Shown here in pieces: positions 1 through 64,000 of a stretch of DNA of 64,000 nt. The notes under the pieces were generated by a model. The model made no database searches, was not told the origin of the DNA, and saw only the letters and a list, made by a program, of their open reading frames with translations. The position numbers and the translations under genes are program-made. This stretch comes from Catajapyx aquilonaris. Lineage: Eukaryota. Every line of letters starts with the position of its first letter. The first letter of the stretch is position 1. The stretch lies in the NCBI GenBank assembly GCA_000934665.2, contig KZ538057.1, forward strand, positions 62,001 to 126,000, read 5' to 3'.

Positions 1-180
1 ATGAAATCCCTTATGGGGCAAGGGTTTTACTGTAATAATGTTTGTCATCCCTGAAATAGTTAGTGAGGTAGCCCTCTGAACCACAGCCCCTCAATTTTGT
101 TTTACTGTGCAGTACTCCAACACTTTACCCAGCTCACCTAATGCAAAAATGTCCACTTATTAGTAATATCTCACTTGACA

Positions 181-512
181 GGGAGACGGGCGCCCACGGA
201 AGTTAAGGTCCCGGGTTCAATCCCCACCCGGGGTTCCCACCTTCTTTTGTGCAGAGTTGGGCCATCTCTGGCTTCGTTTCGGGTGGCAATTTCCGATAGA
301 CTAAGCCACCCGGGGGAGTTCACAAAATGACGATTAGAGACATTGCACTTGCACTTTGCACATCCCCTCCCACCCACCCTTGGAGTACACTAATTAAGAT
401 CTTCTTAAAACTCGCTCCAAAAAATCAAATTCCAATGGTGGTAACCCACCCCCCCTAAGGAGTAGCATAACTCCCCCCGTGGGGTAATGAAAAAAAAAAA
501 ATGAAAAAAAAA
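181..512 (+). mobile_element. tRNA-derived SINE insertion with poly(A) tail and 13-bp target-site duplication
   Basis: B-box-like GGTTCAATCCC near 214-224, A-rich tail at 489-512, and flanking direct repeat ATCTCACTTGACA at 168-180 and 513-525. A close homologue lies at 3655-3975 (-). Confidence 0.85.
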
Positions 513-597
513 ATCTCACTTGACATTCTCATTTGAGTGCATCTCGAAAGTTAACTCCGTGCAATGCAATCGTACATCCAGTGTTCATTATGCATGG

Positions 598-726
598 CAT
601 TGTGTGTCCGCATTTTTACCTCATAATGCAAGGTAGGCGTTCGAGGCTTTTACTGTACACATTTCTATTGCATGTTTGAAACCAACAAAACCAAATAAAA
701 ATATTAATGGTTATGCAGACATGCCT
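598..726 (-). ncRNA. Box H/ACA snoRNA candidate in TCTP intron 3
   Basis: Hairpin 1 is GCATGT...AACCA...TGGTT...ACATGC, followed by H box ATAGAA. The 16-mer AACATGCAATAGAAAT is identical to the intron 1 candidate. Hairpin 2 is GTGT...TACCTT...GAGGTA...ACAC, followed by ACA plus 3 nt. Confidence 0.62.
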
Positions 727-793
727 CTGATAGTGACACTTTTCACCTACGCAGCTTTCCAACTGCAACTAATCCTAGACATCCCATACTAAC

Positions 794-1958
794 CGGTGAA
801 GAACTGCAGGTCCTTAAACCTGCCCAGAAGATCCTTCATGACCTTGTTCATGTTCGACTTGAACTTCTCCACCTCTTCAGGCTTGTCTTCCTGCAGCTTG
901 TTAACCAGCTTCTTCATGTACTCCTTCAGGTAGGCCGTGTAACCTTTCTTGTCACCAAAGGCAAAGGTCTCCTGGAGTCTGTGGTTGAGGACGATGTCAA
1001 CCCCACTCTCAACAGCCTCATTATTGCCCTCATCAGCTTCTTCTGCAGATGGGTTAGCCCCATCAATCACCACTTCGCCTTGCCTGCGGGTCTCCAGCTG
1101 AAATGTCAGGATCGGATAAGCCAAGCAGTCCACAAAAATGTGTTAGAATGCCTTTTCATCCCGACGCCAAACGGTAAATGGCCTCAGGTTTGAATGCAGA
1201 CAGGTTTATTCTGGCATGTATAGCGTCTGACAAAACAAGTAATAGCTTCTGCCAGTTGTTATGACATGCGAACATGTTCTACAAATTTAAGCAAACTCAC
1301 CTTCCCCTGGACTTCGTACAGGACGTCATCCACAAGCTTCATCTTGTAGGTGTCCGAGAACATCTCGTCACCTGCAAACGCAACCAACATGTTCAATTCC
1401 AATTCCACCTAATTATCCACTAATTTCATGCAATTACGCAGCTGGTAAGACTGTGCGTTTGCCTTTTCCTCCCAAAGCTCCATGAGTGGATGCTCAGGCC
1501 TGAGCACAAACATATTTCTATTGCATGTTGGCATATAGTGGGTCACAGATAATCACCACTAGAGTTTGAACATGCTGTACATGGCCTGGTTAAGCCCCCC
1601 CCCCCNCGGAAGCACATTCATTCCACATAGTGCAATGGATGACTCATACTCGCATGACTCACTAAGGATTTCCCTTCTCAGCTGTACATTACTGAATTTT
1701 TTTTCTAAATTAAAAAAACCCCAATACGTTGCTCCCAACTATTCAGACACGTTCCCTTCATTTGAACCCGTTCAGACTTGATCTGAACCGTGCACAACCC
1801 ATCACTTTTCTTCAATCATGGCCACAAACTCATCCCCAAATTTCAACTCAATATTTCGTCCCCTCCGACCCGTTTTCACCCCGTACAATGTGGTATCGCC
1901 TGAAAGCCCGTATCGAGTAGTCGCACTCACCGGTGAATATGTCCTTGTAGATCCTCAT
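794..1958 (-). CDS. TPT1: Translationally controlled tumour protein (TCTP), partial; final exon not found in the window
   Basis: Exons 1958-1931, 1371-1301 and 1097-794 have GT-AG borders and join in frame: MRIYKDIFTGDEMFSDTYKMKLVDDVLYEVQGKLETRRQGEVVIDGANPSAEEADEG...VESGVDIVLNHRLQETFAFGDKK...LQFFTG. These are hallmark TCTP motifs. Confidence 0.97.
1138..1270 (-). ncRNA. Box H/ACA snoRNA candidate in TCTP intron 2
   Basis: Hairpin 1 is GCATGT-[CATAACAA]-CTGGCAGAA...TTTTGTCAG-[ACGCTAT]-ACATGC, with H box AGAATA 14 nt from the pocket. Hairpin 2 has upper stem CCTGAgGCCA...TGGCgTCGGG, with ACA 16 nt downstream. Confidence 0.7.
1449..1577 (-). ncRNA. Box H/ACA snoRNA candidate in TCTP intron 1
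   Basis: Hairpin 1 is GCATGTT-[CAAACTC]-TAGTGG...CCACTA-[TATGCC]-AACATGC, with H box ATAGAA 14 nt from the pocket top. Hairpin 2 is TGTTTGT...GCAAACG, followed by ACA plus 3 nt. Length is about 129 nt. Confidence 0.72.
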
Positions 1959-2027
1959 GTTTGTCCGATGTTGTTGGATTGATCTGAGGTGGTCGTCGGG
2001 GAAGGTACGGACCTGCAGCCGATCGCC

Positions 2028-2050
2028 GGCGGAAAAGAGAGAGCGAGAAG
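2028..2050 (-). promoter_or_regulatory. TCT core promoter / 5' TOP start of TCTP
   Basis: The minus strand reads TCTTCGCTCTCTCTTTTCCGCC about 80 nt upstream of the ATG and matches YC+1TTTYY (C+1 near 2037). TCTP is a known TOP mRNA. Confidence 0.65.
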
Positions 2051-3438
2051 AGGGAGCTGCTGGGCTGGAGGGGGGGGGAGGGGGCCAGGAGCAGCCAATC
2101 ACACGGCTGCGAAACGTGGCAGCGCCAGCCAAGGGACAAACACGGAACTACACACGTTCAACCGAAATTTTAATCCAAAAACTTTAATGTCGTTACTATA
2201 AAAATATTGCGGATTAAATTATTAAATTAGGGCAGGTTGCCGCACTAGATTGTTCCACCAATAGTATTGCAGAACGAGCCGGATGTGACCAATCGGATGC
2301 GAGTGGTGAACTGGGGCGTGTAAACGGCGTTAAAATATCATCAGGGCGCAGCACCATATTAGCTACATTGTGTTCATAATAATAGCTAGCATGACCTACT
2401 TGTAATTTAAAGACAATTATGTGCACAATAAAATTCGGGCAATGTCATATCAGGGTGCTCGTTGCTGTTCTAATACGCCAGCACGGATCTAGCGTGCGAT
2501 ATGCAGCCATGTGTTTTCCCAGCCAAAATAAATGAAATCAATAACTGTTACAATTATGCAGCTATATCGGAGGTCAATGGCACTAGCAATCGGCGTTTTA
2601 AAAATATCCCTCCTAAAACCAGGCGTGATCATATTTAAAACCGTGCACAACTGTATGGTGCAGTAATTAAAACTAATCCGTCGATTGCACCTGGCACTGT
2701 CAATCCGCGGTTGCAGAGGCCATTTTCGTGGCGTAGTGTTTGTGTTGCGGAGAAGTCCTTGAGGCGGTATATTTTTTGTGGGTCCCTCCTGCTCCTCCCC
2801 GGCATAATCAATTTTTTGTTGTTGTTATCTGTGTTTGGGGCTGTTTTGCGGGAAGTGTGAAGGAAGAGGAAGAAAAAGGACAGGCCGGATCGTCGGTAGG
2901 TTGGACAGCAAGTATTGGGGCGTGGGCTGTGCATATGTGGTGTGGGGTGTGGCCTGTCGTCGGTCATGTGTGACGGCCGGTGGGCTGCAGACACACAGAG
3001 GATTTGTGGATGTATGTTGGGGCGTTATGTAAAAATGAGTGGTCTAGAAATATGCAGGTAGTTCTTATCAGTTGGGCACGTTTGCACATATCACACCTGT
3101 GACATCATGACCTTGGAGTACACGCGCATTGATAGAAAAAAAAAGTGTTGTGCAATCTGAAATATCGGGAAATATATGTTCAATGGTTGGCTGTACCGTT
3201 GCGCAGGTTAGTGAAAAACTTACAGAATATTTAGGCTCACATATGTTACGCCCAAATGTAGCTTCTCCAAATGGCAGTGTAATATGACATGAATTTTATG
3301 CAGAAGGATTGAATACTATATTGAATCTTCAGAAGGATCAGAGTCACAGGAATAGATACCTGAGCGACAAACTCATACAAAAGTAAAGCTGATGCGCTAT
3401 TTTCTGGCAAAATTTTTAAAGTATTGCAGCACTTTGTA

Positions 3439-3653
3439 CAGTGCCGTGCACAATAGCATATAACAAGCGTAAACAACGACTTTGGCGTTACCTGGCAACT
3501 GGGTGTGTTCGGACATGGGCATGTGGAGAGTGCTTAGCGTTCTTTCTGTCGTTGCCACTGTTTACAGGTAGCGATTGATGCTGGGCGACCTATAGCGAAG
3601 GGTGTGTGCATGCTTACCAATGCATGGAATCGGAATAAGCGGGCTGAGGGGGA

Positions 3654-3717
<64 letters not shown>

Positions 3718-4352
3718 CCATTGGGATTTACCATATCCTTTAGGGGGGGGGATTACCACCATCGGAAATTGGAGCCATATAAGATCTTATTTAATTACTC
3801 CAGGGTAGGTAGGAGGGGATGTGCAAAGTGCAAGTGCTATGTCTCTAATGGTCATTTTGTGAACTCCCCCGGGTGGCTTAGTCTATCGGAAATTGCCACC
3901 TGAAATGGAGCCAGAGATGGCCCAACTCTGCACGGATAAAGGTGGGAACCCCGGGTGGGGATCGAACCCGGGACCCAGTCACGATCAACATCAACATAGG
4001 ACCTTAGTAACCACCACACATAGCAACCAACTACTAGAACATCCCTCTCATCTTTCCGGCCATTCCGTAACTCCATCATCGTGGGAATAAGACAGTGACG
4101 ATAGTGTGATAATAACGAAGCGCCTTCTCAAAATAATATCCCCTCAGCCCGCTCATTCCGATGCCATGCATTGGTAAGCATGCACACACCCTTCTCTATA
4201 GGTCGCCCAGCATCAATCGCTACCTGTAAACAGTGGCAACGACAGAAAGAACGCTAAGCACTCTCCACATGCCGATGTCCGAACACGCCCAGTTGCCAGG
4301 TAACGCCAAAGTCGTTGTTTACACTTGTTATATGCTATTGTGCACGGCACTG
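3439..4352. mobile_element. Non-autonomous Tc1/mariner-type DNA element with ~220-bp terminal inverted repeats and a nested SINE
   Basis: 3439-~3660 is the near-perfect reverse complement of ~4132-4352. The ends are TA|CAGTGCCGTGCAC...GTGCACGGCACTG|TA (TA TSD). Confidence 0.85.
3655..3975 (-). mobile_element. Second SINE copy with (TAA)n tail
   Basis: The reverse complement matches 181-512 over about 260 nt (GGTTCGATCCCCACCCGGGGTTCCCACC...GACTAAGCCACCCGGGGGAGTTCACAAAATGAC). The (ATT)n run at 3655-3716 is its tail. Confidence 0.85.
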
Positions 4353-6254
4353 TACCACTCCTACCACCTTATCACAAAATAATTTAAAAATTGTTACACT
4401 TTGCCATTTACTGTAGTAAGAGCCGGAGTATGTAACAAGTACGGTAAATTGCATCTAATTAAAATATTAATGATGAGCATTATTCAGTCAATGCCAATTT
4501 TGACAGAGATTGAGTTAGTGCAATATGGAAATAATTGGCATCATTAGCAGAGGTTATAGTCCCACTCCGTGTGGCCTGTTTATAACAGGACTGACATGGC
4601 GGGCACTTTTGGATGTTGTGTCCATTTTGCATGCAGCATGGTTTATAATGTGTCACTGTTGGAATTGGGATAAAGTTATGATTTGTAGTACATGTCCTGT
4701 AGTTACATTGAAGGTGCTTTCATTGTGGAGGATAAAAATTGTGGCTGTGTCTGTTCAACTTTGGGTGCTTGTGTCAGTGTATGAAGCGTCAGAAACCTGT
4801 ACAATGGATAACTAGATTTGAATCTCACATGTGATATAACGATCACTAACATCAGCTAGAATCATAGAACGGCTGAACTAGTAAGATGTCATCTTGCCTG
4901 TATTACTAAGAACTGTACAATTTAGTCATTGTGCCAAACCTTTTGACATCATTGGTTCAGTACTCTGAAAATACAACTGGCGTTATCATCCCAAGAGATG
5001 TGGTTGGGTGGACGTTCCTGCAGAGAAATAATTTTGCTGATGTTATCAGTTACTATAATTGAGAAAGTATATTTAAATTTAAGCTTAACTTGAAGGGTGG
5101 GTATGGGTATGTATGAGAGACCTTGAAGTTGAAAAATATTATTGCTCCTTTTTATACATGAGGTTTGACATAATTTTTCCTACACTTCTACCAGAATTGA
5201 TGTGCAGAAAGCTCTCACTCCCATTGCTGTAGTTACAATTTTGCTGAAAGATAATAATTGAGCATTGCAGGATTTTGTGGCCCACCCAAGAAATTGGTAT
5301 ATAAATCATGAGTGTAATTTGGGAGGGATGGGAGGGAAATATGTATGCACATTGAATGTATTAAAACTTGCTTATCTGAGATTCCATGTCCACTTTAGTT
5401 GTGAAAGAACCACACAATCCAAGTAATTTTAAATTTAAAGTTAAATAATAATTGTGAATATAGTTTTTGCTTGTAGGATAGTAATGGATATGCGAATGAC
5501 ACTTTTTTTGGTAAGCCATAACACTGTGACAAAAGCAGGACTTGGAATCATATTCATTTTTCTGCCTTTGTTTTGAGTGATTAATTCTCAAGCAGTGTAT
5601 CACATATTTTAAAATACCTGCCATTAAAATCTTAAGAGATTTTGTTATTTTTGTTGTACAATTTTTTGGTTTTTATTTGTCAAAAAACTTGAATCACATT
5701 ACATTCCTTATGCTGTTGAAGGCCTTTTTGTCTGACCTTAGATGACATTGTCGCAACTGCTGGTCACATGATACAAATAAGCCATTGAAAGACAGCAATG
5801 CATGTCAGTAACAACCGAGATTGGCTGATTTGGATTGTGTCACGAGCAGGAGTGCCATTGTTGCTCTCTGATGGGAAGGCCTCCAGCTGCAGTCCGTGTG
5901 AGTATTGAGTCTTTCATTTCTAGTGCTGGTTTTGGTGTTAGGTGTTTGTGACATTACGATTTCCAATAGGTCATGTGCTCTGCAAACGACATTACTTGAT
6001 TGTCTGGTTATTGAGTGGACACGTTTATTAAATATTAATAAAGGGATCAATAGTATGTGTTTGTAGTTGTCCTGTGGAACTGTGTTGGATGTACTTGGTT
6101 TATAACTTGCCTCGTAAAACGTAAAACATTTGCGGCCGTTTGGTGCTACTACTTATGGGAAATGCTGCCTTGATTTTTTTTTTTTTTTTACATTTCACCT
6201 TCTTCTGCAGGAGTGTGACTTATACCGAATGCTGATGTGCATGGTGCATGCCTC

Positions 6255-6891
6255 ATGCCTTATGTAATAGTAACTGGGAATCTTGTGCCATATCCTGGGA
6301 ATAAGCCATGGCTTGTGTCAGTTGCAGGTCTCAAAGGTAAGAAGTGACACTTTACACCCATTAACTCAGTACTTTTATTAGCACTGACTTAAATTTGGTT
6401 GAAGGCCATTTTAATCACCTTTGTTAACATGGAAACTGAGTTTAATTCAGAAGTTTTGTTGAAAGGAACTCCTTAATTTACAATGTAATATTTGCCACCA
6501 ATTGTCGGTTCATCACATTCATCAAGCTTTCATTTAAATTTTGGGTTTGTTCCTTTCATTCTCAACAAAATTAATAAAACTCGTGTACGGAGAGGTGTTG
6601 GCAGTGTCTATTTTTCAAGAGTATAATTCTAGATATCTCTGAATCCCTGCCCTTTTTCCCATAGCCAAAGAGGTTGATCAGCTTCAACGCTTCAAGGGGG
6701 TGTTAAACACCCACACCCTGTCAGTGGAATTTCCTCACCACCCGTGTGTTGTGCTGAGTGCCCTAGAAGTCGTGGGTTTCAGGGTGGAGGCAGCTTGCCC
6801 AGGGGGAGCAAATTTTGCCAAAGAAGTCTCCCAGTGTGTTTGGACATTAAGAAAGGAGTTCAGTGAACCTGAACCGCTTGACGACAATTAG
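6255..6891 (+). CDS. GFRP-fold-like small protein A (102 aa)
   Basis: Exons 6255-6336 and 6665-6891, phase-1 GT-AG intron: MPYVIVTGNLVPYPGNKPWLVSVAGLKAKEVDQLQRFKGVLNTHTLSVEFPHHPCVVLSALEVVGFRVEAACPGGANFAKEVSQCVWTLRKEFSEPEPLDDN. The pattern MPY-hydrophobic...PxxVLxxLExxGFRV...VWxL recalls GTP cyclohydrolase I feedback regulatory protein. Acceptor at 6210. Confidence 0.8.
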
Positions 6892-7593
6892 GAAGAATTT
6901 TATCAGGTAGGTATTCTGAGCCAGGGTATTTTTAAAACATGGGATGTAAAAAGAAGGCAAAAAATATGTGGCATGTGCTGGTTTTTATGTTGACCTCAAA
7001 CTTTAACGTGCTGTCACATATGACTACTCCAGGGTTTTAAAAAGTAAATTACCACCACATCATTAATATGTCACTTGAACTTTTCAAGACCAGCACAGTT
7101 TACTTTAATGCATGCATTTTGTGATGTATTTTATTCAGTGTTTGGTTGCATTTTGAGTTGTGTGCTTTACAATCATTCAAACTCTTGATGAGCAATTTTT
7201 TTCCTCCTGTTTTAAATTTGTCTCAATTGTGCCAGCTGTACTTTTTACATTTACACATTGATGTTTCTTCCAACTATTGGTACCGTACCTACAATAATTT
7301 GCAGCTAGTGAACAAAAATAACAGATTTTTGCTTGACATTTGAGGAGATTCCAAGAAATCAAATCATTACACCATGCAACTAATGAAACTGAAGGCTTCT
7401 TGAGAACCATTTTATGTTTGTGCTCACAGCACACTTGTCTTTTTCCTTTTTTGTCGCTAGCGTCTGCCTGCCTGTTTGGTTGCCGCAGCCCCTCCCATCC
7501 TTTGTCTCTTATCTCACCCTCACGACATCCACACTTTCCACCACAACCTGCCACCACCCCTGATTGTGCACGTATGAGCTGCTGCGAGCAACA

Positions 7594-7943
7594 ATGCCCA
7601 CGTATGCTGTTGTGAAGGGCTCCCTGTACTCAAACGAGTGTTCGATATTTGGATTGACTACGGGTGAGGTGCAGGTGCTGGGGCAACGCTTTCCAGGGAG
7701 TGCAGAAACAGAGGTCCTCAACGGAATGTGCGTCAAAGGTATAGGCGTGAGAATGCAGTGGGAGTGAGCATGTGTGTTGTGCATGGGTGTGAGCATGAGC
7801 ATGGAGGTGGGATATAAACCTTGCTGTGCATTATTGCAGCCTCACCGGTGTCGGTACTCAACGCCCTGGCAGGAATGGGTTACAAGGTGGTGGCTGCCAC
7901 TGGCGAAGGAGAAGTCGTTTGGACCCTCCAGAGGGACAAGTAA
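7594..7943 (+). CDS. GFRP-fold-like small protein B (82 aa)
   Basis: Exons 7594-7738 and 7840-7943: MPTYAVVKGSLYSNECSIFGLTTGEVQVLGQRFPGSAETEVLNGMCVKASPVSVLNALAGMGYKVVAATGEGEVVWTLQRDK. The C-terminal half closely resembles the GFRP pattern PRIVLDKLE..GFRVLSMTGVGQTLVWCLHKE. Confidence 0.82.
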
Positions 7944-8579
7944 ATAAATCAGGTAGGACTGCTATCCATCCACGTAGGATGTAGAGCACGTTGCATATTG
8001 TGGTATAATGCCGTGTGCAGGCGATTTGGATTTTGATGCAGTGTGGGCTACTCCAGGTTGCTGTGTTGTTAATGTGAAGGATGTCTCAAAGGCAGGGAAG
8101 ACACGCCCCAGAAATAGCTTGTTTTAAGCACTGATTAGCTCAAGGAAAGAATTTTGGACATGCTCCAAGTGAAGTGAGGTCTACCCTTTGGTTGCCATTT
8201 TAGTTTCATATTAGCCCCTGAGACACCTGACAGGTAGACAGCACTTGTTAAATGGGCTGTATAAATTGTACATACTGTATTAGAAAGCACTTAGAGTGTG
8301 GTAGGTGTGCAAATATTAGGATTCTATTTTTGAATGTTAGGTGAGGCCTAGATCCATTTGGCTGTCTGTTGCCTTGCCAAAAATTTGCTCTTGAAACCTG
8401 CCTTACGTTTCCCCAACATATACTATGTAGCTTCTAAAGCCAGGTTGTGTCCATGGCCATTGCATCTGATGCGCTTCTCCAACAGTTGTGTCCACTCCTC
8501 CCCACCTGCTCGTCCGTCCAGGTGTTGTGTAACCAGTGTCCATTGAAGTTTTGGGCCTTTACGTGTGAAAAAATACGCA

Positions 8580-8873
8580 ATGCCTTACGTGGTGGTGCGT
8601 GAGTCCCACTACCTGACAGTGGAGGGACTTCCCTCACCACTGGAGGGTCAGCTGGTGGAGAAGCTTGGGTGGAGGCCCCGGGAGCAGACTAGCCACTCAG
8701 TAGTGTTCCAGAGGTACCCATTGGTCCTGCTGCTGAACCAACTGGAGAGCATGGGATACCTGGTCATTGCCTCCGCCTGTGCTGCAGACAGTTACGGGAA
8801 CATTACAGAGGTGATCTGGACCCTCCATCGTAAGGAGGAGCCCACACCACCTTCGCAGCAGGGATTTCAGTAA
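8580..8873 (+). CDS. GFRP-fold-like small protein C (97 aa unspliced; C-terminus may be completed by splicing to 9735)
   Basis: MPYVVVRESHYLTVEGLPSPLEGQLVEKLG...YPLVLLLNQLESMGYLVIASA...VIWTLHRK. Pyrimidine-rich acceptor at 8521, and the exonic leader contains no ATG. Confidence 0.8.
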   Translation: MPYVVVRESHYLTVEGLPSPLEGQLVEKLGWRPREQTSHSVVFQRYPLVLLLNQLESMGYLVIASACAADSYGNITEVIWTLHRKEEPTPPSQQGFQ

Positions 8874-9806
8874 GGGAGTTGTGTGTGGGAACACACTCTG
8901 GCTGTCTACGCTGCAAATCAAAAATAATAATAATATTGTGTACAGAGATAAATTGCCTGGCTGTGTACTCTGCTGCCTGATGACCCTCCCCCTCTTACTC
9001 TCTCAACATGCAGAGTTTTTAAAAAATGTCCGGAATGATGGTGTGTTCAAGGGGGTGTGGTCTTTGTGCGCTCGCTCGTTCGTCCCTCCCCTGGCCAACC
9101 GGTTAGACCTGAGTTCATATCGTGTGTAGTTGTGTGTGTTGTGTGCAACGCTGCTTCTTTGTCATTTGTTCCATGCTCGGGAACTAACTTCTACTCTTAT
9201 CCCGTACATTCCTTGATGTTGTCCTTTCTCATTGTGTCTTATCCACTCTGTTCATTGTGGTGTCTCTCACATGCTGCACATACTTGTTATCTAATTGAAG
9301 ATGTTTTGGGCATATACTGTGACAATTATTTAAAAATAATCTCATTGCATTGTGCAAACTTTAATACAATCAAATTGTTTTTGCCGTTTCAGAGAAAGGG
9401 ATAAGCTTCAATAATGAGAAGGTGGTTTCTCTAGAAACCATTACTTATGCCCTAGCTCTTCAATTATTACTTTCCTACCTGTTAAATTCAGTTGAAGGGG
9501 GTTGTGTTATATACTGTACTCACTAACTTCTGAGCAGTGCCACTATTTTCCTTCCATTCTTTCCAAACCTCTACATAGAGTATGTAAAAGGAGGGCTTTT
9601 TTATTAATTTAATTGCAATGAGGCTTCCTGCTTCATGCACAGAATTGCAAGTGCACTGTACTGTACTCTTTCATTGTCCAAAGTATCATTTCTCTTTCAT
9701 GACGTCCTTAAATATACCTTCATTTCATTTCCAGGTATTCTTCTTGACTGTGCCGCAAGTGCTCAGTACAAAGCGAGCTCGCTCCAGTGTTAAAGTGAAT
9801 TGGTTG

Positions 9807-10506
9807 ATGGGAGGACATGAGAACTGTGGCTGCCATGGGAAAGGGTTTAGTGTTCCTTCTGTCCACCAGACACTGGATGAGCTGGATTTTGAGCGAGGAA
9901 TTTGGTCTGCTGGTGAGGCAATTTTAAAGTTGTGATTGGCCACTGCATTGGACTACTGCTTTTGAGGCTTACAGTTCTCATTTTTGCCATGCAGGAGTTT
10001 GACAAAGTGCAATGTAAAAGTAACTGATCATGTATTTTAGATCCATTTCAATATGTGATTATTATTATTAAACCTAACAATATTTTGAAATCCACCTGAT
10101 CCCTGCAGCCCTTGAAGGAGACGTGACTCGAATCACTTCCATGCTGTCAAAGGGAGTGGATCCAAATTCCCTTGATGCATCAGGCTACACAGCACTCCAC
10201 TACGCCTCTAGGCATGGTCGACTGGATGTATGCACTGCCCTACTGTCTGCTGGAGCCTGCCCTAATGCAACCACTCCTCATGGCAAAGCCACTCCCCTAC
10301 ATAGAGCCGCTCATGCAGGGCACTTGGAAGTAGTTCGAGTTCTCATGGACCTAGGTGCAGACCCTGGTGTGCAGGATGCAGATGGAGAAACTCCATTGCA
10401 TAAAGCTGCTTACCAAGGGCATGTGGAGGTGGCCAAAATGGTACTGGAGAGAAGACCTGGATTGGACAAGGTGGAGGATGTCAAAGGGCGGCGACCTGTG
10501 TTCTAA
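9807..10506 (+). CDS. ANKRD39: Ankyrin repeat domain-containing protein 39 (167 aa)
   Basis: Exons 9807-9912 and 10109-10506. The family-diagnostic SVHQTLDELDFERGIWSAALEGD is followed by ankyrin repeats GYTALHYASRHG, ATPLHRAAHAGH and ETPLHKAAYQGH. Confidence 0.93.
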
Positions 10507-21151: not shown

Positions 21152-24100
21152 ATGCAGGCGGAGGACAGGGGGCGGCAAAGGAGGAGGAGCTGCTACTGCT
21201 GCTGCCACCGCCAGAAGAAGAAGAAAGCACAGGGGCAGACACTGACACGCAGCAGATGGATGACATGGGCCCTCCTTGCCCTCGCTCTCCAGCTGGGGTG
21301 GATGGGAGCCGCCGCACAAGCACAGGAAGAACGCCCTGTGTTGCTGCCCGGAGTGCTCCTTCCCCTGCCCGAGTGGGGGCCCGACGGCTTTACCGACTCC
21401 CCTGCCATTTGCCCCCGGGGACTGGGACCGAAGAAGCCAAGCCCATGCACCGACGACGACGACGACGACAGTGTAAGTGTCAGTGCAAGTGTGAGTGGTG
21501 GCGAGGACCAGGAATGCAGTTTGTCCAACTTGCCCCCTCCTTCCTTCCCCTCCTCCTCCTCTCCCCGCTCCACTGCCAATGCCACGAGTCCGCAGTGCCT
21601 TCCTGTCGATGTCCCAGCTGCTGTGGTGTGCAACACCAGCCTGACGGAGAAGAAAAGAGAGGAGATGCTGAGGGCGAAGATGAACCACTGCTCCTTGCAC
21701 AGTGTGTGGGATACGCTCAACCAAACTCAGCAAAGGCAGGCTGCCAGGGACCCCACTTACTGCGGTGTGGTTGTCAACGCTCTTCGGGAGCTGGATGCCC
21801 AGGCCCACCAGTTTGCATGCAGCTTCGATGCTCTCCTTGAGCGGTTTGACTGTGCACAGGAATACTCCGTCTGCTTTGGGTGTGACCACTGCCAGGTCTG
21901 TGCACACCGTCATTGTTGGCTCATGCAACATTTATTGCTTGATTAAATGAGGTGTCCCCTTGATGTCCAATGTTGTTCATCTCATGTGGCAGATGCTTGG
22001 GCTTGAAATGATCATTCAGAATCTGGCATTATATTTGGAGCCATAATGGATGTACTGTACTATCTGTTAAACTAGTTAAAGTGACTGCCAGATTTATTCT
22101 GGCATTACGCAACCATCAGCACCTTTGTGGGTTTTTTTTAACCTCTAGATTTTAGCTTGGGCTGATGGTTGCAATGCCAAGGTATGGCTGGGAGACATTT
22201 TGGGCAGATAGTGCTGTACATTGGCATCGTAAAAGGCATATATCCTTGAATTTTGTCAAGTAACTTTGATCAGAACTTGGACCAAGAAGACCATATTCAA
22301 GGCAAGCTTCAATCATCCCGCATCAACCATTAGCTTGCTCTGGTTTAAAACAGGCTTTAACATTTAACCTATTACTAATCAAACATTAAGCATGCCCCCT
22401 GGTTTGGCTCTTTCTTTCAGTACAGGTTGTTGAACCAGAATGATCGCTAAAAATAGCTGTATTATGTAATGTAATGGCTTCTGGAATCCCATTGCCACAT
22501 GTCTCATGAACAGCTGTTGGACACCAAGAGACTATACACTAGAGGGTCTATGCTTATGTTATACTTTTCCAAGAACTCGTCTTGACTGGTGTGTTACTAT
22601 AATGAAGCACACCAGTCAGCAAGCCAGGTGGTTGTGGGAAAGCATGGGAAAAGTGAATTTTTATTAAGGGAGAAAAATATAAAGGTCAGTGCTGCCTATA
22701 TGATGATATACAGTACTGTACAGTATTCATTACGTATGAAGGTGAGGTACACTAATGTCTGGAATTTAATCATCATCAAGGAGGGTCATGATATATTATG
22801 GTGGCTGACAACATGCAATCATTTCTAAATGATGATGCAGTGTTGATTCATCTCTGCATGTGCAGTAAGATGTGTAGGAAGTAAAGTGGTTAGGGACAGG
22901 TTATTTTGAGCGACTTGAACAGTAGTAACTCTCCATTATCTGCGGTACAAACGTTTGAGAAGGTGCAGAGATATCTATTGTTGGTGACCTCAAGGATAGA
23001 ATGCCGGTCTGGGGAGGCGACCCATAAAATCCTGTGCAGGATAAGGGACCAGCCTCCCCACTGCTTTATCATATAAAATGTTAAAATTCGAAGCATCCAT
23101 AGGGGGCCCACCCTCTGTTTGAAACGACGGATTTATAGGCACAAATTACGTTGATTTCCTGCAATAACAGGCGATTAGAGTGAATATTGGCGGTTTATGA
23201 CGTATAGCCTCCCCCTAATACTCCCCCCCCCCTTCCCCCTTTTCCCCTGCATGACACCGGACAAGGCTTTTGTTATTGTAGCATGCAAATTTTCCAACCG
23301 GCCCTGGGTCCAGGCGCTTAGGGGGCGGGAGGGAGGGGGCGATTGCTTTAAAATTTGCACATCTACCCATTACCGCCTTCCCATCTTCTGATCATCTACA
23401 TATTAATGCGATTACATCAGGGGCAGACGTGTGACATGATGTCATGTGAGAACTGGACTCTGGTAATCGCTGGGCTTACGACCCCCCCCTTTTTTTTGCG
23501 AAAAAAAATTTGGGAAGTTTTTGGAACCGCAGGAGTCATGTTTCATTAAATCGGTGCTGTAGCCTAGCCAATTGGTCTCGTCAGAATGCCTGGAGCAACC
23601 AGACCATCTGTTCTAGCTGCTTTGGAAGCTCGGGGGCGTGTTGGTGATAACAATGGCAAAACCTGGGAACTTAATGGACTGCAAAGTAGGGGGAGGATGA
23701 GCACGGCCAGTTGAAGGGAAGAGTATTATATCCTAGTCTCCAGTTCAAAGATGGGAGGGTAGGGGAAGCTGTTTACTCCAGCATTCCGCTGGAATCAACT
23801 GGAGGTCCTTGATTATATCTGGGTAACATTTTCAATTCCTCCCCAGCTTGAACTGGGGACATAGCCCTCTCTATAGCCATATTTATGCACATATCACGTC
23901 TGGTACTCTACTTTTGAAAAAGCCATCGGTCGAATTTTGGTCCAACTGCTAGTTATTGCTAACTTATCAGTGATATAAGTTAGCAGTAACTAGCAGTGGG
24001 ACGAAAATATCACCCACGATTTTCGCCATGTATGTTGCAAGTATTCTATAGGATGGTCCAACAAGGAAGGAACATTGCTTCAAAATTAAGGCACATTTAG

Positions 24101-27100
24101 CTGGTTTCCAGTAACCAGTTACTTGTCGCATTTAAAAATAGCCACATTTTCACTCGTGGGCTGAAAAAAGCAATGGCCACGTCTATTGGATCTCGTAAAT
24201 ACGGGCATGGGGGACAAATCTCCGTAGTAAATCGATGTTTAGCCATCTAATGCGGTCATTGCTGAGGCCCGTGGATGTATTTTAGGAGCCAAAATTTCAG
24301 TTGGGAAAATCCACTCGTACAGGCATAGAGGGAGGTGGAACAAGGTTCGTGACTAGACTAAACATTGCGTCCACAAATTCTATACTTGTCCCACCTCCAT
24401 CTACAATCGGACGCGAAATTGTGGCTCTTAAAAACATCAGTGGCTAAAAACATCGATTTGTGTCCGGTATTTCGATGTAATTTTGACACATGCGAGATCA
24501 GCCGTCGACCATTTTTCGACCCACAAAAATGGTTGAATTGCTACATTTGTAAGCAGTTGTTGGACCACTCTGTCCAGTCATGTGTCACATGTGAGGGACA
24601 CGATTTGATGACCTTCCGGAAGACATTCAATCCACGCGACCCTGTATATATATAGAGACGTTTGTTCCGTACTGTATAACCGGCGTCGGCTTCCAAAGAG
24701 GATTTAATTTTTGTTTCCATTGAGAAGCCTTTGAGGAGCTTAGGTTCGTTGGTCTTTGGGTCTGGTTGGGGTGGTCGGAGGGCTGGGGTGGTCGGAGGAA
24801 TGGAGGGGGGCGCATATCTCTTCATTTACCGCCACCTCCCACCTCGGTCCTATCCAGTAGCTTTGGGCCACAATCTCTCCTTCTCCGAACAAGGCCTGTA
24901 GCACTTAGTGGAAGACGCCCAAGGCGCTTTGGACGGCGGCAGTGGGACGCCAAGGTTGCCACCTTTTCAAGCCCCGGGTCCAGGGATCGATCTTCGATTC
25001 CGCATTCGCCGCCTTTCCGATGCTCTGCTTATTTTCGCAGCTGGAGACTATGGAGATGGAAGGGAAAGGAGGAGACTTGGGGGAGGAGATGGGGAGGGGG
25101 GGGGAAAAGGNAAGAAGCTGCGTGTATATAGGGCCAGGGGGATGTTGGGTAAGAGAGGAAAAATGGGGCGGTGTTGCCGGATACTGGGAGGGATGTTTTG
25201 CCCCTTGCAGTTATGCGATGTGGTGGACAGGAGAGGCGGATTGGTTAGCTAGTGGTCAGGATGTAGAGTTGCTTGTAATGCGAGGAGCAAGATGCCATGA
25301 CGTAATTATTTTGTTGGCACCCTGTTGTCACAAAATGTTTCCAGTTTGGAAAGCATGCTCAAAGGGGAAAATGGTCACTGAACAAGCATGCCGATCAAGA
25401 TTGCCGATCAGTGGTGTGTTTATGCTATTTGTACTGCGGGCTTTTCTGAGAGGCACAATAATGTAGTGTGATAAATGTGAAAGGACATATCGATTTTATC
25501 CGCTACCAAAGCATGCTTACTCATTGTTACTGCGAGTGATTTTTTATTTTACTTTTACTTTAAAAAAAAAACCCGGTTGTGGAAGGTGGTTTCAGTTACG
25601 TTGATTTCTTGCAATGAAAGCAAATGTTGAGCTGGAGTAATGCATACCCAGCCAATGTATCACATGATCATGTTCCCGTACTGTAAAGGCAAGGAATTGC
25701 AGATTTCCTCCATGGCGCAATAATAGCGTGCAAACTGCAGAAATTAATGGGGTGTCAGCCAGTGGGCAAGTCAATTAATACAGATTTAATCTCCAATGTT
25801 TCTACCTAATTGGCAGTGTGGGAGTGGGTCATGAAGAAAAAAAAAGTGGGTGGCACCTAGTGCATGTCGCTTTTGTTCAGTTCATTGCCTCGTCGAAAAA
25901 GTAGAGGGCCATCGGTTTTCTTCCACTCAGCAGTGTACGTCCCTTTGTGTGAAAATTTAGTAAAGCGAGTGGGGGGGAAGGTGCTGTAGAAATTCTTTGG
26001 CAGCCGAGTGAGTTGAAGAGGCTGGGATGGGCCTGTGAGGGCTGGAGGCAGGCAGTGTTCCTACCTTCTCCGCCGATGATGGAAAATTGCCTTCCACTGC
26101 CGGTTTTGATTGAGTTAAGGCCGCCGTGGCTGGGGGAGAGAGGGAAGTCGCACGCGAAGGGAAAGGGACTCGGTTTTGCGGGATGGGGGGAGCAGCAGCC
26201 AGGAAGGAAGACGAAAGGGCGCGGACTTGCACTCCAATCTTGAGGGGGCCTGGAGGTTCCCACTGCCCGGGGCTTGTTTCAGGTAGAATGATGCCAGCCT
26301 TATGCCTCCGGGCAGGTTGCCCCCTTCACTATACGATCTAGATATAGCCTAATAGGTTCTTGTGCTCGTAATAGCTTTTTTTTGTGGCATTGGTCGAGGA
26401 TGCTGTGTAAATGAAACCAATGCGTCCTATTTTAGTAGGGGTAGCCATGTTAATGATAATGTGCAGCAGTGTTATACCAGTTTCGTCACATTCAAATTTG
26501 CATTTTGAAAATGCCAGAATGAATTGAAAAGGTATAAATTGCGAAAGTAGGTGGATTATAATTAAGATGATTTTTCCATGTACTGTAATTATAGCGTAAT
26601 TGTTGAAGCAACGTTGTTACATCTGAAAAATTTTGGTAGTGGTGCAAAATTGGGGAGAATTGAACACTTTTCGAGGAATTAATTCCTTTCTTCGTCCACA
26701 AATGGAATGACTGCAAAGTCAAAATGATTTTGCATCATATAATGTTTATCAACAGGTACTGTACATAGGTAATGCAAAAATTGTAGTACACACTGAAAAT
26801 CACATTTCTTTTTATATGACGTATATTAATGTACGATAGCAAAAGGTTCTCGGCAAATATCGACTTTAATGGGTGAAAAGCATGCATATTGTCTAGGCTG
26901 GTGTATGATAACTTATTCGTTGCATTATTTTGCATTTACTAAAGAAAAGGGATTTCGTCAGAATGCATCAAGGTGGGAATTATGCAAGTATATACCTGTA
27001 CCCGCCTGTACCACTTGGTATCCTATCCACTCTCCACTCAGAATTGTCAATAAGGGATGTTTGTGGTGGAATTGTGGCAAGTTGCAATTTTCCTGCTTGC

Positions 27101-30100
27101 TGCACTAATAACTGACCGGTGTTTTTAATTGCTATGTGAAATCTAGTGTTAATATGACTGCGGTAACTGAAACATTCTATGTAAATGAATCGGTAATCGT
27201 GTCCCTACTAGAGCAGAAGGCATTTTTTCCCAAACGAACGTCATTTCGAGACACATCATCGTGTCATTTCACTTTATAGACACCACCTGAAAGATAGATG
27301 CGGCTATAGAGTTGTCGGTAAAATGAAAGGTACTGTACGACAGGCTGGATCAGATATGTGGATTGGTGTCAGATATGTGCGGCAAAAAATATACGCTAGT
27401 GGATGAGTGCCTCTGGATTCGTTTAGATTAGTTTTTGTCAGCCATTTCCGCATGACCGTTTCCCACGAATCATGCCAAAATGTACCATTTCTTGCTTTAT
27501 CAGCTTAACCAGTTGTTGAACATATAAAGTGGCCATGTGAGCGCTTTTATGTTACCTGCAACAGCAAAGTACTCCGGGGGCTCCGGGATTTACCACGCTG
27601 ATTATTTTAGACTTACGGCTTTTAAGTATTACTGGCATTTAATAGAGCGAGAAGCACTTGTACTTTGCATGATGAGGGTTTGCTCATGGAGTGTAATTCA
27701 GCAGCAGTGAGTACGTTTATGTTTAACATTGTTATTCAACGACTCGGTTACACGGTCAGCACTTGATGCATAGGAGCTGGATAGCGAGTGGCAATTTATT
27801 ACCGGTAATTAAAGTTGGAAAAATGTCGGTACAGTGTCATTACCCAAGACCATTAGTGTATGTAATCTTGTAGGATGAGATTTTGTTAGCCATTCTACCG
27901 ATTCTTTGGCTGGAAAAAAACCTACGTTCCTGGGTCACTTTTTTTCAGTCAAAGCTGTGAAATCAGGTCAATTTGTGGCCCTGTTGGATTGTCCCGGCCA
28001 AAATTTTCCTTCCAATTGCAAGCATATAATTGCCAATAAGCAGCCATTTCCTCCATGCTTATCCACTAGCTCTAGGATAATAGAGATGCACTGTGCCAGT
28101 GCTAAGCCTTTTGTTTGGCATGTTTCCCTAGCGATCCCGTGACTCGGCTACACCCGGGGGCTGTTAGCATAGTCATGAGCCCCGGGATGACCCGGGGTCA
28201 AATCAGTGCAAAGACAGGGGTGGTCCTCTAGTTGTGTCCGGGGCCGTAGTGGCGGCGCTTGTGGCAGTGATGTTTGGCGATCAATGCCCAGCTGCGAAGG
28301 TTAGTCGGGTTGGATAGAGTGGAAAAGAGTGGGGGTGGTTTTTCCAGAGAGGTTTTTTTTTTCCCTCCTCCTCTTCCTGGAAACCAACCGTGGACAAACA
28401 CAGATGCGATGCAAACTGGCCTTGGGTCACGCTTTTGCTGTCCCCGTCCAGATGAGGAATAGGATGGCCCAGGGCACATATTTCCCCCTGGAGATCAATG
28501 GGGTTGCGGTCCACCTTTGCAGAATATTTGAGGGTATATAAGGAAAGAGAGACCTAGGCCCTGAGGATATTTATTAAATTTTTATGCACGGTCCTGGGAA
28601 GGATTTTCTGACTTTGCCAAGTGGCTTCATGGGAAGTTTGAGAACGGCCGTGGGGATGGTGGAATCAGGGATGAAACTATTGGGGATCAAAGGTCCACTG
28701 GAGAGGATGTTATTGTCGCTTCTTGGCACTTGCGCCTCATCAGCAGTCTGGCCAGAAGGTGCGGATTTTGGGGGGTATGTTACTCGGGGATTCAACTCCT
28801 TGTAAGCATAGATTAGTGTTGGAGAATTGCAGGAGGAATTATTATTAACTGGAGAAATGTGTGCGTTTAATGCGCAAAGTTTTGGAATTTGGTCCATAAC
28901 AGTTTACTATACCAAGCTATAGACTGACACAAAATAATAACATCGTAGTATACGCCTTTCCAAGGGAACGAGTCTCTTCTCCGATTTTCGCGTGGGTTGC
29001 TAGGGAGCTCGATTTCTCGCCAACGCACCAATGTTTACAAGCCACTTGGCCATTCCTAGTGGCAGCTTCTCTCAGCCTTGTTGCCAGAATTTCTTTTGTC
29101 CGACCCGGCAAGCCCTGGTGACAGCTTTCATTTTCCCTTCTCTCTTGTTATTATAATTTTGTGGGGAAATTCCTCCTGCAGGCGCGAGTGGGAGTGACGA
29201 ATTGTAGGGGTTGAGAGAAAGTAGTTTTTTCTCTGTCTCAATTTGGATGTGAGGACTGATGTTGCGAAGTTACTCGCAAAAATATCTAAATGTTTATATT
29301 CATAATGTGGCTGCACCACGAATCGATCTCCTGTATTTTGCGGAAACAACACACTGGCCCGCAGCCATATCCATGTCCTTGGTTTTATCGTGACATATGT
29401 TTTGGTTGGAACGAACCTTTTGAAAGAAAGATGTTTAAAAAAAATGGAGAATTCGGTTATCCTTGACTTACTTCTAAGGTTTCAGAAATATTAGTTGTCA
29501 GAAAAGCAGAATCAGTGCGCATCTGGCGACTGCATAAAGATGTGACCATTTGGCAACATGTACCCTAGGTACATTAGAGGTGTCAATCTGCTTCTCATTT
29601 GCTGAAGAGCCGAGATTGGGAGAGTACCAGGAAGCGACATCGATCATGTATGTGCAAGGGGAAAATGCAGGCAGCGATAATGCCGGATATGAAACTTTGG
29701 TGTGCAATGACACACCACGTGATTGGAAAAGTGGGTTGGACAGCGGGCAGCATGGTGATTGGAACTTGGCACAAATTAGCGAATTGACCGACATTAGCTA
29801 TGACAGCTTGCATTTCCATTGTGACGGAATTCATAATTTTGTAACCTGCCAGTATCACCGTCGGTCGATTAGTGCCTGGGACCATGGGGAGTTTGGGTTC
29901 CTTCGCCCACTTTGGGAAGAATATTGAGCCTGATTGGCCACCAGTTGATATCGTCTGTTGGGCGAATGACGCAGTAAAGGTGCCGTTCACACCCACGGCT
30001 CGTGAATTATTTGGTCTGCCGGAGTGATTTGCCGGGGAGAAAACCTGACAAGGTCTAATGACGGGGACCATATGGCTTCTTGTCTAATTTCTTTCTCCCA

Positions 30101-33100
30101 GGAGAGGAAAAGAGCCTACGTCGACGTCTGGAGACACTTGACAGCGGATCGAATTGATCGTTGCTTCTGCACCCGGAGAAATGTTTGGTGGTGACATTTC
30201 CTTTTTTAGCCGGCGACAAATTACGACGGTCGGTGGTCTATATAGAGCTGGTCTCAGATTTTTCGACTCGTATTTTTTGTGGATTGGTATTAGGTGACTT
30301 ACGGTAACTGCTAATTACGAGTAGTCTGATTAGAAAGTTCGATGATGCAAAATTGAAATTGAAAACATACTTCATAATTATCGACATACCACAGATTTCT
30401 CCGGAACTTTTTATTTCTGGGCGCTTGAATCGCGCGTTATTGAGTGGCTGTGAGTGCCGCATAATAATTTACAGAAGCACCGGAGGTCTCAACCCGAAAT
30501 CACCTGGTTAATTTGGCATTAGCTCTGTACATGGCACTTGATGCTGCCACACGAGCATCAGAGCCTGTTCAGAGTAGCTGATGCAGGCGGAAGCGTTACA
30601 AGAATCAATCACGCACAATAGCCTATCCACAATCACGGTTGTCAACAGGTACAGGATGTTGTTGTTGTTGTTGCACGTCACCCTCAGCTTTGTTCGTTGC
30701 TGATTGTGCAGAGACTCGCCTTTACAGGTACTCTAATACCCTCAGTGTTTGTTTCCTCTAGAATTCGTACCATTTTGTATATTTTTTTTGTAAGAGTTGT
30801 TATTCAGCAAATCTCATTTATGGCATGAAATTATATTGTCTGTCACTTGTGCACTTGGCAGTCGATCGCATTATGACAAATAATGCATATATACGCTAGG
30901 CAATAAACGCTACCGGTTCATCATTAGTTTACTGGGAAACAGTGTTTGCGAAACTCGGGCAACAAAAGGGTTTTGTATTCGGAACCGAAATCATAGCGAT
31001 GGGATTGAATCACAAAAGAATGTAATTATACATTGATTCCTGCACATTCCGAACTAATGTTTAATCAATTCTTCAAGGCTGCATTTGAACCGCTTTGCAA
31101 TTGTATATGATCTTTACATAAATTTTATAGTCCGCGTGTACAGTACAATAAAAAAAATTAATATCGCTGTCACTTTTGACACCGTGCGAAGATTTATAAC
31201 CAATGCCTTTATGTAACGTGCATATTACGCAAATAAATATGCACTTTTCAAGAGTCACAGGATACTTATGAATTTCGTCGTGCATTATGTTGAGGAGTGC
31301 GTCTTATTTTATTATGTAATAATTAAAAGGAAACTTGGCATTAACTGTTAAAAGGGGGTATAGCGCCGTACTCCATCCGAGTGGTTGCTCAAAGATATTG
31401 GAAATCCTTGTTACGAGTTCATAAGGTATACTGAATCTGAATGCACTGGGGCCTGTACAGGTTTACTGCCATGAAGGGATTTCCCCTTGCCAATCCCCAA
31501 TAAAATAGCCTACAGTATTTCGCCCCCATCCTCAGCTGTATAGCCAAATTATGCATAGTATACAGCCGGACTTCAATTGGTTAACATAAATTATATCCGC
31601 TGCCTTGAGTCAGCGTGTGGAGTACAGTGAAAAATAAAGGAACAACACGATGCGATGTGATGAAGGGAATTGGTTAAATCAAGTTTCATTATCGTTCACA
31701 GCAGTATCATACCAGTACCGACAGAACTACGCCAGGAACGTCAATATATCACCATTATGCTACAGTATACCCTTGATTCCCGCGGACCAAAAAAAAAAGT
31801 GTATTGACCTCCTTGTTAGAACACCAGCAGGAATCATGCCAGTCCTGAAGTACTTCATTACAGTACACTCTGGCTGTAGTCAACTGTAAAATTCCCATGG
31901 TAGTACATGTACGGTTTTAACATTCCAAATCTTAAGGAACGTTAGTTAATTTGCGGTCCATTTTATTGTCATTAAATGTAAATTAATGACTGGATTCTGA
32001 ATAGATCATGGAATTGATTTCTAAGTGCTAGGAATGTTCCGCATGTCTTTCATGGTTAGTGTGCTTTCCAAGCGTTCTTCTGCATACAGGCAAGAGGCGG
32101 GTTATAAGTTCAACGAGCTCACTGTAAAACCGGTGATGTCTCTGCAGTGTGTTGATTGTCAACAAACGTAACCGTAGAATGTTTCAGAGCATGCTACAAC
32201 CATGGGCACACGCACTTGACTGCAAGTTGTCCGGGTCTGACCGGGAATTGAGTGTTAAATTCAGTGGGCGTATCAGCGGCTGGATGTCAGGTCGAAGGGC
32301 GGGTCGCATTCTGACGGTGTTAATTATCTCTGGTGCTGCCTGGGCAAAAAGGTCAAGGATAACGATCTCTGATGGGGGGTCCGTTCCCGTATAATACCCG
32401 GAGGTGGTCCCTCCGGACAAAAGGTGGGTATAATGTCGGGAGCCTTTCATCTCGGACCTCTCTTGCCGCCGCCTATTGGGGAGCCTCCATTTCCGACCCG
32501 GCCCGCAAATGAGAGCCGTTTCCGTTTGCGTAAATCTTGTCAACAAACTCGTACGGAAACTAATAGATTTATGGAGTGAATTAAGTCCAACGGCGAGCCC
32601 ATTTGCCGCAATCATTTTCCTGGCACTACCAGGTCCAAGTGACGTCACACTACAGATCCCCCTCCCCTCGAGGGGGTTTTTAGTTGCTAGGCAAAGTGGG
32701 GGAAAGGGGGGTGTTGTAACAAGCGTCTTTGGAGTTGCAAACTTAGAATTAGTAATATCAACACCTACATTTTGGGAGGTGAAGGGGGATTATAATTTTA
32801 GAGTGCCCACATGTTGCGCCAGAAGGATGGCTAATTATTTGGCAGTGCCTGTTGGTAACGCTGCTATGGTGGGTGTGACTGAGGGGAATGGGAGTTGGTG
32901 TTGCATACTCACAATGCAATTTGGTACTGCACCCTTACCGTATATAGCCTGCCTTATTTCTCATAGGACAGACACCCTGCTCATATTTTAACGGTATGCA
33001 ACATTTCCAGAAATGAAGTCTGTGGCTCTTTTCATATGCATGTCAACAAGTAGGCATAATTTATTTCTTGGCGAATTACTCGTGGACAAAATGTATAGGG

Positions 33101-36100
33101 ATGGTATGTAATATAAGGGTCACTTTCGTGGGTTGGAACATTGTCTCCTGGAGTGTAAAATTCTCGCACCACATTGGACGGTATTTGTGCGGAATTTTGC
33201 TGGCACGCAATGTGGTAACTGCCACAACAACGTATTTTGAACGAGTCAGAAGATACATAGGCTCCAAAAGCCGGCATATAGGAAAACCAGAGAAGATTTA
33301 ACGTAATTTCTTAAAAACATTTTGGGGTGGTTTACAAAACTCAGCGACATAAGGCTTACTTTTTTTCCCACCGAACAATTTAGTTGTGGATTAGCGTGAT
33401 GTGCAGTGACGATTCAAGTTAAGTACAGTCTTCCCAAATATTCGGTTTTCTAACAAAGACAAAAGTGTGCGAATAGATTATTAAAACATAACTATAACCC
33501 CTATTGTCATTTGCTTTTTCTTACAATATCTATAATTGAAATTATAATATCGTTGCAGCAATGCCTGCTGCGTTATAAGCTTTTGATACACTTGGTCGAC
33601 CTACAACTGCTGGGCTTGCTCGATATGCCGCAGTGTATGAGTAAAGGTCAGCCTTGGTTCCGGAAGCAGACGTAATATTCTCCAGTTGGGGAATTCTTGC
33701 CATTAAGTTAATGGGGAACTGATGGAAGGGTTTCTGGGAAGATTTTGGCGGAGTTCCTTCATTATACTGTAATTATTGCGGGAAAATTGTTCGCGGCCCC
33801 CTTAGGAAATAATTAAGAGATCTTTTGTTTGTGGATGGCAAACTGCGATCCTCAACAGCTCGAGAGAAACAGTGTCATTGTATAATAGCCGGGAATCCCA
33901 ATCGATTTGGAGAGACCGCTTCAGTTTTGTTAAAAAATAAAAAAAAGCGCGTACTCCCAAATGACCGTAGTAGTATTAATAGGTTACATTGAGCGTGGGA
34001 TTGTACCCTTTAATTCAAACGCCAGGTATATAGCCCCCCACCCCTTTCCGCATAACTTTCATCTCCAATTCCCGCTCCCTCCTGCCTCCCCAACCCACCC
34101 CCAACGTACCTCCCACTCGAATTTATCATGGCAGGATGGGCCAAAAATCTAATTTCGGATGGGCAAGCCCCATTAGTTTGTCAGTTAGGGTTCTAGTTGC
34201 ACGTGTTTGTGCTGACATTTTAAAAACTATTTCTTCGCCAGAGGTTGCTAGATTATCGCTAATATTATATAGGTTGGTACAGCGTGCCCCTACCCCCTTC
34301 CACATTTGGTCCCGCGCCATTTATTGTGGGAAAGAATCTCATTGTAGGCAACCGACACCGGTGTTCACCGGGTGGGTAACCATCAGGGGTAACGCTTGGT
34401 GAACATTCTTCGTACATGAAAATGGTTTTGAAGCATTTTTGATACCAATATGGGAGTGTACTTCATCAGCAGGTGACGATTGGAAACCGCACACAAGTCA
34501 TGGGTGAATGAGGCGTGAAGGTGTGCGGGGTGGACAGGGGGCTGATATCCACCTGCCTCATCATTATGCAAACGCAGTTTATTGAGTGTCAGCTTGGTTT
34601 ATGTCGCGTTATGGATCAAATTGTGTTACGCTTACATACAGAGGGTCAGGTATTGAAATAGCCGGCCGCAACTGCCACCGCCGTTCCCACATCTGCATCT
34701 CTTTCCAATTTGAACCGTTTGATGAAAAAAAAAAAAAAATGGAGGGCGAGAACGTTGATACGCCGGTGTGTAGAGAGCAATCAAGTTTGCGGACGCTGTG
34801 GATGAGCAGGGTAGGCCGGCGCATTGGTCAAAGCGGGGGTGATGAAAGGGATGGTGGGGCGGTTTGGTGGGGGGGTTGGAGGGGGAGAGGATATTACGGG
34901 GAGAAATGGATATAGTACAGAGGGCGATTCAATTAAGCTGGTCGAACCGATATGCGTTACCAGCTATGATTGTCACACTGTTGGTAAACCCGTTGTTGAT
35001 TGCCAGGGAGTGTAAAAGTCGGGCGGTGGATGGGAAATTTAAAGTGGGATGCGATTTAATAATTGGGGTGTAGGCAGGTTGTACATTTTTGATCAGGTTC
35101 GATTGTTCGATGCAGTTGTCACATTACCAAAAAATTGATAGTGGAAATCCACCTCAGAAATCAACAACTTGACCCAGCCTATAGAGTGTACCATAATTCA
35201 CCTTACTAAGTGGAGCAGTTTTATAATGCTTGCCCCCCTTTATATTACCGCATCATTAGAAGGTTTCATAAATAAAAGAGCCATCGTCGCCGCAACAATG
35301 CGAGCCTGGCCATTATTCGTTTATTATTTGACACAGTTGAAAGTGTCTACCTGGGTTATGCAAATTTCTGGGCACGTTTGCATGGGCGGCTTGGAAACAA
35401 TGCAGGGCTCTAATCCCGATTTTCGCATTTAAATCCTTTTGGAAGTCATAAGCAGGCGGGAAGCCAGGGAGAATCATTCTATCCATTTGCGGCCTCCACC
35501 AAGGAACAATAGGCTGGTTTGGAACGACGAAAAGATCTGGGGTGGTGCCACTTGTAAGGCTGAGGGATGGAAGCAGAAGCCCTGGGCCTCGACGAAGAAG
35601 TGGTGGAAAAGAGAGGAAACGAAAACGGGAAGCAGCAGCCAACTTCCGCATACTGCAAAAGAGCCGGAAGTGAACAAGCGCTTGAGTGCGGGGGGAAAAT
35701 AACACTATAGGTACGACCTCATGCGGCTTTTTCTTTTTCAACGTATAGCTAAAGGCTTTGGGAAGCCTAAATAGGCTTATTGTCTCCACCGGATGTTTGT
35801 CCGACCTGATAGTACCGCTAACTCTCGTAGGAGGTGGCAGGAGTGTGCAGAGGGAGAGCGCGCCATCTATGCATGCAGATTACAACTACGTAGTAAATCT
35901 GCGGGCCATCTCATTAAAGTTGTTTGATTGTCACTATCATACTCATACAATATTGCTGTCGGCGATGGGAGGGCTATATACTGTATAGCCCTCCCATCGC
36001 CGACAGCAATATTGTATATATAGACAAGTTAGCACAATTTGAGGTGCGAAGACGGGATTAGTGACAGGAGTAAAAAATTCAGGAAGCTGTTTAGTCCTAA

Positions 36101-39100
36101 ATGGGCCCCCAAGCCGAGTTGGAGTGCTTACAGACTTGTGAGTCTCGAAGGGCATTTAACTTTAATCGACCTTGAGAGCCCCCCCGAGTTGGCCGAGTTT
36201 GCCATTACCTTGGTTGGAATTCTGCTGTGTATTATTAATGCCAATTTGCGAGGCTTCCCTGGCTTCCGCCGAGAAATTGTGCATTGTATTTGGGGGGGGG
36301 GGGGGGGGGGNGGGGGGGGGGGGGGGCGTTTATTGCAGCAAACGCACGCCGCGGCTTGGGTTTTTCGAGAAGGAGGACGGAAATACTGCGGGCTGCATTG
36401 TTGGAGTGATTGCAACTCCAGTTCTGGCAATCCCGTTGATTGCAAGCAGTTGGTGCTCCTCCAACGCGTGTTGCGTGAAAGGACTAGTAATCTCCATGAC
36501 TCACACTGATAAGGGTACATAGATTATGAAACACCCTGTCGCATATACAGGGTGTTTCATAATCATGGTTTCGTTTCTGCAGTTTCGTCCCCACAGTTTC
36601 GTCCCCGCGCCCCCGGAATTTTCGTCTCCCAGCCGATTTTTTTTGTCGCATTTGGGGAGTATTTGGCTACATCCAGCTGCAGCAGTGTCTCGTTTTCTAC
36701 CCACCCAGTATCCCACCAAGCAGCTGAGGTTGGGGGGGCGGGGGCGGCGGGGAAAATATCGATTGGAGGTGCCCTTCGTGCCACTTTGGCGGGACTGAAA
36801 ATTTGCGGCAGGGGGCGGAATATAGGGAGGGGGATTTTGCGAGAGAGGGAGGGTTGGTTCTGGGGCTCTCCGGTTACCCCCTCCCGGAATTGGGGCGAAT
36901 CGGAACCGGGTTTACAACCTTGGGCTCAGATTGTCTACGGGGACTCGCACACGACGTAACGTATATATGGACTGGGATGGTACGGGTGGGACGTAGATGA
37001 AGGTGGATACCCAGTTACCCGGTTTTTCATGCAAATGCTGTTTGGGACGACTGGCACCTGTTTTGGGTTCATATGGAGTTGATGCTATTTGCTAAGCTGG
37101 CTGACATGAATCAGCTGATGTTGTGGCAGTGGAATGGAATCGTTCTCATGAGAAATATATGCGGATATGTTATTGTTGCGTAATGACAATTAAGAAGCTG
37201 TTGAAATTTTGGGTCGAAAATGTTCGGTTATGAACCACCGCGCCGCAATTTATTTTGGCCATCCTTATTCCGAAACTTGCACTTTTCGAAGCACTTAATT
37301 TAAAAACTTAATCTGGTTTATTTTTACTCGCCAATTGACATCAGTATTTATTATGGCCTATAGAGTTCTCGAATCAGGCTTTCTTGTGGTATGGGATATT
37401 AAGATCTATGGTATGTGAAATGAATTTTTAATGCAGTAGTATCCATGAACATTTGTCCGATTTGTGCCCATTGCTGATTAGGTGGCTTACGAAATGGGTT
37501 TGGCAAGCAAAATATTTTTATGGTTGAAAAATATTGCGTTTCGACCCGCCAGATTTGACTAACATCTCAATCTAACATTTCAGGCTTCATTTAAAGTGCA
37601 ATTCAAAAAATATCAAATGCCTACGCTTGAGAAAAAATGAACTTACAAATTTGGACGCCATATTTGATTCCAAATTTTGGATTCTTACAAACATGAGTCC
37701 TACAGTCTTAGAGCGTGTTAAAAGTGCTTTCCGTTGAATGAATCGAATTTCGGATTTGTTCTAATCTTCTTAGGGTTATGACCCTCCAATTAAGGGCGGA
37801 GGGATGCAAAATTCTTAAAAATCACTACCTGATTTTTTTTGATGGTCAACCACTTCATTTGGCCCTTCCTAATTCCTAGAGCAGTTTGTCGTGGCTGAGA
37901 ATCAGGCAGGGATGACGAACTTCCTAATTCAGATAAACAGGTACAAGCAAGTTACCGTGATAAGAAAATGTTCCTTGAGGCAATGCGGACCCAGCCACGG
38001 GTATATAACTCAGGGCAGGCAAACCTCATCGAGGGGTGCTAAAATTCCACGTCCAGGTGTATAGTATACACATGAAATAGCCAATCCGGAGGTAAAGGTG
38101 AACAGTGGAGGTTCATTAGGAAATTGCCATATTTTTACCTGGGATTCACCACAGATTCATTTAGGTCACCTGTGGCACATGCTCTCATGTGTATACAGTA
38201 TTTTCAGAGTAGGCGGAATAGCCCTGTATTAAATGGATGCGCCCAAGGCCTGTGAAGCCGGAACAGTCGCATGGAGGCGGGGGGGAAAGATCCGGGGAGA
38301 GTCCTGAGGGTGTATCCGGGACGTGGACGGAAACATTTTATGGGCACCCCCATTGAGCCATCCTTATACTGGCTAGATGTTTTGGTTTGGTTCATGTGGC
38401 GTGAAAGTCAAGTAGTGTCGTGTAAACAGTATAGTATGTTAGGGGGATAGGGACAGAGGGGGTTATATATGAGAATTGGGGAGTAGTGAGGGGGGGGGGG
38501 GTAATCGATTTTTACACGCGTGCACCGAAATGTAGGTCACAGGCTCCTTAGGGTCGTGCAATGCGCCATTCAGGTTGGGTATACGGAAGTGGGGTTTATT
38601 TACGCGTGAATAGTGGTGAAGGGCGCGTTCTTTTATGGAAAGGCGGGCTTGTGTGTGGAATCAAGAGATAAGGGTAATGGAGAGAAAAAAAATGGATGGA
38701 ATTTTTGAGGCAGATTGTACCCACTTATGGTCTGAAATCAATGTGTCTGTATACTATAGCACACAAATTGCAGTGGATGTATGCGGTCACGAATGTAAAT
38801 TTCGGCTCACTGTTCTCTGAATTGTTTCACTGGATAAATTGACTCATATTAGGAATTTATTCCAAACGTTTTGCGTTAAAAATTGCTTCGCAGTTGAAAA
38901 ACTCAAAATGTTTGACAGAAAGTATCAGAATTCCAGGAGGATGGACAAGAATATTTACATTAATAAAACACTGACTTGAAGGGGTTTTCTCAGCAATAGT
39001 CCTTTAATTCTAAATTCATTACGGGCTTGGTTCAATTGATGTGGCACACCCTGTACATGATCACTTCACGTCACGTACAAATGAAACAAGGTTGAGTAAC

Positions 39101-42100
39101 TGACGCATGCTTGCTCACGAGAGGGTTTGGATGGTAAATTTCCCTCTGGTGCGCTGAGATGTCGCATAGCGAGCTCTAGCCACTAAACAGGATTTCCTCG
39201 CATGGGTAGGCCTACTAGGCTGTAAAAGAGGCTGGCTCTCTACTAAGGCCTAGTTCACTGCGGTGGAAAGCCATTCGCAGGCTCAAGTCGGGATATTAAT
39301 GCTCCGTTTCTCGAACCGCGCTTCAAAGTTAAACCTGGCTTTGAACTACATTCAGTATTTTTCAACCGCAAGTTGACCGCCTTAAACTCAGTAAGGTTTG
39401 GTCAGGTGGTTGAAATCCCGAGATTATCCGAACTTAAGTTGTACTGAAAGTATAGAGGCGGAACTTACCAGACGAAAGAATATATTGAAAATTTGTTCGA
39501 TGAATTGGACACATTTTGCTGCATTGTTGCATGTCAATCCTGGAAACGTTTGGTATCGAATTTTCGTAGGTATACTGTACATGGCTGTGCTTTTAGGCGG
39601 AATATCGAATTTATAGAAGAAAGTTGTCTCCCCTAAGGCGAAACATTTTGTATGCTGGGCAGGATCTCATGAAGATTTACTTTTTTGCCACCTGAGAATA
39701 CACTGGGAGCGAACGGTAAATAATGTTGCGGCATTACCTCCTCTTCTCGGAATATCTGTCCGTACTGTACCAAGTATAATGCCACCTTTCTTGTGGATAA
39801 ATGCAGACCTACTTGCACTGTACATTTCTACCTTCGCGTGTACTACGTTTTAATTATTTGGGACACCACGCTGTTCCTCGGGTGTTATGCGCAAATTTGG
39901 CACAATTTGCAGTTTCGGCTAGGGATTCATATTTTATAACCTTATAGTCACCGCGTTGACGCAAAATGTGAGGTGGTTCCGTCCAAGGTAGATAAAAGTG
40001 TTCCGCAGGTATTCAAATAGACTGTGTTTGCCCAACGTGTCTTCTGCCTATCTCAGCAAGTTTAGGTTAATTACTCCTGTAATGGAGCTGTGCCTCGTGG
40101 GCCTAATCCTTGAAGGTGGGAGTCACAAGTTTCGTGCTGTACTGCGCACATTTTTTTTTTCGTAAGTTGTGCAGGTTGCACCGAAAGTCAGCTCAGATCC
40201 ATACTGATGTAAATATCGCTTATATTTATTATATAGGCGCATTTAGTGCGGTGTCGTCTTCAGAGACAGCACTACTATTATCGGAATTATCATCTGGCTG
40301 TACTGCTGAAGGGCATACGCAAAATTAATATTCATTCAAAAGCTACCAGCCTTGGTAGACAGCTCGTAATCATTTACACCGATACTGATATGACTTCAGA
40401 CACCCTGTACACAGCCTGAGGAGTTGCCTCATGGGACCTGCCACCGTTTGCGATTTGATGGCATTAATACAGTGTGTTGACGAAATATGATGACAATGTC
40501 ACCCTCTCACTTTCAGCCTGTACCGTCGTGAACAAAATGATAGCGCACGACAACAGAGTAACATGCAATAAAAGTCAACGTGCAGTGTAATGTAAGCTGA
40601 CGATACTACATCAATCGTTACGATGCAGTACACATGGTCCTGAACGTAACCTTTTCCTCGTGACAGTTAGTAGGATCTCATCAATTCACAATTGGCGTTA
40701 GAATCTATTAGGCCTATACAACTGACAGGAAATTGACGGAAATTGGCGCAGGAAGTCGCAGACACAATCGCATGATCTTCAACGTCATCCGGTGCCCAAC
40801 CGCTTTGAGAAGCGGATAAGAGCTTGAATTAACCATCAGACAAAAGCTAGACTGTGCTGGAGAAATCATCTCTAAATGTGCGAAATTTTATGACAATTCG
40901 AGAATCACTTGGTGGAGAAATATCAAAACGCTGACCTGCTACACGAAATTGCCTTGATTTGTACCCAATAATGTGCAAGTTTGAGGCGTGTCGATATCAA
41001 AAGTGGCCAAATCAGAATTTCTGCACTAGTAGACGCTTTATTGGTTGTTTCCTGCCACGTGCTGCTAATGACCATCAAGGAATTTAAGTCTTGCCAGGAA
41101 AGAACCTTGTTTATTTGTTCTGGGCGGCACCGTTTGATTTTTTAAAAAAAGGGCGCTCTAAAAAAAAGAGAGAGAGACCAAGTTATGCCAATTGAACAAA
41201 GGCAGTAGACATTTGAAGCCATTAGTTCGTGTTTGTGGTGGTGTGACCGGAACCACCCTCGATTGATCCACACACATCGTTTACCCGACTCCGGATTCAC
41301 CCGAGCCTGATTTTCTGCCCAGATACGACCCCTGTAAACCGTGGCTTAGCTTTTCTTGCCCCAATCCGTGACCGGGGATCCAAATTAGCCTTATCCTCTT
41401 AAAAAAAGGGGGGGTTCCTATCCTTTAAAAAAAACCGGGGGGGCAGTACTGGAACTACCCGACATCCAAATCGAATTTCTTTTAATTGAATGCAGGCACC
41501 TTGCTACCCACTCCGGCCAACTTTTAAAGCAAATCGGGGTGCGATAGCGAAAGTGGTTGAATGAGGAAGTGGTTGGAGGGAGATATGTCTGGGTTGAAGT
41601 CTAAGGGATGGGGCATGGACCCCTCACATTCCGAAAGGGAGGGGGGATGTACCCAGCAAGGTGATCAATAGCAGCGCCAGTGAAGCTGAGCCACTGGAAT
41701 AATTTCTACAACCACCTCCTATACCCCTCAAATCCGGTTGTATCAACCACGCAAATGGTTTTTATTATGTAATGTCGGTGCAATTGCTGCATATGTACGC
41801 ACCAGGTAATTTTCAACCGGTACAGCCTTCACTGTGCAGGGGCTGATGGTGCTAATGTGTGTTTTTTTTTTGGGGGGGGGGGGGGGGNGGTGGGGGGGGG
41901 GGGTATTCTGTTAACCAAGCCGTAGTGTGACGGTGAAGTGTCCATGAAAAATGGTTTGCCTTCCATTTTCGCGCGTCAGCTTCTGCGTCAGACATTTCAA
42001 TCACCTGTTGAGGGGAAAGGAGTGTACGAATAATTGACCAGATGTATCCACCTGTTCAGCGGTCGACAAGTGAAGAAGCGCTTATGTAAAAAAAAAAAAA

Positions 42101-45100
42101 TTCAGTTTTTTTTTATGGAGATGAGTTGTTTTTTTATGATGGACGGGGTGTACAGCTCGAGTTCCTTTCATGTGACAGAGCGCTATGTTTATGCCCTATC
42201 AATACCCGAGGCGAAAATCTCGCGAGACCTGTATAGCTCAATTTTTTATTGAGCTCTCCAGTAATTTTTGGGAGTGCAGGTAGCTTTTGAAACTTTACAG
42301 GTGCCGTTACTTTAAATTGACGATCAGTAGAGCGTAAGCACGTTGTAATATGTTCTGCTATACAGTATTAGCAATGCAGTTATTATTTTTATTTCAGCAG
42401 ACCGTCGTGGTGTAATTCATTTAAAAAAAAGTATTCCGGCTAACGCCATTGTTGCAATTACTATAACAAGTGACGTCATTAATAACTTAAAATTGGAGCA
42501 GATGATAAAATAACTGCCGTTGTCATTGAGTCGATGGTCATATGTTACTTTTCTAACTTGCTATCATAATGTGTACATTAATATGGACTAATTACCAGGC
42601 CTCGTGTAAATAAAGTGTAAAGCTTCCTGGCTGGGTGAGAAGCGCGGCGAAAGGATACCAGTAGGGGGGGGGGGGGGGGGGNGGAGAAGCTCATTTGGGG
42701 TAATTTTTCTTCGGTAGCACGTCTATCGCAAAAGAGATAACGGCTTTTAGAACGAGGACCGTGTTATAATGTCTGCCTTGGGTTTCCATTAACATGTTCT
42801 CTTCAGTCTAGCTTTATAAACTGTGTGAGCCAAGGTCAAAGATAGGCCAAGTTTGTAAGTGATATGCGGCGCCGGAAATTGTTATATTTAATGCACGACT
42901 ATAAATTGAGTAATTAAAGGATATACTATTTGAAATATTTGTATTATTCGCAAGTATTCAAATTGAAACGAAATCACATCGTCTTGTTCGGAGAACATCA
43001 TATTTACGGCTGTAAAATATTTTATTTGACAGAAAACACCCGGTTAATTGACACTGTATTTTGCTGAAATTGGGACCGTCTGCTATTAACTCATTATGGA
43101 ATTCCACGTGCGCACTACTTTGCAAACATTATACGCTTGATGGAGTGTGTAATAACATAACATTAGGCCTCATTTACTCACACTGCAGCTTGTGAAATCA
43201 ATATAAAAATATCGATAAAATTATCGTGTTGGATCTTTTTTTGGCAGGTGTCCCATCCATTTATTGTGACTTGATTGTTCAATAATGTCACTTGTCCAGT
43301 GAATATCTTTAAATGATTAGGTCTGTATTAAAATGTTAATGCTATACTATTTATTTATTTTCGTACCCCATTTTGGGGGCCTGCGGGTATTAATGCTATA
43401 CTACAACTTGTACTATAACTCATGCGATTAGCTCATCTCGCAAACGATAGTGGTGTATTTCAAACTACATAGTATAGTGGCCCCCTGCTCCCTGTAGTAA
43501 GCACCGCTGCCAATATTCATTGGCTAATTCCGGACATTACTTATAGATGGGTGAATAGAGGGAAGGTGGAATGAAGGCTTGCATGACGGAGTGCCAGATA
43601 TTAACCCGGAAGCGTGAATGTATGCCTGGGCTGTAATGAAGGAAAGGTAAAATGCTGGCTCCGGTTAAAAATTGTATGCCTAACTACCTATAATATAATC
43701 TTCTATATAAATAAAGCCGTTTGTGAGTCTGTCTGTCTGTCCGCCTGCCAACCGTCATTTGCCTGCCATCTGTGCTCCACCCCCAGGAGCCGGGAGAGGA
43801 TGGAGGTGTTGGGGGTTGACACAGATGGCAGGCAAATGATGGTTGCCGTTATACAGGCGGGAGAGGTTGAAGGTGGCGGAGTAGCAGGACCACAGATGGC
43901 ATTGATGGGCGGACAGACAGTTGACGGGGGTACTGTCAGGTGTTTTCCCTTCATTCATTTCTTCCCGGGAAACGCCGGGTGCCGCAGCTAGTGCCAAATA
44001 TGACAAAAACCACAATCACAACATATATACTAACATCACCAAATATGCGCACACACAATCCCGATTATCCGAGGAATTTGCTAACATTTGACCCTTGCAA
44101 TTTGCATTGTAACATGCCAAAATAAGCAGTATAATTCGGGTCGAACGTAGAGGACACGAGTAGACGAAAAAAAAAAAAACCAACCATCGACTGTTCCGGC
44201 GGACAAATGAGCACGGCGTTGCGAAACAGGAAGCCTTTTGATGCAACGTTCTGCTGGTGATATGTCCCGATATCCGATCCAGTTGTATCACACCGGCTGT
44301 CATGTAAATTTGCGCATCGAGCCACTTTCTGATAGGACAGGGGGGGAGGAAAAAAAAAAAAATCTGGACTTGGCGACACCAATGCTATCGCCCAAGCTAC
44401 AAGGGAACAGACTTATCGAATTTCGGTGTCACTCGAGACGTGAAAAGTGGTCGGATACAAAATAATGGAGGGGTTGGGCAGATGTGAGAGAGCTCAGAAT
44501 CTCACGCGAGGTGATGGAGAGAGAGAGAAAAAAAAGAGTGCGGTATGGTAATTTTAACCGGGGGATTTTCATGTTTGTAAATTAGGACTGAAACTGCATT
44601 TCTGCGCGTCTGTAGGATCATAAAGGGGCTTAATTATTACTGTATTAATCAGTAATTTGCAGGGATTTTGGTGAGTTTTTGGCCACCCCCTCACCCGCCG
44701 AACAAGGAATCAGAAAATTGGAGACGACATGTGACCAAAAGTCTAGATACGCCACTGAGTATAGGTCGATGTGGCAACGACGCGGCGCGGATGTGAATGA
44801 AGTATCTCCCCCCTCCTCCTTTTCCCTCACTACCCACCCTTCCCCCCCTCTCAACAATTTCAGGAATGTCTGGGGGCATAAAAGGTAAAGGGAGGGGTCA
44901 AAGGACATGATCAACAGGTCACACGAAGTCAGTTTGTCAGCGCCGCCGGTCACGATACGATGCTGGAATGGTATAGCTTCTATAGCGCAAGAGTCACCTC
45001 CGGGAGTTGTATCTGCATGCATTATCCGGTACAGGGTGTTGCATAATGTCCCAATATTTTTCAATTAGTCACAAATTTTGTATTAGCAATTTCAAAGCGG

Positions 45101-48100
45101 GCAGTGTGCGCAATTTTTGGTACACCCAGTATATTTCAATGCAGTTCATCAGGAAAGTGTTTAGCGGTAGAACTTTTTGGCTATTCATAAAGGTGTTCCA
45201 TGCTGTTTTTAATTTGCGAAGAAATGATTACCGGACCGACATACTTTAATCACGTAATACAAATTTTAATATTTTTGAACACGATGCTAATTTTTGCCTC
45301 CAGTTTCCGTTTTACCTCCCAGCTATATACCAAAGATCGATCTCCCTGACCCCAACCAACTTTCGTTTTTTTTTCTTCTTTTTTAAAAATTTTCCCACTG
45401 GCACCCCCGGAAACACTCGCACGCACCCGTTTTCCCCAGCACCTCTGCTGAATAGGACACGGAATTGCAACGCCGCCCGGAGTCCCCGGATCAATACGGG
45501 AGCGCCCTCCGCACTTCGAGGTTGCCACGATCTCACCCCCCATTGGAAAAGACCAAGATTTTTTTTTTATATAAAATATATATTTGTAAAAAAAAATATT
45601 TTATTAACAAATTTGGGGGGGATAAAAATGGACGTTTTTTCCCCCGGAAATGGGCTGGGAAAAGACACGGGATTGGACTTGTGAGATGTCCCGTGGGGTT
45701 GGGCGGGTTTATTACCCGGAAGATATTTTGGTCCGTTCGTGACTGCACAAAGTGGGGTGTAAGTTGTAGGAGGTGGCGACAGTGGGGGTGGAGGAAAAGG
45801 ATTTTAAATTATTGCTGGTTTCAGATTTTTTTTTTTTTGGGGGGGGGGGGGCTAATTGCGATGATGAAACATGTTTCATTGCGGGATTTCTGCTTGAATG
45901 GGTTGAATTCAATCTAGTTGACTAAAAATAAACCGGGTCTGGACTATAGGGGTTGTTGCACCTATTTTGTGCGTGGGAGGTTTTTAATGCTTTGGCTCCG
46001 TATATGAACTTGATGTGCTTTTTCTCGTGGCGTATTATTTTTCTGGGGGGAAAAAATGAGAGCTACATAATGGATATTTTAGCATATGACCTACTTTTGT
46101 GTAGTGTATAGGGAGGCTTGCTAATGGACCAGCCGGAGTGTGATCAGTATAGGAAAACAGTTTGATTTTATGAGCGGATTCTATAGTACGTAAACAGTGT
46201 TAATGAGCTGAATTTTGGACATAATTATAATTTTTTTACGCAGTGTTTGGCCACGTGCAACTTAATTTTACTTGCCTCATTGTACCTGTCAGATTGGGGG
46301 GGGGGGGGGGGTAGACTTGAAAAGCACCCAAAGCNGCACCCATAGCCTGCATCCTCCAGGGGCTCTTTTCTGACACATCAGGTCGAGAGGCGAGAAAGGA
46401 GGGCTCCTCCTTCGATTATTTTGGGCCGGAATCCACAGCAGATGGCACTATGCAAGGAGACAGGATTGGAAATAGGAGGCCTTGCCTCCTTCATATCTCC
46501 TTCCTCCTCTTCTCTTTTCTCCGGCCGTGCTTTGCCGGGTTTGCCCAATTAGCCACTCAAGGGCCCTCCTGGTGACCGTATAGTGTGGGTTCATTGCTGG
46601 GATGAAGCCGTCATTAGACCAAAAGGATTTTCTAGTGGGAAAGAATCTTATCCTGGATTGTAGGCAACCGACACCTGTGATCACCGGGTGGGGTAACTTG
46701 CAGGGGTAAAGATACATGGCTATACAGATGACTCACCGCGGACAGAGCCACATATCCAAATAATATGGAGATATACACACCTTTTGGATATATCATACAT
46801 GTGTCTCTGAGGAAGCAGGATACAATAGATGTGAAAGAATCGTTCCAATGCGCGGTGTGCAGCCATGAAAGCGGGTGGTGAAGCGGAGAAGCCGAAAATG
46901 ACACTTTTCAAGAAAGGGGGAATGAATATTCAGAGGCATTATGAGAACAATGGAGCCTGTACAAAGTTTATAGGGAGTGGGCTAAGGAGATTTTGGAGGA
47001 AACTTTGTGCGTCTTAATTCTTCCCTTTTTGTGGGTAGGGGAGATGTAGTAGGACTGAGGTTTTCTTAATTTTCGATGGAGGTTTACTTTGGTGTGTGTC
47101 GCTCCACTTGTAAAACATTGCCATGTTCTGAGGTTGATCACTTGCAATTATTACATAGGGTGGGAATGAATGGGTTGGCCCAGATTGCTCCATGGCCATA
47201 ACGTTAAGGGAAAATGGAGCGTAAGTGAGAACAGTGAGATAATGTATGGGTGGCACTGCAGTCATGCGGTGGTGTTGTGGCCAAACTGATGGAGGTGATT
47301 CATGCAATAAGGTTCACTGCAATGGTGGTTAATGTCTTTGCTCCAAATATGCTTGCAAAATATACTGCTGTATACGTCATAAACTTTGGCTGAGGAAACC
47401 TTGTGGTTGGCTGGCCCATGGGTATCAATCTAAAAATTGATACCATATTGTGTACCAGCATTGGTGAATTATTTTTCTACTTTCTTTGTACAGTGTTGGA
47501 CGTTAATCAAGGCATAGTGTTAGCAACATTTTCTGAAGCAGCAGAAGAAGGAATCTTGCTCACCTGGCTTGCAGTATCCTTATCTTCGATTCCTTCTTCT
47601 GCCGCTTTGGAAAATGTCGCTAGCAGTATGCCTCGATTAATGTCCAACACTGTACCAACACACAACTGTTTCGTTTTATTACACAACAAATATGGGTTGG
47701 GGTGGTGCTCCTTGGAGCAGCTACATCACCTTCATTTCAGTGAGCTTGTAGGACTGAAACATGAAACGTCTCCACCAATCAAACCATAATCAGCTGTCAC
47801 ATTGTGTCAAAGTGCTTTATTCCTGGAGTGGCTGTGAATTGGGCTTTTTTCCCCGCTAGTTCTCAGGTGCATCCTGCAATTTTGTAGTGTTGCTCGGGGA
47901 ATATGAGGTTGGCAGCACCGAAAAAGAAATTGAGTTGTCTACCCCTCCCTACCCCCCGCCCTTTTTTTCTCTGCGGTTATTGCTTTGAGAGTGGTACTTG
48001 ATGCTGCTGAATGGAGCTTTATGGGCTTTTTATTGTTCAATTGTTTTTATTTAATCTCTCCAAAAGAGATTTACCAAGAAGTTACTTTTATGCCTACAAA

Positions 48101-51100
48101 AATATTCAAATTGGTGTAACAAAAAGAACCATTATGCACTAGAAAAGTCAAGAATCTCATATTCAGTGGGAAGTACTGCTCTGTTGTGTCAATGGGAATC
48201 TTGTACAGTTCAATGGTTGCATAAACCTGAACAACTACTGAGTCAGTTATGGCATAATGCTGACATAAATTAATCATAGTCATAGCATTTTGTTACGTTC
48301 TGTGCTCAGAGAAGAATTCCAGTGATAAGCATGTAGCGTAAGTAAATTGTGTTGTTGAAATAAAATAATTGACCCATGCCTTAACATTTCAGAGGGCGTA
48401 TCGCCTGTGGTCGTGTGCTGTGCTGGTGCCGTTCATATACGAAGGAGTTCGTCTCCGCCCCTGCAGAGAGTTCTGCCAGAAGGTGGAAAGGCGCTGTCCT
48501 TACTTCCTCCCTGTCAATAAGCAACCAGGTCACCTTAGCCAGTATGCTGGGGAGCCCACCTTCCTCTGCCGGGGTGAGAGGCACCACCTGTTGTGGTCTG
48601 CTTTTTTAAAAATCCTTATTTTATTTACCATCTGTAAGAAATGACAACGAGTGTAAAAGTACATCGTACTATTTTGGACCTCTTTCTACTTCCTGTCAGC
48701 TCCACCTAAAAAATTTCTGTCTCCTTTGAAAATCGAATTTTCACTGCACCTGTTGCAAACTTTTTAGATACCTTCATTTTATTCGGATTTTGAGCCTGAC
48801 TTTTTGCACCAGCCCAACCCTATGTCATCGGCCATCATGGTGCCATCAAACTCCCTACTACGAGGGTGATGTACTACTTTATGGATGACCCCTAACGCAC
48901 TAGTGCAGTTCATTGTATCAGGCACGTGTCCAGCTAATATGTTTGCAATGTGCAATATATCGACTGATATGAATGTGGCATTGTTTCTGTTTGATGCAGT
49001 ATGAAACATTGTAACCACATTTTAACTAGCATAGAAGCAGGACTTGAAATCAGGTCCATCATAATGATTGTGATGGATAGTATAGAATGATGACAATACA
49101 CGAAATGTAAATGCATTTAAAAAAACTGTGGCATGAAGGGATTTGAAAGGATTAAAAAGACTTCTGAAACTTGGGTGAAAACTATGGTGGAAGTCGTTAC
49201 TTTTTATTTCCTTGACAGGTTCATCATTACCACAGTCCAATCTGCACTCAATCTAGGGCCACTGGATGGCATTTTTCACCCAGTTTCTGGGCCATAGTGT
49301 TACGCTGATGCCCTAATTTGAAGGAACACTGTTACTGCATGCCAGTAGACACATCAGCAGCTGCCATCACAATGCGAATGACACTCCCCTTGTTCACGCA
49401 ACTGATTATAGTAATGCAATATGCATGTGAAGGGCTGCCCGCCTGGCACTGAAATGAACTCATGGATGGCCGGTCGCAACAAATTGTCTTTTTAAAACCT
49501 CACTATAGATTCAAATGTTAGTATTGTACACTGTTTCAGGTTGGTAGCTCTATATATGGGGGGAAAAGGAACAAATGAATATTTATTGTACACTGCTACA
49601 TTGTTGCAGACATAGTTTGAGTGTGATAACTTCTGTGCCACAAAAAGTTTGCCTGACTAAAATATTCTGAAGTTCACTTGCAGTCATTTTTGTAATGAAC
49701 ATGCTAGGATTCTCAAAATTTCTTTTATTGACAATAAGATAATCATGTAATAATAAGCAATAAGTATGTAATAATAATTATTATTGCTCTGTACCTATAA
49801 CACATGGGCATTTGGCAGTAAGGATGAGGTGGCTGGGATGGCAGGTGCAGTGGCAGGGTGCTGCTCTGGCCTTTCATCCCAGTCAGGCAGTCTATATCAG
49901 AAATCCCACCCGGAACAAAGCCAAAGAGACCTCCAATTCCACACTAGTGAGAAAGGAATGCCTGGGCTTGAGATTAAACCTGGGTCCTTTCTCTCGCGGC
50001 CCAAGCTTTACCATTGCACCATATTGCCGTTAAGCCTCTATTAATAATGCATCAATGATAAGAGAAATGTTCAAGCTTGTGTTAAGCCATTTATATGCTT
50101 GTAATTATATACAGATGCATAAATAGCTTGTGACTCTCACTTAGGAAATCTTGATGAAGGTCAGTTCTTGCTGATTCATTTCTGCCTGTAATAGTTGCTT
50201 TAGCTTCATCCCCTCAAAAAAACTCCTCCAAAATATGTGTCACAGGTTGTAATACATTTTTGAGATAACGTAGACACTAGCTTTTTAAAGTGTTATTCCG
50301 TACAAAAATGGACATATCCACACAGTGGCACATGTGTCTGTCTACATCTGCACATAAACACCTTGTCAATTCAAGCATTTTAGCACTATGGCCCTATAAC
50401 TTGTAAGCCAATGATGAGCATTTGTTCTGCCATTTCTTAGGTTTTCTTGTGGCAGAAATGATCTGGAGTGGGCAAAAGAAGTGAAGTGATTTGGTCTGGG
50501 TTATGGTCGGAGCATCTGACAGTGAGCGATCAAAGTTTCAAAACATGAACTGTTTGACTCTTTGAGTGATGCCTGCATATCAACTGTCATGAGCAGTGAG
50601 TCACGAGTCACTCTCCAACAATTTAAGAGGAACATCTCGGAGCATTTTCCAAACATGCCGGACCATGGTCCAGACCTTTAATCAAGTGACCTTTGCCTGT
50701 TCCACAATCGTCATAATATATTTGGCAGGTGACCATGATGTGAAAGAATATGATGGTGGTGGGAGTACTTGACAGTCTGACAAAGTCTGACTTCATGGTT
50801 TGATCAACATTTTGATTGACACGGCTTTGTGTGAAATTATGTTGAAACCTGTTGCAGCCAAATGTTACATACTTTTGCAATGTGGCAATATATGGGGTGA
50901 TGTGATTTTCTCTAGAATATCCTCCTTGAGGGGTATAACCTATTGGCTTGTTACTTGAATCTAATATCACGACGTGTGCAGGTGTGACTATTTAAGCTGC
51001 TCTAGAACAGTTGATAAATATTTCACTTATGGGGTTTAATAATAATTTATTCCCTGGGTTTTACCCCTTTGGGGAGTCTTACACATCATTGGGCGAGATG

Positions 51101-52098
51101 AATACTATTGTAAGTCACAAAATAATAGTTTTATAGGAAAAATATTTAAGTTTTCTGCTGTGCACAGCTGAACATACGATAATTTCGTTCTAGTGATGTC
51201 ACAAGCACATGGTGGAAGGTGGACTTGAAATAAAAATTCAGCAGATACGTCTCTTGACATAGAATATGGTGGTGGACTTACCCTGAAATCGAATTTTTTG
51301 GACTAACTATTGATCTCACCCGACGAGTCATAAGGGTAATAAGTAAAGAAAATCCACAATTGTATCACTTATATGTATAAATAATAATAGTACCAGTTTT
51401 ACATTGTCACATTGCATCTTTATGCATCTTTATTGCATCACTTATGGGGTTTAGAGGTGTGCTTGTTTAACATGTATGGTGTCAATCTTGAAGGGTTGCC
51501 TCTATAATTCGAGTAATTGCTTTCAGACCCGCGCATCGAAGAGACGGAGGAGCAGGCTCAGCATTCCGCTTATGGTGATGAGGACTGCTGCTTCAAGGAG
51601 TGCCACCTGGAAGGGAAGAAATCACCCAAGTGTCCCCCTCCACGGTGCATAGCGAGGCAAGCTGATGTATCCTCACCGCTGTGTGCTGGAGAAAAAGGGT
51701 GTGACGCCATGGTGGGAAAGGCCATTAGCAGTGGGACATGCCAGCAGAGGGCTCTGCCCCTGTTGCTGCTGGGCATGGTGGGTGCTTGTGCAGGAGTGTT
51801 TCTGAGGCTCAGTGTGACCCTCAGGCAGAGGAGGATGGGGAGGAACAGGCGGGTAGGGAGGAGGAAGGGGAGAGTGAGATATAGTGCGCGAGAGTGTAGG
51901 TGGAGGAGAACCAGGAGGAGGAAAGGGAGGAGGTGGAGGTGGTGTAGCAGGTGGAGGAGGAGGAGGAGAACAAGAAAGAGGAGGAGGAGGAGGAGGAGGA
52001 GGTGGAGGACCAACATTACCGCCGGCGCCACACATTGTTGTTGCTGTTGTTGTTGTTACAGGACGCCCCAGGGAAAGAGGGTGCCTCAGAGCAGCTGA
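21152..52098 (+). CDS. NALF1: NALCN channel auxiliary factor (FAM155/NLF-1/Mid1 family), ~498 aa
   Basis: Exons 21152-21895, 48393-48573 and 51527-52098 with compatible phases (0, 1). Signal-like segment WALLALALQLG; Cys-rich domain FDALLERFDCAQEYSVCFGCDHCQRAYRLWSC...PCREFCQKVERRCPYFLP...YAGEPTFLC; C-terminal hydrophobic segment. The start codon is uncertain. Confidence 0.9.
29595..30100 (-). mobile_element. Possible highly decayed pogo/Tigger-type DDE transposase relic
   Basis: Translated segments SGSIFFPKW, RPTVILAGY and FISGIIAACIFPL loosely resemble, in the right order, the DDE_1 motifs SGWMxxxxFxxW, RPVLLILDGH and IxxGFxxxGIFP. The match is weak and from memory. Confidence 0.3.
43350..43389 (-). 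mobile_element. Very short 5'-truncated retroposon insertion with 14-bp TSD
   Basis: TTAATGCTATACTA occurs at 43336-43349 and 43390-43403, flanking a 40-bp insert with a (TAAA)-like tail on the minus strand. Confidence 0.55.
47491..47652. mobile_element. 162-bp Tc1/mariner-type MITE
   Basis: TA|CAGTGTTGGACGTTAATCAAGGCATA...TATGCCTCGATTAATGTCCAACACTG|TA, with imperfect inverted arms of about 65 bp. Confidence 0.85.
49880..50025 (-). mobile_element. Old diverged SINE copy retaining a tRNA-like head
   Basis: On the minus strand, A-box-like TGGTGCAATGG and B-box-like GGTTTAATCTC are followed by sequence alignable to the 3880-3975 SINE body. Confidence 0.6.
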
Positions 52099-55000
52099 CC
52101 CCCCCTGTCTGCGCCGCCGGCGACCACCTAACAGACACATTGCCAACAAATGTACACCTTTCCCACCCTGTTCCCCTCCTCTCACCACTGCCCCCACCAC
52201 CCCTTCCACCCGCCCCCAAAACTCCAAACTCACAACCGAGGGACTTTCAGAAGGAGAGATAACATAATGACAAAATGGCCATAAATAATATGTTGTTGAT
52301 GACAATGATCCTGCACTGTCAGTACAGGTCAGGTTGATGAAAATATGTATGTTAATTTAATTCGTTTGCTTCACCACAAGTTTGTAAAGTTAATGGTGAA
52401 CTCTGGACAAAGTCCCAAAAGTGCATTTGACGGAAATTAAAATCCATGTGATAGGTAGGGTATAGCCTTATATTGATAGGTGTAGGTCATAGTTGATTGC
52501 ACTATGGAATATGTGATATGGAGCAATGGCAGGATTTTTTAAAATGAAAGAATTGTGTGTTATGTTTTAAAAGTTGGCGTACTTGGGCCTTTGTGCGTAT
52601 TGACTTCCATTTCAATTGAACTATGTGATGAAAGGGTTTCAAATTAACAGTGAAGCTTTAAGTAACAGAGTAGTGTGGTAATGCAAACATTTTTAAAGAG
52701 TTTTAAAAAGCACTGACTTTCCAGAAGCAAAAAGAGAGAGAATAAAGTCAGTTTCAATGGGCTTGTTAAGAGTTCACCAAATGTTTCCACAAGGATTCAA
52801 AACTACCGATAGATGGTGCAGGTTTACATGTTGTTTCGGTGCAATGTTTGATGTCGTAGGAAGTTGTTTTACAATTAATATAAATTGCACCTCGGACGAA
52901 TAATTTTCATATTTGAAATGATTGAGAGGATAAGAATACCATCAGTTATATATCACCCGTTAAAAAAGCAATAAGTGACGATTTCATATGTTACTGCAGA
53001 CATTTGAACATTTTCTAACCCAAATGAAGATAAGAGCATGAAAGAGAGGGAGAGAGAGAGGCAGAAAAAAAGCGAGAGAAAGAGAGAGAGTGCGAGCGAG
53101 AGCAAAGCGGCATTTCTTGATGATGATGATGATAAAAAGAATTGCAAATAACGCACAAACCCCACCTTCCCCCAGCTCTCCTTTTTAAGATATGTGCCAA
53201 TGGTTCCTGATTTTAAAGAGGCAGGTTCTGCAACTTAGATGAAATTTCCTCAAATGGACAAGGGGGACGTTTACATTACGTATAGGTAGAAGGGTATGCA
53301 CCGTGCTCACACGGGACGCTGGCCCTCCCTTTCCACCGTGAACTCCTGAACCCCTGAAACCCAACCTCCTCCACTGACCTTCTCAAGGAAAGGCTTTCAT
53401 TTCGCCGGCTGGACGCATGAACTTGGATAAAAAAAATATAAACTTCCCTCACCTCAAGTCCCTTAAAAGGAGAAGCCATAAAATCCCACCTATGCGAAGA
53501 AAAGAAATTTAAAAGTGAGTGTGCTAATGAGTGAAGAAGAATGGTTGGAATGTGGAGAAGAGTTATGACACAAAAAAAGAAAAAGAAATAAGCTGAAAAA
53601 AATGTTAAAAACTGACAAAAAAAATGTTGTGGAATTGCTGCAGAGATGATGTGAAGAGAGTTCCTCTGCATCTTTGTTTTCTTTTTTACCAGAGGGGCAG
53701 GCAACCTTTGTGACCTCCACACCTTTGGCCCTTTTAGTCCTCAAGCCCACCCCTAAAAGGAGAAGAAAAAAAAGGTTGTTCCCTATTCACTTTTACCTCC
53801 CTCTCCTTAAAAAAAAGTATTTCCCTTGTTACTGCCCCCCTGCAAAATAATCCTGTTGTTAATGTTGGAGTTAGACTAATCCTCATCATCCTTAATTGCG
53901 CCTCCCCTCCCAAGCCGTCCACTAGTCCCTCATCCTTCCCCTTCCCTCTTCTGCTTCATTTTTCTGATCTCTTGGCCCACCATTGCAAGGATCACACGTG
54001 AACATTGTTGTGAAAGTGAATATTTTGGTAGATTGGCTCACTAACCGAACTGGTGTTGATTCTTGCAAAGGCCAGCAACTTCTTTGCATTCTCATGTCTT
54101 GTACCCTCATACCGCCCCCACCAAGAAAGAAAAAAAAAACCCTGCTGTCACAGGCTGATGCACAAGGTTGCAGTTTTATCTCAGGTCAAAGTGGGTCACT
54201 CGAGAATGGCAAAAAAAAAAAGTCCATTGAAAGGTTGACGCAGGGTTTGTCCTGTCGATTTGTTTTCAACCCCCCCATTAGCCAACCAAATGATGACTCC
54301 CATTTCCCTTCTTACCAAAGAGAACCGCACTTGTTGTAGAAAAAAAAAAAAAATCGAGCGTTATGTTATCCTAAGGTATTAAAACCACCGAGACAAAACA
54401 CGTACAATAACTAAGTTGTAGTCTGTACAGGAACCCAACTATTGTAAATGCATGTGAATATCACGGAGTCAGGGCTGTTTTCCAAACCTGAAAAAAGCAA
54501 CTGGCAACCACTTTAAAAAAAAGAAAGAGACTCACATAATGTGAGGCATGTGTGCGTGTGTGCATGCTTTTTTTGGACACCAAGCAACCAAAAAATGGAA
54601 ACAAATCGTAATTATACCCAATATAAGTGAAAAAAGTTAACTAGGAGAAACGGTTATTAAAAAGGAGGGGGGGATACATACGACCACTTTGCCCCAATAA
54701 GTCCAATCAATTTCTGATTAACCCCGATTCTCCTCCTCCCTCGTCAGTAACCCCCCTTTTTTCCTGCTCCAACTGTGTCCCCCCTTCCCACTCCGCCTTC
54801 CTAAATCCCAAGTTAAAATTGGGTGTCTGCTGGAATGCGCCTGCTGAATGGATTGATAGATGGTCGATTTTCTGGGGAGAACTGAACAGATTTGGCAACG
54901 CTGCACTCCCTTTCAAATTGATCCACTTTTGTGAGACTGCAAAGGAAAGCTTGCTCTTCCTCCTTTACGGAATTCCTTACGTTTTTTTTTCTCTCCCCGC

Positions 55001-55590
55001 CCCTCCACCTTTCGTCTTTGCCCCCCAACCCACTCCACTTGAGATGGGAACATCAGTTAGCCAGAAAGATGGAGACCAAACTCTGCATTTGAATTAGGAG
55101 CTCTGTTCAGACAACGGGACACGAGTGATGCCATAGATGGTTGTCCAATTGTGTTAACTTTACGAGAAGAGCAATGCCATGGCATCTGTTTTTACAATTG
55201 GTTTTTAGAAATGATGTCATGAGCTTATTTGCATAAAATAGGAAATACGGGCATTTAACTCGGATCAATTCACTGCACGGGTGTACCCAAAGAGCTTCCA
55301 AAAAAAAACAATTCCAGCTTTTTCTATTTCCTTTTTTTAAATTTCCAGTCCCTCTCAATATTCCATGACTCCCAAAAAGTGAGGTGCAGGTAGCAACCTG
55401 ATGTGTTGTTGACATAGTGCAGTTGACAATAAATGCAAAACTTGGCGGAAAGGGACTTACTTCTTTGGCTTAGTAAAACGACTCCAGAGGAAAAAGATGG
55501 GTAGAAAAACTTTATTCACAAATAATTTGTTAGGTATATAATATGTTTGGTTGCTTTGGCACACATGGCGATTTTAGGAACACATGCTGG

Positions 55591-56714
55591 TCACACATTC
55601 TTCACTTCCTCCAGATCCTTGAGCAGAGCAAAATTCATTCCGTCGCCTGGGAGAGGCGAATCCACAAATGGCATGAACCAGACGGCCAGCCACCGCTTTC
55701 CAAGCACTTCTTTGAAATTTCTCTTTGGACCCAAATCAAATTGCCTCACATTGTGCTTACGCTCATACAACGTCTGTCCCCTGAAAGGAGAATTTATTGA
55801 AATTGGCATACCCTTGATTGTAGGAATATCCATACCTGTAGATTGAAGATAGCTGCAAGCCCAACAGATAAGTAGTCATTACGAGAGAGACCATGCCCAT
55901 GTCGTGAAGGACGAGCGTCATAAATTGGAACAGTGAAACTTGGCGAAAAACAAGTGCAAAGTGTGGTGCGAGCAAGCACAGCAGGAATCCAACTAAGGAC
56001 TTTTCAGATGTCCCCATGGCAAAATCCCAATGATAGATGACCCCATAAGCTGCCCCGACCCATATGTAGAAGAGGCCAACAAGGTAGAAGCGGTGGTTGC
56101 GATGTCCAATGCAGAGACCTGGAATGCAAGGTATGAGCACATTAAATTACCTGTAAAAATTAGGAGACAATACGGGACATACCAAAGAAGCGGCAGTGAT
56201 GGTCTCTCTTTAGGACGCACTCGTTGCATATTTTGCAGTGGTATGAACGAGGCGGAAGATTCAGTTCACATCGAGAGCAGTAGTGCCAGCCTATAATAAA
56301 TTGACTGTAAACGTACTGATCAACCGTATACTTAGGTCCTTTGGATTGCAGGAAAGAGAAACAGGAATGAAATGGTTAACTTCAATATTGAGTGGTTTGC
56401 ATGAACTCCCGTTAAATTTGACTAAGCAGATATTCACCAATATTGATGGTATGAGGCAGCTTAACGACCTTCCCGCTGGGGTCTGTTCGCAAGGCCCTCA
56501 GGACATTGCCAGCTATGCTTCCAGCCACAAATACGGCTACGAAGATGTGCCAGGCAGCTTCAAGGCAGAAGTGGTTGTGGTAATAGGGCAGCACAACCCC
56601 GCACAGCCATCCTACGCCAAAGGGAATGCCAAGAACCATCACCGCAAACATGGACCGATCTTTCCCATCCTGTGGGACCACAGACCGGGGCCTGGGTACT
56701 TGCTGGGGCAGCAT
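55591..56714 (-). CDS. ZDHHC24: DHHC palmitoyltransferase, ZDHHC24-like (285 aa)
   Basis: Exons 56714-56438, 56290-56183, 56118-55836 and 55780-55591. Motifs: GWHYCSRCELNLPPRSYHCKICNECVLKRDHHCRFFGLCIGHRNHRFY and C-terminal RGQTLYE...FDLG...NFKEVLGKRW...SPLPGDG. DHHC family membership is certain; the subfamily is assigned by motif and size. Confidence 0.88.
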
Positions 56715-57277
56715 TCTGGTTGTGTTCCGCACTCTGAAATGTTGGATTATTTATTACTCCCCATTCAGGTATGTCCTCCCTGTAATGCATTTTCAGTGCT
56801 ACAAAATTCAGTTGCTGTCTGTACCTGCTGCTCCAGCTGTCTGGGTTCAGAGTAGAGGCTTTAAAGTTGAGCAGCACATGATGGGACAGGTGTAACAAGG
56901 TCCTGGTGCACAGCAAGTGGTAATAATGTCAGCTGAGTCTGTCTACCCTGGACCAAGATGGCGCCAATGAGTCTGCCACCAAATTCAAATGTGGGACACA
57001 CTGTAATGGCAAAGAACAGAAAATAATGGAAAAAAAGACAGACACAAGGTATAAATTATTTACTGTCACATTCTTGTACAAAAAGAGAGCGAGAGGAATG
57101 TATTGGTGTACCTAAAATGATTAGTGCATTACCACAAAATTTACAAAATAGCATCCATCACGGAGTACTGGAGGGTATTTTTTGGCACAGTTGTTCCCTG
57201 ACAGCATTGTTGTGGTCGTTAAAAAGGAGACTCTTCCTGCCATTGTTCTTACAAAAAAGACATGAATTGATTGGTGA

Positions 57278-60200
57278 TCACATTTTGTTCTTGGACTTCT
57301 TCCTCAGTAAGGTCAAGTTGTCCTTGGCACTCTTCAGCCCAGGGTCAATTTCCAGTGCCTTTTTATACTCCGCCTCTGCTCTGGCGTACTTCTTCCAGCG
57401 ATGAAAAAGTACTCCTGCAATGACAGGTGCACTCAGCTTATGCCATTAAATGAAATACTCTAACAACCAAGTGAACCAACCTAGATTTGCATGATAGAGT
57501 GCGCTGGCAGGCTTCAATCGAATGGCTTCCCTAAAATGCATCTCCGCTTCCACAAATCGGCTGGCCTTTCCCAAAACATTGGCCAGATGGAAGTGGATGC
57601 CTGGTTCATCCGGAAGGTGACTCAGGGCCTCCTGGGCCACCTCCTCAGCTCTGGTGTCACCAATGCTATCCATCATAATGACCATGTTGTTCCAGGCAAT
57701 AGCATGCTTTGGGTTCAGTCTGGTGGCCTCTCTCCACGCATTATGTGCTTCTGAATAACGTTTCTGCTCTAGAAACTAATGAAAATGGCTAGTCAATAGT
57801 TTTCAGGATTGACAACACACAACAACTATGAGACTATCAACAATGTTCTGTAATATTGCTACAGCCATGTGGCATTACTAGATTGTGTACCTAATCTAAT
57901 GACAGATTGTAACACAGTGTGCTACTAGTAGAAAATTTACCTACCAAGTTTCCGAGATTGTAAAATGTGTCCGCAGACTTCCGCCTGTGACTAAGTGCCA
58001 TGAGATAGCTGGCTTCGGCCTCACCAAATCTCCTCTGTTGTGACAAGACTATACCAAGGTTCATCCAAGCTGCTGCAAAATCTGGTCGTATGCGTACAGC
58101 TCTCTTAAGGTGTATCTCAGCCTCTTCCAAACGCCCGGCATCTTTGAGTATGTTTGCTAAGTTGTTCATGGCCTGGTTGTACTCGGGATTCAGCCTTCAC
58201 ACAAAAAAAGAAATGTGTTCAGTTTGTGCTGTTACAATTAAAATGATGTTTCCTACCGTAGTGCTTCCTGGTATTCTGCCATTGCCAGAACTTTGTCTCC
58301 TGCATCTGCTGCATTTTTTGCAATATTGTAGTGCACTTTTGCATTGTTAGGACAGACAGATAGTCCAGAGGCGAAGAGAGTTGATTCAGAACGCCACTCT
58401 GCACTGCGAACCACTGAACGGAATCCCAGGAGGGTTACCAACCAGCACATGCATAGCTGAAAAAATGTAATTAAATTGTTATTTAAGGTCATTAATTTTC
58501 ATCAGCATTTAACATGTGAAATTCAAATGAAACAAGACCACCTTCGCACATACCATGAGCAAGTTGCGTCCAAGAGAACTGTTGCGCATTGCAATTGCTA
58601 ACTTTCGCAATCCACTTGTGACCAGAAGACACCCTCCAACAGATGGCACGTACAAAATTCGCTCAGCTACAACAAATCCCACCCGAAAAAATACATTGCT
58701 TGCCGGGAGGAATGGAACCACCAGAAGCACCAACCCAAGTGCAACGCCCCTGAAATAAATGTTTACGGAGTCACATCTAATGGCACTTTTGACATATTTC
58801 AAAAACATCACCAAATGCCTCTACCTGCGTTGAGTTTCATCCTGGCTCCAAGCAGCTTTGAATGCAAGTCCTGCCATCACAACCCAGAAGGCGATGATAC
58901 CACCAATGCGAGGATCCATGAGGGTCTCGACCAGAGGGATACATCCCATGGACCAGTCAAAACAGAGCCACAAGGGGCATAGGAGTATCCAACAGTTGAG
59001 CACATATAGGTGTTGGTATGTCAGCACCTGCACTAGAAACAGTTTCCATTCATTAAGATTTCATATACAGAGCATCAAAAGAGGTCTGGCTCTAATGTGT
59101 GCCGAATGGTCCAAGATCATGCTAAAAAAGGCTGTTATGTTACAAAATCAGACATTATTAATCAAATGCCGTACTGCAGTGGTTCTAATTCTTTATTTGA
59201 ATTTTACTGGCAAATGTCAATGGGAATGTATGTCAAGAGTCTGTCATTAAATTTTTTCTTCATTTCATAAGACTTAAAAGTCTGAGGAACATGGCTGTAC
59301 TACTATCCGCTTAAAATCATGACAGGGACTCACCCTAACAAGAAAACTCTCCGAAAAGGAAGCTGGGTTGTCCACCTTCTGGAATTCTGGAGCACATGAT
59401 CCCATGATCCACCACCGGAACAGCAGGAGTGAAGACCCACCTGCAAGCAGCACAAGCTGACGAGATAATAGGAGTCGCCTGTTGCCATTGCGACGATATG
59501 CAACCAGCATGTCATATCCAGCACACACACCCTGCATTGAAACAGAAGAATTAATACATCATCTAATTCCAATTAACCTGATTAGTACACTAACAATAGC
59601 TGTAATCCCCTGCTCCTTGCAAAGCAGCGACAATGCAGTGAAGGCAACACTGATCACGGCCAGTCCAACACTGGCTCCAAAGCTGCCTCTGTCCGTAGCT
59701 TGCACATACACCAGGAAAGCACAGAGAAGCAACCCTGCCATGAGTAAGTCTGCCCTGCCCACCACTGCCGCCACAGCCTCAGTGTGCACAGGATGGACAG
59801 CAAACAACAGGGCACACAAGAACGACCAAGACGAATCTGCCTCTGGCCCAAAAGCAGCCTCAAACACCGGTAGAGCCAGCACGGAAACAGCTGCATGAAG
59901 GATAACATTGGCAATGTGGAATGCATACGGGTGCAGCCCACCGGCGTACATGTGGCTCCACCGGTATGTGAGGACAGTGAGTGGTCTGAAGGACTTGTGG
60001 CTTCCATTGTGGGTGAGTCTTGTCCCCCAGAAGTCATTGTGCAGGAGGTTCCAGACGGAAGTGGCAGGGAGGACATCCGCATTGTTCAGGACAGCCTCCG
60101 TGTCATCAAACACAAAGGAGGCTTCCAGTGTGTTGACGTAGCAGGCCAGGGCAGCAGTACCCACCAGGGCATAGCGGAACATGTGGTTCACATCTGATGG

Positions 60201-60429
60201 CAGAAGTAATAGTTCAGTCAGCATGTCACGCAGGTATACTGCGACGATTATTTTTCTGGTAAATGACATGTAATGAAAGTGCCGTACGTGGCAATGGCAG
60301 CCCATCGTCATTGCTCTCTCTGCTGGTCTGCTGCTTTCCAGAGAGGGTCCTCCTCCTCTGGATGGGATGGTGGGGCACCACCACCCCGTTCCTCCCGAGC
60401 AGGTGCTGCCCTTTGCTGGTGGGGGCCAT
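57278..60429 (-). CDS. TMTC4: Protein O-mannosyltransferase TMTC4 (~739 aa)
   Basis: Nine phase-compatible exons: 60429-60288, 60193-59595, 59531-59334, 59027-58825, 58749-58554, 58456-58257, 58194-57945, 57775-57481 and 57414-57278. Motifs [60 protein letters not shown] and [11 protein letters not shown], followed by TPRs. Confidence 0.94.
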
Positions 60430-61416
60430 CCCCGCCCGCCCTGTCTCCCTCCTCGCGTCTGTGGTGCCAGGGAGGGGCCGTCAGTCGGGCACCGTCGCCC
60501 TCAGCTGACCACACGCCATCTTCGCCGGACCAACCATCCGACGAGGTGGTTGCGGTCGACGGGGACAGGTGGCTCTCTTATCCGGCAGGTGCACAGGTGA
60601 GGCTGGACACTAGCGACATCTAGGGCCAGGGCAATTCGGAAAATTGCGGGCATTTCGACTCCTCCTGAAGCTTAATTAGCTTATTAGGAAGAAGCCAAAG
60701 CAACTGTGGCTATAAGATGATGCAAATGTGGGTCAGATGGATAAGAAACTAAGAGAGAAAAAAAACCTGGGTTTGAAATACTTTTCTGAAACTTACAAGG
60801 TTCGTTGCACATACACTTGATTTATTTTATTACCCATAACATTTAGACATTTAAATTAGTACATTGAGCACATTTTACAAGAATAAATACACAAAGCGTA
60901 CAAAATAACCAATGGCCCACCTTAACCATTGCAAAAGTCTATTTGCAGGAATTTTTTATTGTGGCAGAGGAGCAACTCGATAAATCCGAGCCGTACTGTT
61001 TCTGTAAAGACGGACACTGAATCAGTGGTATTAAATGATGGATTGAGAGCTCCTCAGTAGATCAACTTGGGCAATGCAAGTTACCTGAAGAAACTGATTC
61101 AATCATTACATTGATTTCATAGTTGATTTGTTTTCAGTTTGGTAAATTTCAAGCAGAGAAACAAAATTACTTTCAAAAATATGAAATGTCACTTCCATCC
61201 TGTAGAAACTGGTAAATGCATGTTGGGAATTTCCTTCACCCCATCAGAAATATGCACTAAGCATGCAGTGAACCCTTAAAATTATCTAAATCAGATTTAA
61301 CGAGTTGCAGCTCTACCATAATAAGAACCCATATACATACATGAACCAAATAAATATGCAGCTATAAAAATACTGTACTGGCATGTACAAGTGTCATATG
61401 AGTATTCACAAACAAT

Positions 61417-62622
61417 TCAGTCCTTGAGGAAGCGAGCATGGTGCTGGAAATGCTCCATTACAAAAGTACTAAGGAAGTAATAGCTATGTCCATACCCCTC
61501 CCTGTAATTAAGTTGCAGAGGATACCCAGCCTTCTGGCAAGCCTCTTCAAACGCCTCTGGCTGCATGGTGCCATCTTTGTAGTACCTGTCAGCAAGTCCT
61601 TGGTCTATCAGGATCTTTACCTTTGGGCCATCATATTTCGACACCAGCTCTGTGGAATCATACTCCTTCCATACCTCAGGGTCATCTCCCAGGTACTTTT
61701 TGAAAACCATGTTTGCCAGCCTATTGGAAGTGGGATGGCACGGAGGTGCAAATGCAGAAACAGAACAGTATTTACCAGGTGTCTTCAGAAACAAGATCAA
61801 TGCTCCATGGCCACCCATGCTGTAATTTACCAAATTGCATTACTGATTACCGCATTGAACAAATCACAACAGAGTGGGAAGGACTTACCTATGGCCCATG
61901 ATTGACTTCCGGCCTGGCAGTACAGGAAAATGCTTATTAATTACTGCTGGAAGTTCCTCAGTGACGTATGACAACATCTGGAAGTGGTCTTTGTAACTTG
62001 GCTCAGTGGCATTCAGATAAAAGCTGGCTCCTTCACCTGTACGCAGTTCTTCTGGGGAATCTTCTGTGAAACCTGCACATATGAAACACGTGCAGTAGTA
62101 CCTTTATGATTCACTTTCTTTGATCCAAATACGTACGTGGACTAGTGTCTGCTGATACTACAGCAATCCCATGTTCACAAGCATACGGTTGCATGCCAGA
62201 TCTCTCAGGAAAAGTGTTTTCATCACACTGCCATCCTGGTAGAAAGTATAAGACTGGCACCTTTTCAGTCTCTGCTAGTGGAGGAAGGTAGATGGAGAAT
62301 TTCATCACGGATTTGGTGAAGCAACTGCAAAACATGTGCAATGAAAAAAAATTATTCTCAATTTCATTCTTTGAAGAACTTTCCATTAGCATTTGCTTCA
62401 ATTTCAGCAGTTACGTCAATTACATGGGAAATGAACTACCTCTGGTTGTGTAAAACACTTCAACACAACATTTGGCAATAATAATGAAGTGTTCGTGAAA
62501 TTTACCTGCGGTGACTGTACGAAGCTTGATATCCGCCAAAAGCCTTGCTTTTCTTCAGTTCAGTCAGGACAGGGTCACATTGGTTGACATGTGTTGTCCC
62601 ATTCAGCCGCAGTGAAGCTTTC
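61417..62622 (-). CDS. ESD: S-formylglutathione hydrolase / esterase D-like protein (divergent; start unresolved)
   Basis: Exons 62622-62506, 62324-62137, 62072-61889 and 61819-61417. Motifs [38 protein letters not shown] (Ser codon split by an intron), SVSAFAP, IDQG..D and HSYYF. Confidence 0.88.
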
Positions 62623-64000
62623 CTGCAAGCGAAGGTCCAAAATGAATACAATCTTGATTACAACAGATTCTGAAAAGCATGCACAGCAAAACTACAAATT
62701 GACTTGAACCCTAAAAACTAAAACCATGTCTAACTTTCCTCATTTTTCGCAGCTAAAATATTGACAACATCCTGCGCTGTACTGGCACACTTCTACAAGC
62801 ACTCTAGAATAGTTACGAGATGTTTAATCTAGTCACTCCCAATTTTTCCTGATATGATGTACGGTAATACACACTACATCGCACTACATTGAATAATCGT
62901 CGGGATTGCACAAAAGTTCCCTTGCAATGCAAATTTCTGCTGTATTAGTTATTAGTTACAGCAATAGTTTTACCTTGAAGAGGTAACACTTCACCATTTT
63001 GATGTCAGATTTACGTAATTAAGGTGATTAGATTTACACGTGGATTTGTGGCCGGATATAGAATTTACGTAACTATTATTCCTTTTGATCACCAGTGCAC
63101 ATTATACTTACACTGCTTGCTGTGCAGTGGTTTCCATGCTAGGTGTTCTATACTTCTGCTTCACCGCTCCTCTTCTCTCCCGAAGTGGGCACCGAAGTGT
63201 GTGTTCAGGGGTCGGCGGGGACGAGCTGCCTAGGTGTCGTCACCGGTTGTTACGTCAATCCGACGTCCTGCTCCTTTCCCATGGCGCGACGGGTTGGTTA
63301 TGTAACCCGGAGGCCCCCCTGTAATTCGCACGTCATCTGCGCGCTGACATTTGCACTCTTCATCCGGAGGACTGGCGGCGTGCACATCAGCCGGGTTTTG
63401 TCTGCGGTGGCGGCGTGCCAACAGGGAAAAAAAGGCCTACATATCCCCAGATGTAATTAATTCTACTGCTAATTTAGCCTCAAATTAGCGTAATAAGCGG
63501 GTGTAATTGTGCCACAACATGAGTTCGAATTAGTTTTAGCCGGTTTTAGCTGTCCGTGCGTGTGTCCGTGCAACCTGCTTATTCAGCAACATTTTCGGCG
63601 GCGACGGCGAATTTTGACGCCATCTTGTGAGCATTAATTTTTTTAAATTATAATTACCATACAATATTAGTAACTAATATTACTATATTTTTAACGTATA
63701 TAAAAACTGTACTTTTTGCTACAAACCGGTCATTTAATATTTCCGCTCACCTGTCTCCCCTGCCTTTACATAATAAGTAGCTAGTTAACTACTAATTAGT
63801 TGCAGTACGAAAACTATTTTAAAAACTGGTTCCTTAATAGTGCGGGTGATAATTATAACCGGGGTTTGAGCCCCGTATTTGCATGGCTGCCTGGCCACCT
63901 TGTCCCGCCCGTTCGCGGACCGTATTTGTCGGTTACGTTTCTTTTGTGGCTCAAATATATTTATACAAGTGTGGCTCGATCTGTTCCATGTGCCTTGCTC

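What the first reader, a model, noticed from the sequence alone, without database searches (positions are those of the whole stretch)
6211..10506. Candidate spliced polycistronic mRNA: three GFRP-like ORFs chained to ANKRD39
Seen: ORF A's stop (6891) is followed 15 nt later by CAG|GTAGGT (6906/6907). ORF B's stop (7943) is followed 9 nt later by CAG|GTAGGA (7952/7953). ORF C's stop overlaps CA|GTAAGG (8869/8870). Each next ORF is preceded by a pyrimidine-rich acceptor (7460 or 7488, 8521, 9734). Joining 8869 to 9735 ends ORF C as ...GFQYSS*, about 60 nt before the ANKRD39 ATG. The exonic spacers before C and ANKRD39 contain no ATG, and I see no obvious CpG-rich promoter between the ORFs. Inference: a single promoter near 2700-3200, divergent from TCTP, drives one mRNA carrying four separate ORFs, translated by re-initiation or leaky scanning. 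An operon-like transcript of paralogous small proteins plus an ankyrin protein is rare in animals and would imply that they work together.
Basis: partly seen in the sequence, partly recalled or inferred. Interest (0 to 1): 0.9.

Follow-up and report, generated by a model that had tools for sequence, protein, structure and literature searches.

The report
Spliced multi-gene GFRP-like/ANKRD39 transcript
Three small, related protein genes and an ankyrin-repeat gene are spliced one behind the other into shared messenger RNAs in this arthropod, an arrangement that also exists, already annotated but unstudied, in the fruit fly.

Summary
Spliced contigs of one public run join ORF A's end to ORF B's leader (6906>7461), B to C (7952>8486, not 8522), B directly to ANKRD39 (7952>9735), C to ANKRD39 (8869>9735), and a 5' exon (donor 2895) to A's second exon.

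A, B and C are real genes. Each falls in its own paralogue group with relatives in other arthropods. A model of C (pLDDT 93) best matches GFRP structures.

The link to ANKRD39 is old. Six of 16 long relatives carry a GFRP-like unit plus ankyrin repeats, in bugs, psyllids and an ostracod.

The fly counterpart is FlyBase's CG33995 / CG44000 / CG44001, flagged polycistronic. This window therefore holds a new, four-cistron member of a known kind.

Upstream cistrons are ATG-poor: 7 observed against 16 expected. That fits leaky scanning. Alternative splicing also removes A's start exon or all of C.

No single molecule carrying all four ORFs was shown, and translation in this species was not tested.

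The parts
2700..2895 (+). 5' non-coding exon E1. The 5' end is not determined; the donor TCGTCG|GTAGGT lies at 2895|2896. It holds no ATG.
   Evidence: Joint 2894>6664 (cut +1). Donor context. 0 ATG in 2700-2895.
6211..6336 (+). Exon carrying ORF A's start (ATG 6255). It also holds a cluster of four upstream ATGs (6229-6248), so it is ATG-rich. Some RNAs skip it.
   Evidence: Joint 6334>6663 (cut +2) and the skipping joint 2894>6664. ATG list.
6665..6906 (+). ORF A exon 2 (stop 6889-6891) plus 15 nt up to donor 6906|6907. No ATG in any frame.
   Evidence: Contig record 1 (634 nt) covers 6664-6904 | 7459-7736 | 7838-7952. Pfam GFRP E 4.7e-4. 0 ATG against 2.5 in shuffles.
7461..7738 (+). ORF B leader (133 nt) and B exon 1 (ATG 7594, context AACAATGC). 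The phase-1 intron sits at the same K|A position as in A.
   Evidence: Joints 6904>7459 and 7736>7838. Sequence and alignment.
7840..7952 (+). ORF B exon 2 (stop 7941-7943). AATAAA 7943-7948 overlaps the stop. Donor at 7952|7953.
   Evidence: record 1. Pfam GFRP 31.3 bits, E 1.8e-7. Poly(A) signal scan.
8486..8869 (+). ORF C exon: 94-nt leader without ATG, ATG 8580, donor CA|GTAAGG at 8869|8870. The reading frame ends in the next exon at 9745-9747.
   Evidence: Joints 7949>8483 (cut +3) and 8869>9735, and record 2 (8483-8869). AlphaFold2 model pLDDT 93 with GFRP as the top structural match.
9735..9912 (+). ANKRD39 exon 1. It holds the end of spliced ORF C (QYSS*), a 59-nt spacer without ATG, and ATG 9807.
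   Evidence: Joints 7949>9732, 8869>9735 and 9911>10108. Translation.
10109..10860 (+). ANKRD39 exon 2 (ankyrin repeats, stop 10504-10506) and 3' UTR. AATAAA at 10855 is a candidate end; the true 3' end is not determined.
   Evidence: Record 3 (10108-10557). Pfam Ank families. ANKRD39 homologues. Signal scan.
12151..12740 (+). Paralogue D (ORF 12178-12438), downstream of ANKRD39. It has an acceptor at 12150|12151 and AATAAA at 12726. No link to the upstream unit was seen.
   Evidence: Own-profile hit E 3e-33. Contig 12268-12737. D-type clade with SH-aLRT 96.
15256..17079 (+). Paralogue E: a 5' exon ending at 15333 is spliced to 16537; ORF 16547-16933. It looks like a separate gene.
   Evidence: Joint 15332>16536 and record 5. 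Own-profile hit E 7e-33.

Best explanation
This is a conserved arthropod polycistronic locus. One promoter, divergent from TCTP, gives a pre-mRNA. Cis-splicing strings the cassettes together in the order leader-ORF-stop-donor: GFRP-fold paralogues A, B and C, then ANKRD39. Mature RNAs therefore carry two to four separate reading frames, with spacers of 59-148 nt.

Alternative splicing changes which frame comes first. Skipping the ATG-rich exon 6211-6336 turns A's second exon into an ATG-free leader and makes B the first long ORF. Skipping C puts ANKRD39 81 nt behind B's stop.

Inferred, not shown: downstream frames are reached by leaky scanning and/or re-initiation, which the scarcity of ATGs in the upstream cistrons would help. 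The small proteins probably act with ANKRD39, most likely by binding it, because B-type and ANKRD39 form one polypeptide in several other arthropods.

The locus is the counterpart of the fly's CG33995 / CG44000 / CG44001, with one more cistron (C).
For: Shown:
- Eight GT..AG joints chain E1, A, B, C and ANKRD39, and one 634-nt contig runs from A exon 2 through both B exons.
- A>G clusters in both arms of an intron-1 inverted repeat (3436-3651 / 4140-4355) fit an edited + strand pre-mRNA across intron 1.
- Each ORF is a conserved gene. 115 relatives have E<=1e-3. The best BLASTP identities are A 43-49%, B 54%, C 43% and D 40%. Clades have SH-aLRT D 96, A 85-89 and C/E 81.
- GFRP fold: the model of C has pLDDT 93, and the top Foldseek hits are 7alc, 1jg5 and 7acc with TM 0.54-0.65.
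- Linkage elsewhere: 6 of the 16 relatives longer than 170 aa carry ankyrin repeats behind a GFRP-like unit. They come from Cacopsylla, Lygus, Cimex, Darwinula and two unnamed sources. Timema and Aquatica gene models chain A-, B- and D-type units.
- Fly: FlyBase File S1 flags CG33995 / CG44000 / CG44001 as 'polycistronic, all di/polycistronic', with the first two 'barely similar' and spacers of 223 and 144 nt. In the supplement of Hayden & Bosco 2008, the fly uORF is the A-type tail (WTMRKEF.EPEP). Their mORF is a B-type domain, the same stretch as P0015, followed by an ANKRD39-like part. Their Ka/Ks is 0.10 for the uORF and 0.31 for the mORF. CG44000 appears in a fly proteome table.

Consistent with leaky scanning:
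- In the isoform that skips A exon 1 there are 7 ATGs in the 1285 nt upstream of the ANKRD39 start, against 16.2 in dinucleotide shuffles (1 of 1000 shuffles as low).
- ATGs per 100 nt: 0 in A exon 2 and 0.52 in the C exon, against 3.57 in the ANKRD39 CDS, 3.07 in D and 2.58 in E, the paralogues not seen chained to a downstream ORF.
Against: - Only short-read contigs of one run of unrecorded kind were available. A contig across two genes does not prove one molecule, and no long read shows all four ORFs together.
- No translation data exist for this species.
- B's start has a good context (A at -3), and B holds three further ATGs, which works against efficient leaky scanning past it.
- A's start sits behind four upstream ATGs in poor context, so A may be poorly translated.
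- Re-initiation after ORFs of 82-102 codons is usually inefficient (general knowledge).
- The junction E1>6211 was not listed, so the exon upstream of A's start exon is unknown.
- The contig depth figures do not balance at exon 9735. The tool warns that depth cannot rank parts of a gene, but other, unseen 5' ends for ANKRD39 RNAs cannot be excluded.
- The ATG test involves small regions and several comparisons.
- Orthology to the fly genes rests partly on reading the paper's supplement by eye.
Confidence: 0.65

Rival explanations
1. The locus works monocistronically. The chained RNAs exist, but each protein is made mainly from an isoform in which its ORF is the first one. Those isoforms would arise by alternative splicing, alternative 5' exons or internal poly(A) use. 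Examples are B after skipping of A's start exon, B-only RNAs ending at AATAAA 7943, and ANKRD39 from a 5' exon joined directly to 9735.
For: - Two cistron-changing splices are seen, 2895>6665 and 7952>9735.
- AATAAA overlaps B's stop, 5 nt before the donor.
- FlyBase reports that many polycistronic loci also give monocistronic isoforms, some by splices that disrupt one coding region (passages).
- The depth figure of the ANKRD39 contig (98) exceeds those of the two junction contigs entering 9735 (13.4 and 11.5). The tool says depth cannot rank parts of a gene, so this is weak.
Against: - No junction from E1 to 8486 or 9735 was listed.
- C has no isoform in which it is first.
- C's exon has no canonical poly(A) signal after it, and its listed contig is spliced on to ANKRD39.
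- For the fly counterpart, FlyBase lists 'all di/polycistronic', meaning no monocistronic isoform is known.
- The ATG depletion of the upstream cistrons would be unexplained.
Confidence: 0.2
2. The upstream ORFs act mainly as regulatory upstream ORFs. They would throttle or condition ANKRD39 translation or mRNA decay, and their peptide products would be secondary.
For: Their position in the 5' leader of ANKRD39 RNAs, the short spacers and the uATG cluster before A. Hayden & Bosco treated the fly A-type tail as a conserved peptide uORF.
Against: - Full-length protein conservation in distinct, old paralogue clades, many members annotated as stand-alone proteins.
- A confident GFRP-like fold.
- In-frame fusion to ANKRD39 in Hemiptera.
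- A fly proteome entry for CG44000.
Confidence: 0.07
3. A classical operon resolved by spliced-leader trans-splicing. The acceptors before B, C and ANKRD39 would also receive a leader, giving capped monocistronic mRNAs.
For: Each ORF is preceded by a strong acceptor. Some crustacean groups use spliced leaders (recalled, not checked). An unseen source of RNA entering exon 9735 is possible.
Against: Every acceptor is seen joined in cis to an upstream donor placed just after a stop. None of the 6 loose ends shown lies at 7461, 8486 or 9735, though 27 more were not shown. Insects, where the same locus exists, are not known to use spliced leaders (recalled).
Confidence: 0.05
4. Artefact. The contigs would be chimeric assemblies, or would derive from processed DNA copies rather than from RNA of this locus.
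For: The run's kind is not on record, and only contigs were available, not reads.
Against: - The listed pieces match the window with 0 differences.
- 11 of 12 joints have canonical intron ends on the strand of the gene concerned, including the opposite-strand TCTP.
- Alternative joints share the same donor.
- A>G clusters sit in a double-stranded intron region.
- Independent gene models and transcripts in other species link the same gene types.
Confidence: 0.03

Closest known systems
Drosophila melanogaster CG33995 / CG44000 / CG44001 (formerly CG33995 / CG31919), flagged polycistronic in FlyBase
   Same: Same gene types in the same order on shared transcripts. The first is an A-type small protein with the tail WTMRKEF.EPEP. 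The second is a B-type small protein described as 'barely similar' to the first. The third is an ANKRD39-like ankyrin protein. Spacers are 223 and 144 nt there, against 148 and 81-103 nt here.
   Different: The window has an extra cistron (C-type) between B and ANKRD39, and further paralogues D and E downstream. Here every spacer holds an intron placed 0-15 nt after the stop; I could not check the fly exon structure. The 2008 fly model read B-type and the ankyrin part as one ORF, which no splice path in the window allows. Neither paper, in the passages and files I read, calls the small proteins GFRP-like or the last gene ANKRD39.
[quoted passage not shown]
   Same: Length of about 80-100 aa, an N-terminal MPY, a C-terminal W-T-L-h-K/R motif and the predicted fold. 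GFRP chains are the top structural matches.
   Different: Sequence matches are mostly below Pfam's cut-off, and D and E give none. The proteins form several arthropod-specific paralogue clades. Binding to GTP cyclohydrolase I is untested. The KCTD12 H1 domain matches almost as well. [quoted passage not shown]
Bicistronic paralogous small-protein genes in Drosophila (Sloth1/Sloth2)
   Same: Paralogous small proteins are translated from one transcript and act together (abstract start seen in the listing).
   Different: That case has two cistrons, a different protein family and no larger partner gene on the transcript. I did not read its mechanism.
Polycistronic loci of green algae translated by leaky scanning
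   Same: Separate ORFs sit on one capped mRNA, and the downstream ORF is reached by leaky scanning (abstract starts seen in the listings). The ATG-poor upstream cistrons here would suit the same mechanism.
   Different: A different kingdom, and here the mechanism is only inferred.
Operons of nematodes and tunicates resolved by spliced-leader trans-splicing
   Same: Several genes are transcribed from one promoter.
   Different: Here the cistrons stay joined in the mature RNA by cis-splicing. No leader was seen. This comparison is recalled from general knowledge.

Membership tests
Polycistronic mRNA in FlyBase's sense (a processed mRNA with two or more separate coding regions) | Mature, spliced RNA that holds the end of one ORF and the start region of the next | tested here: met
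   Joints 6906>7461, 7952>8486, 7952>9735 and 8869>9735, plus a 634-nt contig spanning A exon 2 to B exon 2.
Polycistronic mRNA in FlyBase's sense (a processed mRNA with two or more separate coding regions) | Each ORF is a genuine, conserved protein-coding gene | tested here: met
   115 relatives. Per-ORF best identities of 40-54%. Separate clades. Confident fold for C.
Polycistronic mRNA in FlyBase's sense (a processed mRNA with two or more separate coding regions) | A single molecule carries all the cistrons | not testable with these tools
   Only short-read contigs were available, and the tool states that a contig across two genes shows no single transcript.
Polycistronic mRNA in FlyBase's sense (a processed mRNA with two or more separate coding regions) | Each cistron is translated from the shared mRNA | not testable with these tools
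   No ribosome profiling or proteomics for this species. Indirect only: ATG depletion and fly CG44000 in a proteome table.
Counterpart of fly CG33995 / CG44000 / CG44001 | A-type, B-type and ANKRD39-like genes in that order on one strand | tested here: met
   Window order. Fly order and spacers. Fly peptide sequences read and compared by eye with window ORF A, with P0015 (a profile hit, named D. mojavensis) and with the window's ANKRD39 N-terminus.
GFRP family (PF06399) | Sequence match at or above Pfam's gathering score (25 bits) | tested here: inconclusive
   B exon 2 scores 31.3 bits on a 33-aa piece. C scores 21.3 and A exon 2 scores 20.3, both below the cut-off. D and E give no match.
GFRP family (PF06399) | GFRP fold | tested here: met
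   AlphaFold2 model of C with pLDDT 93.0 and pTM 0.80. Foldseek ranks 1-3 are GFRP chains, E 6e-4 to 8e-4, TM 0.54-0.65, with KCTD12 H1 close behind.
GFRP family (PF06399) | Pentamer that binds GTP cyclohydrolase I and mediates phenylalanine/BH4 control | not testable with these tools
One job for a different pairing gave no result.
ANKRD39 | Closest relatives are ANKRD39 over the whole ankyrin region | tested here: met
   345 proteins at E<=1e-5. Named best hits are ANKRD39 of fishes, birds, lancelet, a cricket and a spider at 49-59% identity; the best hit of all, at 62%, is unnamed.
Operon resolved by spliced-leader trans-splicing | A common non-genomic leader at the acceptor of each downstream gene | tested here: inconclusive
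   None of the 6 loose ends shown lies at 7461, 8486 or 9735, but 27 were not shown.

The most novel reading that the evidence does not exclude
Arthropods, said in print to lack GFRP in flies, instead have a set of four or five ancient GFRP-fold paralogues (A, B, C/E, D). These would assemble into a mixed five-membered ring, as GFRP forms a homopentamer, and the ring would dock on ANKRD39. Keeping the subunits and their partner on one spliced polycistronic mRNA across the pancrustacean species sampled here (an ostracod, water fleas and several insect orders) would serve co-translational, stoichiometric assembly. Alternative splicing would set the subunit mix.
Probability: 0.12. Interest if true: 0.85.

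Novelty: new member of a known kind. Interest (0 to 1): 0.6.

Why it matters
The locus gives a clean, evolutionarily old animal example of a spliced mRNA with up to four separate protein-coding frames, with relatives across arthropods. It carries a built-in control. Paralogues D and E, which were not seen chained to a downstream ORF, are not ATG-poor, whereas the upstream cistrons are. That contrast makes the question of how ribosomes reach downstream cistrons directly testable.

It also ties two uncharacterised things together. One is ANKRD39, whose function I know of no report on. The other is a divergent GFRP-fold family that the BH4 literature treats as absent from flies. The in-frame fusions in bugs and psyllids predict a physical partnership that can be tested in Drosophila with the existing genes CG33995, CG44000 and CG44001.

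Tried and rejected
- Run search: no RNA holder listed. One run of unrecorded kind (X1) held 0.42 of the sampled words, and I laid it.
- Uncovered stretches (11340-12006, 13341-14674 and D's 5' part 12007-12267) allow no conclusion. I therefore cannot say whether D, or the two partial copies, are linked to the unit or silent.
- I tried to balance contig depths: 7.9 + 13.2 into A exon 2 against 24.6, and 13.4 + 11.5 into exon 9735 against 98. The tool states that depth cannot rank parts of a gene, so the apparent excess at ANKRD39 stays unexplained and is not used as evidence.
- The word-based protein search with ORF C found nothing. The exhaustive profile search was needed.
- No whole genome is held for this window, and earlier notes of this scan were empty.
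- A complex prediction of a B-type domain with the ANKRD39 part of P0016 gave no result, so binding remains untested.
- I looked for a D. melanogaster name among B-type clusters and found none. The link to CG44000 rests.
- Rfam at gathering thresholds and a tRNA scan on 1-20000 found nothing.
- Literature searches: ANKRD39 + polycistronic gave 0 papers. ANKRD39 + GCHFR gave 1 unrelated paper. ANKRD39 with bicistronic/uORF/smORF terms listed 15 papers, none with ANKRD39. CG33995/CG31919 gave 3 papers, 2 listed. CG44000/CG44001 gave 1 paper. I found no paper calling these proteins GFRP-like or describing the arthropod-wide linkage.
- Supplementary file 1 of PMC4528330 could not be searched.
- An in-frame B-ANKRD39 or C-ANKRD39 fusion in this window is rejected. 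B's stop precedes its donor. C's donor is in phase 2, while exon 9735 is open to the ANKRD39 start only in phase 0.
- The species was not identified. The nearest ANKRD39 is only 62% identical.

Full report
WHAT IS IN THE SEQUENCE

The region is an animal locus on the + strand, divergent from a TCTP gene on the - strand (Pfam TCTP E 6e-32; a minus-strand intron joint 1097>1301). The three small ORFs are as follows.
- A: ATG 6255..6336 + 6665..6891, 102 aa.
- B: ATG 7594..7738 + 7840..7943, 82 aa.
- C: 8580..8873, 97 aa.

A and B share a phase-1 intron at the same K|A position. C has none. Each stop is followed at once by a 5' splice site: 15 nt after A's stop, 9 nt after B's stop, and overlapping C's last sense codon. 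Each next ORF is preceded by a pyrimidine-rich acceptor. ANKRD39 is ATG 9807..9912 + 10109..10506. Its ankyrin part finds 345 proteins at E<=1e-5, the named ones being ANKRD39 at 49-59% identity.

ARE THE ORFS JOINED IN RNA?

The search for sequencing runs listed one run, X1, of unrecorded kind. Its contigs match the window exactly in the listed pieces. Of the 12 joints listed, 11 have GT..AG or CT..AC ends on the strand of the gene concerned. That is what spliced RNA looks like.

Eight joints belong to this unit, with coordinates corrected by the tool's 'cut' offsets:
- 2895>6665
- 6336>6665
- 6906>7461
- 7738>7840
- 7952>8486
- 7952>9735
- 8869>9735
- 9912>10109

One 634-nt contig runs 6664-6904 | 7459-7736 | 7838-7952, that is, from A's second exon through both B exons.

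The third uses an acceptor 36 nt further upstream (8485|8486). Two unpredicted junctions show alternative splicing that drops A's start exon or the whole of C.

A>G differences cluster in both arms of a 216-nt, 97% complementary inverted repeat inside intron 1. This fits editing of a + strand pre-mRNA that spans the intron.

Contigs cannot show that one molecule carries all four ORFs.

ARE THE SMALL ORFS REAL GENES, AND WHAT ARE THEY?

Pfam gives weak to moderate GFRP matches. A profile of the window's own ORFs hits only GFRP chains in the PDB (4 of 4, E about 0.005).

The same profile, run against 1.84 billion representative proteins, found 115 proteins at E<=1e-3. By best BLASTP match, 42 go with A, 47 with B (this group includes canonical GFRP-like proteins), 13 with C, 10 with D, 2 with E and 1 with none.

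I built a quick tree of 114 domain rows, leaving out rows whose match covered fewer than 55 profile positions. It puts D in a clade with SH-aLRT 96, A in a clade with 85-89, and C and E in a clade with 81. B sits on an unresolved backbone. There are few columns and many forks are open.

The named members of the clusters looked up are all arthropods: ants, Daphnia, Timema, a firefly, stink bugs, the bed bug, a blow fly and an ostracod.

Paralogues only 29-43% identical to each other each keep an intact frame and relatives in other species. That speaks for selection on each protein.

An AlphaFold2 model of C is confident (pLDDT 93.0). Its best structural matches are human and rat GFRP (TM 0.54-0.65), with the related KCTD12 H1 domain next. 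The ESM Atlas's nearest cluster is an unnamed arthropod one at 0.93, and a GFRP cluster scores 0.85; this is a lead only.

Two more paralogues lie downstream. D is 12178-12438, and E is 16547-16933 with its own spliced 5' exon. There are also two C-terminal fragments.

THE LINK TO ANKRD39 IS OLD

All 16 relatives longer than 170 aa were scanned with Pfam. Six carry ankyrin repeats behind a GFRP-like unit.
- Cacopsylla: the B-type unit runs into ANKRD39 after a 5-residue link (read by eye).
- Lygus and Cimex: B-type, a long linker and ANKRD39, in several RefSeq isoforms in Cimex.
- Darwinula: two D-type units and ANKRD39.
- Two unnamed proteins.

Timema and Aquatica gene models chain A-, B- and D-type units. 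Some of these are gene predictions that may have spliced over stops. Even so, they show the same neighbours on the same strand. The transcriptome-derived hemipteran entries are open frames.

THE FLY COUNTERPART IS ALREADY ANNOTATED

Hayden & Bosco 2008 (PMC2276209; I read passages and supplementary files 1 and 2) list CG31919/CG33995 at 25C1 as a conserved peptide uORF upstream of an ankyrin-repeat ORF. They give Ka/Ks 0.10 and 0.31, and the pair is found on one EST as far away as Glossina.

Their printed uORF is the C-terminal tail of the A-type protein. Their main ORF begins with a B-type domain, the same stretch as my hit P0015 from D. mojavensis. It continues into a part with the ANKRD39 N-terminal motif and ankyrin repeats (compared by eye).

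FlyBase's 'Rule-benders' paper (PMC4528330; I read passages and the supplementary file printed as file 2) lists CG33995, CG44000 and CG44001 at one locus as polycistronic, 'all di/polycistronic'. The first two are 'barely similar, possible tandem duplication' and the third is unrelated. Spacers between stop and start are 223 and 144 nt.

The same paper counts 159 dicistronic pairs, 7 tricistronic and 2 tetracistronic sets in the fly. Such transcripts are therefore not rare in insects. CG44000 appears in a table of a fly tissue proteome (PMC11709110, one passage).

[quoted passage not shown] In my searches I found no paper calling these proteins GFRP-like or describing the linkage across arthropods.

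HOW IT MOST LIKELY WORKS

Shown: cis-splicing chains the cassettes, and alternative splicing changes the set of cistrons.

In the isoform that skips exon 6211-6336 there is no ATG at all in E1, A exon 2 or the first 113 nt of B's leader. B, with a good start context, is then the first long ORF.

The spacers are short: 148 nt from A to B, 103 nt from B to C, 81 nt from B to ANKRD39, and 59 nt from C to ANKRD39. All but the first are free of ATG.

Upstream cistrons are poor in ATG. In the 1285 nt before the ANKRD39 start there are 7, against 16.2 in dinucleotide-preserving shuffles; 1 of 1000 shuffles is as low. The ANKRD39 coding region and the paralogues D and E, which were not seen chained to a downstream ORF, have 2.6-3.6 ATG per 100 nt, against 0-1.4 in A exon 2, B and C.

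Inferred: this pattern is what selection for leaky scanning would leave, and short spacers would also allow re-initiation. Against easy leaky scanning stand B's good context and its three further ATGs. The regions are also small.

The fusions elsewhere suggest that B-type protein and ANKRD39 act together. I could not test binding.

WHAT REMAINS OPEN

- Whether a single molecule carries all four frames.
- The 5' end of E1, and what lies upstream of exon 6211.
- Whether other 5' ends feed exon 9735.
- Whether D is ever joined to the unit.
- Translation of each frame in this species.
- The species itself: the nearest ANKRD39 is 62% identical, and no genome is held.

VERDICT

This is not a new kind of thing. 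It is the four-cistron counterpart of a fly locus that FlyBase already flags as polycistronic.

Several points add value: the GFRP-fold identity of the small proteins, the arthropod-wide linkage and fusion with ANKRD39, the stop-then-donor cassette architecture, and the ATG contrast between upstream cistrons and the downstream paralogues D and E.

Noticed in passing
window 3436-3651 and 4140-4355: A 216-nt inverted repeat, 97% complementary, sits in intron 1. In run X1, 14 of 16 single-letter differences at 3455-4321 are A>G and lie in the repeat arms. This looks like ADAR-type editing of a double-stranded pre-mRNA region.
   Followed up: partly
window 12178-12438 and 16547-16933: Two further full-length GFRP-like paralogues lie downstream of ANKRD39. 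D has its own acceptor, a donor-like CA|GTGAGT at 12519|12520 and AATAAA at 12726. E has a spliced 5' exon ending at 15333. Neither is ATG-poor.
   Followed up: partly
window 13596-13700 and 14465-14611: Two E-like C-terminal fragments, each ending in a stop, match the own-profile HMM at E about 1e-3. No N-terminal exon was found for either. They may be pseudo-exons or last exons of unrecognised copies.
   Followed up: partly
window 142-389 and 3852-4127: Two copies of a repeated element lie in opposite orientation, with near-identical translated stretches. The contig depth figure over 3336-4002 is high, as for an expressed multi-copy repeat. ARAGORN and Rfam call nothing there.
   Followed up: no
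window 3657-3715: A long (ATT)n microsatellite lies between the inverted-repeat arms.
   Followed up: no
window 7940-7953: B's stop codon, an AATAAA signal and the 5' splice site are packed into 14 nt. This suggests competition between polyadenylation (a B-terminal RNA) and splicing onward.
   Followed up: no
window 20100-22000: A very GC-rich, low-complexity stretch has long open frames on both strands. A 352-aa frame (20888-21946, +) has no Pfam match.
   Followed up: partly
window 55763-56146 (-) and 61417-61839 (-): Exon-sized frames match DHHC palmitoyltransferase (E 9e-6, below the cut-off) and Putative esterase PF00756 (E 5e-18). These are neighbouring genes unrelated to the finding.
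   Followed up: partly
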